A DNA stretch of 64,000 nucleotides from an uncultured Thiotrichales bacterium (GTDB lineage: Bacteria; Pseudomonadota; Gammaproteobacteria; UBA4575), in NCBI GenBank assembly GCA_964636225.1, contig CAZWQM010000007.1, positions 7,518 to 71,517 on the forward strand, written 5' to 3'. This document shows, in pieces, positions 1 through 64,000 of this stretch. The stretch's first letter is position 1, and each line of letters begins with the position of its first letter. The notes beneath the pieces were generated by a model. It saw nothing but the letters and a program-made list of their open reading frames with translations, had not been told where the DNA came from and did not search any database. A program made the position numbers and the translations under genes.

Positions 1-85
1 TTAATAGCTCTCCATGGGATAACAGGTTTTCACCAATGTGTATCGGGTAAGAGCGAGTGCCAAGATCAACTTTTAGAGTGCGCAT
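1..85 (-). CDS. aroB: 3-dehydroquinate synthase, N-terminal fragment (runs off the window)
   Basis: Manual translation from ATG at 85: MRTLKVDLGTRSYPIHIGENLL, a typical AroB N-terminus; directly downstream of aroK. Confidence 0.9.
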   Translation of the reverse strand, partial: MRTLKVDLGTRSYPIHIGENLLSHGELL

Positions 86-93
86 GTGATTGT

Positions 94-615
94 TTATGAA
101 TTTTTACTGCTGTTTACCTGTGTACAGATTTGTTCTATGGAAGAACTAATACTCTGGGTATTGGTATCGACAACCAAGTCTGAGATTTTCTCATAAATTG
201 CATTGCGTTCGTTAGCCAGTTTTTGCAGTGTAGCATGGCGATCCTGGGTTTGAAGCAATGGGCGTTTTTTATCGTGCCGGGTTCGTTTGATCTGTGAGTT
301 TACTGATGCCTGCAAGTATACAACAATACCGTTTTGTTTTATCAGATTCAGATTTTCCGGCACAAGGACTACGCCTCCTCCAGTAGCAATCACTGCATTT
401 TTGTGACTTACCAGATCTCTAAGAATTTTAGTCTCTCTTTGCCTAAAACTCTGTTCGCCTTCCAATTCAAAAATAGTAGTAATAGCAACACCGGTACGGT
501 CTTCCAAAACTTTATCGCAATCATAAAATTTACGATTTAATTGTTTGGCTAATCGTTTGCCGACGGAAGACTTACCTGCTCCCATTGGACCGATGAGAAT
601 AATATTTTTTGGCAT
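94..615 (-). CDS. aroK: shikimate kinase
   Basis: LIGPMGAGKS P-loop, IFELEGEQSFR, ATGGG, RPLL motifs; ATG at 615 preferred to TTG at 621. Confidence 0.96.
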   Translation of the reverse strand: MPKNIILIGPMGAGKSSVGKRLAKQLNRKFYDCDKVLEDRTGVAITTIFELEGEQSFRQRETKILRDLVSHKNAVIATGGGVVLVPENLNLIKQNGIVVYLQASVNSQIKRTRHDKKRPLLQTQDRHATLQKLANERNAIYEKISDLVVDTNTQSISSSIEQICTQVNSSKNS

Positions 616-667
616 AAGCAAAGTTAGGAGAGATTGCTTTAATTTTTTTATGCAAAATTCAGCTAGT

Positions 668-2812
668 CTATCGCGTCAGGTTGAGTTGTTCGTCAATGAT
701 CTTCGGTGTGATGAAGATTAGCAATTCCTGCTTGTCTTCGGTACGGCTGTCACGTCGAAATAGTCTTCCTGCTACCGGAATATCACCGAAGAATGGAACC
801 TTAGTATAGGATTCTGTATTTTCTTCAACATATATGCCGCCGAGGACAATAGTTTGACCATTGTCGACCAACACATTTGAGGTCACTTCATTGGTGTTAA
901 TACTTGGAACACCGGAAACCACATCGCCCACACTGTCATTTGTCACTGAGACTTCCATATTGACGCGGTCATCTGGGGTGATTTGCGGTGTGACTTCCAG
1001 AGACAGTACCGCCTTTTTAAATTCAACATCCGTAGCACCACTAGATGTCTGTGATACATAAGGGATCTCGGTACCTGACTCTATTCGTGCTGTACTTTGG
1101 TTGGCGGTAATAATGCGAGGATTCGACATCACTTCTGCCTTACTTTCAGCTTGTGCGGCAGAAAGTTCCATGTTTACAGCAAAGCCAAAAGGCAGCTTTA
1201 TGAACGACAGGGCAAACTGACCCGCCCTTGTAGCTTCAGCTAGAGGCAGGTTAACGTTCAATGTATCTTCAATTGGAATTGTATCGCCTGAAGTCAAAGG
1301 TTCTAAAAGATCCAGATTACCACCGGTAACATCTGCAACTTTGTTTTGAGCCAAGTCTTTACCATCAACATTAAATACACCAAATTTAGCACCCAAATCT
1401 TTACTAAAGTCATCATTGGCCACCACAATTCGTGATTCGATAAGGACCTGCTTGACGGGAATATCGAGTCGGTCAATTAAACGGCGAATCTCATTTAGTT
1501 TCTGTGCAGTATCCTGAATAAGCAGAGTGTTGGTTCGGTCATCGACACTCACCTGACCTCTTTCTGACAGCAAGGTGTTGTCTGTGTCCTTTAAAAGACT
1601 AGCGAGGTCTGCAGCTTTGGCATAATTAATTTCCATGAACTCGGAGCGTAACGGTGCTAGCTCTTCAACCTGTTGCTGGGACTCAAGTTCCAGCTTTTCG
1701 CGTGCCGCTATTTCCTCATTAGGCGCGATATAAAGCACATTGCCATTTTCACGCATACCTAAGCCTTTGGTCTTAAGGATAATATCCAGTGCTTGATCCC
1801 AGGGAACGTTCTTTAAGCGTAACGTTAAAGAGCCACCAACGGAGTCACTGACAACTAGGTTCAGTCCGGTAAAGTCAGCAATCAGCTGAAGAACAGAACG
1901 GACTTCGATGTTCTGGAAGTTTAAAGATAAGCGTTCACCCTCGTAGGTTTTCTTGCCTCGTGCCTCGACCAGTTCATTCGGAATCTCCCGCACTTCCAGC
2001 ACATAGAGATTATCCGATTGATAGGCCAGATGCGCATAATCTGATTTTGGATTCGGCTGTACTACGACTTGCGTGTTTTTACCTTGTGCTGATGGGGATA
2101 TGAATTCAACCGGAGTTGCAAAGTCTTTTACATCAAAACGTTTTTGTAAGGCTGGGGGTAGTTTTGTGTCTTCGAAACTAAGAATTATTTTTCCACCTTG
2201 TTCAGCCAGGCTTACAGGTATGTTTGGGTTGGATAAACTAATCAACACGCGACCCGCATTGTTATCGCCACGTCTGAAGTCGATCAGGCTGATGCTATTG
2301 TCAACGCTGGCCGTCGATGTGCGATTGCTTGAAGCTCTAGTTGGCGCTTTCTGTACCATGACTGGGTGACTGCTTGCGGGATCGCTGTCGCCGATTGTTA
2401 GAATAAAATTGTTTCCCTTAGCTTGAGTTTGATATTCCTGCAGTGAATTTAAGTTAACAACCACGCGAGTACGGCCATTTGATTGTACGGTGTTAATCGT
2501 TTTGGCCTGGCCGATATTTATATCCTGAAAGCGGTCTTTTACTGCAAGGTCAGTGTCCGCAAAGTCCAGAGCGATACGGGCTGGATTATCTGTAGTAAAA
2601 GCTAGTGGTTCGCTGGGAACAGTATCAAACACAAGAGTAATTTCAATCTGGTTGTCAGGTAATGCAGCAACCTTGACATCATTCAGTTGATTCTCGGCAA
2701 AAACTGTCGTGCTGAAGAATAGTAAGCAGATTCCCGACAAAAGCACACCCAGTACGTTTTTTAATGAGTATTTACTGTGTTTTGAGTAATTGATATCCAT
2801 GATGCTTACCAT
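668..2812 (-). CDS. pilQ: type IV pilus secretin
   Basis: AMIN domains, LSLNFQNIEVRSVLQLIADF, VPWDQALD, C-terminal secretin domain ending ELLIFITPKI. Confidence 0.97.
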   Translation of the reverse strand: MVSIMDINYSKHSKYSLKNVLGVLLSGICLLFFSTTVFAENQLNDVKVAALPDNQIEITLVFDTVPSEPLAFTTDNPARIALDFADTDLAVKDRFQDINIGQAKTINTVQSNGRTRVVVNLNSLQEYQTQAKGNNFILTIGDSDPASSHPVMVQKAPTRASSNRTSTASVDNSISLIDFRRGDNNAGRVLISLSNPNIPVSLAEQGGKIILSFEDTKLPPALQKRFDVKDFATPVEFISPSAQGKNTQVVVQPNPKSDYAHLAYQSDNLYVLEVREIPNELVEARGKKTYEGERLSLNFQNIEVRSVLQLIADFTGLNLVVSDSVGGSLTLRLKNVPWDQALDIILKTKGLGMRENGNVLYIAPNEEIAAREKLELESQQQVEELAPLRSEFMEINYAKAADLASLLKDTDNTLLSERGQVSVDDRTNTLLIQDTAQKLNEIRRLIDRLDIPVKQVLIESRIVVANDDFSKDLGAKFGVFNVDGKDLAQNKVADVTGGNLDLLEPLTSGDTIPIEDTLNVNLPLAEATRAGQFALSFIKLPFGFAVNMELSAAQAESKAEVMSNPRIITANQSTARIESGTEIPYVSQTSSGATDVEFKKAVLSLEVTPQITPDDRVNMEVSVTNDSVGDVVSGVPSINTNEVTSNVLVDNGQTIVLGGIYVEENTESYTKVPFFGDIPVAGRLFRRDSRTEDKQELLIFITPKIIDEQLNLTR

Positions 2813-2867
2813 TCCATTAAGGTGTTAATCAATCTTGATTGAAGTTTGTATTTAGTCATTGCTTTTA

Positions 2868-3431
2868 TTATTCACTGAGCGCAATCGATGAAGAGCGTTC
2901 TCGCCAACCCCCAAATTCATCCGGAACAATTTCAGCAAGCTCGACTTCATCTTCCGTGACTGAAATGATCTTGCCATTGTTTTGTCCAAGATAATTTCCT
3001 GCGAGGACTCTTTGAATTGTGTTATCCGGCGTCTTGATTAACGCCCATGTTTGATTATCCTGCTGCATGGTGCCTACCATGCGCAAAGTGTCCAATGGAA
3101 AGCTTTCCAGATATTCTGGAACTCTATTGCTATCCGGTGTGATACTTGAAAAATGCTTGGGCTTGGACTGGCCAATTTTGGGACGAAAAATGCTCGAATC
3201 GAATGGATCATGCTTGTCCGCATTGTTGTAGATAAACGTTTTGTAAGGAATCACTTCTGGCAAAGGTTCTACGCCTTTCTGTGGTCTTGACTTAACCTCA
3301 GCCACCCATGCCTCAAGATCAGCAGTGCCTTGAGAACATCCTCCGGACAGAAGCAGGATAAAGCAGGAGGCCAGAGCATATACCTGCTTTTTATAATTTT
3401 TAATAACCTGATTATTCACTTGTGTGTTCAT
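2868..3431 (-). CDS. pilP: type IV pilus lipoprotein PilP
   Basis: Lipobox-like LSGGC, EYLESFPLDTLRMVG, GNYLGQNNGKI; position in operon. Confidence 0.94.
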   Translation of the reverse strand: MNTQVNNQVIKNYKKQVYALASCFILLLSGGCSQGTADLEAWVAEVKSRPQKGVEPLPEVIPYKTFIYNNADKHDPFDSSIFRPKIGQSKPKHFSSITPDSNRVPEYLESFPLDTLRMVGTMQQDNQTWALIKTPDNTIQRVLAGNYLGQNNGKIISVTEDEVELAEIVPDEFGGWRERSSSIALSE

Positions 3432-3447
3432 TGTCTACGCGCAAGTC

Positions 3448-4041
3448 CTATTCTTCTTCGTTATCATCAAGATAGCGATATGTTTTGGCAGAAGCGTTCA
3501 TTGTCATCTTTCCACCATCCTTATCGTCCGGCTTAAGTTGTATATTGTGAAGCGTCACAATGCGTGGCAATGCGGCAACTTCACTGGCGAATGTCCCAAA
3601 CTGGTGAAAATCACCCTGCATAACAAGCTCAATGGATTTTTCCGCATAGAATTCTTTTTCGGATTCCGGCCCCGGTTTGAATAGTTTGACTTCAAGTCCG
3701 CTGGCAAGCGCTGTTTGAGAGATATCTACAATCAACGCAGGAATTTCAGTTTTACTGGGTAGCTGACGCAGCAGAGTACCAAATGTTCTGCGCATTTCTT
3801 CCAGCTGGGCTTTGTGCTCTTTTAAATTAGCCGCTTTTTTAACTTTAACTTCAAATGTGCTACGCAGTTCCATTTCCTTGGCTTTTGCCACATCGAAGTT
3901 GGCTAACTGGTCCTTGGTATTCAGATAAAATCCCAGGCCAATTACGGCCGCAGCAAGCAAGGCTACAAGCATAATTTTTACAGTTAATGGTGCGGTGCCA
4001 ATATTGTTAAAATCCAGATTATTTATATCGGAAAATGTCAT
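3448..4041 (-). CDS. pilO: type IV pilus assembly protein PilO
   Basis: LLRQLPSKTEIP, EFYAE, LPRIVTLHN, AKTYRY. Confidence 0.95.
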   Translation of the reverse strand: MTFSDINNLDFNNIGTAPLTVKIMLVALLAAAVIGLGFYLNTKDQLANFDVAKAKEMELRSTFEVKVKKAANLKEHKAQLEEMRRTFGTLLRQLPSKTEIPALIVDISQTALASGLEVKLFKPGPESEKEFYAEKSIELVMQGDFHQFGTFASEVAALPRIVTLHNIQLKPDDKDGGKMTMNASAKTYRYLDDNEEE

Positions 4042-4047
4042 ACTGAG

Positions 4048-4614
4048 TTATTCCTCTGCTGGTATTTCTTCTGGATTTGTTTGTGCAAGTTGTAATGAGA
4101 ATGAACTTACTCTAAGGCCATTATCTGTTTCGTCAGTGGATATCACACTTAGTTTTGGGTTGGTCAGCCATTCTGATTGTTCAATGTTTCTCATATAAGA
4201 TGATACGCGTGCGTTGGACTCTGCTTTACCTTCGAGATTAATCTGGTTGCCATTTTGTGTTAATTCAGACAGATACACACTGTCCGGCAGTGTTTTTACA
4301 ATTTCATCAAACAAATGGACAATGCTTGGACGTGTGGCCTGAAGGTTTTGGATTACCTCCATGCGTTCAACCAGCGCGCGTCTTGTTGCATCCAGCTTTT
4401 GAATTTCTTTGATCTTTTCATCCAGCACGACAATTTCATTGGTCAAGTAAGCGTTACGTCTTTCCTGGCCTTTAATTTTTGCGTCCACTTGAAAATGAAC
4501 TAGCAAAACGGCAAGGACTGCAACCGCTGCACCGGCAGCCAACATAATAAAAAATTCTTGCTGCTTTTCTTTTCGCAGTGTTGCGCGCCATGGAAGTAAA
4601 TTAATTTTAGCCAT
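4048..4614 (-). CDS. pilN: type IV pilus assembly protein PilN
   Basis: INLLPWR N-terminal motif, one TM helix, AESNARVSSYMRN. Confidence 0.96.
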   Translation of the reverse strand: MAKINLLPWRATLRKEKQQEFFIMLAAGAAVAVLAVLLVHFQVDAKIKGQERRNAYLTNEIVVLDEKIKEIQKLDATRRALVERMEVIQNLQATRPSIVHLFDEIVKTLPDSVYLSELTQNGNQINLEGKAESNARVSSYMRNIEQSEWLTNPKLSVISTDETDNGLRVSSFSLQLAQTNPEEIPAEE

Positions 4615-4619
4615 AATGT

Positions 4620-5681
4620 TTAATCAAAAGCCCTCAATGCTAGACCGCAAGCGATTAGTAGAGCTGGCGCATCCTGACCCAATGCCTGAGGGTTAACTTT
4701 TGCACCCAGCGAAACATGATTGAATGGATTCGCGGTGGTCACTGAGATACCTAATTCTTTCTGGATTCTTTCATCCAGTCCCGGGATAGAAGCACAACCA
4801 CCCGCAAGGACAATGTGGTCCACGGTCGAATGTTGACTGGCCGAGTAGAAAAACTGTAAAAAACGGTTGGCTTGCTGCGCGACCGTCAGCTTGAAAGGCT
4901 CCAGCAGATCAGTAATGTAATTATCGGGTAATCCCCCTTCTTTTTTGGCCAGACCTGCTTCTTCATATGTCAGACCGTACTGATGCATGATTTCTTCAGT
5001 CAATTGCTTGCCACCAAAAGGCTGTTCACGCGTATAGATCATGGTGCCGTTTTGTATGACGTTCAAACTGGTCATAGTGGAACCAATATCCAATATACCG
5101 ACGGTTTTATCAATGCCCTGCCCTGGAATCTTATCGGCCAATAGAGGATAAACACTTTCAATTGCGTACGCTTCCACGTCGACCACGACCGGCGTCAGTC
5201 CGGCCACTTTGGCAGCTGCCACTCTCATTTCAACATTTTCACTGCGTGAAGCAGCCAAAAGCACATCCACAGTATCAGGATTGCCCTCGGTTGGGCCAAG
5301 CACATTGAAGTCCAGATTAACTTCTTCCAGTGCATAGGGAATATATTGGTCAGCTTCGATTTGAATCTGGCCCTCCATCTCCGGATCCGATAGCGAGGAA
5401 GGCATTGTGATCACTTTGGTAATAACGGCGGAGCCGGCAACCGCTAATGTGCATTTTTTAGCCTTGGTGCCTGTTCGCTTGAGTACTTTTCGTATAGAGT
5501 TGCCAACCGCGTCTATATCTGAAATAACTTTTTCAGTGATACAGTTTGCCGGGAGAGGTTCTACACCATAATGTTCAACCCGGTATCCAGAACCGCTATG
5601 AGATAGCTCTAATACCTTTACTGAGGTTGAGCTAATATCAATCCCGATAACTGGATTTTTTCGCGAAGTAAATGGAAGCAC
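4620..5681 (-). CDS. pilM: type IV pilus assembly protein PilM
   Basis: Actin-like fold motifs GIDISSTSVK, DIGS, LAGGCA; ends ACGLALRAFD. Confidence 0.96.
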   Translation of the reverse strand: MLPFTSRKNPVIGIDISSTSVKVLELSHSGSGYRVEHYGVEPLPANCITEKVISDIDAVGNSIRKVLKRTGTKAKKCTLAVAGSAVITKVITMPSSLSDPEMEGQIQIEADQYIPYALEEVNLDFNVLGPTEGNPDTVDVLLAASRSENVEMRVAAAKVAGLTPVVVDVEAYAIESVYPLLADKIPGQGIDKTVGILDIGSTMTSLNVIQNGTMIYTREQPFGGKQLTEEIMHQYGLTYEEAGLAKKEGGLPDNYITDLLEPFKLTVAQQANRFLQFFYSASQHSTVDHIVLAGGCASIPGLDERIQKELGISVTTANPFNHVSLGAKVNPQALGQDAPALLIACGLALRAFD

Positions 5682-5745
5682 GTTTAGTTTCCGTTAGTTA
5701 TTTAGTGTAATTGTATTCTTTATAAAATTATGAGCCGAACTCTAT

Positions 5746-5769
5746 AACAAGATGTGTGAACAAGATGTG
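5746..5769. repeat. 11-bp direct repeat (AACAAGATGTG x2, 13-bp period) in the pilM/mrcA divergent promoter region
   Basis: Exact copies at 5746-5756 and 5759-5769. Confidence 0.6.
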
Positions 5770-5859
5770 AGTTTTTGACAATTTAACCTACCAGAGAACT
5801 CTTTCATATCTTTCTTGCCTTAGATTCGTAACTTACAGAATTAATAACATTTTAATCAT

Positions 5860-8331
5860 ATGTCATTGAACATAAAGTTGTTTAAACTGGGTTTTATCGG
5901 ATTAATCGTGATGTCCGTCGCAGTGGTCGCTGTTATCGCTACTGCTTACCTAATTTATTCACCTCAACTTCCTCCGGTAAGCTCTTTAAGAGACGTTCAA
6001 TTACAAACACCTTTGAAGGTTTATAGCCGTGAAGGCCAGCTCATCGCGCTGTTTGGTGAGAAGCGGCGAATTCCTTTGCATTATCAGGAACTTCCCCAAA
6101 CTATGGTCGATGCGTTCCTGGCTGCGGAAGACGATCGATTCTTTGAACATCCCGGAGTTGACTACCAAGGTCTGCTAAGAGCGGTGATTAATCTAGCCCT
6201 CACCGGACAAAAGGCACAGGGTGGTAGCACGATCACCATGCAACTGGCGCGAAACTTCTTTCTCACGCCAGAGAGAACCTACACACGTAAAATCAAGGAA
6301 ATACTCCTGGCGTTAAGAATCGAGGATGAGCTGACTAAACAGGAAATTCTCGAACTGTATTTGAATAAGATTTATCTTGGCCAAAGAGCTTATGGGGTGG
6401 GAGCGGCGGCGGAAGTTTATTACGGTAAAAGTGTTGATGAACTTTCGTTGGAACAAATTGCGATGATTGCTGGTTTACCCAAAGCACCTTCCAAATTTAA
6501 TCCCATTAGTAACCTCGAACGTGCAGCGGTACGTAGGGATTATGTTCTGGGACGTATGCTTGAACTTGAAAAAATTACACAGGAAGAATACCTGACCGCG
6601 ATTGCAACGCCGGTGGAAGCCAAACGCTATGCGGTCAAAATAGAAGTAAACGCACCTTACATAGGAGAAATGGTGCGTGCGCATATGATTGAATTGTATG
6701 GCGATGACGCCTATTCCGCAGGATACAATGTCTACACTACGATTGAGGCCAGTAAGCAACGCGCTGCGGAGGATGCGGTTCAAAGTGGTGTAATAGCCTA
6801 TGATCTGAGGCACGGATATGGTGGTCCGGAAGGCAGTATTCCAGTAGACAGGCTTAACGATGTTCAGGTATTGGCAGAGCTGGTGGCCAATATGCCCGAA
6901 GTGGGCGGGTTGAAACCTGGTGTAGTGGCTGAAATCAAGGAGGGCACAGCCATTGTGGCATTGGCCAAAGAGATTATTCAGCTTGACCTTAGTGGTGTGC
7001 AATGGGCCAGACAATACAAAACCCAAAACAGCATGGGCCCCAAAATCAAGGCTATCACCGATGTGTTGAAGATGGGTGACATTATTCGAGTGGTAAATAC
7101 CGCCAAAGGCTGGCAGCTACGTCAAATTCCTAAAGTCAGTAGTGCCCTGGTATCACTGCAACCGGAGGATGGGGCCATTCTGGCTTTAACTGGCGGGTTC
7201 GATTTTTATGCCAGTAAATTTAACCGCGTGACTCAGGCCAGAAGACAGCCCGGTTCCTCATTTAAGCCTTTCATCTATTCGGCGGCGATTGAAGCCGGAT
7301 TCACACCGGCCAGTGTGATCAATGATGCGCCGTTAGTGTTTGAAGATCAGGTAACCGAAGATTCCTGGCGGCCACAAAACTATTCCGGTAAATTTTTTGG
7401 GCCTACTAGAATGCGTCTGGCACTGACCAAATCAAGGAACATGGTGTCGATTCGGTTACTTAGAGATATCGGCCGCAAATTTGCAATTGATTATGCGGGT
7501 AAATTTGGTTTTGACACAGAAAGATTACCTAAAGATCTGACATTGGCGCTAGGCAGTGGTGCAGTGGAACCCCTAACGTTGGCCAATGCATATGCGGTAC
7601 TGGCAAATGGTGGTTATAAGGTCGATGCGTATTTCATAGATCGAATTGAGGGGCCTGACGATGAAGTTCTATTTAGGGCCAACCCAGTTCGTGTATGTGA
7701 TGAGGAATGCACACGCCTGGCCACTGAGATTTCCGTACATGCTGAAGAACGTGCCGAATTGGGGTTAACGGAGTCGATTGGTTCGGAAAATGCTGAAATT
7801 CGTATTGCCCCAAGGGTAATTTCTGAATCGAATGCCTACCAAATCGACAGCATGCTTAAAGATGTTATTAAATTTGGTACCGGGCAACGTGCCTTGACCC
7901 TGAATCGAAAAGATTTGGCCGGCAAGACCGGCACCACCAATGACCAGCATGATGCCTGGTTTGCTGGATATCATCCGCATGTGACGACCGTGGTTTGGAT
8001 GGGTTTTGATGAAAACCGCCCATTGGGACGCAATGAAGTCGGTGGCGTGGCGGCACTCCCGATCTGGATTGATTACATGCGTGTGGCGCTGCAGGGTGAA
8101 CCCTTGATTGAACGGGCATTGCCCCAGGATATGGTCATTCTTCGCGTAGATCCGGATACCGGCGCGATTGTGGACCAGGAAAGCGGCTACGGAATTGAGG
8201 AAGCCTTCCATATTGATCAGGTGCCAGGTCTGCAACGTTTTGTACCCTCAAGGCAGATTCATGTTGAGAACAACGACCCAGAAAATTTGGACACTACTCG
8301 CCCCATCAGTATTCCGGAGCAGTTATTCTAG
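5860..8331 (+). CDS. mrcA: penicillin-binding protein 1A
   Basis: Transglycosylase motifs EDDRFFEHPG and GGSTITMQ; transpeptidase motifs SSFK, SRN, KTG; divergent from pilM. Confidence 0.97.
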   Translation: MSLNIKLFKLGFIGLIVMSVAVVAVIATAYLIYSPQLPPVSSLRDVQLQTPLKVYSREGQLIALFGEKRRIPLHYQELPQTMVDAFLAAEDDRFFEHPGVDYQGLLRAVINLALTGQKAQGGSTITMQLARNFFLTPERTYTRKIKEILLALRIEDELTKQEILELYLNKIYLGQRAYGVGAAAEVYYGKSVDELSLEQIAMIAGLPKAPSKFNPISNLERAAVRRDYVLGRMLELEKITQEEYLTAIATPVEAKRYAVKIEVNAPYIGEMVRAHMIELYGDDAYSAGYNVYTTIEASKQRAAEDAVQSGVIAYDLRHGYGGPEGSIPVDRLNDVQVLAELVANMPEVGGLKPGVVAEIKEGTAIVALAKEIIQLDLSGVQWARQYKTQNSMGPKIKAITDVLKMGDIIRVVNTAKGWQLRQIPKVSSALVSLQPEDGAILALTGGFDFYASKFNRVTQARRQPGSSFKPFIYSAAIEAGFTPASVINDAPLVFEDQVTEDSWRPQNYSGKFFGPTRMRLALTKSRNMVSIRLLRDIGRKFAIDYAGKFGFDTERLPKDLTLALGSGAVEPLTLANAYAVLANGGYKVDAYFIDRIEGPDDEVLFRANPVRVCDEECTRLATEISVHAEERAELGLTESIGSENAEIRIAPRVISESNAYQIDSMLKDVIKFGTGQRALTLNRKDLAGKTGTTNDQHDAWFAGYHPHVTTVVWMGFDENRPLGRNEVGGVAALPIWIDYMRVALQGEPLIERALPQDMVILRVDPDTGAIVDQESGYGIEEAFHIDQVPGLQRFVPSRQIHVENNDPENLDTTRPISIPEQLF

Positions 8332-8340
8332 AATTTGCAA

Positions 8341-9408
8341 TCAGTTTTGTTTTATCGATGCGCTGTATTCATGCACATAATCGACCAGCGTTTTCATTTT
8401 CTCCGGCTCGATGGCCGGGTGAATACCATGACCCAGATTAAACACATGGCCGGTATCTTTACCGTAATCATCCAGGACTTGTTTGGCATGTTGTTTTATA
8501 GAGGTCTCCGAGCTATATAAAACAGCCGGATCGAGATTGCCCTGCAAAGCTACTTTATCTCCAATTATACGACTGGCTTCACCGATATTTACGGTCCAGT
8601 CGAGTCCAACAGCATTTGCGCCACTATTCGCCAACTCTGCCAGTGAGTGATTGGCACCTTTGGAAAATAAGGTCACAGGAATGGTCTGCCCATCGTATTC
8701 ACGATGCAACTTTTCAACAATACGTGTCATGGAACCCAATGAGAATTGGCGATAATCCTCAGGGGTCAGCGCACCTCCCCAGGTATCAAACACCATCACA
8801 GCCTGGGCCCCGGATTCGATTTGTGCGTTCAAATAGGTCGCTACGCTGTCACTTAGAATATCCAGCAATTTTTGCATTTCAGCAGGTCTGTCATACAGCA
8901 TACCTTTGACCTTGCTGAAATCTTTGGATGATCCACCTTCCACCATATAAGTAGCCAGAGTCCATGGGCTGCCTGAAAAACCAATCAAAGGCACGCGTCC
9001 ATTCAGTTCTTTTCGTATCAGCGACACGGCATCAGTGACATAACGCAATTCGCCGTCAGGATCAGGGACCGCAAGTTTATCAATATCGTTTACAGAGTTG
9101 ATGGGACGCGTAAAAACAGGGCCATCACCTTCCCGGAATTCCAGCCCCAATCCCATTGCGTCGGGAATGGTCAAAATATCAGAAAATAAGATTGCGGCAT
9201 CCAGTTCAAAACGATCCAGTGGCTGTAACGTCACTTCGCAGGCCAGTTCAGGCGTCTTGCAAAGGGTCAGAAAGTCTCCCGCTTTTTGTCGGGTCGCCCG
9301 ATATTCGGGTAGGTACCGACCGGCTTGGCGCATAATCCAGATGGGTGTTTTGTCGACGGGTTGGCGCAAAAGAGCGCGAATGAAGCGATCATTTTTTAAT
9401 GCAGACAT
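8341..9408 (-). CDS. hemE: uroporphyrinogen decarboxylase
   Basis: [29 protein letters not shown]. Confidence 0.98.
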
Positions 9409-9488
9409 GAAAAAAATACGAATAGGTTATTGGCTTTCTTGATAGGCAAAGCGTAGCCGAAGATGAGTGGCAAGCGAAGCGATAATTA

Positions 9489-9944
9489 TTAGCTTAAGCG
9501 GGATTTGATAAGTTTGCTGACCTGGCTCATATCGGCACGTCCTTGCAATTCCGGCTTAAGTTCGGCCATAACAGCACCCATGTCTTTCATGGAGGTGGCT
9601 GAAGTTTTTACCAGCGCCTGTTCAATTAACTGGTTGATATCCTCCTCACTGAGCGCCTGCGGCAAATATTCACTAATGATGGCCAGTTCGGATTTCTCAG
9701 TGTCTGCCAGGTCTTCTCGACCCGCTTTTTCGAATTGCTCTATGGATTCGCGTCGCTGTTTGGCCATTTTGTCCAGAATACTAATCATATCTTGGTCGCT
9801 GACATCTGAGCGGGTATCGACTTCAACTTGCTTTACGGCGGATAGAATCAGGCGAATAGTTGCCAGTCGTTGTTTATCGCCAGATTTCATGGCAGACTTC
9901 ATTTCTGCCACGATTTGTTCTTTAAGTTTATTAAAATCAGACAC
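9489..9944 (-). CDS. GatB/YqeY domain protein
   Basis: KQRRESIEQF, YLPQALSEE, MKDMGAVM; usual position after rpsU. Confidence 0.93.
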   Translation of the reverse strand: MSDFNKLKEQIVAEMKSAMKSGDKQRLATIRLILSAVKQVEVDTRSDVSDQDMISILDKMAKQRRESIEQFEKAGREDLADTEKSELAIISEYLPQALSEEDINQLIEQALVKTSATSMKDMGAVMAELKPELQGRADMSQVSKLIKSRLS

Positions 9945-10160
9945 TTAGTATAGGCGTCTGCGCTTAAGCGTGGTGCGAAATACGCGCTTCAGATTGCGCT
10001 TGACTGCGGCAGCAGCTTTACGTTTACGTACAGAAGTGGGTTTTTCGTAGAATTCTCTACGGCGGACTTCAGTTAAAACGCCGGCTTTTTCGCAGGATCT
10101 GCGAAAGCGGCGCAGTGCCACGTCGAATGGCTCGTTTTCTTTTACTCGTACTCCAGGCAT
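9945..10160 (-). CDS. rpsU: 30S ribosomal protein S21
   Basis: [20 protein letters not shown]...EFYEKP. Confidence 0.99.
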
Positions 10161-10285
10161 AAATCCTCGTTACTCTATCGTGATGAATTGTGAAAAAGAC
10201 GGAGGATTATAATTACGCTATGCTCGATTACAACTGAAAAACTGACTTTTTCCATACTTTTCCACAGGGAAGTGCAAAAAATCTT

Positions 10286-11290
10286 ATGAAAGTGCTTGGA
10301 ATTGAATCTTCTTGCGATGAAACCGGGGTCGCGATCATTGACGAAAGCGGAAAAATCCTTTCTGAGAGACTCTATAGTCAAATAATCCTGCATAGTGAAT
10401 ATGGTGGGGTAGTGCCGGAGCTGGCATCCCGCGATCACATTCGCAAAATTACCCCGCTGCTAAAAGAAGTACTGACCGAGGCTGAAGTCCAGCTGGACTC
10501 CCTTGATGCGATTGCTTATACGGCGGGGCCTGGCCTGGTGGGCGCGCTATTTGTCGGTGCCAGTGTGGGCCAGTCGCTGGCCTGGTCACTGGGTATTCCT
10601 TCAATTCCGGTACATCATATGGAAGCGCACTTGCTGGTACCGTTTCTTGAGCAGGACGAGGGACTTCAGTACCCGTTTTTGTGTCTGTTGGTCTCAGGGG
10701 GTCATACCATGATTGTGCAGGCAAAAGGACTTGGCGATTATACGGTATTGGGTGAAAGTCGAGATGATGCTGTAGGTGAAGCGTTTGATAAGGTAGCCAA
10801 GCAACTGAAGCTGGGGTATCCCGGTGGCCCGGCTATTGAGAAAATTGCCAGCACTTCGATATCCAAACGCGATGATTTTCCACGACCAATGACAGATCGC
10901 CCTGGACTGGACTTTAGTTTTAGCGGTCTTAAAACACATACGCTTCTACAATATAAGAGTACTTCTCAAAGCCAAGCCGACATAGCGGACATTGCCCATG
11001 CGTTCCAACAGTCCGTGACCGATACGCTATACATAAAGTGTCAGCGTGCAATCGAACAAACAGGATTAACTACACTCGTTGTGGCAGGTGGTGTGAGCGC
11101 GAATCAGTTATTGCGAGAAAAATTTAACCAGTTAAACAATGTAAATGTGATTTTTCCCAATTTGAAAATGTGCACTGATAATGGCGTGATGATCGCCTAC
11201 GCGGGTTTGCAGTATGCTCTTGCAGGTCGGTTTGGGGAGGCAAAACAGATTACAGTCCATCCACGTTGGTCGTTGCCAGGTAAAAACTAA
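10286..11290 (+). CDS. tsaD: tRNA N6-threonylcarbamoyltransferase
   Basis: LGIESSCDET, GGVVPELASRDH, HHMEAH, DDAVGEAFDK, CTDNG. Confidence 0.98.
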   Translation: MKVLGIESSCDETGVAIIDESGKILSERLYSQIILHSEYGGVVPELASRDHIRKITPLLKEVLTEAEVQLDSLDAIAYTAGPGLVGALFVGASVGQSLAWSLGIPSIPVHHMEAHLLVPFLEQDEGLQYPFLCLLVSGGHTMIVQAKGLGDYTVLGESRDDAVGEAFDKVAKQLKLGYPGGPAIEKIASTSISKRDDFPRPMTDRPGLDFSFSGLKTHTLLQYKSTSQSQADIADIAHAFQQSVTDTLYIKCQRAIEQTGLTTLVVAGGVSANQLLREKFNQLNNVNVIFPNLKMCTDNGVMIAYAGLQYALAGRFGEAKQITVHPRWSLPGKN

Positions 11291-11904
11291 TCCTCGGCAC
11301 CAAGCTTGGATTCCTTTCCACTGAGCAGGTTTTTAATATTTGAGCGATGGCGCCAAAATACCAGTGTGGTGATACCGCAACATAAATATATAATTACCAC
11401 AGGAGTTCGCAGGACATAGGCAACAATTGGCAGTAACGCGGTAGCTGTGAGTGCCGCTAGGGATGAATAACGGGTTATAGCTGCGATGGTTAGCCAAACA
11501 GCCATCCAGATAACCGCAAGCAACCAATGAACACCTAATAACACACCCAGAGTTGTGGCAACGCCTTTACCCCCGCGGAATTGATAATAAAGAGGGTACA
11601 TGTGGCCGATGACGGACACCATAGCCATAATACATAATGTCTCCAGGCTAAATCCCAGACTGCGTGCAATTAAAAGCGGTATCAGGCCTTTTAACAGATC
11701 GCCCAGCAGAGTAAGAGCTGCCGCTTTTTTGCTGCCTGTGCGAAGCATATTGGTAGCGCCCGGATTGCCGGAGCCTAGAGTGCGCGGATCGGGCAGTTTA
11801 AACAGTCGGGCAATTATAATAGAGCTGGAAATGGCGCCAACCAGGTAAGCGATTAGAATCGCGAGGATAAAGATGGCGGGAGGATACATAACCAGAGTGT
11901 CCAT
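11287..11904 (-). CDS. plsY: glycerol-3-phosphate acyltransferase
   Basis: GSGNPGATN, FRGGKGVAT, RHRSNI motifs. Confidence 0.97.
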   Translation of the reverse strand: MDTLVMYPPAIFILAILIAYLVGAISSSIIIARLFKLPDPRTLGSGNPGATNMLRTGSKKAAALTLLGDLLKGLIPLLIARSLGFSLETLCIMAMVSVIGHMYPLYYQFRGGKGVATTLGVLLGVHWLLAVIWMAVWLTIAAITRYSSLAALTATALLPIVAYVLRTPVVIIYLCCGITTLVFWRHRSNIKNLLSGKESKLGAED

Positions 11905-11929
11905 TCAGGCAAATCAAACAGGGAACGAA

Positions 11930-12661
11930 GTGTATAAAGACATAATGCTGTTAACCGGCTGGGGCTCAACCTGCGCCGTATGGGATCCGATTATTCCAGC
12001 ATTAACAAATGCTTTCCAGATAAATTGCATTTCACCTTCATGGATAATTGACTCGCCCGATGATGGTTCATTAGCCAATGTTGATGACTACATAGAAACA
12101 TTAGGTAATCGCCTGAAAAGTCCGACACATATCATTGCCTGGTCAATGGGGGGATTGCTGGCAATCAAACTGGCGGCGCGCTTTCCCGAACGAATCGGTA
12201 AGTTATGTTTGATCGCTTCGGTGCCGAAATTTGTTAGCAAAGATAAAACTTGTTCCGCAATTGATTATTCTTGGTTCAGTCAGTTCACCAAGCAGTATCA
12301 GAAGGAACCGCTTGCCACTCTGAGCAAGTTTTTAACCCTGCAGGTCAGCGGCGATTCCAATGCTAAAGCCGCGCTGCGTTTTTTAAAGAATGTGAGCCAC
12401 TTTCAACATTATGATTTAATGGAATGTGGAAGGGGATTGAATCTGTTGCGACAACTGGATTTGCTGGAGACCATGAAAACCCTTAAGTGTCCGTGTCTGT
12501 TTGTGCAGGGAGATAAAGATGCAGTGGTCAATCCTGAAATCACACAGCATGTGGCTTCGGTGACTCACGCAAATATTAAACTGCTGGCTGGCGCGGCACA
12601 TGCACCGCATGTCTCTCATCCTGATGAAATCAGTGAAATTATTTTGAATTATCTGCAGTAA
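11930..12661 (+). CDS. bioH: pimeloyl-ACP methyl ester carboxylesterase-like alpha/beta hydrolase
   Basis: GWG, WSMGG nucleophile elbow, AAHAPHVSHP; upstream of bioC. GTG at 11930 preferred because the ORF-track start at 11873 overlaps plsY. Confidence 0.8.
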   Translation: MYKDIMLLTGWGSTCAVWDPIIPALTNAFQINCISPSWIIDSPDDGSLANVDDYIETLGNRLKSPTHIIAWSMGGLLAIKLAARFPERIGKLCLIASVPKFVSKDKTCSAIDYSWFSQFTKQYQKEPLATLSKFLTLQVSGDSNAKAALRFLKNVSHFQHYDLMECGRGLNLLRQLDLLETMKTLKCPCLFVQGDKDAVVNPEITQHVASVTHANIKLLAGAAHAPHVSHPDEISEIILNYLQ

Positions 12662-12670
12662 AATTTTCCT

Positions 12671-13525
12671 ATGAGTTTCTCCAGTGAACAGGTCAAGGCC
12701 GCCTTTGCCCGTGCCGCAAGAACATATGACGAGGCCGCGGTTGTGCAAAAAGAGATCCTGTTCCGGCTTGTGGAAAAGCTGAAAATCATTCATACGCGAA
12801 AGGTGGATACCTTACTAGATCTAGGCAGCGGTACAGGGCTGGCAAGAGAATCGTTAAGCGAACACTATGGCGAGTTGTGTTATTTCGCGCTGGATTTTGC
12901 GTTTCCGATGCTTGAATTTGCGAAAAATGAGGCAATCAGTCATTCGTTAAATGCTGTGTGCGCAAATGTTGAGCAGCTGCCTTTCAGGGAAGCTTCCCTA
13001 GATATTATATTTTCAGCTTCGACCCTTCAGTGGAGTAATGATGCCGAAAAAGTCTTTCAACAGTGTTATCAAGCGTTGAAAGAGCAGGGTTCATTGATAT
13101 TTTCAAGTTTTGGTCCGGCGACATTAAAAGAGCTCCGATACAGCTTTGAGCAGGTAGACGACCACTCGCATATCAGCAATTTTGTGGATATACAAACATT
13201 GGGTGACTCCATGCTTGCCTGTGGGTTCAGCTCGCCTGTGATGGAATCAGAAATAATTACCGTGGAATACACAAATCCGATGCATTTGTTAAAAGATCTG
13301 CAGGCAACTGGCGCGACTAACCATAATCAGGAAAAATTACGCGGCTTAATGAGTCGTCAGCGCCTTGATGACGCGCTTCGAGAGTATGAAAAATTTGTAC
13401 TGCCCAATGGTAAATATCCGGCCAGTTACGAAGTACTTTATGGACACGGCAAGAAATTGAGAAAGCAGCCCGCCCGCCCGAGTTATCAAGATGATTGGGA
13501 GACTATCCATTTTCACAAGGATTAG
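12671..13525 (+). CDS. bioC: malonyl-ACP O-methyltransferase
   Basis: FARAARTYDEAA, LDLGSGTG SAM motif, FGPATLKEL, PASYEVLYG. Confidence 0.92.
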   Translation: MSFSSEQVKAAFARAARTYDEAAVVQKEILFRLVEKLKIIHTRKVDTLLDLGSGTGLARESLSEHYGELCYFALDFAFPMLEFAKNEAISHSLNAVCANVEQLPFREASLDIIFSASTLQWSNDAEKVFQQCYQALKEQGSLIFSSFGPATLKELRYSFEQVDDHSHISNFVDIQTLGDSMLACGFSSPVMESEIITVEYTNPMHLLKDLQATGATNHNQEKLRGLMSRQRLDDALREYEKFVLPNGKYPASYEVLYGHGKKLRKQPARPSYQDDWETIHFHKD

Positions 13526-13631
13526 AATCTGGGTGCATGGATAGCGGTGGATTCAAATCCAAAATTGCCTCCAGACAAATTGCGACAAACATTTTCTACC
13601 CGTAATGGTTAAAATGTATACATAATATGGG

Positions 13632-13645
13632 GTGATATAGATCAA
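13632..13645. promoter_or_regulatory. candidate FNR/Anr-family box upstream of the cox cluster
   Basis: GTGAT-ATAG-ATCAA versus consensus TTGAT-N4-ATCAA (1 mismatch). Confidence 0.45.
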
Positions 13646-13783
13646 TTACAGTCAAATCTATAACAAAATACCCACAAGAGAAGCTATGAATTCCGTATCA
13701 ATAATTGCTAACATTAGTGTATAAGTATTTACTGTAATTGAATGTTCTGGGTGAGATTATCTTTCTGCGCATGAAATCAGTTG

Positions 13784-14278
13784 ATGTTGACGTCCGCTAA
13801 GATGGGTGCGGGGACTGTTAAAGACTCACGCTCTACCTTTGTAGTAACGTCAAATTACTCCATGTCATGGCGGGAAAATAAGATAGTGATCGCCAGTCTG
13901 GCGATTGTTTCATTTGGAATCGCGGGTGCTTTTGCGATGCAGGGACTTTGGGTCATTCTGCCTTTTGCAGGTCTGGAGATTATTCTATTAACAGTAATAT
14001 TGTACTGGTGTGGCCTTCGAGCGACCCGGTGCGAAGTGATTTCAATCGATGAAAACTATGTAACTATTGAAGTAGGTCGCCGTAAAATGCGACAGTTGCA
14101 TCGTTTCCAAACAGCATGGACGAGTGTGGAATTGTACGTGCCGGCTATGCCAAACAGGCAAAGTCGATTAGTAATGAGATCGAAAGGAAAAGAGCTGGAA
14201 GTGGGTTCATGCCTGACTAATCAAGAACGGGAAAGTCTGGCGAAGTCGATCAGAAAAGCCCTTTTGCTATCAGTTTAG
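13784..14278 (+). CDS. DUF2244-family membrane protein
   Basis: GLWVILPFAGLE and EVGSCL..ERESLA patterns; commonly found ahead of coxB. Confidence 0.85.
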   Translation: MLTSAKMGAGTVKDSRSTFVVTSNYSMSWRENKIVIASLAIVSFGIAGAFAMQGLWVILPFAGLEIILLTVILYWCGLRATRCEVISIDENYVTIEVGRRKMRQLHRFQTAWTSVELYVPAMPNRQSRLVMRSKGKELEVGSCLTNQERESLAKSIRKALLLSV

Positions 14279-14309
14279 TGAGTTTATCTTATATTAGGGA
14301 GTATAAAAA

Positions 14310-15143
14310 ATGAGTGGTAAAAACTGGCTTAAATGGCTATCAGCCGTTGGCGGTATGTTTGCTGCAATGCAGGTTGCAAGTGCCGGTCAGCCAATTAACA
14401 TGACGCCTGGCGTCACCGACATAAGTGCCAAAGTTTTCGATATGCATATGATCGTACTCTGGTTATGTGTGGTCATTGCAGTATTGGTATTTGGCACAAT
14501 GTTTTACTCGATTTTAATGCATCGTAAGTCGAGAGGTGTGACACCTGCAACATTCCATGAAAGCACCACAGTAGAAGCAGTTTGGACAATAATCCCATTC
14601 GTTATTCTGGTGGCTTTGGCTATGCCGGCTACAAAAACACTGATTGCTATGGAAGACACCAGTGAATATGACCTAACAGTTAAAGTGACCGGCCACCAAT
14701 GGTTGTGGCACTATGAGTATCTGGATCAGGGTGTGGACTTTTATAGTGTATTAAAAACACCTCGTGACCAAGTGAATGGCTTGGCACCTAAAAATGAAAA
14801 CTACTTACTGGAAGTGGATAACCAGCTCGTGTTGCCGGTTGGAAAGAAAGTAAGATTTCTGTTTACCTCAAATGACGTGATTCACGCGTGGTGGGTGCCG
14901 GAACTGGCCGTTAAAAAAGATACAATACCGGGATTTATCAACGAAGCTTGGACCGAGATTAAGACACCTGGCATTTACCGTGGGCAGTGTGCCGAGTTAT
15001 GTGGAAGGGACCATGGCTTTATGCCTGTGGTTGTACGCGCTGTTGAGCAGGACGAGTTTGACCAGTTCCTGGCGCAAAACACAAAGCATGATAAAGGTGA
15101 CAGCGCAGAATATGCGGCTGCAGATCAAGTTGTAACACAATAA
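14310..15143 (+). CDS. coxB: cytochrome c oxidase subunit II (CuA, no fused cytochrome c)
   Basis: QWLWHYEY, DVIHAW, CAELCGRDHGFM CuA ligands; no CxxCH. Confidence 0.97.
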   Translation: MSGKNWLKWLSAVGGMFAAMQVASAGQPINMTPGVTDISAKVFDMHMIVLWLCVVIAVLVFGTMFYSILMHRKSRGVTPATFHESTTVEAVWTIIPFVILVALAMPATKTLIAMEDTSEYDLTVKVTGHQWLWHYEYLDQGVDFYSVLKTPRDQVNGLAPKNENYLLEVDNQLVLPVGKKVRFLFTSNDVIHAWWVPELAVKKDTIPGFINEAWTEIKTPGIYRGQCAELCGRDHGFMPVVVRAVEQDEFDQFLAQNTKHDKGDSAEYAAADQVVTQ

Positions 15144-15191
15144 AAAAATTCTAAACATATTTAATTTGCATCATTTTTTAAGGAGTACATC

Positions 15192-16772
15192 ATGAGTACG
15201 GTTGCTACCGACGATCATCACGATGATCACCAGGAAAGTCCTTATTCCATAAAGCGCTGGTTATTTAGTACTAACCATAAAGACATCGGGACCATGTATC
15301 TGTGGTTCTCATTCATCATCTTCCTGATTGGCGGAATGATGGCGCTGGTGATTCGAGCTGAACTGTTTGAACCCGGTCTTCAGTTTGTAGACCCGCAATT
15401 TTTCAACTCCATGACAACCATGCACGCCATCATGATGGTATTTGGTGTGGTGATGCCGGCATTTACTGGTCTGGCTAACTGGCTGATACCGATGATGATT
15501 GGCGCACCGGATATGGCACTTCCTCGCATGAATAACTGGAGTTTCTGGTTATTGCCTTTTGCATTCACCATGATGTTATCTACATTATTCATGGATGGCG
15601 GTGGTCCCGCGGGTGGTTGGACTTTATATCCTCCTTTAACATTGCAAACTGGTGACGCATTGCCGTTTGTGATTTTGTCAATTCACCTCATGGGTATCTC
15701 ATCCATTATGGGTGCAATTAACGTTATTGCGACCGTATTGAATATGCGTGCGCCAGGCATGACATTAATGAAAATGCCTCTGTTTGTATGGACCTGGTTG
15801 ATTACTGCCTATCTGTTGATTGCAGTTATGCCTGTACTGGCAGGTGGCGTTACCATGTTATTGACGGATAAGTTCTTTGGAACCAGTTTCTTTAATGCTG
15901 CGGGCGGGGGTGATCCGGTCATGTTCCAGCACATCTTCTGGTTCTTTGGTCATCCTGAAGTGTACATTCTGATTTTGCCTTCCTTTGGCGTGGTCTCAAG
16001 TATTGTTCCAACTTTCGCACGCAAACCACTATTTGGTTATGCCTCAATGGTCTACGCGACAGGTTCAATTGCATTCCTTTCTTTCATTGTATGGGCACAC
16101 CACATGTTTACAACTGGCATGCCGCTTGCGGGTGAACTGTTCTTCATGTTTGCCACAATGTTGATCGCGGTGCCTACCGGAGTGAAGGTATTTAACTGGG
16201 TGGCTACTATGTGGCGTGGTGCAATGACATTCGAAACACCTATGCTGTTTGCTCTTGGCTTCATCGTGATGTTCAGTATTGGTGGTTTCTCAGGCTTAAT
16301 GCTTGCGATGGCGCCAATTGATTTCCAGTACCATGACACATACTTTGTAGTGGCACACTTCCACTACGTGTTGGTGCCAGGCTCTATCTTTGCGATTATC
16401 GCGGCGGTGTACTACTGGTTACCGAAGTGGTGTGGTCATATGTACAACGAGAAATTGGGTAAAACGCACTTTTGGTTGTCTACCATATTTGTCAACCTGA
16501 CTTTCTTCCCGATGCACTTTGTGGGGCTGGCAGGTATGCCTAGACGTATTCCGGATTACGCTCTACAGTTCTCCGACTACAATATGCTTGCTTCGATTGG
16601 CGCATTTGGCTTCGGATTCTCACAGCTACTGTTCCTGTATATGGTTATAAAAACCATTCGCGGCGGCGAGAAAGCGACAAGCCAGGTTTGGGAAAATGCA
16701 GAAGGTTTGGAATGGACACTGGCATCCCCTGCGCCGCACCACAGCTTTACGACTCCACCGATTGTTAAGTAA
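15192..16772 (+). CDS. coxA: cytochrome c oxidase subunit I, A1-type
   Basis: NHKDIG, GHPEVY, WAHH, HFHY, GMPRR. Confidence 0.99.
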   Translation: MSTVATDDHHDDHQESPYSIKRWLFSTNHKDIGTMYLWFSFIIFLIGGMMALVIRAELFEPGLQFVDPQFFNSMTTMHAIMMVFGVVMPAFTGLANWLIPMMIGAPDMALPRMNNWSFWLLPFAFTMMLSTLFMDGGGPAGGWTLYPPLTLQTGDALPFVILSIHLMGISSIMGAINVIATVLNMRAPGMTLMKMPLFVWTWLITAYLLIAVMPVLAGGVTMLLTDKFFGTSFFNAAGGGDPVMFQHIFWFFGHPEVYILILPSFGVVSSIVPTFARKPLFGYASMVYATGSIAFLSFIVWAHHMFTTGMPLAGELFFMFATMLIAVPTGVKVFNWVATMWRGAMTFETPMLFALGFIVMFSIGGFSGLMLAMAPIDFQYHDTYFVVAHFHYVLVPGSIFAIIAAVYYWLPKWCGHMYNEKLGKTHFWLSTIFVNLTFFPMHFVGLAGMPRRIPDYALQFSDYNMLASIGAFGFGFSQLLFLYMVIKTIRGGEKATSQVWENAEGLEWTLASPAPHHSFTTPPIVK

Positions 16773-16795
16773 TTGGTTTGAGTCTGAGTTGAGCA

Positions 16796-16906
16796 ATGAG
16801 TATCAGGCATAAACAGCAAAAGGCAGCCAACAGAACAGTAGCCATACTGGCGTTGGTTGCCCTTGTTATCTATGTCGGCTTTTATTTTATTGTTGGTAAG
16901 TCGTAA
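16796..16906 (+). CDS. small single-TM protein between coxA and cox11 (probable oxidase small assembly/accessory protein)
   Basis: Manual translation MSIRHKQQKAANRTVAILALVALVIYVGFYFIVGKS (36 aa): basic N-terminus plus one TM helix; fills the gap. Confidence 0.75.
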   Translation: MSIRHKQQKAANRTVAILALVALVIYVGFYFIVGKS

Positions 16907-16915
16907 TACTTCATC

Positions 16916-17482
16916 ATGGAAACACAGGACAAGAAATCCCGTAGTGTAGCTACTAAACTTGCGATCGCATGCGTGTGTATGTTTGGCTTTGGATATGCGC
17001 TTGTGCCTCTATACGACGTGTTTTGTGATCTTACTGGTTTGCGCATTACTAATGTGTCTAAACAGTTAGTTTCGCAGGAGATAAAAGAAGACACTTCGCG
17101 TCTGGTAACGGTTCAGTTTGACGTGTCACTAAATGGCTCCATGCCCTTGGAAGTACACCCGGCCGTAAGCAACATAAAAGTTCACCCTGGTAAAGTGTAT
17201 ACAACGAGCTATATAGCAAAAAATAAAACCAAGTCAGAAATGATTGGTCAGGCGGTTCCAAGTATCACACCGTATGCGGCCAGTCGGCACCTAGTTAAGA
17301 CTGAATGCTTCTGCTTTGATAGTCAAACGATTGCTGGCGGACAACAGGTCGACATGCCCCTAAGTTTTATGCTCGACCCTAAATTGCCGAAGGATGTAAA
17401 AGTCGTCACACTTTCTTATACATTTTTCGATATAACCAAAAGCGCAAAAATAAATAAACCTGATTCAAAAGAATCTGTATAA
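16916..17482 (+). CDS. ctaG: cytochrome c oxidase CuB assembly protein Cox11/CtaG
   Basis: ALVPLYDVFC, ECFCF copper motif, TLSYTFF. Confidence 0.96.
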   Translation: METQDKKSRSVATKLAIACVCMFGFGYALVPLYDVFCDLTGLRITNVSKQLVSQEIKEDTSRLVTVQFDVSLNGSMPLEVHPAVSNIKVHPGKVYTTSYIAKNKTKSEMIGQAVPSITPYAASRHLVKTECFCFDSQTIAGGQQVDMPLSFMLDPKLPKDVKVVTLSYTFFDITKSAKINKPDSKESV

Positions 17483-17505
17483 GTATTTTTATTGAGGATT
17501 AAATA

Positions 17506-18381
17506 ATGGCACATGCTGATAACACATATTACGTTCCACACGGAAGTCAATGGCCGATCGTTGCCTCCGTAGGCGTATGTACTTTAATGGTTGGTCTTGG
17601 CAACACGCTGAATAATGTATCGTGGGGTTCGCCTGTGATGATGGTTGGACTGGCAATAGTATTATTCATGATCTTTGGCTGGTTTGGTGCCGTTATTAAA
17701 GAGCACCAAAAAGGCTTGTATAACATGCAGGTCGACATGTCATTTCGCTGGGGTATGTTCTGGTTTATTTTTTCAGAAGTTATGTTTTTCGCGGTGTTCT
17801 TTGGTGCTTTGTATTATGCAAGACATTACTCGCTTCCGTGGCTAAGTGGTGAAGGCAGTAAGGGCATTATCACTAATTCAATATTATGGAATGGATACGA
17901 AGGTACCTGGCCAAGTGAAGCCAACGGACCAGGAAATATCGGTGGCGACTACCAGTTTATGCCAGCGTGGGGACTTCCTGCCATCAACACCGCTTTATTG
18001 TTGACCAGTGGGGTTACGATAACATGGGCGCATCATGCGTTAAAAGCAAACCATCGTGCTCAATTAATCATAGGGTTGTTTTTAACTGTTTTACTGGGTG
18101 CGACCTTTATGTACTTCCAGGGAACTGAGTACGTACACGCTTACCATGAGCTGGGATTAACTTTGGGTTCGGGCATCTACGGATCAACTTTCTTTATGAT
18201 GACAGGATTCCATGGCTTGCATGTGACTATTGGAGCCATCATTTTAGCTGTGATCCTGTTTAGATGCATTGCAGGTCATTTTACTCCTGAAAGACACTTT
18301 GCATTTGAGGCTGCGGCCTGGTATTGGCACTTTGTGGATGTTGTGTGGCTGGGATTATTTATATTTGTGTATATGATCTAA
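17506..18381 (+). CDS. coxC: cytochrome c oxidase subunit III
   Basis: WFIFSEVMFF, TGFHGLHV, WYWHFVDVVW. Confidence 0.98.
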   Translation: MAHADNTYYVPHGSQWPIVASVGVCTLMVGLGNTLNNVSWGSPVMMVGLAIVLFMIFGWFGAVIKEHQKGLYNMQVDMSFRWGMFWFIFSEVMFFAVFFGALYYARHYSLPWLSGEGSKGIITNSILWNGYEGTWPSEANGPGNIGGDYQFMPAWGLPAINTALLLTSGVTITWAHHALKANHRAQLIIGLFLTVLLGATFMYFQGTEYVHAYHELGLTLGSGIYGSTFFMMTGFHGLHVTIGAIILAVILFRCIAGHFTPERHFAFEAAAWYWHFVDVVWLGLFIFVYMI

Positions 18382-18402
18382 CACTCGCACGAGTGCTATG
18401 TA

Positions 18403-18427
18403 AAAAGGCGTCTAAAAGACGCCTTTT
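18403..18427. terminator. bidirectional intrinsic terminator
   Basis: AAAAGGCGTCT-AAA-AGACGCCTTTT perfect hairpin between convergent coxC and the DUF2909-like gene. Confidence 0.85.
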
Positions 18428-18454
18428 CCCGTTAGGCTAAATGAACAGATTTGT

Positions 18455-18658
18455 TTAAAAACCTCCAGGTTCTATCCATCCAAATATGGCGCTGATTATC
18501 AAAATGATAAAGGCCAAGACAGACAGACCTATTCGATAAGTTAACGCTCTAACAGTCTTATTGTTGGATTCTTTGCTTACTAGCAAATGAAATAATGCCG
18601 ACGCCAGGCTCCAAAGGATAAGAAAAAATATTAATATGACGGCAATTTTAATTAGCAT
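18455..18658 (-). CDS. twin-TM small protein (DUF2909/HIG1-like)
   Basis: SLASALFHL...VRALTYRIGLS; usual antisense position in cox clusters. Confidence 0.88.
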   Translation of the reverse strand: MLIKIAVILIFFLILWSLASALFHLLVSKESNNKTVRALTYRIGLSVLAFIILIISAIFGWIEPGGF

Positions 18659-18715
18659 ATTTTGTCGGGATACATGAATTGTGTAAGCCTTAAGTATAAC
18701 TGTTATTGGAAATAA

Positions 18716-19450
18716 ATGGCTTTAAGCAAACAAATTTCATTCAAGTTTTGGATAAAACAGCTTGCGGCAATAACTGCATTGGGTTTGTTTTTATCCCTTG
18801 GGATGTGGCAACTTGGACGCGGCACGGCCAAAGGTGAAATAGAGGCAGCCATAAACGAGAATGAGGTTGTGTCTGAAAATCCCAGATTGCCCATACAGGA
18901 TGTCGAAAGCTGGCGCTACAAGCAAATACATCTAACCGGACATTACGCTATCAAAAAACAGTTCTTGCTGGATAATCAAGTGAGGGATAGAACCTCAGGT
19001 TATAATGTTTTAACGCCTTTCTACATTGACGGCGACAATGTATGGGTGTTGGTGGATAGAGGCTGGATTGCGCAGGGTATAGATAGAGGTACATTGCCTG
19101 ATGTGGAAAATGCCGGTACTGAAACACAACAGATCTCAGGCAGAATTTATGTTCCCTATAGTGCGGCATACAGTCTGGGGGATATCGCGGAAGGTGAGGA
19201 CAGCGGATGGCCAAGAAGAATTCAATTTGTTGATTACGATCAGTTAAGTATAAGAATTGGAAAGGCACTTCAACCATTTACGCTTAGACTTGCCGCCGAT
19301 GAACCTTACGGGTTTCGGCGGGACTGGATGCTGAATAACATGACTTCCAGTAAGCACTATGGTTATGCATTCCAGTGGTTTGCAATGGCTTGCGCCGTAG
19401 TAATCCTCTGGTGGCTCTACAGTATAAAACCATTATCTGAAAAGAAATGA
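18716..19450 (+). CDS. SURF1/Shy1 family protein
   Basis: LGMWQLGR, LLDNQ, LVDRGW, HYGYAFQWF. Confidence 0.95.
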   Translation: MALSKQISFKFWIKQLAAITALGLFLSLGMWQLGRGTAKGEIEAAINENEVVSENPRLPIQDVESWRYKQIHLTGHYAIKKQFLLDNQVRDRTSGYNVLTPFYIDGDNVWVLVDRGWIAQGIDRGTLPDVENAGTETQQISGRIYVPYSAAYSLGDIAEGEDSGWPRRIQFVDYDQLSIRIGKALQPFTLRLAADEPYGFRRDWMLNNMTSSKHYGYAFQWFAMACAVVILWWLYSIKPLSEKK

Positions 19451-20028
19451 CTACAAAAAAGAATTCAAAACTACAGGGCTATTTATTGATAGCTGTCTTC
19501 GTCGTCCCCTTGTTCATTGCCATGGGCATGTACTTTATGAGAGATGGTATGCATGCTGTGAAATCGGTTTCACATGGCGAGTTAATATATCCTGCGCAGC
19601 CCGTAACACGTATTCAAATCGAATCCGGGGAAAATTCCCGTATTGATCTTGAAACGCTAAAAGGCAAATGGACATACCTTGTCTACTCACCACAGGCTTG
19701 TGATTTAGAGTGTGAAGCCTCGTTATTCAAATTACGCCAAACTAAAAAAGCCACAGGAAGAGAAGCCAACCGTGTGCAATCCGCTTTGCTTATTAAAGCA
19801 GGTCAACTAGAGACAGAAATTCAAAACAGAAATCCAAGAACACTGATGGGTGAGTTGATCAAGATGGAGTTAGAAAACGGGGATAGGGCAAGCCTGAAAC
19901 TGGAACCTGGAAAGATATACCTGATGGACCCCCACGGGAATCTAATGATGAAATATGATCAATCTTCTACCTCGCGTGGGATGCTGAAAGATATAAAAAA
20001 ATTATTAAAGATATCGAATATCGGATAA
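19447..20028 (+). CDS. SCO-like thioredoxin-fold membrane protein
   Basis: N-terminal TM helix, CDLEC (CxxxC), YLMDPHGNLMMKY; located in cox cluster. Confidence 0.8.
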   Translation: MTTKKNSKLQGYLLIAVFVVPLFIAMGMYFMRDGMHAVKSVSHGELIYPAQPVTRIQIESGENSRIDLETLKGKWTYLVYSPQACDLECEASLFKLRQTKKATGREANRVQSALLIKAGQLETEIQNRNPRTLMGELIKMELENGDRASLKLEPGKIYLMDPHGNLMMKYDQSSTSRGMLKDIKKLLKISNIG

Positions 20029-20032
20029 AAGA

Positions 20033-21043
20033 ATGAGCGGAACAGCTAGAAAAATTTTGCTGGCAGCGTTGCTGCTAACTTTTGTTGTAGTGGTATTGGG
20101 GGCGTATGTGCGCCTGTCAGATGCGGGTTTGGGTTGTCCGGATTGGCCTGGATGTTATGGGCATTTAATTGGTGTACCTGATACCGATTCCGAGCTGGCG
20201 CATGCACAAAATAATTTTGAGCGCGAGGTCGAGGCCAGTAAAGCCTGGAAAGAAATGATTCATCGTTATTGTGCTGGAACCCTGGGCATACTGATTTTCA
20301 TTATTGCTATCGCCTTGTTCAAAAAAGATCATCGAGGTGAAAGACATGCACTAGCGGGTTCATTACTGGCAGCCGTTTTAATTTTTCAGGCGTTGCTAGG
20401 TATGTGGACGGTGACCTTGCAGCTAAAACCCCTGATCGTCATGGGGCATCTGCTTGGTGGCTTTACTTTGTTTAATTTACTGGTTTGGCAATGGTGGAGA
20501 ACCAGTTCGCTGCAACCACAAATCAATCTGGCTTCAGCCAACACTCTATTTAAATTAGCTATTTTCACTGTTATGGTTTTGGTCGGCCAGATCGCTTTGG
20601 GTGGCTGGGTAAGCTCTAACTATGCGGCGTTGGCATGCGTAGATTTTCCCCAGTGTCAGCAATCATGGTGGCCGATGATGGACTTTAAAGACGCGTTTAT
20701 TCTTTGGCGCGGTCTGGGCATTGACTATGAATTTGGTGTGCTGGATCATCCGGCACGTGTGGCTATTCACTATGTCCACCGAATCGGTGCATTGGTGACC
20801 ACGCTGGTGATTTTGTACTATGCCTTCAGATTACTAAAATGCTCCAATCAGTCAGGAATATTCAGAACTAATGTGTTTATTATTATGGGGTTGTTGTTGC
20901 TACAGGTGAGTCTGGGCATATCCAATGTGGTATTTAAGCTGCCATTACCTATTGCGGTGATGCATAACGGAGTCGCTCTACTCCTATTGGCAAGCCTTGT
21001 CAGCAGTATATCTATGCTAAAATTAGCCCGATCTGGCGATTAG
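20033..21043 (+). CDS. ctaA: heme A synthase COX15/CtaA
   Basis: AGLGCPDWPGC, EMIHRY, HLLGG, HRIGA, HNGVA. Confidence 0.95.
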   Translation: MSGTARKILLAALLLTFVVVVLGAYVRLSDAGLGCPDWPGCYGHLIGVPDTDSELAHAQNNFEREVEASKAWKEMIHRYCAGTLGILIFIIAIALFKKDHRGERHALAGSLLAAVLIFQALLGMWTVTLQLKPLIVMGHLLGGFTLFNLLVWQWWRTSSLQPQINLASANTLFKLAIFTVMVLVGQIALGGWVSSNYAALACVDFPQCQQSWWPMMDFKDAFILWRGLGIDYEFGVLDHPARVAIHYVHRIGALVTTLVILYYAFRLLKCSNQSGIFRTNVFIIMGLLLLQVSLGISNVVFKLPLPIAVMHNGVALLLLASLVSSISMLKLARSGD

Positions 21044-21056
21044 TTTTTCCTTATCT

Positions 21057-21971
21057 ATGACTAGCAAGACACATACATCTAATTTCAGCTCGGCCTTTGG
21101 CCCGTTGAGCCACTGGCGTGACTACTTGGAATTATGTAAGCCCAAAGTGATTGCCTTAATGGTATTCACCGCGATTGTGGGAATGCTTATGGCAGATCCC
21201 GGCAATGTGTCCTTGTCGACCTTTATCTACGCGACATTAGGGATTGCGCTGGTATCCAGTTCAGCGGCGGCAATAAATCACGTGGCCGACAGTCGCATAG
21301 ATGCTGCCATGGACAGAACCAAACTGCGCCCTTTACCTGCCGGCTCGCTGAGCAAAGCGTCCGTGTTGGCATTTGCCGCCATTATTGGTATCGCGGGTAT
21401 GGCAATATTAATCATAAAGATTAATCTGCTCACAGCCATGCTGACTTTTGCGTCATTGGTAGGTTATGCCGTGATCTACACTATGTATCTTAAGCGCGCC
21501 ACACCACAAAACATTGTGATTGGCGGCGCGGCAGGCGCAACACCGCCATTATTAGGTTGGACTGCAGTTACTGGTCAGATTGATGCGGATGGATTGCTGT
21601 TGTTGCTTATTATCTTTACCTGGACGCCACCGCATTTTTGGGCATTGGCGTTATACCGTAAAGAGGAATACGCTAAAGTGGATATTCCCATGTTGCCGGT
21701 GACACATGGTGATGACTTCACACGACTGCAAATTACTTTGTACACATTGCTGATGTGTGTGATTACCATACTTCCGTATTTGACCGGTATGTCCGGTCTG
21801 GTCTATCTGGTAAGTGTTTTACTGCTGAATGCAGGATTTTTATATTATGCAATTAGTCTGCAGATAACCAAAAGCAGGACGAAGGCGATTAATACCTTCG
21901 TCTACTCTATTATCTATCTGATGGTGTTATTTGCAGTCTTGCTGTTTGACCGATATCTGCCGTTAATTTAA
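21057..21971 (+). CDS. cyoE: protoheme IX farnesyltransferase (heme O synthase)
   Basis: [33 protein letters not shown]. Confidence 0.97.
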
Positions 21972-22831
21972 GCAGCGATATACCCTTGCAACTTTTTCAT
22001 TGCATTATTTTCCAGCTGACGGACACGTTCTGCTGACACACCTAACTGCTCGGCCAGATCCTGCAAAGTCTGTTTGTTTTCAGACAACCAGCGCGCCTGA
22101 ATGATGCTGCGACTGCGATCGTCCAATTCATTCATAGCGGTTAACAGCTTTTCTGTTTGATGTCCGCTCCAATTGTCCTGTTCTATGCTGTTGGCAGGAT
22201 CATCACTCTCACTAGTCAGGTAAGCAGAAGGAGAAGAAATATTGTCTTCATCATCGGCATTGGCGGGTGCGTCAAAACCCAGATCCTGACCACTCAAACG
22301 TGATTCCATTTCCAACACTTCACTGGGTTTTACGCCCAGTTCCATGGCTACAGATTCGACTTCATCGTGATTGAGCCAGCCGAGTTTTTTCTTTTTACCG
22401 CGCAGGTTGAAAAATAACTTTCGCTGCGCTTTGGTTGTGGCCACTTTTACAATACGCCAGTTTCGAATAATGAATTCATGTATTTCGGCACGAATCCAGT
22501 GAACGGCAAATGAAACCAGACGGACATTTAGGGTTGGGTCAAATTTTTTCACCGCTTTCATTAATCCGATATTACCTTCCTGAATCAGGTCGGCCAACGC
22601 CAGTCCATAGCCGCTGTAACCACGTGCAACACGTATTACAAAGCGAAGATGGTGAGTAATTAATGTGCGCGCTGCTTCAAGATCCTGATGATCGCGCAGG
22701 CGCAGGGCAAGATTCTGCTCTTCTTCAGCAGACAGAATGGGCAATTGATGAGCTGCATTGATATAGGCGTCCAGGCTGCCTGCTGTTAAAGTCAGCTCAT
22801 GTGGTTGCGAAATAACCAGACTATTGCTCAT
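21968..22831 (-). CDS. rpoH: RNA polymerase sigma-32 factor
   Basis: [14 protein letters not shown] and RpoH box QRKLFFNLR; next to ftsX. Confidence 0.98.
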
Positions 22832-22866
22832 AACTTTTTATCTCCTCATTCGTACATAAAGTAAGT

Positions 22867-22893
22867 TTAGCACTCCTACAGTTAGAGTGCTAA
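22867..22893. promoter_or_regulatory. CIRCE element (HrcA operator) upstream of rpoH
   Basis: TTAGCACTC-ctacagtta-GAGTGCTAA, perfect consensus, 35 bp upstream of the rpoH ATG. Confidence 0.95.
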
Positions 22894-22909
22894 CCGATTG
22901 TATAGTTCC
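22882..22909 (-). promoter_or_regulatory. candidate sigmaE (RpoE/AlgU) promoter of rpoH
   Basis: Minus strand GGAACTA-N16-TCTAA, close to GGAACTT-N16-TCnAA; rpoH has sigmaE promoters in E. coli and Pseudomonas. Confidence 0.7.
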
Positions 22910-23246
22910 CGCTCCGGCTGGTCTGTTTGGCACATTTAGTTTATCGACCAGATTTATCCATAGAGGGAGAAGTTTGTGGGTATTTTCAATCTATTCAGGT
23001 ACCGTTCATTTATACCCCAACTAGAGGAAAGGGTTGCCCGTTTAAGTACACAGGGCGTTGATCGCCATATCGATGAACGGTCGATGACCAGGAATATTCG
23101 GCAAATCTACATCGTGAATTGTGTCTTATACTGCTTTTGTCATGATTAAATCAATGTCATGTCATGCAATTATCAGTAATAGACACGTCTGCGAAAGATA
23201 AAAATTAGTATAAATATCGCTAAATGTACTTATATTTATTAACCGA

Positions 23247-23267
23247 ATTTTCCGTAATACGGTAAAT
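23247..23267. promoter_or_regulatory. imperfect palindrome, candidate operator upstream of the Nu1-like ORF
   Basis: ATTTTCCGTA-A-TACGGTAAAT (9/10 paired), ending 20 bp before the ATG at 23288. Confidence 0.45.
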
Positions 23268-23287
23268 GCAAATAAAGAGATAAATTC

Positions 23288-23500
23288 ATGCCAGGAGTTC
23301 AAGTAAGCAAAGCGGATCTCGCGCATATTTTTGGAGTGGATCAACCCACAATAGATGGCTGGCTGGAAAAAGGCTTGCCCCATATGCAAAAACGTATTCA
23401 AGACAGGGATCGACAGTCATTTACACGTGAATTAATTTTCGATACGGCAGATGCCATCAATTGGCGATTAACTGCACATAACATCGCCGAAGATTGGTAG
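23288..23500 (+). CDS. stand-alone winged-HTH protein resembling the DNA-binding domain of phage lambda terminase small subunit gpNu1
   Basis: VSKADLAHIFGV..TIDGWLEKGLP...FDTADAINW aligns by eye with gpNu1 VNKKQLADIFGA..TIQNWQEQGMP...YDSAAVIKW (recalled sequence); purine-rich RBS-like AAAGAGA upstream. Confidence 0.75.
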   Translation: MPGVQVSKADLAHIFGVDQPTIDGWLEKGLPHMQKRIQDRDRQSFTRELIFDTADAINWRLTAHNIAEDW

Positions 23501-23517
23501 AGTCTGGTTAGCAGAGG

Positions 23518-24465
23518 CTAACGATAGACTTTGAGCTTATGAGCTACGGCGATCCATGCAGACACAACGCCGAGCATGCTGACAGATATTATAATGCTAC
23601 TGGCCAGGCCAAAGCTGATTCTGCTGAGGTCAAAATCGTTGCCAAATAAAGCGGCCAGTTTTGAGGTGGCCTGATGAACAAGCCAGCTACACAAGCTGAC
23701 TACAAAAAGTGACAGTACCGCACCGGTAAATCCCAGCCAGAATCCAGAATATAGAAAAGGGCGTCGCACATAGGCGTCGCTGGCCCCGACTAACTTGATA
23801 ATTTCCACTTCTGCATGGCGCCCGGTAATTTCCCAGCGAACCACATTGGCAATAATTAAACCAATAGCAAGCAGCAATATAATACTGATTATCCACTGAA
23901 CACGATGAATCACCGCAAGTATCGCTTGTAAGCGCTGATACCAAATTAAATCAAACTGCACTTGTTCCACCTGTTTCAGGCCGCGCAAGTCATTTTCCAG
24001 AGTGATTAATGACTGTAAGTCTGTAAGAGTAGATTCAGGGTTTACAACGATTAAATGAGGCAACGGGTTTTCAGGCAGGCTTTTTGTGAGTGAGCCTAAA
24101 TCCATCTGTTGACGGAATTCTTCGAGGGCTGTTTGTTTGTTTACTGCCATCGCATTGGCAATGCCTTGCATGCTCGAAATGCTTTGTGTCAGTTGTTGTG
24201 CTTGTGCAAAATCAACGTTGTCTTTTAAAAATAATGTAATCTGCTTATCGCTGTTCCAATCATAAGTTAACGCCCGTACGCTTGAAAATAACAGATACAG
24301 GCTAATCGGAATTGAAAGAGCAATGGCGATCATGAGCGTGGTGGAAATGAAAGCAGCAGGACTTTTTTTGAGACGTGAAAAGCTCAGTTTAAAGCTCTCG
24401 ATATGATGCTCTATCCATAGGACAGCGCGAGTGTTTAGATTGGCCTGAGATTTTTTTTTGCGCAT
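23518..24465 (-). CDS. ftsX: cell division permease FtsX
   Basis: ENPLP, EVEIIKLVGASDAYVRRPFLYSG; follows ftsE. Confidence 0.95.
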   Translation of the reverse strand: MRKKKSQANLNTRAVLWIEHHIESFKLSFSRLKKSPAAFISTTLMIAIALSIPISLYLLFSSVRALTYDWNSDKQITLFLKDNVDFAQAQQLTQSISSMQGIANAMAVNKQTALEEFRQQMDLGSLTKSLPENPLPHLIVVNPESTLTDLQSLITLENDLRGLKQVEQVQFDLIWYQRLQAILAVIHRVQWIISIILLLAIGLIIANVVRWEITGRHAEVEIIKLVGASDAYVRRPFLYSGFWLGFTGAVLSLFVVSLCSWLVHQATSKLAALFGNDFDLSRISFGLASSIIISVSMLGVVSAWIAVAHKLKVYR

Positions 24466-24475
24466 ATTTACGGGA

Positions 24476-25129
24476 TTAGCTCACTAATCTTCCATGGTCC
24501 AGGTTTAAAATTTTCTTGTGGAAACCTGATATTAAATTTACGTCATGGCTAGCAATTAATGCACTCACGCCGACCTGATTAAAGTCCATAAATAATTTCA
24601 TGATATCTGAGGACAATTCAGGATCCAGATTGCCGGTGGGTTCATCAGCCAACAGCAAGCGTGGTCTGTGCACAATAGCACGAGCAATACCAACGCGTTG
24701 TTGTTCGCCACCGGATAACGATATCGGATTGGCTTTTTCCTTGTTGAGTAGGTCAACCTTGTCCAGTGCGGCTCTCACTCTTCTGGGTATTTCTTTTGGA
24801 CTAAAGCCATTGATACGCAAAGGTAATGCAATATTTTCAAATACATTACGATCATTAAGCAGGCGGTGATCCTGAAAGACCAATCCCATTTTGCGCCGAA
24901 AAGCGGAAACCATGGTTTTGCTGGCGTGGGTTACGTTTCTTTCATCGAAATACAGCTTTCCACGGGTCGGTGTCTCAATCAGGGCAATTAGCTTTAACAG
25001 TGTGCTTTTACCGGATCCGGAAGGACCGGTGATGAAACACATCTCACCATCTTCCAGTTGTAAATCTATTTGCGAGAGTACTTCACCGCTCTCGGGGTAA
25101 CGTTTACAGATGTTTTGAAGTCGAATCAT
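24476..25129 (-). CDS. ftsE: cell division ATP-binding protein FtsE
   Basis: [39 protein letters not shown]. Confidence 0.96.
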
Positions 25130-26046
25130 TAACTGCCAATTAGAGCCGATGAAAATTCTCTTGCATCAAATACCTGAAGATCCTCAATGGCTTCACCTAC
25201 GCCGATGTAACGTATTGGCAGACCCAGACGGTCTGCAATGGCCAGTACAACGCCACCTTTGGCGGTACCGTCCAGTTTGGTAATACACAGACCGGTCACA
25301 TTCATAGCCTGATGAAATTCCTCGGCCTGTCGTAAAGCATTTTGTCCCATGCTGGCATCCAGCACCAGCAGTGTTTCATGCGGAGCCTGTGGGTCAATTT
25401 TATTCATCACACGTTTAACTTTTTGCAATTCAGTCATTAAGTCATTCTGAGTATGCAGACGCCCCGCCGTATCTGCAATTAACACATCAATTTTGCGTGC
25501 TGTGGCGGACTCAAGGGCATCAAATACTACCGATGCACTATCCGCTCCGGTTGATTGCGAGACGACTGGAATATCGTTGCGCTCTCCCCAGGTAATCAGC
25601 TGTTCAACGGCAGCGGCACGAAATGTGTCGCCTGCAGCCAGGATGACCGATTTACGGTTCTTCTTTAGGCGGCGGGCGAGTTTGCCAATAGTGGTTGTTT
25701 TGCCAGCACCATTAACCCCTACTACCAGAATAGAGAAGGGTTTGATGCGACCAAGTAACATGGGTTTATTACTGGGTTCAAGGATTTCAAAAATGCATTG
25801 AGACAGTAACGCGGAATAATCTGCATTAAGATTAGACTTTTTCTCTTTTTCCACCAACGACTTTAACTGTGTAATTAGCTTGTCGGTTGTCTCAATGCCT
25901 ACATCCGCCATCAATAATCCATCTTCAATATCTGTGATAATTTCCTGTGGTGATTTAGAGGTGCTTTCATCAATGCTTTCAGTCAGTACTCCACGGGTTT
26001 TAGATAATCCTTTTTTGAGGCGATCGAATAAATTTTGCTCAGTCAT
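25129..26046 (-). CDS. ftsY: SRP receptor FtsY (short form, no acidic A domain)
   Basis: GVNGAGKTTT, DTFRAAA, DTAGR, TKLDGTAKGG. Confidence 0.98.
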   Translation of the reverse strand: MTEQNLFDRLKKGLSKTRGVLTESIDESTSKSPQEIITDIEDGLLMADVGIETTDKLITQLKSLVEKEKKSNLNADYSALLSQCIFEILEPSNKPMLLGRIKPFSILVVGVNGAGKTTTIGKLARRLKKNRKSVILAAGDTFRAAAVEQLITWGERNDIPVVSQSTGADSASVVFDALESATARKIDVLIADTAGRLHTQNDLMTELQKVKRVMNKIDPQAPHETLLVLDASMGQNALRQAEEFHQAMNVTGLCITKLDGTAKGGVVLAIADRLGLPIRYIGVGEAIEDLQVFDAREFSSALIGS

Positions 26047-26163
26047 ATGTTTTGCTAAATAACAGTAATAAATATAATGCTATGCTTGGGTTGAACAATC
26101 TAAATCATGCGTTGTCGTAAGATTCTGATCTTATCGTAATTTAAACTACACTAAGTCTAGTCC

Positions 26164-27534
26164 ATGCGAATGAAAAAAATCATCTTATCAATAAATGCCA
26201 TTCTAGTTTCATTTTTATTGGCCACTGACAGTTGGTCAGCCGTTCATGAAAAGATACTGGATAATGGTTTAAAAGTGATTGTTAAAGAAGATCATCGCGC
26301 GCCTGTTGCAACCGCGCAAGTTTGGTACAAAGTAGGTTCGGCCAGTGAATATGGTGGTATCACCGGTGTATCGCATGTACTGGAACATATGATGTTTAAA
26401 GGCACGCCCAAATATCCCGTGGGCCAATTCTCTGAAATACTGGCCAGCATCGGTGCACGCGATAATGCATTCACCGGGCAGGATTACACAGCCTACTACC
26501 AGTTGTTTGATGTGTCCAAACTTGAGACTAGCTTTGAACTGGAATCCGATCGAATGGCGCAATTGAATCTGGATGAATCAGAATTTGTAAAAGAGCTGGA
26601 AGTGGTTAAAGAAGAAAGACGCCTGCGTACAGAAGACAATCCCAACGCGTTGACCTACGAACAGTTTAATGCAACAGCTTATAACAGCAGTCCTTATCAT
26701 CATCCGGTGATTGGCTGGATGAACGATCTGGATAATATGCAGGTATCTGATTTGCGAGCGTGGTATCAACAATGGTACACACCAAAGAATGCAACTCTGG
26801 TAGTGGTCGGTGATGTCTATCCAGATGAAGTATTTGCACTTGCAGAAAAATATTACGGTCCTGTTGAGTCACGCGAAGTAAAACCCTTAAAGCCCAGATT
26901 GGAACCCGAGCAGACGGGAGAAAGACGTGTGGAAATTAAAGCAGTGGCCAAACTGCCCTATATGATTATTGGATATAAAGTGCCATCACTGAAGACGGTT
27001 AAAGATGTAAGCGAAGCTTATGCTTTAAATATACTGTCTGGAATACTCGATGGTGGAAGGAGCTCGCGCTTAAGTAAAAATCTGGTGAGAGAGCAGGAAA
27101 TTGCAGCCAGTGCTGGAGCGGGATATGACCTTTATTCAGCAAGAAATAATATGTTTTTGTTTGATGGAACGCCTAATTCAGGCAGGACTCTGGAAGAACT
27201 CGAGCAGGCGATTTACCGGGAAGTTGAGAAATTACAAACAGAGCTGGTGAGTGAGCGAGAATTAAAACGAGTTAAGGCACAAGTGCTAGCTGATGAAGTG
27301 TATCAGCTGGATTCCGTACAAAGGCAGGCTTACCTGATAGGAAGCCTGGAAACGGTAGGCCTGGGCTGGCAGACCATGGAGGAATATGCTGAATATATTC
27401 AGAAAATATCGGCCCAAGAAGTACGTGAAGTGGCCAGAAAATATTTGATAGATGATCGTAAAACAGTCGCTGTGTTAACACCGATTGAGCCCAAAGGATT
27501 GGGCAAAACAGTCAGCCTTAAATTAGATAGATGA
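26164..27534 (+). CDS. M16B zinc peptidase, catalytic subunit
   Basis: Inverted zinc motif HVLEH, NAFT, EERRLR; signal peptide. Confidence 0.93.
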   Translation: MRMKKIILSINAILVSFLLATDSWSAVHEKILDNGLKVIVKEDHRAPVATAQVWYKVGSASEYGGITGVSHVLEHMMFKGTPKYPVGQFSEILASIGARDNAFTGQDYTAYYQLFDVSKLETSFELESDRMAQLNLDESEFVKELEVVKEERRLRTEDNPNALTYEQFNATAYNSSPYHHPVIGWMNDLDNMQVSDLRAWYQQWYTPKNATLVVVGDVYPDEVFALAEKYYGPVESREVKPLKPRLEPEQTGERRVEIKAVAKLPYMIIGYKVPSLKTVKDVSEAYALNILSGILDGGRSSRLSKNLVREQEIAASAGAGYDLYSARNNMFLFDGTPNSGRTLEELEQAIYREVEKLQTELVSERELKRVKAQVLADEVYQLDSVQRQAYLIGSLETVGLGWQTMEEYAEYIQKISAQEVREVARKYLIDDRKTVAVLTPIEPKGLGKTVSLKLDR

Positions 27535-27557
27535 GAATTAATCAGGTGAATATTAAA

Positions 27558-28851
27558 ATGAAACCAATTATTCGTTTGTTGCTTGTGTTTATTGCGTTAG
27601 TCAGCTGTTCGGTAGCTTTTGCGCTACCTGATATAAACACATGGACCACCAAAAACGGCATAACAGTTATGTATGTATATTCTCCGGAATTACCCATGGC
27701 TGATATAGAACTGTCATTTGATGCGGGAAGTGCACGTGATGGTGACCTGGCAGGCCTGTCTTCAATGATGCACGCCATGCTGGATAAAGGGACTAGAAAA
27801 CTGACTGCAGATGAGGTGGCATCGCGATTTGAAGACGTGGGTGCACAGTTCAGTGCTAATGTGGATCTGGATCGATCAAGTGTTTCATTGCGCAGCCTGA
27901 CGAATGATGATTTTTTTCCGGATGCGCTTGCTATGTTTATTGATGTTGTCGCTAAACCATCTTTCCCTGAACGCGACTTTGACAGAGAAAAGAAACGGTT
28001 GCTTGTTGCATTAGAAGATAGTGATCAACGCCCAGATGATATTGTGAGCCGAAAGTTCTTTGATTTACTTTATCAGCAGCAGGCATATGCGCAGCCCACT
28101 AGTGGTACAAAAGATTCGGTAAGCAAAATTTCACTGCAGGATATCAAACAATTTCACAAGCAGTATATGGTCGCAAGTAATAGTGTGCTGGCCATTGTTG
28201 GAGACGTATCAAAACAAAAAGCGGAAGCTATCACCAACAAGATAAGTGAGTCTCTACCCAAAGGAAAAGCCAAGCAAAAAATAACAATTGCTCGTTCTTC
28301 TTCAGAAGCGAAGCTTTATGTAGATTTTCCTTCCCAGCAGGCGCATGTTCGCATGGGACAAATCGGCATTGAACGTGGCGATCCTGATTATTTCAGTTTG
28401 TATGTGGGTAATCATGTATTGGGTGGCGGCGGCTTCACTTCGCGTCTGGTCAAGGAAGTACGTAGTAAGCGTGGATTGTCCTACAGCGTATACAGTTATT
28501 TCCTTCCCTATAAGCAACCTGGACCATTTATGCTAGGACTGCAAACTCGTTCTGACCAAGTGAATGAAGCTGTGCAGGTGTGTAATGAAGTATTAAACGA
28601 ATTCATCGAAAATGGCCCTACACAAGAAGAATTGGAGTTAAGCAAACAAAATATCATCAACGGTTTTCCGCTGCGTGTAGATAGCAACAGGGATATTCTA
28701 GAGTATTTGTCTTTAATTGGTTATTACCAATTACCTTTGAATTATTTGAGTGATTTCAAAACTAATATTGAAAAAGTAACACTGAATGATGTTAAAACAG
28801 CTTTTCGCAAGCATTTGGATTTGAAATCTTTTGTTACTGTAGTGGTAGGAA

Positions 28852-28871
<20 letters not shown>
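27558..28871 (+). CDS. M16B peptidase, non-catalytic partner subunit
   Basis: M16 fold without HxxEH; GGGGFTSRL..EVRSKRGLSY; signal peptide starting at ATG 27558. Confidence 0.9.
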
Positions 28872-31873
<3,002 letters not shown>

Positions 31874-31877
<4 letters not shown>

Positions 31878-32686
31878 TGCTGGCATTGCGTGCAGTAAGT
31901 TGTAGTGCGTTGCCCCTGACGAATAGAACGTAACAGGCGTGTGCAGACAATGCAAGGCTGTTTGCCTCTGCCATAAACTTTAAGTTGTTGCTGAAAATAC
32001 CCTGGTTGCCCATCGCCCTGAGTGAAATCGCGTAATGTTGTGCCGCCACGTTGAATGGCTTCGGTCAGAATTTGTTTTATGGCCTGCGTTAGAAGAATGT
32101 AACGAGATAGGGATATTTTACTTGCCTCGCGACCAGGATGAATTTTGCTGATAAACAAGGCCTCGGTGGCATAGATGTTTCCCACTCCGACAACGATTTG
32201 TGAATTCATAATAAATTCCTTAATCGAAATGCGTCGGTTACGTGAAGCGTTATATAGGTACTCGGGATTGAATGTTTCATCCAGAGGCTCAGGGCCCAAA
32301 TTAACCAGTAGTTTATGACTTAATGGATCTTTTTGGGTCCATAATATAGCCCCAAAACGCCGAGGATCACGCAGGCGCAAAATATGATTGTTAAACACAA
32401 GATCAAAATGGTCATGTTTCTCTGCTGCCGTGCTATGTTGGCTAATACGCAAACTGCCTGACATACCAAGATGAATTATTAACGTGCCTGTGTTGGTATG
32501 TAACAGTAAATATTTTGCACGTCTTGTTACATGAGTAAATACTTGTGAACTGAGCTGTTTATTCAGTTGGCGAGGAATAGGCCAACGCAACTTTTTGACG
32601 CGAGTAACTACAGATAGCACTTTATGACCTGAGATATAAGGTTCTATACCTTGCCTTGTCGTTTCAACCTCGGGAAGCTCGGGCAT
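31874..32686 (-). CDS. mutM: formamidopyrimidine-DNA glycosylase
   Basis: MPELPEVET, HLGMSG, GVGNIY, C-terminal C4 zinc finger. Confidence 0.98.
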
Positions 32687-33699
32687 TATACCAGGCGCGT
32701 AATAGGAATAATCGCGAGGGCTTCTATCTCAACCGATAAATCAGTACGACACATATCACCCTGTAAATAATATACAGCTGCACTATGTCCTAACCTTAAT
32801 TGTATATGCGTGCGTACCGTATCAAGGTGTTCAGGATTTTTTATATAGACTTTAAACTGCGAAAAATCCTGTAGCGAGATTGATGTCATTTGATGTTCAG
32901 ACACTGCAGTAGAAACAAGCTGCTCAATATTGGAAAGGCACAGTTCGGTTTGGCGATTTATATCGCCCTCGAACTGAGTATTGTGTCCCGTTATACTGGC
33001 GGTACCTGAAACAAATAATATCTCTTGCTGATTGTTGCGATGAAGTAATGCGCGCGAAAACAAAGGAGGATCCTTACTGTAAATTGGCGGGTACTCAAAT
33101 GCGCTGACCTGAAGTGTATTTTCAATACCAATTCCAGGTTTTCTGGCCGCAATAAAAAATATTTGCATTTCTGGCAACTGGCTGCCAATCACAGTGGCTG
33201 CAGGATAAGATTGATCGTTGACAGCGTTATTTTGATAGGCGCGAGTTCTGCCGCTGCAAAATAACTGGTAGTTATTTGAATTCGGATAAATGTCTTGAGT
33301 GATCTCAGGAAAATAATTCCAGGTGCGTATCAAGTACGGATATTCATGAGCCTGCATAATTTCAAAAATAGCTTGATAGGCTTGTTCACTGGCCTGATCG
33401 ATTGGTGCATATGCAGTTATGGCATCGGGTACACGAGCCATTAAATATTGTTCATTAAGATATATTTGCCAGTCATCCGTGCGCTCTGAGTGATTTACTA
33501 GCCCCTTCCAGGATTCAAACATTTGTTCGTGCTGTAATGAAGGAATAGCAATAGTGGGGAGTTGGTGAATAATATTTTCAGCAGGCTTGATACTGTATCT
33601 GACAGTAAAAAATTCATGTAAATCAGCAATTACATCTGTGCTCACTTTTACATTAAGCATTTCTTCAGCCGATCCATTTGTAATAGCAGGGTTATTCAT
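32686..33699 (-). CDS. chorismatase-like protein, FkbO/Hyg5/XanB2 family
   Basis: RTWNY, YQLFCSGR, PAATVIG, IEN.LQVSAFEYP, PPLFSRA, VSGTASITGH, DMCRTDLSVEIEA; ATG at 33699 avoids overlap with the upstream gene. Confidence 0.85.
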   Translation of the reverse strand: MNNPAITNGSAEEMLNVKVSTDVIADLHEFFTVRYSIKPAENIIHQLPTIAIPSLQHEQMFESWKGLVNHSERTDDWQIYLNEQYLMARVPDAITAYAPIDQASEQAYQAIFEIMQAHEYPYLIRTWNYFPEITQDIYPNSNNYQLFCSGRTRAYQNNAVNDQSYPAATVIGSQLPEMQIFFIAARKPGIGIENTLQVSAFEYPPIYSKDPPLFSRALLHRNNQQEILFVSGTASITGHNTQFEGDINRQTELCLSNIEQLVSTAVSEHQMTSISLQDFSQFKVYIKNPEHLDTVRTHIQLRLGHSAAVYYLQGDMCRTDLSVEIEALAIIPITRLV

Positions 33700-33707
33700 G
33701 AGTGTAT

Positions 33708-35063
33708 TTAGTGCTTGTGTCGCCACCAGTGAATGCCAAAGCCTGTTCCAATGAGTGCACCAGGGACCAGTAATAACAGGATTAAGGCAATGTACATTAC
33801 ATCCTTATCTTCAAGTTCTATCGTTTGGTCAGCTATCGCTTGGTGTGTGATGGATATTAATTTATCGTCTTCGCTTAGCCAGTTAAAAATATTCAGAGCA
33901 AGAGCAAAGTTAGCGCCGTGGCCAATATAACCATTCGCAATGAAATCTGAATCACCAATAATGACAACTCGTTGCTGCTTTTCATTCACTTGTCTTGATA
34001 GCGCCAGTCCCAATGCCAGTGGCCCCTGAGTATCCCCCTGCTCCTGTTCGTATGTTAACTTATCTGTATTTATCTCACCAACTTCTGCCCACGACCGCTG
34101 CAGTGAATTGAATAGAGTTTGTGTTTTCCAGTCAGAATGGGTGCGATGTTGTAATGCCGCCGCAAACGGAAAAAGCAAATGTGACTCAAGTTGTGCAGTG
34201 ATGCTATGTTTATTAAATTCTGTTATCGGAATCACTGCGACATGCTTAATTCCGAGAAGAATACGTAAAGTGGTATTTGCATCAATCACTATGCCTGGTA
34301 TGGGTTCAATGCCCAGCAGCTCATCCAGGCTGCTGAAATAATTCTGTTTTATGGGATCACGCAACCAAAGCAGATTGCCACCATTATTTAAAAAATTTTC
34401 GATTAACTTCAGTTCGCTGCCTAGATACGCATTTCTGGGGCCTGCGATCAGCAGAATCCGAGTGTTGTCGGGAATGAATGATTGCATGGCCAGATTGATC
34501 GATTGCACCTTAATTGCCGAGGCATTAAGTTTGGCAACTAGTTTGCTTAAGCCGTTATTGCCTGTATTCAAAGGATCTCTCTCACCATGCCCCTGTATTG
34601 CTGCAATCCAGGTGTCATTATTTCTTGCTAACTGAAACAAGGCCGCCGTCATTTCCTTCTCAGTCAGGCGATTGATGAAAATATGCCGATCAGCATAGCT
34701 AATCTTTAGTTGACCAAGCTGAGTGAAACCCAACTTGATGAGTTCTTCAGTGGGCAGTTGCGTGTCGACGAATTTATGAGAGATATCCTGCTTGAAGCGC
34801 TGGTATTTATTTATGAAGCGACTGACTTGCAGACGATTTTTATTTTCGCTAGTAAAATAGGCCTGTAAAGAAACAGGCTGGTCCATGCGTTGAAGTAATT
34901 CAATGCTGCTAGGGCTGAGCGTGTTACGATGATTGGAAGTCCAATCTGCCTGCCAGTTATACAGACTGTTAACCCACAAAAGGAAAACACTCGCGGCGAT
35001 ACTCAGCAGTGAGTACAGATAGAGTTTAAATCGGTAAAGGCGTTTGTAATTGCAAGTAGTCAA
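33708..35063 (-). CDS. GldG-like ABC transporter auxiliary component
   Basis: DWTSNHRNTLS, GHGER, LLIAGP, GGNLL, VVIIGDSDF, C-terminal TM helix. Confidence 0.88.
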   Translation of the reverse strand: MTTCNYKRLYRFKLYLYSLLSIAASVFLLWVNSLYNWQADWTSNHRNTLSPSSIELLQRMDQPVSLQAYFTSENKNRLQVSRFINKYQRFKQDISHKFVDTQLPTEELIKLGFTQLGQLKISYADRHIFINRLTEKEMTAALFQLARNNDTWIAAIQGHGERDPLNTGNNGLSKLVAKLNASAIKVQSINLAMQSFIPDNTRILLIAGPRNAYLGSELKLIENFLNNGGNLLWLRDPIKQNYFSSLDELLGIEPIPGIVIDANTTLRILLGIKHVAVIPITEFNKHSITAQLESHLLFPFAAALQHRTHSDWKTQTLFNSLQRSWAEVGEINTDKLTYEQEQGDTQGPLALGLALSRQVNEKQQRVVIIGDSDFIANGYIGHGANFALALNIFNWLSEDDKLISITHQAIADQTIELEDKDVMYIALILLLLVPGALIGTGFGIHWWRHKH

Positions 35064-35068
35064 GGCGT

Positions 35069-35821
35069 CTATTCTTTTTTAAACCGCAGATGAATAATAG
35101 ACAATCCGCTGAATAACATCGTAACGGTGACATAGTAAAAAATATCCTGGCTAGTTATCAAACCGGATAAAGGCGCCAGTAAGTGCGTGAAGCCAGAGAG
35201 GTACAGGAACAGATTGCTGCTGCTGCCCTCGGAAGTGGCTGAATAAAATAAAATGAATGAGAGCAGTAACACGCCAAGACAGCTCAACAAGGTAAAAATT
35301 ATATTTTGAGTTAATGTCGCGAGCCACACGCAGAGCGCGGCGTAACTTGTTTGAAACAATAGCATGCCTAGTATGGCGCAAAAAATTTTGCCCCAGTCCA
35401 GATCCACGATTGCTGAAATAGTCAAAGGGAACACAAGATTTAGCAGTGCAAACCCTAGCGCCACTGAAATGATTGCAAGCAGTTTGCTTGTAAAGATACT
35501 GGATACATGAACGGCAGCACTGCGTAGCAAACTATCCTGGTTACGAATTTTTTCTTCGGTTATCACGCGCAAAGTAAACACGGGTATCATTAACGCGCCA
35601 ATAATAGAACTCCAAAACAGCATCGGATAAAAAACGGCATCCGTGACGCCTGGAGCATTTTCCGCGCCGGCAAGATTAACCTGAATATCCAGATAAAAAT
35701 TATTTAAAAGAACAAGAAATAACAGAGCAATAATAACAAATGTCAGTCCAAGTATTATCCAAACCGGTGGCTGCATCCATACACGGCGCATTTCATTTAA
35801 AAATATATGCGTGAAAACCAT
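35069..35821 (-). CDS. GldF-like ABC-2 permease
   Basis: About six TM helices, LRVITEEK, TLTQN, GLITSQDIFYY. Confidence 0.85.
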   Translation of the reverse strand: MVFTHIFLNEMRRVWMQPPVWIILGLTFVIIALLFLVLLNNFYLDIQVNLAGAENAPGVTDAVFYPMLFWSSIIGALMIPVFTLRVITEEKIRNQDSLLRSAAVHVSSIFTSKLLAIISVALGFALLNLVFPLTISAIVDLDWGKIFCAILGMLLFQTSYAALCVWLATLTQNIIFTLLSCLGVLLLSFILFYSATSEGSSSNLFLYLSGFTHLLAPLSGLITSQDIFYYVTVTMLFSGLSIIHLRFKKE

Positions 35822-35823
35822 GC

Positions 35824-36744
35824 TTAATGAGTACCTCGTAAAACTTCGCTGACAAAAATATTTTCAAGCGTGTCTTTTATGTCGTAGATTTCTACCAGGC
35901 TCCACGCATGCGCTTGAGACTTTTGCAGTAAATCTTTTTTCACTTCATCCAGATCCGCGTTAGTATGTAATTCAATTGTATATGTATCTATGCTGATAAT
36001 TTTGTCGATGCTATGGATTTTATTTAATGCTTCGATGGGTGCAGTGTCGAGAAAACGCATGCGGATTTTCATAGTCTGCTGAAGATCATCAATGTTTTTG
36101 GAGAAGACTGTGTGACCCTGTTTGAGCATATGCACTCGATCACAGATTTGCTCCACATCATTTAAATGGTGAGTCGATAATAGAACCGCGGCTTCATTTC
36201 TTAAGTGCAGTATCAGGTCGCGCATTTCGTGAATCTGGGTGGGATCTAAACCGTTGGTGGGTTCGTCAAGAATAATTGCTCGAGGCTGATGGATAATTGC
36301 CTGGGCAATGCCAATTCTTTGCTGGTAACCTTTGGATAACTTTTTAATTAAGCGTCTGGCAACTGATTGCAGCTCACAGAAACGCTTAACTGTCTGCACG
36401 CGTTGTCGAGACTGTTCCCGTGTCATGTGGTGAATGCGAGCGCAATAATACAAATATTCATCCACAGTAAGGTCTTCATACAAAGGTGCTGTGTCGGGTA
36501 AATATCCCAGATTTTTTTTTGCCTTAAGCGGATATAAATTCAAATCAATATTGTTAATAGTGATTTGGCCTGCATCAGGTACCAGATCTCCGGTTAGCAA
36601 ACGCAGAGTGGTTGTCTTGCCTGCGCCATTAGTTCCCAGTAATGCCATGACTTCGCCGTGTACCAAGGTTAAGCTAAGCTGCTGTAACGAAGGCTGCTGG
36701 CGGTAATGATGGCTTATGTTACTGGCCTGAATAACGGGTTCCAT
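35824..36744 (-). CDS. GldA-like ABC transporter ATP-binding protein
   Basis: GTNGAGKTT, LSKGYQQRIGIAQA, LDEPTNGLDPTQI. Confidence 0.92.
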   Translation of the reverse strand: MEPVIQASNISHHYRQQPSLQQLSLTLVHGEVMALLGTNGAGKTTTLRLLTGDLVPDAGQITINNIDLNLYPLKAKKNLGYLPDTAPLYEDLTVDEYLYYCARIHHMTREQSRQRVQTVKRFCELQSVARRLIKKLSKGYQQRIGIAQAIIHQPRAIILDEPTNGLDPTQIHEMRDLILHLRNEAAVLLSTHHLNDVEQICDRVHMLKQGHTVFSKNIDDLQQTMKIRMRFLDTAPIEALNKIHSIDKIISIDTYTIELHTNADLDEVKKDLLQKSQAHAWSLVEIYDIKDTLENIFVSEVLRGTH

Positions 36745-36778
36745 GTGTGCAAGATTAAACTAATTGTTGAGAATTGAT

Positions 36779-38740
36779 ATGTCCGAATTTGTTGGTATCG
36801 ATACAGGCGGGACATTTACTGATTTCATTTTATATAAAAATGGCACATTTGTTACGTATAAAATTCCATCAACACCAAACGCGCCAGAACAGGCTATTCT
36901 GGCGGGCCTAAAACATCTAAATGTCAATCTTGAAACGGCACATATTATCCATGGCACGACAGTGGCCACCAATGCATTATTGGAAGGAAAAGGTGCGAAA
37001 ACCGCTTTCATTACCAATACGGGGCTTAAAGACATATTGCATATTGGTCGACAGACGCGTGATCAACTCTATAGTCTGAGCCCACAAAAAACTCGTCAAT
37101 TATTTGAAAAATCACTTTGCTTTGAAACGGCAGGTAGATTGCAGGCTGATGGCACTGAGCTTGAGCCCACATCCCATTCTCAGATACAGGTACTTAAACA
37201 AACATTGAAGGCCCAGGGCGTGGAAGCTGTGGCCATATGCATGTTGTTTTCATTTATGGACAATCGTCATGAGAGTGATATTCAGGAGCTGCTTAAACAA
37301 GACTTTTTTGTCACATGCTCCAGCCGTATATTGCCTGAACCACGCGAATACGAACGCGCCGTGTTGGCCTGGCTGAACAGTTATCTGGGCCCTGTTACCC
37401 AACGATATCTGCAAAAAATGCAGGCCAATGTGAGCACGCCATTACATATCATGCAAAGTGATGCCACTAGTCTGCCCGCCGTCCAAGCAGGAAAGACGGC
37501 CGTGCATTTATTATTATCCGGGCCGGCCGGAGGCGTGCTGGCGGCCACTTCAATCAGCCAAAACAGTCCATATAAAAAATTATTGACACTGGATATGGGT
37601 GGAACATCGACGGATGTATCCCTGATTGATCAGCAACCAAGCTTTACCAATGAAGGCCAACTGGCAGAATTTCCCCTGGCGATCCCCATGCTCGATATTC
37701 ACACCATCGGCGCTGGAGGCGGATCGATTGCTCGTGTAGATGAAGCGGGCCGATTGCATGTGGGCCCCGAATCTGCGGGTGCTGTGCCTGGGCCGGCATG
37801 TTACGGGCATGGAGGACAGCAGGCAACCATTACGGATGCGAATGTGGTGCTGGGTCGCTTGCCAGCTTCCAGAGCCTGGTCAGGTGGTCTGTCGTTAAAT
37901 ATGGCGGCCGCTCAACAGGCCATGGAGAAGATTGCTCATGCGCTAAACAGCTCAACACGGGATGCAGCGGTAGGCATTGTTCAGTTGGCCAATGCGCATA
38001 TGGTGCAGGCGCTTCGAGTGATTTCCATTCAACGCGGCTATGATCCGGCAGAGTTTAATTTACTTCCATTTGGTGGCGCTGCCGGCCTGCATATGTGTGC
38101 TGTAGCGAGGGAGCTGGGCATCCGTTCCATTGTCGTGCCTGTGAACTCGGGAATATTGTCTGCCCAGGGCATGTTAAATGCGCCTGCCGGGCAGCGTGTT
38201 ACTCAGTCCCTGTGCGCCCTGTGGTCAGAATTAACAGAACATAGCGTCGGGCAGTTAATCGAAAAATTACGCTTGCGGGCCGTGCGGCAACTGGAAAGTC
38301 TGAAATTGTCATGCACGCGTACCAGTCAATGGCTGGATATGCGCTATCGGGGGCAGTCCAGTACGATCAGTTTGCTCTGGTGTGAGGACCTGTTAACGCA
38401 ATTTCAGCGCGAACATGAAAAACGTTTTGGTTATTGCCTGTCGGTGGAGCTGATTGAACTCGTGACACTAAAGGTGTGGGCATATCATGATAGGCCGGCA
38501 CTTCAACTGGAAGGAGTGAATCAAGGAATGCCTGCGCAAGCCGTAGATTACGTATGTCTGTATGAAGAGGACACACCGGTCCCGCTGTATTTGCGCGGGC
38601 AGCTGGTCGCTGGGCAAGCTGTGATCGGCCCATGTATAATACTGGACGATGCCGGCACTCATTATGTGGAGAAACTGTGGCGTGGGCGAATAACCCCGGA
38701 AGGGCATATTCATCTGCAAATGCAGGAAGATTGTCCTTAA
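36779..38740 (+). CDS. hydantoinase A/5-oxoprolinase family ATP-dependent subunit
   Basis: GIDTGGTFTD, HGTTVATNALLE, SGPAGG, DMGGTSTD, GPESAGAVPGPACYG, FGGAAGLH. Confidence 0.93.
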   Translation: MSEFVGIDTGGTFTDFILYKNGTFVTYKIPSTPNAPEQAILAGLKHLNVNLETAHIIHGTTVATNALLEGKGAKTAFITNTGLKDILHIGRQTRDQLYSLSPQKTRQLFEKSLCFETAGRLQADGTELEPTSHSQIQVLKQTLKAQGVEAVAICMLFSFMDNRHESDIQELLKQDFFVTCSSRILPEPREYERAVLAWLNSYLGPVTQRYLQKMQANVSTPLHIMQSDATSLPAVQAGKTAVHLLLSGPAGGVLAATSISQNSPYKKLLTLDMGGTSTDVSLIDQQPSFTNEGQLAEFPLAIPMLDIHTIGAGGGSIARVDEAGRLHVGPESAGAVPGPACYGHGGQQATITDANVVLGRLPASRAWSGGLSLNMAAAQQAMEKIAHALNSSTRDAAVGIVQLANAHMVQALRVISIQRGYDPAEFNLLPFGGAAGLHMCAVARELGIRSIVVPVNSGILSAQGMLNAPAGQRVTQSLCALWSELTEHSVGQLIEKLRLRAVRQLESLKLSCTRTSQWLDMRYRGQSSTISLLWCEDLLTQFQREHEKRFGYCLSVELIELVTLKVWAYHDRPALQLEGVNQGMPAQAVDYVCLYEEDTPVPLYLRGQLVAGQAVIGPCIILDDAGTHYVEKLWRGRITPEGHIHLQMQEDCP

Positions 38741-38827
38741 ATATTGCGCAGTAATCGTGGTTTTTCTACAAGTCCGCGTATGATTTGTCGATAGATAAAG
38801 TTAACCAACGTCTTAAGGAATAATTTC

Positions 38828-40042
38828 ATGCTGGATGGATTATTACATATGCCATGGTGGGCGGATTTGATTGCCGTATTACTCGCAACTCATCTGACGA
38901 TTGTTTCAGTCACACTATATCTGCATCGCTGTCAGGCGCATCGTGCAATTACCCTGCATCCCTGGGTAAGTCATATTTTCCGTTTCTGGTTATGGTTTAC
39001 CACTGGACAGACCACCCGGGAATGGGTGTCTGTTCATCGCAAGCATCACGCCTTTACGGAAACGGAAAATGATCCTCATAGCCCGCATGTACACGGCATA
39101 CGCAAGGTGTTGCTGGAAGGCGCTGAGTTGTATCGCGTGTCCGCTGTCGACCCTCAAGTTAGTGAAGAATACGGACACGGTACCCCTGATGACTGGTTGG
39201 AAAATAATATATACAAGCGATACACCAATGTCGGAATTGGTACCTGCCTGGTTATTTACGTGCTGCTGTTTGGCCCGATAGGGCTGACATACTGGGCGAT
39301 ACACATGGCCTGGATTCCATTTTTTGCGGCGGGCCTGGTCAACGGCGCAGGACATTACTGGGGCTACCGTAATTTTGAGCCACAGGACGGTTCAACCAAC
39401 CTGATTAATATTGGTCTCATCATCGGCGGCGAAGAATTGCATAATAATCACCATGCCTACCCTAGTTCGGCACGTTTCTCCGTGCACTGGTGGGAGTTTG
39501 ATATTGGCTGGATGTATATTCGTCTGCTAAGCGCGGTGGGCCTGGCAGAGGTGAAGAAAGTTGCGCCAAGACCCAAACAGAATTCCAGCTTAGCCGAAAA
39601 AGACAAGCTTGATCTGGAGTCAGTACGTGCGATGGTCACGAGCAAACTGCATATCATGGCAGATTACGCCCGACAGGTGACTCGGCCTGTTCTCAAGGCT
39701 GAAATCGCCAGGGCTGAAGGAAATTATCGAAGCGCATTGAAACGTGTGCAAAAAGCGATTATTCGGGAGCGTAGTCTTATGACGCATCCACAGATTGAAT
39801 ATCTCAACCAGATCTTGCATGAAAATCTACAGTTAAAAACCGTTTACGAGTATCAGCAACGTCTGACCGAAGTGTGGACGCGTAAATACAGAAATAATGA
39901 AGGGATGCTGAAAGCTGTTGCAGAATGGTGCCAGGAGGCAGAAGCAACAGGGATAAGGGTCTTGGAGGACTTTGCGCGGTCGCTACGAAATTATTCTCTG
40001 CAACCGATTTATAATCACACCCGGCAGGTATATAGCGTGTAG
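38828..40042 (+). CDS. desA: DesA-type membrane delta-9 fatty acid desaturase
   Basis: His boxes HRCQAH, HRKHH, HNNHH; long C-terminal soluble extension typical of this family. Confidence 0.88.
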   Translation: MLDGLLHMPWWADLIAVLLATHLTIVSVTLYLHRCQAHRAITLHPWVSHIFRFWLWFTTGQTTREWVSVHRKHHAFTETENDPHSPHVHGIRKVLLEGAELYRVSAVDPQVSEEYGHGTPDDWLENNIYKRYTNVGIGTCLVIYVLLFGPIGLTYWAIHMAWIPFFAAGLVNGAGHYWGYRNFEPQDGSTNLINIGLIIGGEELHNNHHAYPSSARFSVHWWEFDIGWMYIRLLSAVGLAEVKKVAPRPKQNSSLAEKDKLDLESVRAMVTSKLHIMADYARQVTRPVLKAEIARAEGNYRSALKRVQKAIIRERSLMTHPQIEYLNQILHENLQLKTVYEYQQRLTEVWTRKYRNNEGMLKAVAEWCQEAEATGIRVLEDFARSLRNYSLQPIYNHTRQVYSV

Positions 40043-40056
40043 CCGGGCGTTGTTGA

Positions 40057-40212
40057 CTACTTAATTTTTGCTTCTTTGTACAGTACGTGCTTGCGAATCA
40101 CGGGATCGTACTTTTTGATCTCCATTTTATCCGGCATAGTGCGCTTGTTTTTGGTCGTGGTATAGAAATGACCTGTATCTGCTGTAGATACTAATTTGAT
40201 TTTATCTCGCAT
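40057..40212 (-). CDS. rpmG: 50S ribosomal protein L33 (Zn-independent type)
   Basis: Manual translation [51 protein letters not shown]; follows rpmB. Confidence 0.98.
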
Positions 40213-40247
40213 GATGTAATCTCAGTCGTTATTAAACGGCTTTAGGC

Positions 40248-40484
40248 TTAAACAGCCTCTCCGCGGGAACGAATGTCTGCAAGTACAGCATCAATCCCTT
40301 TTTTATCGATAATTCGCATTCCTTTGGTAGATAAGCGTAACTTGACCCAACGGCCTTCGCTTTCCACCCAGAATCGATGGGTATGTAAATTTGGAAGAAA
40401 TCTACGGCGCGTTTTATTATGCGCGTGCGAAACGTTGTTTCCTGCAACAGGTCGCTTACCGGTAACTTGGCATACTCTAGACAT
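40248..40484 (-). CDS. rpmB: 50S ribosomal protein L28
   Basis: [10 protein letters not shown]...[19 protein letters not shown]. Confidence 0.99.
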
Positions 40485-40618
40485 GGTAAATATTCTTGTG
40501 TTTGTGTATTACGTATGGGCGGCGTACCTTAACAGAAAGGTATATGCTAGACAATATATAGACGCAATCGAATAGTGATTTGCTGATCAGATAATTATTA
40601 AGGAAAGTTAACGGGATA

Positions 40619-40975
40619 ATGGACACAGTATTTATACGTGATTTGAGCATGGACGCAGTGATAGGCGTTTTTGGCTGGGAACGACAGGTGCGCCAAAAAA
40701 TTACTATAAACCTCGAAATGGCGACCAATATCCGCAAAGCGGCGGAGACAGATAACCTTGAGTATACCATTGATTATAAAGCAATTTCTCAGCGTATTCG
40801 TGTTCTGGTGGATGAAAATCAGCCAAAATTGGTGGAAACCTTGATCGAGTTGATTGCCTCTACGGTTATGAAAGAATTCAATATTCCCTGGTTACGTATC
40901 TCCATCGCCAAACCTGGAGCGGTGCGTGGTTCAGCAGCAGTAGGTGTGACTATCGAACGCGGAAACCGTGACTAG
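40619..40975 (+). CDS. folB: dihydroneopterin aldolase
   Basis: VIGVFGWER, TIDY, KPGAV, VGVTIER. Confidence 0.96.
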   Translation: MDTVFIRDLSMDAVIGVFGWERQVRQKITINLEMATNIRKAAETDNLEYTIDYKAISQRIRVLVDENQPKLVETLIELIASTVMKEFNIPWLRISIAKPGAVRGSAAVGVTIERGNRD

Positions 40976-40977
40976 AA

Positions 40978-41475
40978 ATGACTCGGGTTTATATTGGCAT
41001 CGGTAGCAATATCGATAAGCACATCCATATACCTAAAGTCCTTAAGGAGTTGAAGGAAATGTTTGGTGAATTGCATGTTTCACCCATTTACCAAACGGCA
41101 TCAGAAGGATTCAGCGGTGAAGATTTCTATAATCTGGTAGTGGGTCTGGAAACTGACATGACCGCACAGGAAATGCGCCAATACTTAAGAGGGCTAGAGG
41201 CCAGTCACGGTCGCATCCGGGATAGTAAGAACCAGTTTATTTCAAGAACCATCGATCTGGATCAGTTGCTGTATGGTAGTCAGCAGATCAATCGGGACGG
41301 CGTGCATGTGCCAAGCTCGGATATCACCAAATACGCGTTTGTACTCAAGCCGCTGGTAGATATCGCCGGAGAAATGCGCCATCCCATTCTAAGAACATCT
41401 TTTGCTCAGCTATGGAAAAATTTTGATAAGGACAAGTTGGAGTTAAAGCGGGTAACTGAAATCCATCAGTCTTAG
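40978..41475 (+). CDS. folK: 2-amino-4-hydroxy-6-hydroxymethyldihydropteridine diphosphokinase
   Basis: YIGIGSN, FYNLV, RTIDLD, AFVLKPL. Confidence 0.92.
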   Translation: MTRVYIGIGSNIDKHIHIPKVLKELKEMFGELHVSPIYQTASEGFSGEDFYNLVVGLETDMTAQEMRQYLRGLEASHGRIRDSKNQFISRTIDLDQLLYGSQQINRDGVHVPSSDITKYAFVLKPLVDIAGEMRHPILRTSFAQLWKNFDKDKLELKRVTEIHQS

Positions 41476-41478
41476 CGG

Positions 41479-42222
41479 CTAGTTGCTTAAAGTGCGTCCT
41501 CCATCCACGGCGATAATTTGTCCTGTAATATAGTTCGCTGAATTGGTGAGAAACCAGACAGTGTCCGCGATATCGGATGGCTGCCCCTCATGCTTTAATG
41601 CGGTGCGTTCAATAATTTCCTGATGCATGGGTTCGAACTCTTCAATTTCCGGCCACATAATGGCGCCGGGAGAAATACCATTAACCCTGATATCAGGTGC
41701 CAGTTCGCGTGCCAGTGACTTAGTCAACATGGCAAGCCCGGCTTTGGCAATACAGTAAACTGTATAACCTTTTAGCGGACGATCCGAATGAATATCGACA
41801 ATATTAATGATGCAGCCTTTTTGCGCAGCCAGTGACGAAGCCAATGACTTGCTCAGAAAGAGCGGAGCCTGAAGGTTAACACCGACTAAATCATTCCAAT
41901 GTTGGAGGCTGATATCCTGAATGGGTGTAGGGTGAAAAGTGGAGGCATTGTTAACCAATACATCAAGCCTTCCCCATGCGCCAAGTACCTGAGAAGTAAA
42001 ATCATTCAGTTGATCAACTTTGAGTAAATTAAATGAAATGGTTCGCACGCTGTCTTTACGCGCTGCATTCAGTTCACTCGCAATCGCGCTGGCGGCCTCA
42101 TCAGAACCATTGTAGTGTAGTATCACGCGCAGACCTTCTGAGTGAAGTCGACGCACTATTTCTGCGCCAATGCGTTTGGCTGACCCGGTCACCAGGGCAA
42201 CACGATTAGCTGAATCATCCAT
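41479..42222 (-). CDS. pteridine reductase (FolM/PTR1-like SDR)
   Basis: TGSAKRIG, LVNNASTF, YCIAK, ITGQIIAVDGG. Confidence 0.92.
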   Translation of the reverse strand: MDDSANRVALVTGSAKRIGAEIVRRLHSEGLRVILHYNGSDEAASAIASELNAARKDSVRTISFNLLKVDQLNDFTSQVLGAWGRLDVLVNNASTFHPTPIQDISLQHWNDLVGVNLQAPLFLSKSLASSLAAQKGCIINIVDIHSDRPLKGYTVYCIAKAGLAMLTKSLARELAPDIRVNGISPGAIMWPEIEEFEPMHQEIIERTALKHEGQPSDIADTVWFLTNSANYITGQIIAVDGGRTLSN

Positions 42223-42306
42223 AAATAATCCTGATGGTTAGATTTTTGATTAATGTACCATATAGTTCGCTTGTATTTGACGTCGACTTGGATAGGGCAG
42301 TAATAA

Positions 42307-43476
42307 ATGAAACTTAAACTGCCTGCACCATCTGATGAAGAGTTACAGCGTAGTCAGCGTTGCCAACAGATTATTGTCGAAGAAATTCATCGTCATCAAC
42401 GTCCGATGAATTTTGAGCGCTATATGCAGATATGTCTGTACGCCAGTCAGATAGGATATTATGAAAGTGGCAGTGATATATTTGGTCCTCAGGGTGATTT
42501 CACTACCAGCCCGGAAAGAAGTGAATTTTTTGCACATGCATTTGCAGCGCATATTAAAAACATAAAAGCACAAATAGGCGACTATTCGCTGATAGAAGTA
42601 GGCGCGGGAAGTGGCAAGTTTGCAGGTGATCTTATACGCGCACTGAAACACATCGCGTGTTTACCACAGCGTTATTATATTGTTGAAAAAAGTAGCGAAT
42701 TAAAACGTCGTCAAAAAACATATTTGGCCGAGTATCAATCGATGTGTGAAATTGAGTGGATAGAGGCATTAGCTACGCCCGTTGATTGTGCCATTGTTAT
42801 AGCAAATGAAGTCCTGGATGCATTGCCAGTTAAGCTATTAAGTGTAGAGCGAAATAAAATATATGAACGCTGTGTGAACGTAGGTGAAGACGGCGAATTG
42901 GAATTTGTGCAAGTTGAAGCCGAAGAGCCATTGTTTTCATTGATGCAAACAATGCTGCCAGAGTCGGTCTTGAATGAGGGTGATGGCACATACCACTGCG
43001 AAGTTAATCTGATATTGAATGACTTCATTCAGGAAATTGCTGCGTTTGTGAATAAGGGTATATTTTTTTATATCGACTATGGCTATGCTCGCCACGAGTA
43101 CTATCATGAACAACGCACAATGGGGACTCTGATTTGTCACTACCGAAATAGTGCCAATCAGCTGGCTCTGCTTTGGCCGGGTCTGCAGGATATTTCATGC
43201 AATGTAGACTTCACGGCCGTGGCTGAAGCCGGTGTGGAATGTGGATTAAATGTTGAAATATACAGTACTCAGGGAAACTTTCTGCTGGCGAGTCATACGC
43301 TTGAAAATATCCTCGCGGATAATCAGGATCCGGTCAAACTGCAGCAACAGGCAGAAATAAAAAGATTAATTATGCCTGCCGAAATGGGAGAACGGTTTCA
43401 GATTATTCTACTGAGCAAAAACATGGCGTTAGATTGTCACTCTTTGACTACGCGAAATATGTTGCATCGTTTATAG
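42307..43476 (+). CDS. SAM-dependent methyltransferase, MidA/NDUFAF7 family
   Basis: GYY, GDFTTSPE, EVGAGSG, ANEVLDALP, IDYG, QDI...VDF, EMGERF. Confidence 0.92.
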   Translation: MKLKLPAPSDEELQRSQRCQQIIVEEIHRHQRPMNFERYMQICLYASQIGYYESGSDIFGPQGDFTTSPERSEFFAHAFAAHIKNIKAQIGDYSLIEVGAGSGKFAGDLIRALKHIACLPQRYYIVEKSSELKRRQKTYLAEYQSMCEIEWIEALATPVDCAIVIANEVLDALPVKLLSVERNKIYERCVNVGEDGELEFVQVEAEEPLFSLMQTMLPESVLNEGDGTYHCEVNLILNDFIQEIAAFVNKGIFFYIDYGYARHEYYHEQRTMGTLICHYRNSANQLALLWPGLQDISCNVDFTAVAEAGVECGLNVEIYSTQGNFLLASHTLENILADNQDPVKLQQQAEIKRLIMPAEMGERFQIILLSKNMALDCHSLTTRNMLHRL

Positions 43477-43485
43477 AGAAATAAA

Positions 43486-44277
43486 GTGGATTTAATACAG
43501 ATCATTGCGTTGGGATTTATTCAGGGGCTGACAGAATTTTTGCCTGTTTCCAGTTCTGCCCATTTAGTACTGATTTCAATTTTTATGAGTTGGAAAGATC
43601 AGGGGCTATTGATGGATGTGGCCGCTCATGCAGGCAGCCTGGTCGCCGTGTTGTTTTATTTCAGGAGAGAATTGATTGAGATGGCGCGCGCCTTGTTTAA
43701 TCCAAAAGCAGCCCAGAATGAAGATACGATCCGGTTAATAATCGCAATTGTCATTGCAACCATTCCTATTGTTGTGGCGGGATTAATATTTGCTGACTTT
43801 ATTGAACAATATTTACGCAGCGCGCACGTCATTGCAATAACTACACTAGTCTTTGCTTTATTCCTGGCTTATGCAGATAAGACTGGCCGACAGCTTCATG
43901 ATGAATACAAGCTCTGCTGGAAAGCCATTCTTTTTATTGGATGTGCCCAGGTGTTTGCGTTGATTCCGGGAACATCGAGGTCGGGCGTCACCATGACCGC
44001 CGGACTTATGATCGGTTTAACTAAAGTAGCTGCCGCTCGTTTTTCATTTCTATTATCCATTCCAACCATTCTCGCGGCGATTGTATATAAGTCCACGCAA
44101 CTGGTTACAACTCAAATACATATGGAACTGGGGCCGGCGCTGGGAGTTTTTGCTATATCAGGCGTGGTTGCTTACTTTTGTATAGAGGCGTTTATTCGTC
44201 TGGTCAATATTGTGGGCATGATGCCGTTTGTCATTTATCGCCTTATTTTAGGTGTGCTGCTTTTTATTTTTATTTAG
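43486..44277 (+). CDS. uppP: undecaprenyl-diphosphate phosphatase
   Basis: [33 protein letters not shown]. Confidence 0.97.
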
Positions 44278-45415
44278 TACGAGAATTTTTCTGCTTTTCG
44301 TCAATAAGCTGTTTGCGTGCAGCAGCCAATGCTTCGCCTATTGCCCTACCTTCCAGCGTTTCGAGTTGTTGTGCGGATAGCTTAATCGAGTTTAATAGGG
44401 GAACCAGCTCAATTAAAAAATGTAATGACGAGTTATCTGGCAAATCGAACAGTGTCACCATCTTACACATACAAGCAAGCAGATTCAGGCAGCGAGATTC
44501 GCGACGGAATGCATCCAGTTTATGCAGAAGGTCATAGATATCGTCGCTGTTTTGACTGAGTGACTGATGACAATCCAGAAAATAGCGAGTGGATAAAACA
44601 CTCAGTTCCTGCAAATTGTTCGGGCATGCGAAACAGTGGTTAATTGCTTGTGGAGTGTTTGTATCAAAGCCTTTATCTGTATTACTGGCAAGCATCACCA
44701 GCCCAACATATCGGAATTCATAGTTATCAATATGCCTTAATTTGGCCAGATGTAATAAACCGCTTTTGTTTCCCAAGGCCGAATTCAGTTCGGCAGCAAT
44801 TTTAGCTAATGCACCAGTCTGTAAAAGTACCAGAAAATAAATTTCAGGATTGGCTGTAGCCAGTGCAGATTGAGTCTCCCTCCAGACACGTTCTTTAGAC
44901 AGCAGTTCTAACTCTCCGCTCTGACTTATTTCAGACATAAGTGCTAACGTGTCTGGTGCAATGGTAAAATTCAGGTGCCAGAAGCGTGCGGCAAAACGGG
45001 CGACACGAAGTACCCGCAGCGGGTCTTCAGAAAACGCTGGTGAAATATGGCGCAGAATTCGATTTTTAATATCATCCAAGCCGCCATAAGGATCTGTTAA
45101 ATTTCCATACTCATCCTGAGCAATGGCGTTGATGGTTAAATCACGTCTCTGTAGATCTTCTTGCAAGGTAATCTCAGGCGAGCTAAACACCTCAAAGCCA
45201 GTGTGTCCTTTAGCGGATTTGCGCTCTGTGCGTGCAAGCGCATATTCCTCAGCTGTTTCTGAATGTAAAAACACTGGAAAATCTTTACCTACTTGTCGAA
45301 AGCCCAGGTCAAGCATTTCTTCAGGCGTGGAACCAACTACTACCCAGTCCTTCTCGTGGACTGGTAGACTTAATAATCGGTCACGCACCGCGCCACCAAC
45401 TAGATACTTTTGCAT
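44270..45415 (-). CDS. cca: tRNA CCA-adding enzyme (HD domain apparently degenerate)
   Basis: [47 protein letters not shown]. Confidence 0.95.
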
Positions 45416-45435
45416 CATTTACTGTTTACTATACC

Positions 45436-46515
45436 GTGTTTGATAAAGGCATTCTAACCCGAATAATTATCATCAGCAGTTTGTTGCTGCTAAATGCATG
45501 TTCATCCATCTCATATCTTGCGCATACAAGCAGTGGTCACTTAAGGCTAATGAGTGATCGTCAGTCTATTGAGCATTTAATCGAAAGTAAAAGCCTGGAT
45601 GAAACACAACGGGAAAAATTTAAGCGCGTATTGGAAATGCGTGACTTTGCTACGCGGGAATTGTTACTGCCGGACAATAAAAGTTATACCAGCTATGTAG
45701 ACGTTAAACGTGACAATGTCAGTTTCGCCGTCTTCGCCACACCGGAGCTTTCGCTGCGTGCTAAAACCTGGTGTTTCTGGATTGTCGGTTGTGTGCCTTA
45801 CAGAGGGTACTTTGAGCAATCCAAAGCGGAACAGTTTGCGCAGCAGCTGATTGATCAGCAACTCGATGTTTATATTGCACCTATTCCTGCGTATTCAACC
45901 CTGGGCTGGTTTAGCGACCCGGTGTTAAGCACCATGCTGAATAGAGGCGAACGAGTGGCTGCAGAATATATTTTTCATGAATTGGCGCATCAGAAAATGT
46001 ATATAGAAAATGACGCTGAATTCAATGAAGCTTTTGCTACTGCGCTAGCCAGAATAGGTGTTTTAAGATGGATGGAGTCGGAGAATAAATCTGAGGAAAA
46101 ACAGCAGTACCTGAAATCAATACAGCAAAAGCAGCAGTTATATCCGTTGATAAATCAATTGCGAGAACAGTTAACCAGGATATATGCCTTAAGTGCAAGT
46201 CGAGAGGAAAAACTGCGTCAGAAGCAGGCTGCGTTTTCGCATTACAAGCAAACGGTAGAGACTAAAATCAGTCACTGGCCTCACGCGCAAGTATACAGGC
46301 AATGGCTGCTGAAGGATTTGAACAATGCCAAATTAAATGCGTTTTCAACCTACCAGGCGCAAGTACCAGATTTCATGGCGTTGTTTGAAAACTGCGAAGA
46401 GAAGTTAATCGACTTTTACAGAGTGGTAGAGGCAAGTAAAAAGTTAAATAAACAGCAGCGCACAGACTTTTTACAAAATCATCAGTGCGTACTGGCAGAA
46501 AATGGGCAAGATTAA
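45436..46515 (+). CDS. putative lipoprotein zinc aminopeptidase (DUF2265-like)
   Basis: Lipobox LNAC, GCVPYRGYF, AYSTLGWF.DP, HELAH, FNEAFA; GTG at 45436 avoids overlap with cca. Confidence 0.87.
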   Translation: MFDKGILTRIIIISSLLLLNACSSISYLAHTSSGHLRLMSDRQSIEHLIESKSLDETQREKFKRVLEMRDFATRELLLPDNKSYTSYVDVKRDNVSFAVFATPELSLRAKTWCFWIVGCVPYRGYFEQSKAEQFAQQLIDQQLDVYIAPIPAYSTLGWFSDPVLSTMLNRGERVAAEYIFHELAHQKMYIENDAEFNEAFATALARIGVLRWMESENKSEEKQQYLKSIQQKQQLYPLINQLREQLTRIYALSASREEKLRQKQAAFSHYKQTVETKISHWPHAQVYRQWLLKDLNNAKLNAFSTYQAQVPDFMALFENCEEKLIDFYRVVEASKKLNKQQRTDFLQNHQCVLAENGQD

Positions 46516-47414
46516 CTTCGGCCTAGATATGTGGGTGCAATAGCCTGTAAGGAGGTTGAGCAGGGTTCCCCTTGGCTACACACGCTATCCAGCTTTAATG
46601 AATTAAAATTATCCACAGAAAAAGGCTTGCCTGGCAGGCGTTCAAAAACAGTTGCCTGAAGTTGTGATAAGTATTGCGGCAATGAGACAACAACACGTCT
46701 ATAGCCACAGATGGCTGCGGTGTATTGTACTAGCTCTTTCAAAGTGTAAATATTAGGGCCGCACAGCTCAAACGATTGGTTAAATGTTGTTTTATCGTCA
46801 ATTGCAGCGACGAATTTTTTCGCAACGTCTCCAACATAAACCGGAGCAAAACGGCTATTTGCGCAGGCCAGCGGGAACACTCCCGGAACCGACTTCACTA
46901 AGCCCGCAAACCGGTTTAAAAAACTGTCTCCTTCACCAAATATGACAGATGGCTTGAATATCGTGTAATCCAGATGTTCGTCAGAAAATGTTTTTATATA
47001 ATTTTCAGCTTTGCCCTTGCTGCGCAAATAATGACTGGGCGCATCGGGATGCGCATTGAGCGCACTCATTTGAAGCAGTCTAGGAATTCTGCATTTTTCA
47101 CAGGCATTTAACGCGTTTCGAGTAATTCCTACGTGTACATCCTGAAATTCTTTACCGTCGTTTCCTTTTTCATTGAGGATTCCTATCAGGTTGATGAGTG
47201 CATGACAGTCAGTTAACTCTCTGGACAGAGTGTTGGACTGATAATCCATGACCTGAATGATGGAAAGCGCAGGCAATACTTTAAGATGACGACATTTTTC
47301 AGCATTGCGTGTAAGCAGTCGTACGGAGTAGCCTGCGGTGATTAATTGGCCACATAACTCACTGCCAACAAAACCGCTGCCCCCTAAAATTCCGATTAAT
47401 CCTTTATTTTTCAT
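46512..47414 (-). CDS. NDUFA9-like NAD-dependent epimerase/dehydratase
   Basis: GGSGFVG, INLIGILNE, MSALNA, YLRSK, PSVIFG, PVYVGDVA. Confidence 0.9.
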   Translation of the reverse strand: MKNKGLIGILGGSGFVGSELCGQLITAGYSVRLLTRNAEKCRHLKVLPALSIIQVMDYQSNTLSRELTDCHALINLIGILNEKGNDGKEFQDVHVGITRNALNACEKCRIPRLLQMSALNAHPDAPSHYLRSKGKAENYIKTFSDEHLDYTIFKPSVIFGEGDSFLNRFAGLVKSVPGVFPLACANSRFAPVYVGDVAKKFVAAIDDKTTFNQSFELCGPNIYTLKELVQYTAAICGYRRVVVSLPQYLSQLQATVFERLPGKPFSVDNFNSLKLDSVCSQGEPCSTSLQAIAPTYLGRS

Positions 47415-47566
47415 AACTTGGCAGTATAACTTGGTATTCAGCCACTGATCTGTGAAGAGTCACGAACTGTATAGTTAAATCTAAGCTTGTTTTCATGAAT
47501 AATATGCGTTTAATATACTATTAAATACTAATAAAGTCTGAAAAAATTACTCAGGAGCGTTCATAA

Positions 47567-47893
47567 GTGAGTGACCATATCACGCACATTACAGATTCAT
47601 CATTTGAAGAAGAAGTATTACAAAGCAGTTTACCGGTATTGGTAGACTACTGGGCCGAGTGGTGTGGCCCATGTAAAATGATTGCACCGATACTTGATGA
47701 AATTGCTGCGGATTACGAAGGTAAATTAAAGATTGCAAAACTTAATATTGATGATAATCCCGCGACACCACCTAAGTTTGGTATCCGTGGTATACCGACG
47801 CTGATGATCTTCAAAGGTGGTAATGTGCAGTCTACCAAAGTCGGCGCATTATCCAAGTCCCAGTTAACGGCGTTTATAGATCAGAGTATTTAA
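47567..47893 (+). CDS. trxA: thioredoxin 1
   Basis: [13 protein letters not shown]; upstream of rho. Confidence 0.99.
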
Positions 47894-47921
47894 AATTCAG
47901 ACTGGTGGGCGCTAAATATAC

Positions 47922-47950
47922 TAGACGCCCTTAAAAATTAGTGCTAACTT
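47922..47950 (+). promoter_or_regulatory. candidate sigma70 promoter of rho, followed by a leader of about 210 nt
   Basis: TAGACG-N17-TAACTT with extended -10 TG. Confidence 0.5.
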
Positions 47951-48166
47951 GAAGGGCATACGCTATTTCATAGCGCCTTGCCAAAGACCGATTTCAAAAT
48001 AATACGTTAAGAAAACAGCATTTCTGTCGCATAAAGAACCGGCCAGACTCGGCAAGTAACAAAATTCCTAGCTTTAAATGACACATACGTTCGTTTGAGC
48101 TCGTTCAATAAAAATTTCCTTAAGTATTTTTCCAATTAATTTCACCATAAAAGCAAAACCGGACTC

Positions 48167-49423
48167 ATGAATCTCACCGAACTTAAAGTTAAATCCGCCG
48201 CCGAGCTCGTTGAGCTGGCCGGTACAATGGGCATTGATAATATCGCTCGTATGCGCAAGCAGGACATTATTTTCACAATCTTAAAAGCGCATGCAAAAAG
48301 TGGTGAAGATATCTTTGGTGATGGCGTTCTGGAGATACTGCAGGATGGATTCGGTTTTCTTCGTTCTGCCGACTGTTCCTATCTGGCAGGACCGGACGAT
48401 ATTTATGTATCTCCAAGCCAAATAAGACGATTTGGTTTGCGTACCGGTGATACGGTCGCTGGAAAGATTCGCCCACCTAAAGACAGCGAGCGATATTTTG
48501 CCTTGCTTAAGGTAGATAAGATTAATTTCGATACGCCGGAAAACGCCAAAACCAAAGTTCTTTTTGAAAACCTGACACCATTACACCCGGATGAAATGCT
48601 CAAGCTGGAACGCGGTAATGGGAGTACAGAAGATATTACAGCGCGTATCATTGATGTGTGTGCACCGATAGGAAAAGGACAGCGGGGTTTGGTTGTTTCA
48701 CCACCCAAGGCGGGGAAAACAATCATGATTCAGAATATTGCCCAGAGTATTACCGCCAATCATCCTGAATGTTACCTGATTGTATTGCTGATAGATGAAC
48801 GCCCGGAAGAAGTCACCGAGATGCAGCGCATGGTGCAGGGTGAAGTAGTTTCCAGTACCTTTGATGAACCGGCCAGCCGACATGTGCAAGTGGCAGAAAT
48901 GGTCATAGAAAAGGCCAAGCGTCTGGTTGAACATAAACGTGATGTGGTCATTCTGCTGGACTCAATTACTCGATTAGCCAGGGCCTATAACACTGTGGCG
49001 CCGTCTTCAGGCAAAGTCTTATCGGGGGGGGTTGAAGCCAATGCGCTAAACCGACCCAAGCGCTTTTTTGGTGCTGCGCGAAATATTGAAGAGGGTGGAA
49101 GTTTGACTATTCTGGCCACTGCGTTAATCGATACCGGCTCCAAAATGGACGAAGTGATTTACGAAGAATTCAAAGGTACCGGCAATATGGAGATTCATCT
49201 GGATCGTCGTGTGGCTGAGAAGCGAATTTATCCTTCTATGAACATCAATCGCTCAGGCACTCGACGCGAAGAATTACTTATTGAACCTGAGGTGCTGCAG
49301 AAGATGTGGATTCTAAGAAAATTCCTGCACTCTATGGACGAAATCGAAGCGATGGAATTCATGCTGGCGCGTATGCAGGCAAGCAAAAACAATATCGAAT
49401 TCTTTGAGGCCATGAAAAGGTAG
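48167..49423 (+). CDS. rho: transcription termination factor Rho
   Basis: [34 protein letters not shown]. Confidence 0.99.
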
Positions 49424-49488
49424 AAGAGAAAGGATAATAAGCTGCGATAAATTATTACTATAATTTATCGCAGCCAGATTGTTTTGTT

Positions 49489-50766
49489 TTACTGAATGGC
49501 CTTAAAACCAATGTCGTCCCGATAATAAACATCTTTCCAGTGAATTGCTTTGACTCCTTGATAGGCGTTTTCCTGTGCAGAACGAATATCGTCTCCCAAA
49601 GCGGTAACACATAATACTCGACCACCTGAGGTGATAATGCCCTCATCGCCGAGTACGGTTCCAGCATGAAAGACTTTAGTGTCGCGAGTGTCAATGTTGT
49701 CTAAACCTTTAATCACAGCACCTTTGGCATAATCAAAAGGATAACCTCCCGCAGCCATAACAACACCCAAAGCCGTTTGCGGATTCCACTCCAGGGCCAT
49801 GGGTTTTAATTCATGTCGTGCCGCATCCCAACATAATTGGGAGAGATCGCTGTTAAGGCGCATCAAAATGGGTTGGGTTTCCGGGTCACCAAAGCGACAG
49901 TTAAACTCCAATACTTTGGGTTCACCCTGTGGAGTAATCATTAACCCGGCATATAAAAAACCCTGGTAAGGATGGCCTTCATTAATAAATCCCTGCACAG
50001 TCGGTTGAATCACTTGTTCAATAATTTTTTCATGCAGATCCGCAGTCACTAGAGGTGCGGGTGAATACGCTCCCATTCCTCCAGTGTTGGGTCCCAGATC
50101 ACCATTGTCACGTGCTTTATGATCTTGCGAGCTGGCAAGAGGAATCACTGTGAAGTGATCAACCATACAGATAAAGCTGACTTCTTCACCTTGAATAAAC
50201 TCTTCTACTACAATTTTTCTACCGGCATCGCCATGCGCAGCATCCACCATCATTGCTTCTACGGCTTCAGCGGCTTGAGCCAGGTCTTGCGCAATAACAA
50301 CTCCCTTACCTGCCGCCAGGCCATCAGCTTTGATGACAATCGGGAATGACTGGCTGGATAAATAATTTATTGCCTGGGCAACCTCCGTAAATTCCTGATA
50401 GCTTGCTGTGGGTATACCGCAACGCTGCATAAAATGTTTGGCAAAGCTCTTAGAGCCTTCCAGTTGAGCGTTGTATTGTTTGGGACCAAAAATGGTCAAT
50501 CCTTCAGACGTGAACCGGTCAACAATACCGGCAACCAAAGGTGCTTCAGGGCCAACAACGGTTAATTCAATCTGATGTTCGCGGACAAAAGTAATAAGGC
50601 TTTCAATATCTTCGCTGGAAATAGCGACATTCTCTATGCCTGCTTCCAGAGCGGTTCCGGCGTTTCCGGGTGCTACATAAACTTTTTCAGTATTCGGAGA
50701 CTGCATAAATTTCCAAGCCAAGGCATGCTCCCGGCCTCCATTGCCCACCACTAAAATATTTTTCAT
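49489..50766 (-). CDS. purD: phosphoribosylamine--glycine ligase
   Basis: GNGGREHAL, KADGLAAGKGV, GPNTGGMGAY, RFGDPE; ATG at 50766. Confidence 0.98.
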   Translation of the reverse strand: MKNILVVGNGGREHALAWKFMQSPNTEKVYVAPGNAGTALEAGIENVAISSEDIESLITFVREHQIELTVVGPEAPLVAGIVDRFTSEGLTIFGPKQYNAQLEGSKSFAKHFMQRCGIPTASYQEFTEVAQAINYLSSQSFPIVIKADGLAAGKGVVIAQDLAQAAEAVEAMMVDAAHGDAGRKIVVEEFIQGEEVSFICMVDHFTVIPLASSQDHKARDNGDLGPNTGGMGAYSPAPLVTADLHEKIIEQVIQPTVQGFINEGHPYQGFLYAGLMITPQGEPKVLEFNCRFGDPETQPILMRLNSDLSQLCWDAARHELKPMALEWNPQTALGVVMAAGGYPFDYAKGAVIKGLDNIDTRDTKVFHAGTVLGDEGIITSGGRVLCVTALGDDIRSAQENAYQGVKAIHWKDVYYRDDIGFKAIQ

Positions 50767-50779
50767 AAGTATCTCTGAC

Positions 50780-51670
50780 TTAGCTGAATCTGGGTAATAC
50801 AAAAAATAGTGCTAGCGGCAAAGTAATAATTGCCATCACGTTGCCCACCATTACTATAGCAGAAACCTTGGTCGGCTCTTGTTGATATCGTTTTGCAAAA
50901 AGGAAATTCATTACCGCAGGTGGCAGAGCGCCAAATAAAATCAGCGCAGCGGTTTGTATTTTCTCCATAGGTACCAATGCTGAAATGATCAGGGCTGCCA
51001 TAACCCCTATTGCGGGAGTAATTAGCCCAACCAGCATGCCTAATTTCCAATAATCCAGATTCGCTTGGGACAATTGAACACCCAATGAGAACAGCATTAG
51101 GGGAACTGCAATACTGCCTAACATGTGAATAGGTAATGCAATGAAACTTTCAAGTTGAATGTTCTGCGACTGTAGCAGTAACGCCAGGAGTGCGGCGAGT
51201 ATCGCGGGAGAAGTAATGCTGCGTACCCATCGGGCGTTTTGTTCAAGCATATAGGACCCGATACCAAAATGAGTAAGATTACCAATCAGGAATAGTATTA
51301 ATCCCGCAGCAAGGCCTTCTGCACCTAGTGCGAGACTCATTAAAGGCAATCCTATGTTGCCGGCATTATGGAACATCATTGGCGGGGCCACGGTGCGATA
51401 CTCGATGTTAAGTATGCGTGCGACAGGAACTGCAAACAGTGATGTGAATAGTACCAGACATAAACCGCTGGCTCCCAATACGGCGTATTCTCTGATTTGA
51501 AACTGCTGTTGAAGTAATGAGGAGAAAACCAGCGCCGGGATGAAAACCTGCAGGTTTATTTCACTAATGGAATCAAGCTGTGGATGTTTGCGCAAGCCGA
51601 CCAGTACACCCAAGGTCACAATAGCGATCAGGGGAAACATGATCTGCCCAATCTGTATGGCTATGGACAT
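50780..51670 (-). CDS. AEC (auxin efflux carrier/membrane transport) family transporter
   Basis: About ten TM helices, PALVFS, NAGNIGLP, LFSLG, LPPAV. Confidence 0.88.
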   Translation of the reverse strand: MSIAIQIGQIMFPLIAIVTLGVLVGLRKHPQLDSISEINLQVFIPALVFSSLLQQQFQIREYAVLGASGLCLVLFTSLFAVPVARILNIEYRTVAPPMMFHNAGNIGLPLMSLALGAEGLAAGLILFLIGNLTHFGIGSYMLEQNARWVRSITSPAILAALLALLLQSQNIQLESFIALPIHMLGSIAVPLMLFSLGVQLSQANLDYWKLGMLVGLITPAIGVMAALIISALVPMEKIQTAALILFGALPPAVMNFLFAKRYQQEPTKVSAIVMVGNVMAIITLPLALFFVLPRFS

Positions 51671-51718
51671 GTGATCGGCCTGTGGCAGTAAAAGTGGTAT
51701 AAGGTTGGAACGACCTTT

Positions 51719-53284
51719 TTAATGACGGAAATGGCGAATGCCGGTAAATACCATGGCCATGCCATGCTCATCGGCTGCGGCAATAATTTCATCGTCGTTG
51801 CGTGAACCGCCCGGCTGTATTACAGCCGTAATGCCCGCCTGATGTGCCGCATCCAGACCATCGCGAAAAGGGAAGAAAGCATCAGAAGCCATCACTGATC
51901 CTTCGACTACCAGATTTTCATCACTGGCTTTAATGCCTGCAATTTTAGCGGAATAGACTCGACTCATCTGACCGGCGCCAATACCAATGGATTGTTCATC
52001 GCGCACATAAACAATGGCATTTGATTTCACAAATTTGACAATTTTCCAGGCAAAAAGCAGATCTTTAATTTCCTGTTCGCTGGGTTGACGTCGGGTAACA
52101 ATTTTTAAGTCAGATTCGGTGACAATCGCATTGTCCTGATCCTGCACAAGAATTCCGCCGCTGACTTTGCGTAAATCAAATCCGCCGTTTATAGAATCTG
52201 TGTTACCGCAATTCAGTACGCGCGTGTTGGGTTTGGTTGCCAGAATTTCTGTTACACCGGCGGCCATGCCTGGTGCAATAATTACTTCAACGAACTGCTG
52301 ATCCAGAATCTGTTTTGCCGTGGTGGAATCCAGTGCGCGGTTAAAGGCAATAATTCCGCCAAACGCAGAAGTGGGGTCTGTTTTATAGGCTTTTTGATAG
52401 GCATCACTGATTGACGCGCCGACAGCAACACCACATGGATTGGCGTGTTTTACGATTACGCACGCCGGGGCGCTGAATTGTTTAACACACTGCAAAGCGG
52501 CATCGGTATCGGCAATATTGTTAAATGATAATTCTTTGCCTTGAATAAATTCGGCCGCGGCAATACTGCCTGCCGCAGGATGGGGTTCTGCATAAAAGCT
52601 CGCACTTTGATGAGGATTTTCTCCATAACGCATTTGTTGTTTTTTATTAAACGTGAAATGCAGTGTTTCTGGATAGGCATCACCATGTTGTTGACCAAGA
52701 TAATTGGCGATCATGCCATCGTATTCAGAAGTATGACTAAAGGCCTTGCGGGCAAGATTAAAACGCATTTCCTGTGTCAGGCATCCATTATTGTCTTTCA
52801 GTGTCTGCAGAATAGATATGTAATCTTCAGGGTCCACCACCACACCCACACGGGCATGATTTTTTGCGGCTGCGCGTATCATGGCGGGTCCACCAATATC
52901 AATGTTTTCTATAGCCAGGTCCAGAGTACAATCCGGTTTAGCTACGGTCTGGGCAAAAGGATAGAGATTGACGACCACCAAATCGATCGCAACAATTCCG
53001 TGTTGCTGCATGACTTCATCATCAATATCCGCTCGACCAAGAATACCGCCATGGACTTTGGGGTGTAGGGTTTTGACTCGCCCGCCCATAATTTCCGGGA
53101 ACTGGGTGTGTTCACTGACATCCGTCACAGGGATGCCGGCTGCACTCAGTTGTGCAGCGGTACCCCCGGTGGAAAGGATATGAATGCCAGCGTTATGTAG
53201 TTCAGACGCGAATTGTTCCAGGCCGGATTTATCTGAAACGCTGATGAGTGCGCGTTGAACCCGTCGGCCCGTGTCTGGCGGCAT
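51719..53284 (-). CDS. purH: bifunctional AICAR transformylase/IMP cyclohydrolase
   Basis: [38 protein letters not shown]. Confidence 0.99.
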
Positions 53285-53288
53285 AGGT

Positions 53289-53570
53289 TTAACGAACGTC
53301 GTAATGCTTTAATTTTTTTCGTAGAGTTCCGCGATTTAGACCCAGGCATTTCGCGGCCTTGGTTTGGTTGCCGCCACAGTAATTCATAACAGATTCTAAC
53401 AGTGGCTTTTCAACTTCTTCGATAACCATGCGGTATAAATCGTCAGGTGCGTGCCCATCTAGTTTACTGAAATAACTGCGCAGCGAGTCTGCAACAGACT
53501 CTCTTAGAGTTTGAGTTGGGGTTACAGGATGTAACTCTGAAACATTAAGGTTGGTAACTGAACTTGTCAT
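53289..53570 (-). CDS. fis: DNA-binding protein Fis
   Basis: [23 protein letters not shown]; downstream of dusB. Confidence 0.95.
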
Positions 53571-54556
53571 GCAACATTCTCCATTATTAATTCTGCGTCT
53601 TGCAAGTAACTGCGTACCATATTGAACTGAATATCAGCATCGGCAACAGAGAACACTTTCTGTTTGAATTGTTGTGAGCCAAGCATATTATTTAAATACC
53701 AGCCAATATGTTTACGTGCTATTCGCACTCCTTGTTGTTTTCCATACAGGGAATACAGTTCGTTTAAATGATTCAATATAATAGTACGTATCTCCGCCAG
53801 AGACGGCTTTTCCAATTTTTTGTTGAATTTTAGATAGTGATCAATTTGGCGAAAAAGCCACGGCTGACCCTGTGCCGCGCGTCCGATCATAATCGCATCT
53901 GTGTTGGTAATTGCCAAGACCTTTTTTGCCTTTTCAGCAGAATTTATATCTCCATTAGCAACCACAGGAATTCTAATAGAATTTTTTATCTTGCAAATTG
54001 TTTTGTATTCTGCTTGTCCATTAAAACGGCAGGCACGCGTACGACCATGTACAGTTAACATCTGAATACCGCAATCTTCGGCAATTTTTGCAATCTGGAC
54101 ACCATTACGATTGTTAACATTCGTTCCAGTACGAATTTTTAACGTCACGGGTACGTTCACTGCATTGACAACTGTGACAAGAATTTTTTCTACCAATGTT
54201 TCATCCGCAAGGAGAGCGGAACCGGCAGCTACTTTGCATACTTTCTTGGCCGGACATCCCATATTGATGTCAATAATGTCCGCGCCCTGATCCACGTTAA
54301 ACTTAGCTGCTTCAGCAAGTTGCCGTGGATCAGAACCCACGATTTGCACTACGCGCGGTGCAGGCTCATCCATGTGCAAGCGCCGTGTCTTTGATTTGTG
54401 CGTATGCCACAGACGGCTATTGGCGCTGACCATTTCAGTGACGCTATAGCCTGCACCCAATTGGCGGCATAGCTTGCGGAATGGAAGATCGGATACTCCG
54501 GCCATGGGCGCAAGAAATAAATTATTTGTAATAGTGTGTGAGCCGATTTGTATCAT
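53567..54556 (-). CDS. dusB: tRNA dihydrouridine synthase B
   Basis: LAPMAG, DINMGCPAKKV, VHGRTR, ANGDI; ATG at 54556. Confidence 0.96.
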   Translation of the reverse strand: MIQIGSHTITNNLFLAPMAGVSDLPFRKLCRQLGAGYSVTEMVSANSRLWHTHKSKTRRLHMDEPAPRVVQIVGSDPRQLAEAAKFNVDQGADIIDINMGCPAKKVCKVAAGSALLADETLVEKILVTVVNAVNVPVTLKIRTGTNVNNRNGVQIAKIAEDCGIQMLTVHGRTRACRFNGQAEYKTICKIKNSIRIPVVANGDINSAEKAKKVLAITNTDAIMIGRAAQGQPWLFRQIDHYLKFNKKLEKPSLAEIRTIILNHLNELYSLYGKQQGVRIARKHIGWYLNNMLGSQQFKQKVFSVADADIQFNMVRSYLQDAELIMENVA

Positions 54557-54579
54557 GAATTCAGTTTCATATATCAAAT

Positions 54580-55443
54580 TTACAAAAAATCAAAATCATA
54601 GCTCACGACCTCTTCTCCCACGTCATAGACTTCAAGTTTGATTGACAGGGGAATGTCAGTCTCCATGAGCTGACCCTGAGTGGGCTTGTTTTTCAAATAA
54701 TGGTTGGCTGCAAATTGCCGCGCAGCAATTACCTCACCACTGACATTTAAAAATCGGAGTTTAATTATCGGATACGGTTGGGCGAAGTCAGCTTTATTTA
54801 TAATAGTAACCGTGACCATTAATGCCTGTTTTCTTGTTGGGTGAGTATAAATGCTTCTGTTTAGCACTTCTATTTTGTCAACAGCTCGAGGCACCTTGGG
54901 TGAGCATTTTAACCAACGGCATAGTGTTGTTTGGTACCTCTGCGGAATCAGTTGTGGTTGAATAAATGCGGTAATCTGCAATGCAAGTGCGGCAAGTAAC
55001 AATAGGCCTGTGAACCCGGCCAGCCATCTGCCCCAATAGATGTTGTGGCTTTCGCTATCTAGTTTCGATACCTCTTCAGCAATTACTTTTGGAACCACGG
55101 GTTCTTCAGTGGCTTGACGATCTTCAACGGGATCTTCTTCAGGCGGGCCTTTATGCACAGCGGCATCAAAAGCCGAAGGCAGATTTGGCCTGGGTGATTT
55201 GGGAATATGTGGATGTGTGCCCTGAAGCTCTCGATCGAGAAATTCGATATCGATTGCGGTGGTATCTTCTTCTAGCACCACATCTACGCTTTCATACATG
55301 TCGTCACGAGGCTGGTCAAACAGATAAAGCCGGGCATCAAACACATGCTCGCACATGCCACAACGCACCATACCAGCCGCAATTTCCAATTGCTGGTCCG
55401 AAATGCTGAAAGCTTCACGACAACTTGGACAACGTGTAAACAT
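54580..55443 (-). CDS. zinc-ribbon plus DUF3426 domain protein
   Basis: N-terminal CPSC...VRCGMC, acidic linker, TM helix; usual position between prmA and dusB. Confidence 0.88.
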   Translation of the reverse strand: MFTRCPSCREAFSISDQQLEIAAGMVRCGMCEHVFDARLYLFDQPRDDMYESVDVVLEEDTTAIDIEFLDRELQGTHPHIPKSPRPNLPSAFDAAVHKGPPEEDPVEDRQATEEPVVPKVIAEEVSKLDSESHNIYWGRWLAGFTGLLLLAALALQITAFIQPQLIPQRYQTTLCRWLKCSPKVPRAVDKIEVLNRSIYTHPTRKQALMVTVTIINKADFAQPYPIIKLRFLNVSGEVIAARQFAANHYLKNKPTQGQLMETDIPLSIKLEVYDVGEEVVSYDFDFL

Positions 55444-55517
55444 AGCGGGAGTTTACCGATTATTAATCGACAATCCTATTCACGTCGATGTAAGTGTGAA
55501 CTTGAATCACGCGCAGC

Positions 55518-56384
55518 TTAGGTTCTTGTGAAGGCAATACAGCCCCATTCTTCTTGCTGGGTCACCTCGTCACATTTGAAAGAATTTGCATAATGTTGGC
55601 GAATGGTTTCCACTTGAGTGCTTAGAATTCCCGAAACCACTAGTCTGGCGTTAGGCTTTAAATGGTGGATAAACTCATCGCGTAATTCCAGCAAAGGGGC
55701 GGCCAGTATATTGGCAATTAATAAATCTGTTTTGATTCCAGCCAGACAAAGGCGGTTACCAACTGTGAAACTATCAGGGTCTAGTTGATTGCGTTGTATA
55801 TTTTCATGTGTGGCGATCACAGCTTGCGGGTCGATATCCACTGCATACACATGTGAGGCCCCCAAAAGCGAAGCCGCCAGTGCTAGAATACCGCTACCAC
55901 ATCCGTAGTCGATAATACTCAGATCTTTCAGAGATTCCCGACCCAGCCAGCTCAAACATAAACTGGTGGTGGCGTGATGGCCGGTGCCAAACGCCAGTCC
56001 TGGATCGAGTTGTAGACTGATACCGTTTGGGGCGGGATTTTTTTCCCAGGACGGATAAATCCATAACGGACCAAATTGCATGGCGCTGAATTGCTGCTGA
56101 AAACTGGCTTGCCAGTCCTGTTCTTCGACCTGTGTCAGATGAATTTGCTGGTTGATACTGGAATCATTCTGCAAAGCTTTAGCAGCCAGATGCATGGCCT
56201 GTTCGGAAGTAAAATGCGCCTGAAGACATAGCCTTGACCATAATGGATGTTCACCAATCGCAGGTTCCAGAATAGGTTCATCAGCGGCGTCTTCATAGGA
56301 AACACTGACGGCGCCGCAGGAGAATAATAATTTTTCCACATGCTCTGAGGTCTGCGCCTGGACCTGTACACGTAACTGATGCAT
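55518..56384 (-). CDS. prmA: ribosomal protein L11 methyltransferase
   Basis: LDPGLAFGTG, DYGCGSGIL, ANILA. Confidence 0.97.
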   Translation of the reverse strand: MHQLRVQVQAQTSEHVEKLLFSCGAVSVSYEDAADEPILEPAIGEHPLWSRLCLQAHFTSEQAMHLAAKALQNDSSINQQIHLTQVEEQDWQASFQQQFSAMQFGPLWIYPSWEKNPAPNGISLQLDPGLAFGTGHHATTSLCLSWLGRESLKDLSIIDYGCGSGILALAASLLGASHVYAVDIDPQAVIATHENIQRNQLDPDSFTVGNRLCLAGIKTDLLIANILAAPLLELRDEFIHHLKPNARLVVSGILSTQVETIRQHYANSFKCDEVTQQEEWGCIAFTRT

Positions 56385-56396
56385 GTAAAAGCAGGT

Positions 56397-57743
56397 TTAC
56401 TTCTGGCTTGCGAGGAGTCGTTCCAGATAATGAATGTCCACTTGACCCTTGCCAAACTCTGCGTCTTTCATTAATCGCAGTTGGAGAGGAATATTGGTCT
56501 TAATGCCATCAATAATCATTTCCTGTAATGCTCCCTGCATGCGTCGTATCGCCGTGGCGCGATTTTCTCCGTGAGTAATCAGTTTGCCGATCATGGAGTC
56601 ATAATTAGGAGGAACCGTGTAACCCGAGTAAATATGCGAGTCCACACGCACACCAAACCCCCCGGCACTGTGATAGCGGGTAATTTTTCCTGGGCTTGGA
56701 ATGAATGTGTCAGAGTCTTCAGCATTCAGGCGGCATTCCATGGCATGTCCAGTGATTTTCACGTCTTCCTGGCGAATGGATAACGGTTCACCTGAAGCAA
56801 TTAACAATTGCTGTTTAACAATATCAATTCCGGTAATGTATTCAGTGACAGGATGTTCTACCTGTACCCGCGTATTCATTTCTATGAAATAAAATTCGCC
56901 ATTTTCATATAGAAACTCAAATGTGCCGGCACCACGGTAACCAATTAACTTGCAGGCATCGGTGCAGCGCTCACCAATAAAACGCCGTTCTTCTTCGCTA
57001 AGGCCCGGAGCTGGAGCTTCCTCAATAACTTTCTGATGGCGGCGTTGCATGGAACAGTCGCGTTCTGCCAGATAGATCGCATTGCCATGAGTATCTGAAA
57101 GTACCTGAATTTCAATATGACGAGGAGTTTCCAGAAACTTCTCCATATACAGTGTGCCATTACCAAATGCGGCAGTGGCTTCAGCGCGAGTCAGAGCTAC
57201 CGAGTCTGCCAGCTCTTCATCACTGCGAACAACGCGCATACCACGTCCTCCGCCTCCGCCGGCCGCTTTGACAATCACTGGGTAGCCAATTTCATTGGCC
57301 AGTTTGGAGTTGGAGTGAAAGTTATCGGTCAAGGGTTCAGTGGAACCGGGTACGCAAGGCACACCGGCTTCCTGCATGGCTTTTTTGGCAGCAATTTTGT
57401 CACCCATGCGGCGAATAGTTTCAGCAGTAGGTCCGATGAAAACAAAACCACTGGACTCTACACGCTCAGCGAAGTCATCGTTTTCAGACAAAAATCCATA
57501 GCCTGGATGAATGCCGGAGGCATCGGTTAGTTCAGCGGCACTGATGATAGCAGGGATATTTAAATAGCTTTCTGAAGATGGTGCCGGACCTATACAGACG
57601 GATTCGTCTGCGAGTTTTACATGTTTTAATTCGCGGTCAACCGTGGAATGTACCGCAACGGTTTTGATGCCAAGCTCACGGCATGCGCGCAAAATACGCA
57701 GGGCGATTTCACCGCGGTTGGCAATAACAACTTTTTCTAACAT
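56397..57743 (-). CDS. accC: acetyl-CoA carboxylase, biotin carboxylase
   Basis: [34 protein letters not shown]. Confidence 0.98.
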
Positions 57744-57837
57744 AGCTCAGTGTTTCTTTATATAGTGGCGTTTTGCAAAACACAAAACACCTAAGTAATT
57801 AAGTGACAATTGAAGGGCCAAATACTTTGTTACTGGA

Positions 57838-58296
57838 TTATTCAATAACAAAAAGGGGCTGGCCAAATTCAACCGGTTGACCATTCTCAGCCAGCACGGC
57901 TTTAACAGTGCCAGACTTGTCGCTTTCAATCTGGTTAAGCATTTTCATCGCTTCGATAATGCAAAGCACGTCGCCTTCCTTCACTTTCTTGCCGACTTCC
58001 GTAAACGGTGTAGCGCCTGGTGAAGAAGCTTCATAGAAAGTGCCTACCATGGGAGAAGTGACCTTATGCCCACTAATAACGGGTGCTTGTGCGCCGCTAT
58101 CACTATCAGCGGCGGGCGCCGCAGGTGCAGCGGCTGGCATAGGTACTGGTGCTGCAGCATATTGCATAGGTATGGCAGGTACACTGGAGTTCGCCCTGCT
58201 GATGCGTACCGACTCTTCACCTTCTTTGATTTCGATTTCGGCTATGCCAGATTCTTGCAGTAATTCAATAAGTTTCTTTACTTTTCTTATATCCAT
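57838..58296 (-). CDS. accB: acetyl-CoA carboxylase, biotin carboxyl carrier protein
   Basis: [12 protein letters not shown], Pro/Ala linker, EAMKM. Confidence 0.99.
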
Positions 58297-58312
58297 GAGT
58301 TCTGTTCTTTAA

Positions 58313-58753
58313 TTATTTGGTTAACTGTTGATGTGCTGCGCTTATGGCGAGCTGATACCCCTGAATACCCAGACCGGTCATCACCCCAACAGCGACATCA
58401 GATAAATACGATACTTGTCTAAATTCTTCGCGAGCGAAAACATTTGAAATGTGAATTTCAATAAAAGGAATTGCAACACCCAGAAATGCATCTCGTAGAG
58501 CAATGCTTGTGTGGGTGAATGCCCCTGGATTAATTACAATGAATTCAATATTTTCTTCTCGCGTCGCATGCAGTCGGTTAATCAGTTCATGTTCGGCATT
58601 GGACTGAAAATGCAGTAGCTCATGACCCAAAGATTTTGCATGTGCACTGGCAACTTCTACGACCTGATCCAGAGTTTCATAGCCATACACATCAGGCTCT
58701 CTTGTGCCTAACAGATTGAGATTGGGGCCATTAAGCAGCAGGATCTTGCTCAT
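58313..58753 (-). CDS. aroQ: type II 3-dehydroquinate dehydratase
   Basis: [28 protein letters not shown]. Confidence 0.98.
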
Positions 58754-58799
58754 GAGTGGAATGAATCCATGTTTTAAAAGATGTTATCTAAGCGCGATT

Positions 58800-58828
58800 A
58801 TTGTGCCGTAAAAGCAAAGGACTGTCCA
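58800..58828 (-). promoter_or_regulatory. candidate sigma70 promoter of aroQ-accBC
   Basis: Minus strand TGGACA-N17-CACAAT. Confidence 0.45.
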
Positions 58829-58887
58829 TTAAAAGACAAGTTAGACGAAATTCGCAGCATATTGGCGGCGAGTTTGAGCAAGATTAA

Positions 58888-58911
58888 AGTCTTGATGGCA
58901 TCAGCAAGACT
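58888..58911 (-). terminator. candidate terminator hairpin after dsbD
   Basis: AGTCTTG...CAAGACT stem followed by a short T run on the minus strand. Confidence 0.35.
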
Positions 58912-58953
58912 AAATAATGTTCGATTATTAGCTTGCAGCGCAACAACAGGCGC

Positions 58954-60861
58954 TTAGTTAAAAAGCTGATTTACATGCGCGGAAAGCTGTTCTGCTGTCA
59001 CACTTCCGGTCAGGCGATGCTCTCTAAGGTCGTTTCCTTGAGCATCCCAGAAGTACAGCGCTGGAGGTGCCGGCATATTCAGATGATTGGCCAAAGCCTT
59101 GTCTGCAGCATCCTGAACAGTGATATCCGCCTGAAGTAAAATAACATTTTCAAGTGCAGATACAACCGCTGGGTGTGGGAATATTTTCTTCTCCATGGTT
59201 TTGCAGTAACTGCACCAGTCGGCGTAAAAATCCAGCATCACGGGTTTGCCCGCCGTTTTGGCTGCAGCCAGTTCACGATCCAGATCCTGAATGGTTTTAA
59301 TCCGTTTAAAGTTACTGTGCTGTTCACTACCTGTTTGCGCGGCCGAGCTGATAATGCCAGTCAGGGGTTTGATGGTATCTTTGCCGCCAGAAGCGAGGCC
59401 AACAAGGAACAATGCACCGTAGATCAGCAGTACGATACCCAGACCTTTCCATAACTTGCTCCAGCCACTGCAATCGTCGTCCAGAGATTTAAGTGCGCCC
59501 ATATATACTGCGATGATGATCAATAATGCGCCCCACATCAGCATGATAATGGCGGGTGAAATGTAGGTGGGACTTAAGCGCTCCAGGAAGCTGACCGCCA
59601 ATGCGATCATGATGACACCCCCCGTAGCTTTGACTTTATCCATCCAGGTGCCTGCTTTGGGCAGTAAGGCCCCGCCACCCGAGCCCATAATCAGTAGCGG
59701 TAGACCCATTCCGGTACCAAATACCCATAGGTAAAGAAAGCCCGCCAGAGGGTTTTGCGATTGTGCGGCAAAAGCCAGCACGGCAAGTAATACCGGGCCA
59801 CCACATGGTCCGACAATTAATGCAGACAAGACTCCCATCAGGCCTACGCCTAGCACTGATCCGCCTTGTTGCTGGTTGCTTTTTTCGTTTAATTTAATCT
59901 GCAGAGCGCTTGGGACCTGAATTTCGTAAAATCCAAACATGGACAAAGCGAGGCCAATAAAAAGAAGAGCAGAGAGAATGAGTATCCACGGAGTTTGCAG
60001 ACTGCCCTGAATCCCAAGCGCTTCTCCGATCACTGCCATTATGGCACCCAGGACGCCAAAGGTAATTGCGATTCCCTGGGTGTAGCTTAACGACAGGGTG
60101 AAGGCGCGAAAGGTGGTAATTTTTTCTCCCTGCCCCATGATCAGTGAGCTCAAAATGGGAATCATGGGGTACATGCAGGCAGTGAATGCGACTAGCACGC
60201 CAAACCCGAGACTTAGCAGTAATGCCACTAGAGGGTTGGCACTTTTAAGGTTCTGTAGAATGTCGTCCTGCTCGTTAGCCGGTGCTGATGTTATGCCTGC
60301 GGCTTTGCTCGCATCGCTATTGTCAGTATCCGTAGTGGAAGTGGCTTTAGAAGATGTCGCTTTGCCTGTAAGCGCGGTGCCAGCGGACACCGCAATATCG
60401 AGTTTTTTTGTGGCTGGGGGATAACACAGGCCGGCATGAGCACAACCCTGGTAAGAGACGACCAGGTTAATCGAGCCAGAGTTTGTCGATACCGGTACAC
60501 TTAGACTCAGGCTGTTTTCATAAATTTCGACATCTCCGAAAAATTCATCATGCTGGAATCGGCCGTTAGGTAATTCGAGAGACCCCAGGGTAGCCGTCGT
60601 GTCATCTGTACTCACACTGATACGTTTTTTATATAAATAATAACCGTCAGCGATATTCCAAAATAACTTAACCTGCCCAGCCAATGGGGCAGTGGCAGTG
60701 AGCTGAAAAGCTTCGTCAACTTTAAGAAATTCTTCCTGTTCGTCTTCATCACCAAAAGGATTGGAAGCAAAGGCTGAGTTAAAAAGCGGAGTGAATAGTA
60801 AAGTTACGAGGATAAATAGCCAACTATAGTTGTTTAATAACTGGTTTCTTGGATAACCCAT
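58954..60861 (-). CDS. dsbD: thiol:disulfide interchange protein DsbD
   Basis: GYYLY, QGC...LCYPP, TACMYPMIPI, VGPC, C-terminal thioredoxin domain WCSYC. Confidence 0.96.
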   Translation of the reverse strand: MGYPRNQLLNNYSWLFILVTLLFTPLFNSAFASNPFGDEDEQEEFLKVDEAFQLTATAPLAGQVKLFWNIADGYYLYKKRISVSTDDTTATLGSLELPNGRFQHDEFFGDVEIYENSLSLSVPVSTNSGSINLVVSYQGCAHAGLCYPPATKKLDIAVSAGTALTGKATSSKATSTTDTDNSDASKAAGITSAPANEQDDILQNLKSANPLVALLLSLGFGVLVAFTACMYPMIPILSSLIMGQGEKITTFRAFTLSLSYTQGIAITFGVLGAIMAVIGEALGIQGSLQTPWILILSALLFIGLALSMFGFYEIQVPSALQIKLNEKSNQQQGGSVLGVGLMGVLSALIVGPCGGPVLLAVLAFAAQSQNPLAGFLYLWVFGTGMGLPLLIMGSGGGALLPKAGTWMDKVKATGGVIMIALAVSFLERLSPTYISPAIIMLMWGALLIIIAVYMGALKSLDDDCSGWSKLWKGLGIVLLIYGALFLVGLASGGKDTIKPLTGIISSAAQTGSEQHSNFKRIKTIQDLDRELAAAKTAGKPVMLDFYADWCSYCKTMEKKIFPHPAVVSALENVILLQADITVQDAADKALANHLNMPAPPALYFWDAQGNDLREHRLTGSVTAEQLSAHVNQLFN

Positions 60862-61169
60862 GATAAATACTCTTGTGTGCTTTTGGTGACGGGTAGCGCG
60901 ATTAATTCCGGTGTTTCGTAAGGATGCTGTTGTTTAATGAACTCGCTTATTTGTTTAAACCGGGTTTCAACTGTTTTAATTACTAGTAGACATTCCTGAT
61001 CTTCACACAGTTCACCCTTCCAGCGGTAAATTGACGTGACTCTGGGCATTATGTTGCAGCAAGCAGCCAGTTGGTTGTCGATTATCTGACGCTCGAGCAA
61101 TTTTCCCTTATCAATGTCAGTGATAGTGGTGATGATTAACAGCATTTTTGGCTGACTTGATGTAGGCAT
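60834..61169 (-). CDS. cutA: divalent-cation tolerance protein CutA
   Basis: LAAC, SIYRWKG, HPYETPE. Confidence 0.95.
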   Translation of the reverse strand: MPTSSQPKMLLIITTITDIDKGKLLERQIIDNQLAACCNIMPRVTSIYRWKGELCEDQECLLVIKTVETRFKQISEFIKQQHPYETPELIALPVTKSTQEYLSWVIQETSY

Positions 61170-61198
61170 TTAATTCTAAATAACTTTATCTTTGGCTA

Positions 61199-61225
61199 TT
61201 GAAATTTGTTTAAACGCCACTATAT
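61199..61225 (+). promoter_or_regulatory. candidate sigma32 promoter of fxsA
   Basis: TTGAAA-N13-CACTATAT versus TTGAAA-N13/14-CCCCATAT; fxsA is a sigma32 target in E. coli. Confidence 0.6.
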
Positions 61226-61258
61226 ATGTGGAATGGCTAAAAAAACCAGTATAGACTA

Positions 61259-61720
61259 ATGCGCGGCTTTCCCATATTTGCCGCATTATTCATAGGTATA
61301 CCGCTGATCGAAATCTACCTATTCATTAAAGTAGGTGGCCTGATCGGTGCGTTCCCCACCGTCATTCTCGTAATTGCCACAGCGCTGATTGGTGTGTCTT
61401 TACTGCGAGCGCAAGGTTTTAGCACGATGACGAAATTTCAACAGCAAGTGGCTAGTGGTCAATTGCCCGCCACTACCATGCTGGAAGGTGTTGCGCTGGT
61501 TTTGGGTGGTGCCTTTTTGCTGACCCCAGGCTTCCTCACCGATACGCTGGGGTTTCTATGTTTAATCCCGTTTACACGCCAGACAATAATTGCCTGGCTA
61601 ATCAGGAATGTAACGATCCAATCCAGTGGATTTTACTCGTCCGGTTCTACTGGCCGGCCACACGACCCAAATGTGATTGAAGGCGAGTACCGGGAAAAAG
61701 ATAAAGATTCCCGGAAATAG
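61259..61720 (+). CDS. fxsA: FxsA membrane protein
   Basis: PLIEIYLFI, LLTPGFLTD, C-terminal VIEGEY; upstream of groES. Confidence 0.94.
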   Translation: MRGFPIFAALFIGIPLIEIYLFIKVGGLIGAFPTVILVIATALIGVSLLRAQGFSTMTKFQQQVASGQLPATTMLEGVALVLGGAFLLTPGFLTDTLGFLCLIPFTRQTIIAWLIRNVTIQSSGFYSSGSTGRPHDPNVIEGEYREKDKDSRK

Positions 61721-61740
61721 CTGCAACAGAATATTTGAGC

Positions 61741-61769
61741 CTTGACAACGGCAGACTGTACCGTATGAT
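61741..61769 (+). promoter_or_regulatory. groESL promoter (sigma70-like, possibly also sigma32-like)
   Basis: TTGACA(61742)-N16-TATGAT(61764); alternative reading CTTGACA-N13-CCGTAT. Confidence 0.6.
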
Positions 61770-61795
61770 TAGCACTCATCGGGGTAGAGTGCTAA
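61769..61795. promoter_or_regulatory. CIRCE element upstream of groESL
   Basis: TTAGCACTC-atcggggta-GAGTGCTAA, perfect consensus. Confidence 0.97.
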
Positions 61796-61860
61796 CAAAA
61801 ATAGCAACCCTATGAATTTATAAAGAAATTTTGTTAATTAATTGTCAGGAGAAATACGAC

Positions 61861-62151
61861 ATGAATTTACGTCCTTTACACGACCGTGTAGTAATTAAGC
61901 GAATGGAAGAAGAACGCACCAGCCCTGGTGGCATTGTCATTCCTGATTCCGCGGCCGAAAAGCCAATCAAGGGTAAAGTGCTGGCTGTAGGTAACGGCAA
62001 GATTGCAGATAACGGCGACGTACGCGCACTTGATGTAAAAGTGGGAGATACCGTTCTGTTTGGAAAATATTCCGGAACTGAAGTGAAAGTAGACGGTGAC
62101 GAATTACTCGTGATGCGTGAAGACGACATCATGGCGGTTATCGAAGGCTAG
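61861..62151 (+). CDS. groES: co-chaperonin GroES
   Basis: [24 protein letters not shown]; ATG at 61861 after AGGAG. Confidence 0.99.
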
Positions 62152-62207
62152 ATGCGATTGCGAATCTGATTTTCCCAACATAATTTTTAAAATTTAAAGA
62201 AATTTAA

Positions 62208-63866
<1,659 letters not shown>

Positions 63867-63894
63867 AAATCAGGCTTCCAGACTTTTAAACAAG

Positions 63895-63920
63895 AGCCCC
63901 GCCGAGTGCGGGGCTTTTTT
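63895..63920 (+). terminator. intrinsic terminator of groESL
   Basis: AGCCCCGC-CGAGT-GCGGGGCT followed by TTTTT. Confidence 0.93.
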
Positions 63921-64000
63921 ATGTCTGGGTGGTTTATGTTTTGGCAGCAGGCAAATGTTTTAGTGGTAAATGACATTTACGCAGTGATTATTTTGTACAT

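Follow-up and report, generated by a model that had tools for sequence, protein, structure and literature searches.

To our knowledge, small terminases are considered components of viral packaging machinery and nothing else. What, then, is an open reading frame for a protein that resembles the DNA-binding domain of one doing between rpoH and ftsX on the chromosome of a gammaproteobacterium: is it debris left by a phage, or a gene that the host keeps, and if it is kept, what might it do? We address this question for a locus within a 64,000-nt stretch of DNA, referred to here as the window, which occurs mainly in estuary metagenomes and whose host lineage is uncultured.

A stand-alone reading frame between rpoH and ftsX

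The gene, its immediate neighbours and the sequence that separates it from rpoH are as follows, in window coordinates.

21968..22831, minus strand: rpoH (sigma-32), the divergent neighbour, assigned as an ORF and as a conserved neighbour across loci
22832..23287, no strand: the divergent spacer between rpoH and the Nu1-like gene, 456 bp, with several genus-conserved blocks in a 13-locus genus alignment
23275..23280, plus strand: RBS-like AAGAGA, 7 nt 5′ of the ATG, read from the sequence
23288..23500, plus strand: the Nu1-like gene, a stand-alone Nu1-type winged-HTH of 70 aa with an ATG start, stop codon included
23518..24465, minus strand: ftsX, the convergent neighbour, followed by ftsE and ftsY, assigned as an ORF and as a conserved neighbour across loci

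The original prediction, made from the sequence, had described an intact 70-aa ORF that diverges from rpoH and converges on ftsX, and this description is exact at 23288..23500 (+). It had also pointed to an RBS-like site and an AT-rich upstream region, and both are there: AAGAGA stands 7 nt before the ATG, with its AGAGATA core kept in the genus alignment, and the spacer has a G+C content of 37.1% as against 44.8% for the window. The base composition of the Nu1-like ORF itself is host-like (44.6% G+C). Its stop codon and that of ftsX are 17 bp apart, and since a terminator-like hairpin is absent from this gap (23500-23518), the convergent transcripts of the two genes may overlap. Scanning for promoters did not yield a convincing sigma-70 site for the Nu1-like ORF: the 1 site obtained lies inside ftsX, with 2.6 expected. 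Rfam, searched with 21500-24600 at E up to 1, returned zero matches. At the far end of rpoH, its stop codon and that of a cyoE-like gene overlap by 4 bp (window 21968-21971).

The protein matches the DNA-recognition domain of Nu1-type small terminases

By sequence, profile and predicted fold, the protein is only the N-terminal winged-HTH of a Nu1-type small terminase (TerS). Residues 5-60 align with positions 2-50 of the 164 in the Pfam profile Phage_Nu1 (E 6.1e-6), at a score of 26.4 bits that falls below the gathering cut-off of 30 bits, and the same profile is matched by 33 of 33 aligned family members, with a best E of 7.9e-8. The protein also matches PHROG 57 (terminase small subunit; E 7.6e-6) and, below the 21.6-bit cut-off, MerR_1 (E 0.0076, 16.8 bits), with no residues left over for a coiled coil or an effector domain; NCBIfam gave no match. 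When the single protein was compared with the PDB by phmmer, the matches were the TerS DNA-binding domains 7lwr (E 3.4e-5), 7lxs and 7lw0, together with lambda gpNu1 (1j9i, E 1.6e-3), and a profile built from the family matched 7lwr at E 1.6e-8, 1j9i at E 1.8e-6 and RppC (6hlk) at E 1.7e-4. A profile search of 1.84 billion representatives recovered 136 proteins at E up to 1e-3, 7 of them at E up to 1e-10; outside the close family, the matches are for the most part full-length small terminases of 150-220 aa, aligned at their N-termini. Members of the family carry the database names ‘terminase small subunit’, ‘phage terminase Nu1 subunit’ and ‘hypothetical protein’, and in the ESM Atlas the matches were confined to small phage and bacterial HTH clusters without names, at 0.93.

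An AlphaFold2 model computed from a diverse alignment of 103 sequences (pLDDT 74.1) has the topology b1-a1-a2-b2-wing-b3-a3; an earlier model from a shallow family alignment had a pLDDT of 59.4 and was excluded from the fold search. Foldseek placed TerS DNA-binding domains at ranks 1-5 (7lwr, E 5.4e-4, TM 0.64/0.82), followed by RacA (5i44), the RdfS excisionase (8dgl_B), a P2 DNA-binding protein (4lhf) and BldC (6ama_B, 6amk_B), with E-values of 0.04-0.06 for 8dgl_B and 4lhf. The a2 helix is invariant in the family (D18-Q19-P20-T21-I22 and W25), the wing loop is 7 residues longer than in the TerS domains and contains the conserved residues K35 and R36, and the protein stops just after a3, where the oligomerisation and TerL-binding parts of TerS would start. 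In a domain tree of 103 sequences and 70 columns, the stand-alone chromosomal forms group together among full-length TerS, a placement from which we drew no conclusion.

The assignment to a Nu1-type winged-HTH that ends before the gpNu1 coiled coil, which the original prediction had made, is thereby borne out: the match to Phage_Nu1 (E 6.1e-6, below cut-off, as is the MerR_1 match at E 0.0076) covers profile positions 2-50 of 164 only, 1j9i is among the PDB matches, and the five best Foldseek matches of the predicted structure are all TerS DNA-binding domains.

The gene is conserved in place and under purifying selection

A Nu1-like ORF lies between rpoH and ftsX at 20 of 20 loci taken from relatives, and the same order of rpoH, Nu1-like gene and ftsX is found at 29 of 32 loci from GTDB species genomes; the two sets have genomes in common, so they are not independent. 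Within the genus, the Nu1-like protein is 84-96% identical to the window copy, as compared with 73-87% for sigma-32 and 44-68% for FtsX, and in other genera its identity (58-67%) is about that of sigma-32 (61-67%), with FtsX at 31-38%. Among the 33 of 66 genus pairs for which dN/dS was computable, the median was 0.034 and the maximum 0.057; the remaining pairs are saturated at synonymous sites (pS ~0.8, pN 0.03-0.10). The Nu1-like gene is under purifying selection at least as tight as that on sigma-32. A 70-aa ORF could on its own be due to chance, but its conservation establishes it as a real gene, and the expectation that short homologues would recur at the rpoH-ftsX junction with dN/dS below 1 agrees with what we observed, the ratio being at most 0.057.

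Lengths in the family are uniform (66-82 aa, mostly 70). One of 20 copies has a premature stop, a TAA after codon 37 in L013/L031 (species genome G008); because the ftsE and ftsX alignments are split there too and the assembly is a single contig, an indel error is as likely a cause as real decay. In another locus (L003; species genome G009), ~320 bp of the spacer between rpoH and the Nu1-like gene are deleted and 145 bp are left, with an intact ORF that is 94% identical, from which it follows that most of the spacer is not essential for retention of the gene.

A solitary gene without phage partners

The original prediction had noted that the gene is solitary, with no phage genes around it, and for large-terminase and capsid families this holds across the assembly, which consists of 50 contigs and is 100% complete by marker genes. 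Three large-terminase families (GpA_ATPase, TerL_ATPase and Terminase_6N) and the HK97 capsid family (Phage_capsid) had no match in the whole assembly, and control genomes were positive; the absence holds for the assembly only, because bins can lose prophages. The Nu1-like ORF is the only Phage_Nu1 signal in the genome. Phage_integrase has 4 matches, all on other contigs, and two of these are full-length, in open frames of 305 and 307 aa, and are taken as XerC/XerD, judged by size only. For the Nu1-like protein, PADLOC-DB gave 0 families at E up to 0.1.

Matches were present in 21 of 61 genomes of relatives (20/36 in the same family, 0/24 in the other families sampled). The order comprises one family with 56 species genomes, and the gene is carried by 32 of these and absent from 24. 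Its occurrence follows genera, with 11/15, 15/15, 2/2, 1/1, 1/1 and 1/1 genomes positive in those that have it and 0/13, 0/3, 0/2, 0/1 and 0/1 in those that do not, and absence falls mainly among the smaller genomes of the order. In four of five gene-less genomes checked, ftsX and rpoH are directly adjacent, ~127-270 bp apart; the fifth (G018) is rearranged. The gene is thus dispensable, given the 24 genomes of the order that do without it and the direct adjacency of ftsX and rpoH there.

In an even sample of the class, 8 of 401 genomes, the window’s own included, had a match at E up to 1e-7. One locus from another family (L062) keeps the order rpoH, Nu1-like gene, ftsX; the remaining matches are stand-alone homologues of 77-82 aa or 71 aa in unrelated chromosomal settings, one of them flanked by an acyl-CoA ligase/FimV-like pair on one side and a large YdbH-like gene on the other, and another next to an HDOD-like gene (these neighbours are named from translations only). 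No phage-like context was seen at any locus of a stand-alone homologue or paralogue that we examined.

Two further small ORFs were observed in relatives. A 66-aa paralogue (L053, 4115-4315; also L054-L056) is 39-46% identical to the Nu1-like protein, matches Phage_Nu1 at E 9e-6 and lies in a conserved, non-phage neighbourhood close to tig-clpP, with acyltransferase-like genes and a gene resembling a membrane protease; it occurs in 4 of the 6 gene-carrying genera and is absent from the window’s genus. A conserved ORF of 53-68 aa lies 3′ of the Nu1-like gene on the same strand (L020, 1775-1969; also L015, L016, L017 and L019), outside the window’s genus, with the pattern ..YYVMNM.N..W.KIS....L.EAK.AY..L....PFARLGG. 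Neither Pfam nor PADLOC gave a match for it, and this query did not recover it from the window’s genome; it may be an operon partner of the Nu1-like gene.

A predicted homodimer

A two-copy complex prediction scored 0.51, as against 0.02 for the best control, a score that, because a dimer of this kind has already been solved, may reflect the model’s memory or likeness and not independent evidence; in the benchmark, 20 of 30 proteins solved as same-chain pairs attained 0.51, as did 1 of the 23 solved as single chains. Between runs at least 96% of the contacts agreed, and the pLDDT of the partner was at least 74. The predicted interface consists of residues 1-4, 13-18, 53-54, 57, 60-61 and 64. 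In lambda TerS, the homodimer is described, in an excerpt of PMC6739421, as forming through the patches I11/F12/G13 and S43/A44/I47/A51, and the predicted interface aligns with these a1 and a3 patches. The family shows no variation at I14, F15, G16, T53, A54 and I57. Modelling thus points to a symmetric homodimer formed via a1 and a3.

The divergent spacer and control of rpoH

Two elements of the spacer are referred to below.

22867..22893, no strand: CIRCE (HrcA operator), TTAGCACTC-N9-GAGTGCTAA, an exact match upstream of rpoH, to which it belongs
23247..23267, no strand: imperfect palindrome ATTTTCCGT-AAT-ACGGTAAAT, centred 31 nt 5′ of the ATG, from the genus alignment

CIRCE, for which we used the consensus given in part of PMC545781, is present with at most one mismatch at 54 of 54 rpoH loci, which span the order and one further family and include 5 from genomes that lack the Nu1-like gene. 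The window’s genome has three CIRCE sites, namely the one at rpoH, a perfect one 5′ of groES-groEL at 61769-61795 and a third, with 2 mismatches, on another contig, and it also contains hrcA. With CIRCE upstream and hrcA in the genome, rpoH has a candidate regulator of its own, and sigma-32 appears, from these sites, to be under HrcA control in the lineage. At four loci (L015, L017, L018 and L019), rpoH and the Nu1-like gene are separated by a response-regulator gene. The original prediction had suggested an effect of the Nu1-like protein on rpoH; the CIRCE at 54 of 54 rpoH loci, with or without the gene, and the response-regulator gene that intervenes in some genera both speak against it.

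The inserted response-regulator gene is divergent from the Nu1-like gene and encodes ~270-285 aa, with a receiver domain (Response_reg, E 2e-27) and a C-terminal half that carries no domain assignment. In three metatranscriptome runs, contigs match parts of rpoH at 100% identity (window 21929-22861), and one of these contigs extends 30 nt past the rpoH start codon on its upstream side, ending short of CIRCE; these runs are stored as contigs, and the uncovered stretch over the Nu1-like ORF is uninformative on its expression.

Could the spacer hold a target for the Nu1-like protein? Its length is 336-499 bp in 12 of 13 genus loci and 145 bp in L003. Most genus loci retain the core of the palindrome, CCGT..ACGG; in L009 both sides have changed, giving CCGC..GCGG. 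The palindrome at 23247-23267 is, on its sequence, a candidate operator or 5′-UTR hairpin. Neither it nor the genus spacer blocks were found in other genera. In the 400 nt upstream of the gene at 14 loci from several genera, the best 9-mer allowing one mismatch was common to at most 11 of 14, as against 9-10 of 14 in shuffled sequence, and because it does not rise above these controls, we identified no operator.

The genus-conserved blocks are TTATCGACCATACTT..CCATAGAG at ~22940-22966, CCCAACTAGAGGAAAGGGTTGC at ~23014-23038 and CGATAAACGGTCGA at ~23070-23090, followed at ~23125-23170 by a hairpin-like element, ACTGCTTTT-GTCATGAT-AAAAGCAGT, with repeated GTCATG/GTCATAC, which is degenerate in the window itself. 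Loci L033-L048 have a block of ~110 nt, ..TACGTCGCTTCG..GCACGCTTCACCC..TTGTTTCAAA..GTATCTTT.., located ~140-260 nt 5′ of the Nu1-like start (in L034, for example, at ~3745-3860). This block has been conserved in several genera, irrespective of whether the response-regulator gene is adjacent, and is absent from the window’s genus; it may represent an ncRNA or a regulatory region.

A probable captured domain kept by the host, and the alternatives

We consider it probable that the gene encodes a terminase DNA-recognition domain that was captured and has been retained on the chromosome as a dimeric DNA-binding protein with a regulatory or architectural role. An ancestor of this uncultured estuarine/marine gammaproteobacterial lineage would have captured the N-terminal domain of a Nu1-type TerS, which would then have been inherited vertically at the rpoH-ftsYEX junction. 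That it was retained as a host gene, as the original prediction had proposed, is in keeping with its fixed rpoH-ftsX position across genera and a dN/dS of at most 0.057. Judging from the sequence, the protein should bind DNA; as a homodimer joined via a1 and a3 in the manner of the lambda TerS DNA-binding domain, it would use the invariant a2 helix and the lengthened basic wing (K35, R36) to bind specific sites in host DNA. By analogy with BldC, RacA and Xis-type winged-HTH proteins, it may act as a small transcription regulator or as a DNA-architectural protein, and the palindrome 31 nt upstream of its own start would be a candidate autoregulatory site within the genus.

Two alternatives would tie the gene to mobile DNA. 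A decaying remnant of a small-terminase gene from a prophage or satellite might be suspected from the database name ‘terminase small subunit’ and from the nearest more distant homologues, most of which are complete TerS proteins (150-220 aa) aligned through their N-termini. This alternative, which the original prediction had also raised, is contradicted by conservation, uniform length and synteny: the members measure 66-82 aa throughout, no more than 1 copy in 20 has a stop, dN/dS does not exceed 0.057, and the gene order holds across genera and into one other family. The composition is moreover host-like, and the terminase and capsid families are absent from the assembly. We rejected the remnant as exceedingly improbable. 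An excisionase or recombination directionality factor (an Xis/AlpA/RdfS-like winged-HTH) serving an integrase encoded elsewhere would account for the resemblance of the fold to the RdfS excisionase (8dgl_B) and the P2 DNA-binding protein (4lhf), at E 0.04-0.06. Sequence similarity, however, is to TerS and not to excisionase families, the position is fixed with no flanking element, and the contig has no integrase, the full-length Phage_integrase matches being on other contigs, all of which makes such a role very improbable.

The other two alternatives accept a retained gene and differ in what it would act on. The solitary domain could interfere with phages, either by heterodimerising with an incoming Nu1-type TerS via a1/a3 or by occupying cosB, and so block the packaging of cos phages; in a variant of this proposal it would be a core-genome, vertically inherited, Rpp-like TerS mimic that disables cos recognition without a mobile island. 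There is precedent in Rpp, which, as described in part of PMC6739421, mimics the TerS DNA-binding domain and blocks packaging by forming a heterocomplex with TerS, and RppC is a weak match to the family profile (6hlk, E 1.7e-4) and a match in fold. The predicted interface corresponds to the residues of the lambda TerS homodimer and is invariant, and the patchy occurrence (32/56 in the order, 8/401 in the class sample) also counts in its favour. Yet the recognition helix and the basic wing are invariant too, which heterodimerisation alone would not require; the gene has one fixed core-genome position across genera and no defence island, its dN/dS is very low and it is more conserved than sigma-32 within the genus, a PADLOC match is absent, and the paralogue and the distant homologues also sit among housekeeping genes. 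We regard interference in general, and equally its Rpp-like variant, as quite unlikely. A dedicated regulator of rpoH, which would bind the shared divergent spacer and modulate sigma-32 transcription, we regard as unlikely. It would suit the divergent arrangement, with a spacer of 336-499 bp and conserved blocks in 12 of 13 genus loci, and the much shorter ftsX-rpoH spacer (~127-270 bp) of gene-less genomes; it has to contend with a perfect or near-perfect CIRCE at 54 of 54 rpoH loci regardless of the gene, the response-regulator gene that intervenes in L015 and L017-L019, the intact ORF that L003 keeps with only 145 bp to rpoH, the lack of a motif common across genera, and paralogues and distant homologues located away from rpoH.

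Relation to known proteins and significance

The closest known relatives are the DNA-binding domains of lambda gpNu1 and other TerS proteins (1J9I, 7LWR, 7LXS, 7LW0; PF07471), homologous winged-HTH domains with 32-39% identity over ~57-65 positions and with the same dimer-interface residues in a1 (I-F-G) and a3. Full-length Nu1-type TerS proteins, however, have ~160-200 aa and include the coiled-coil oligomerisation region and the TerL-binding C-terminus that the Nu1-like protein lacks, and its wing is 7 residues longer and basic. Unlike their genes, it is encoded without terL, cos context or phage genes, by a host gene that is passed on vertically. Rpp (RppC) of Gram-negative PICIs has a TerS-like winged-HTH as well and, according to part of PMC6739421, pairs with the TerS DNA-binding domain, but RppC is a protein of 139 aa or more with a C-terminal dimerisation domain of its own and belongs to a mobile island, whereas the Nu1-like gene specifies 70 aa at a core-genome locus that lacks the features of an island.

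Among cellular proteins, BldC of Streptomyces is of the same size class and is likewise a single stand-alone winged-HTH. As described in part of PMC5859096, it is a MerR-like protein of 68 residues without effector or coiled-coil domains that regulates development, and it is a monomer that binds direct repeats head-to-tail. BldC thus provides an example of a domain this small serving as a global regulator. The resemblance is one of fold only (6ama_B, E 0.06, TMq/TMt 0.53/0.65), and in contrast to BldC a symmetric dimer is predicted for the Nu1-like protein; a repeat target of the BldC kind was identified neither in the genus spacer alignment nor in the 14-locus 9-mer search. RacA and Xis/RdfS-type proteins (5i44, 8dgl) share the MerR-like winged-HTH fold, used there for DNA architecture and not for effector sensing, but here too the resemblance is structural only (14-19% identity), the Nu1-like gene is without an integrase partner, and sporulation is irrelevant here. 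Classical MerR regulators differ in having the coiled-coil dimerisation helix and the effector-binding domain that the Nu1-like protein is without.

Minimal MerR/Xis-like winged-HTH proteins are already known, and the Nu1-like protein is for that reason not a new category; our literature search found no paper on a stand-alone chromosomal protein of the Nu1 type. In this lineage, the DNA-recognition module of TerS has been kept by itself as a cellular gene in several genera and in at least one more family, where the database name ‘terminase small subunit’ would wrongly flag a prophage. Should the protein be a terminase poison, chromosomal immunity would gain a new class; should it be a regulator, a phage-derived minimal winged-HTH would join the small group of BldC-like factors.
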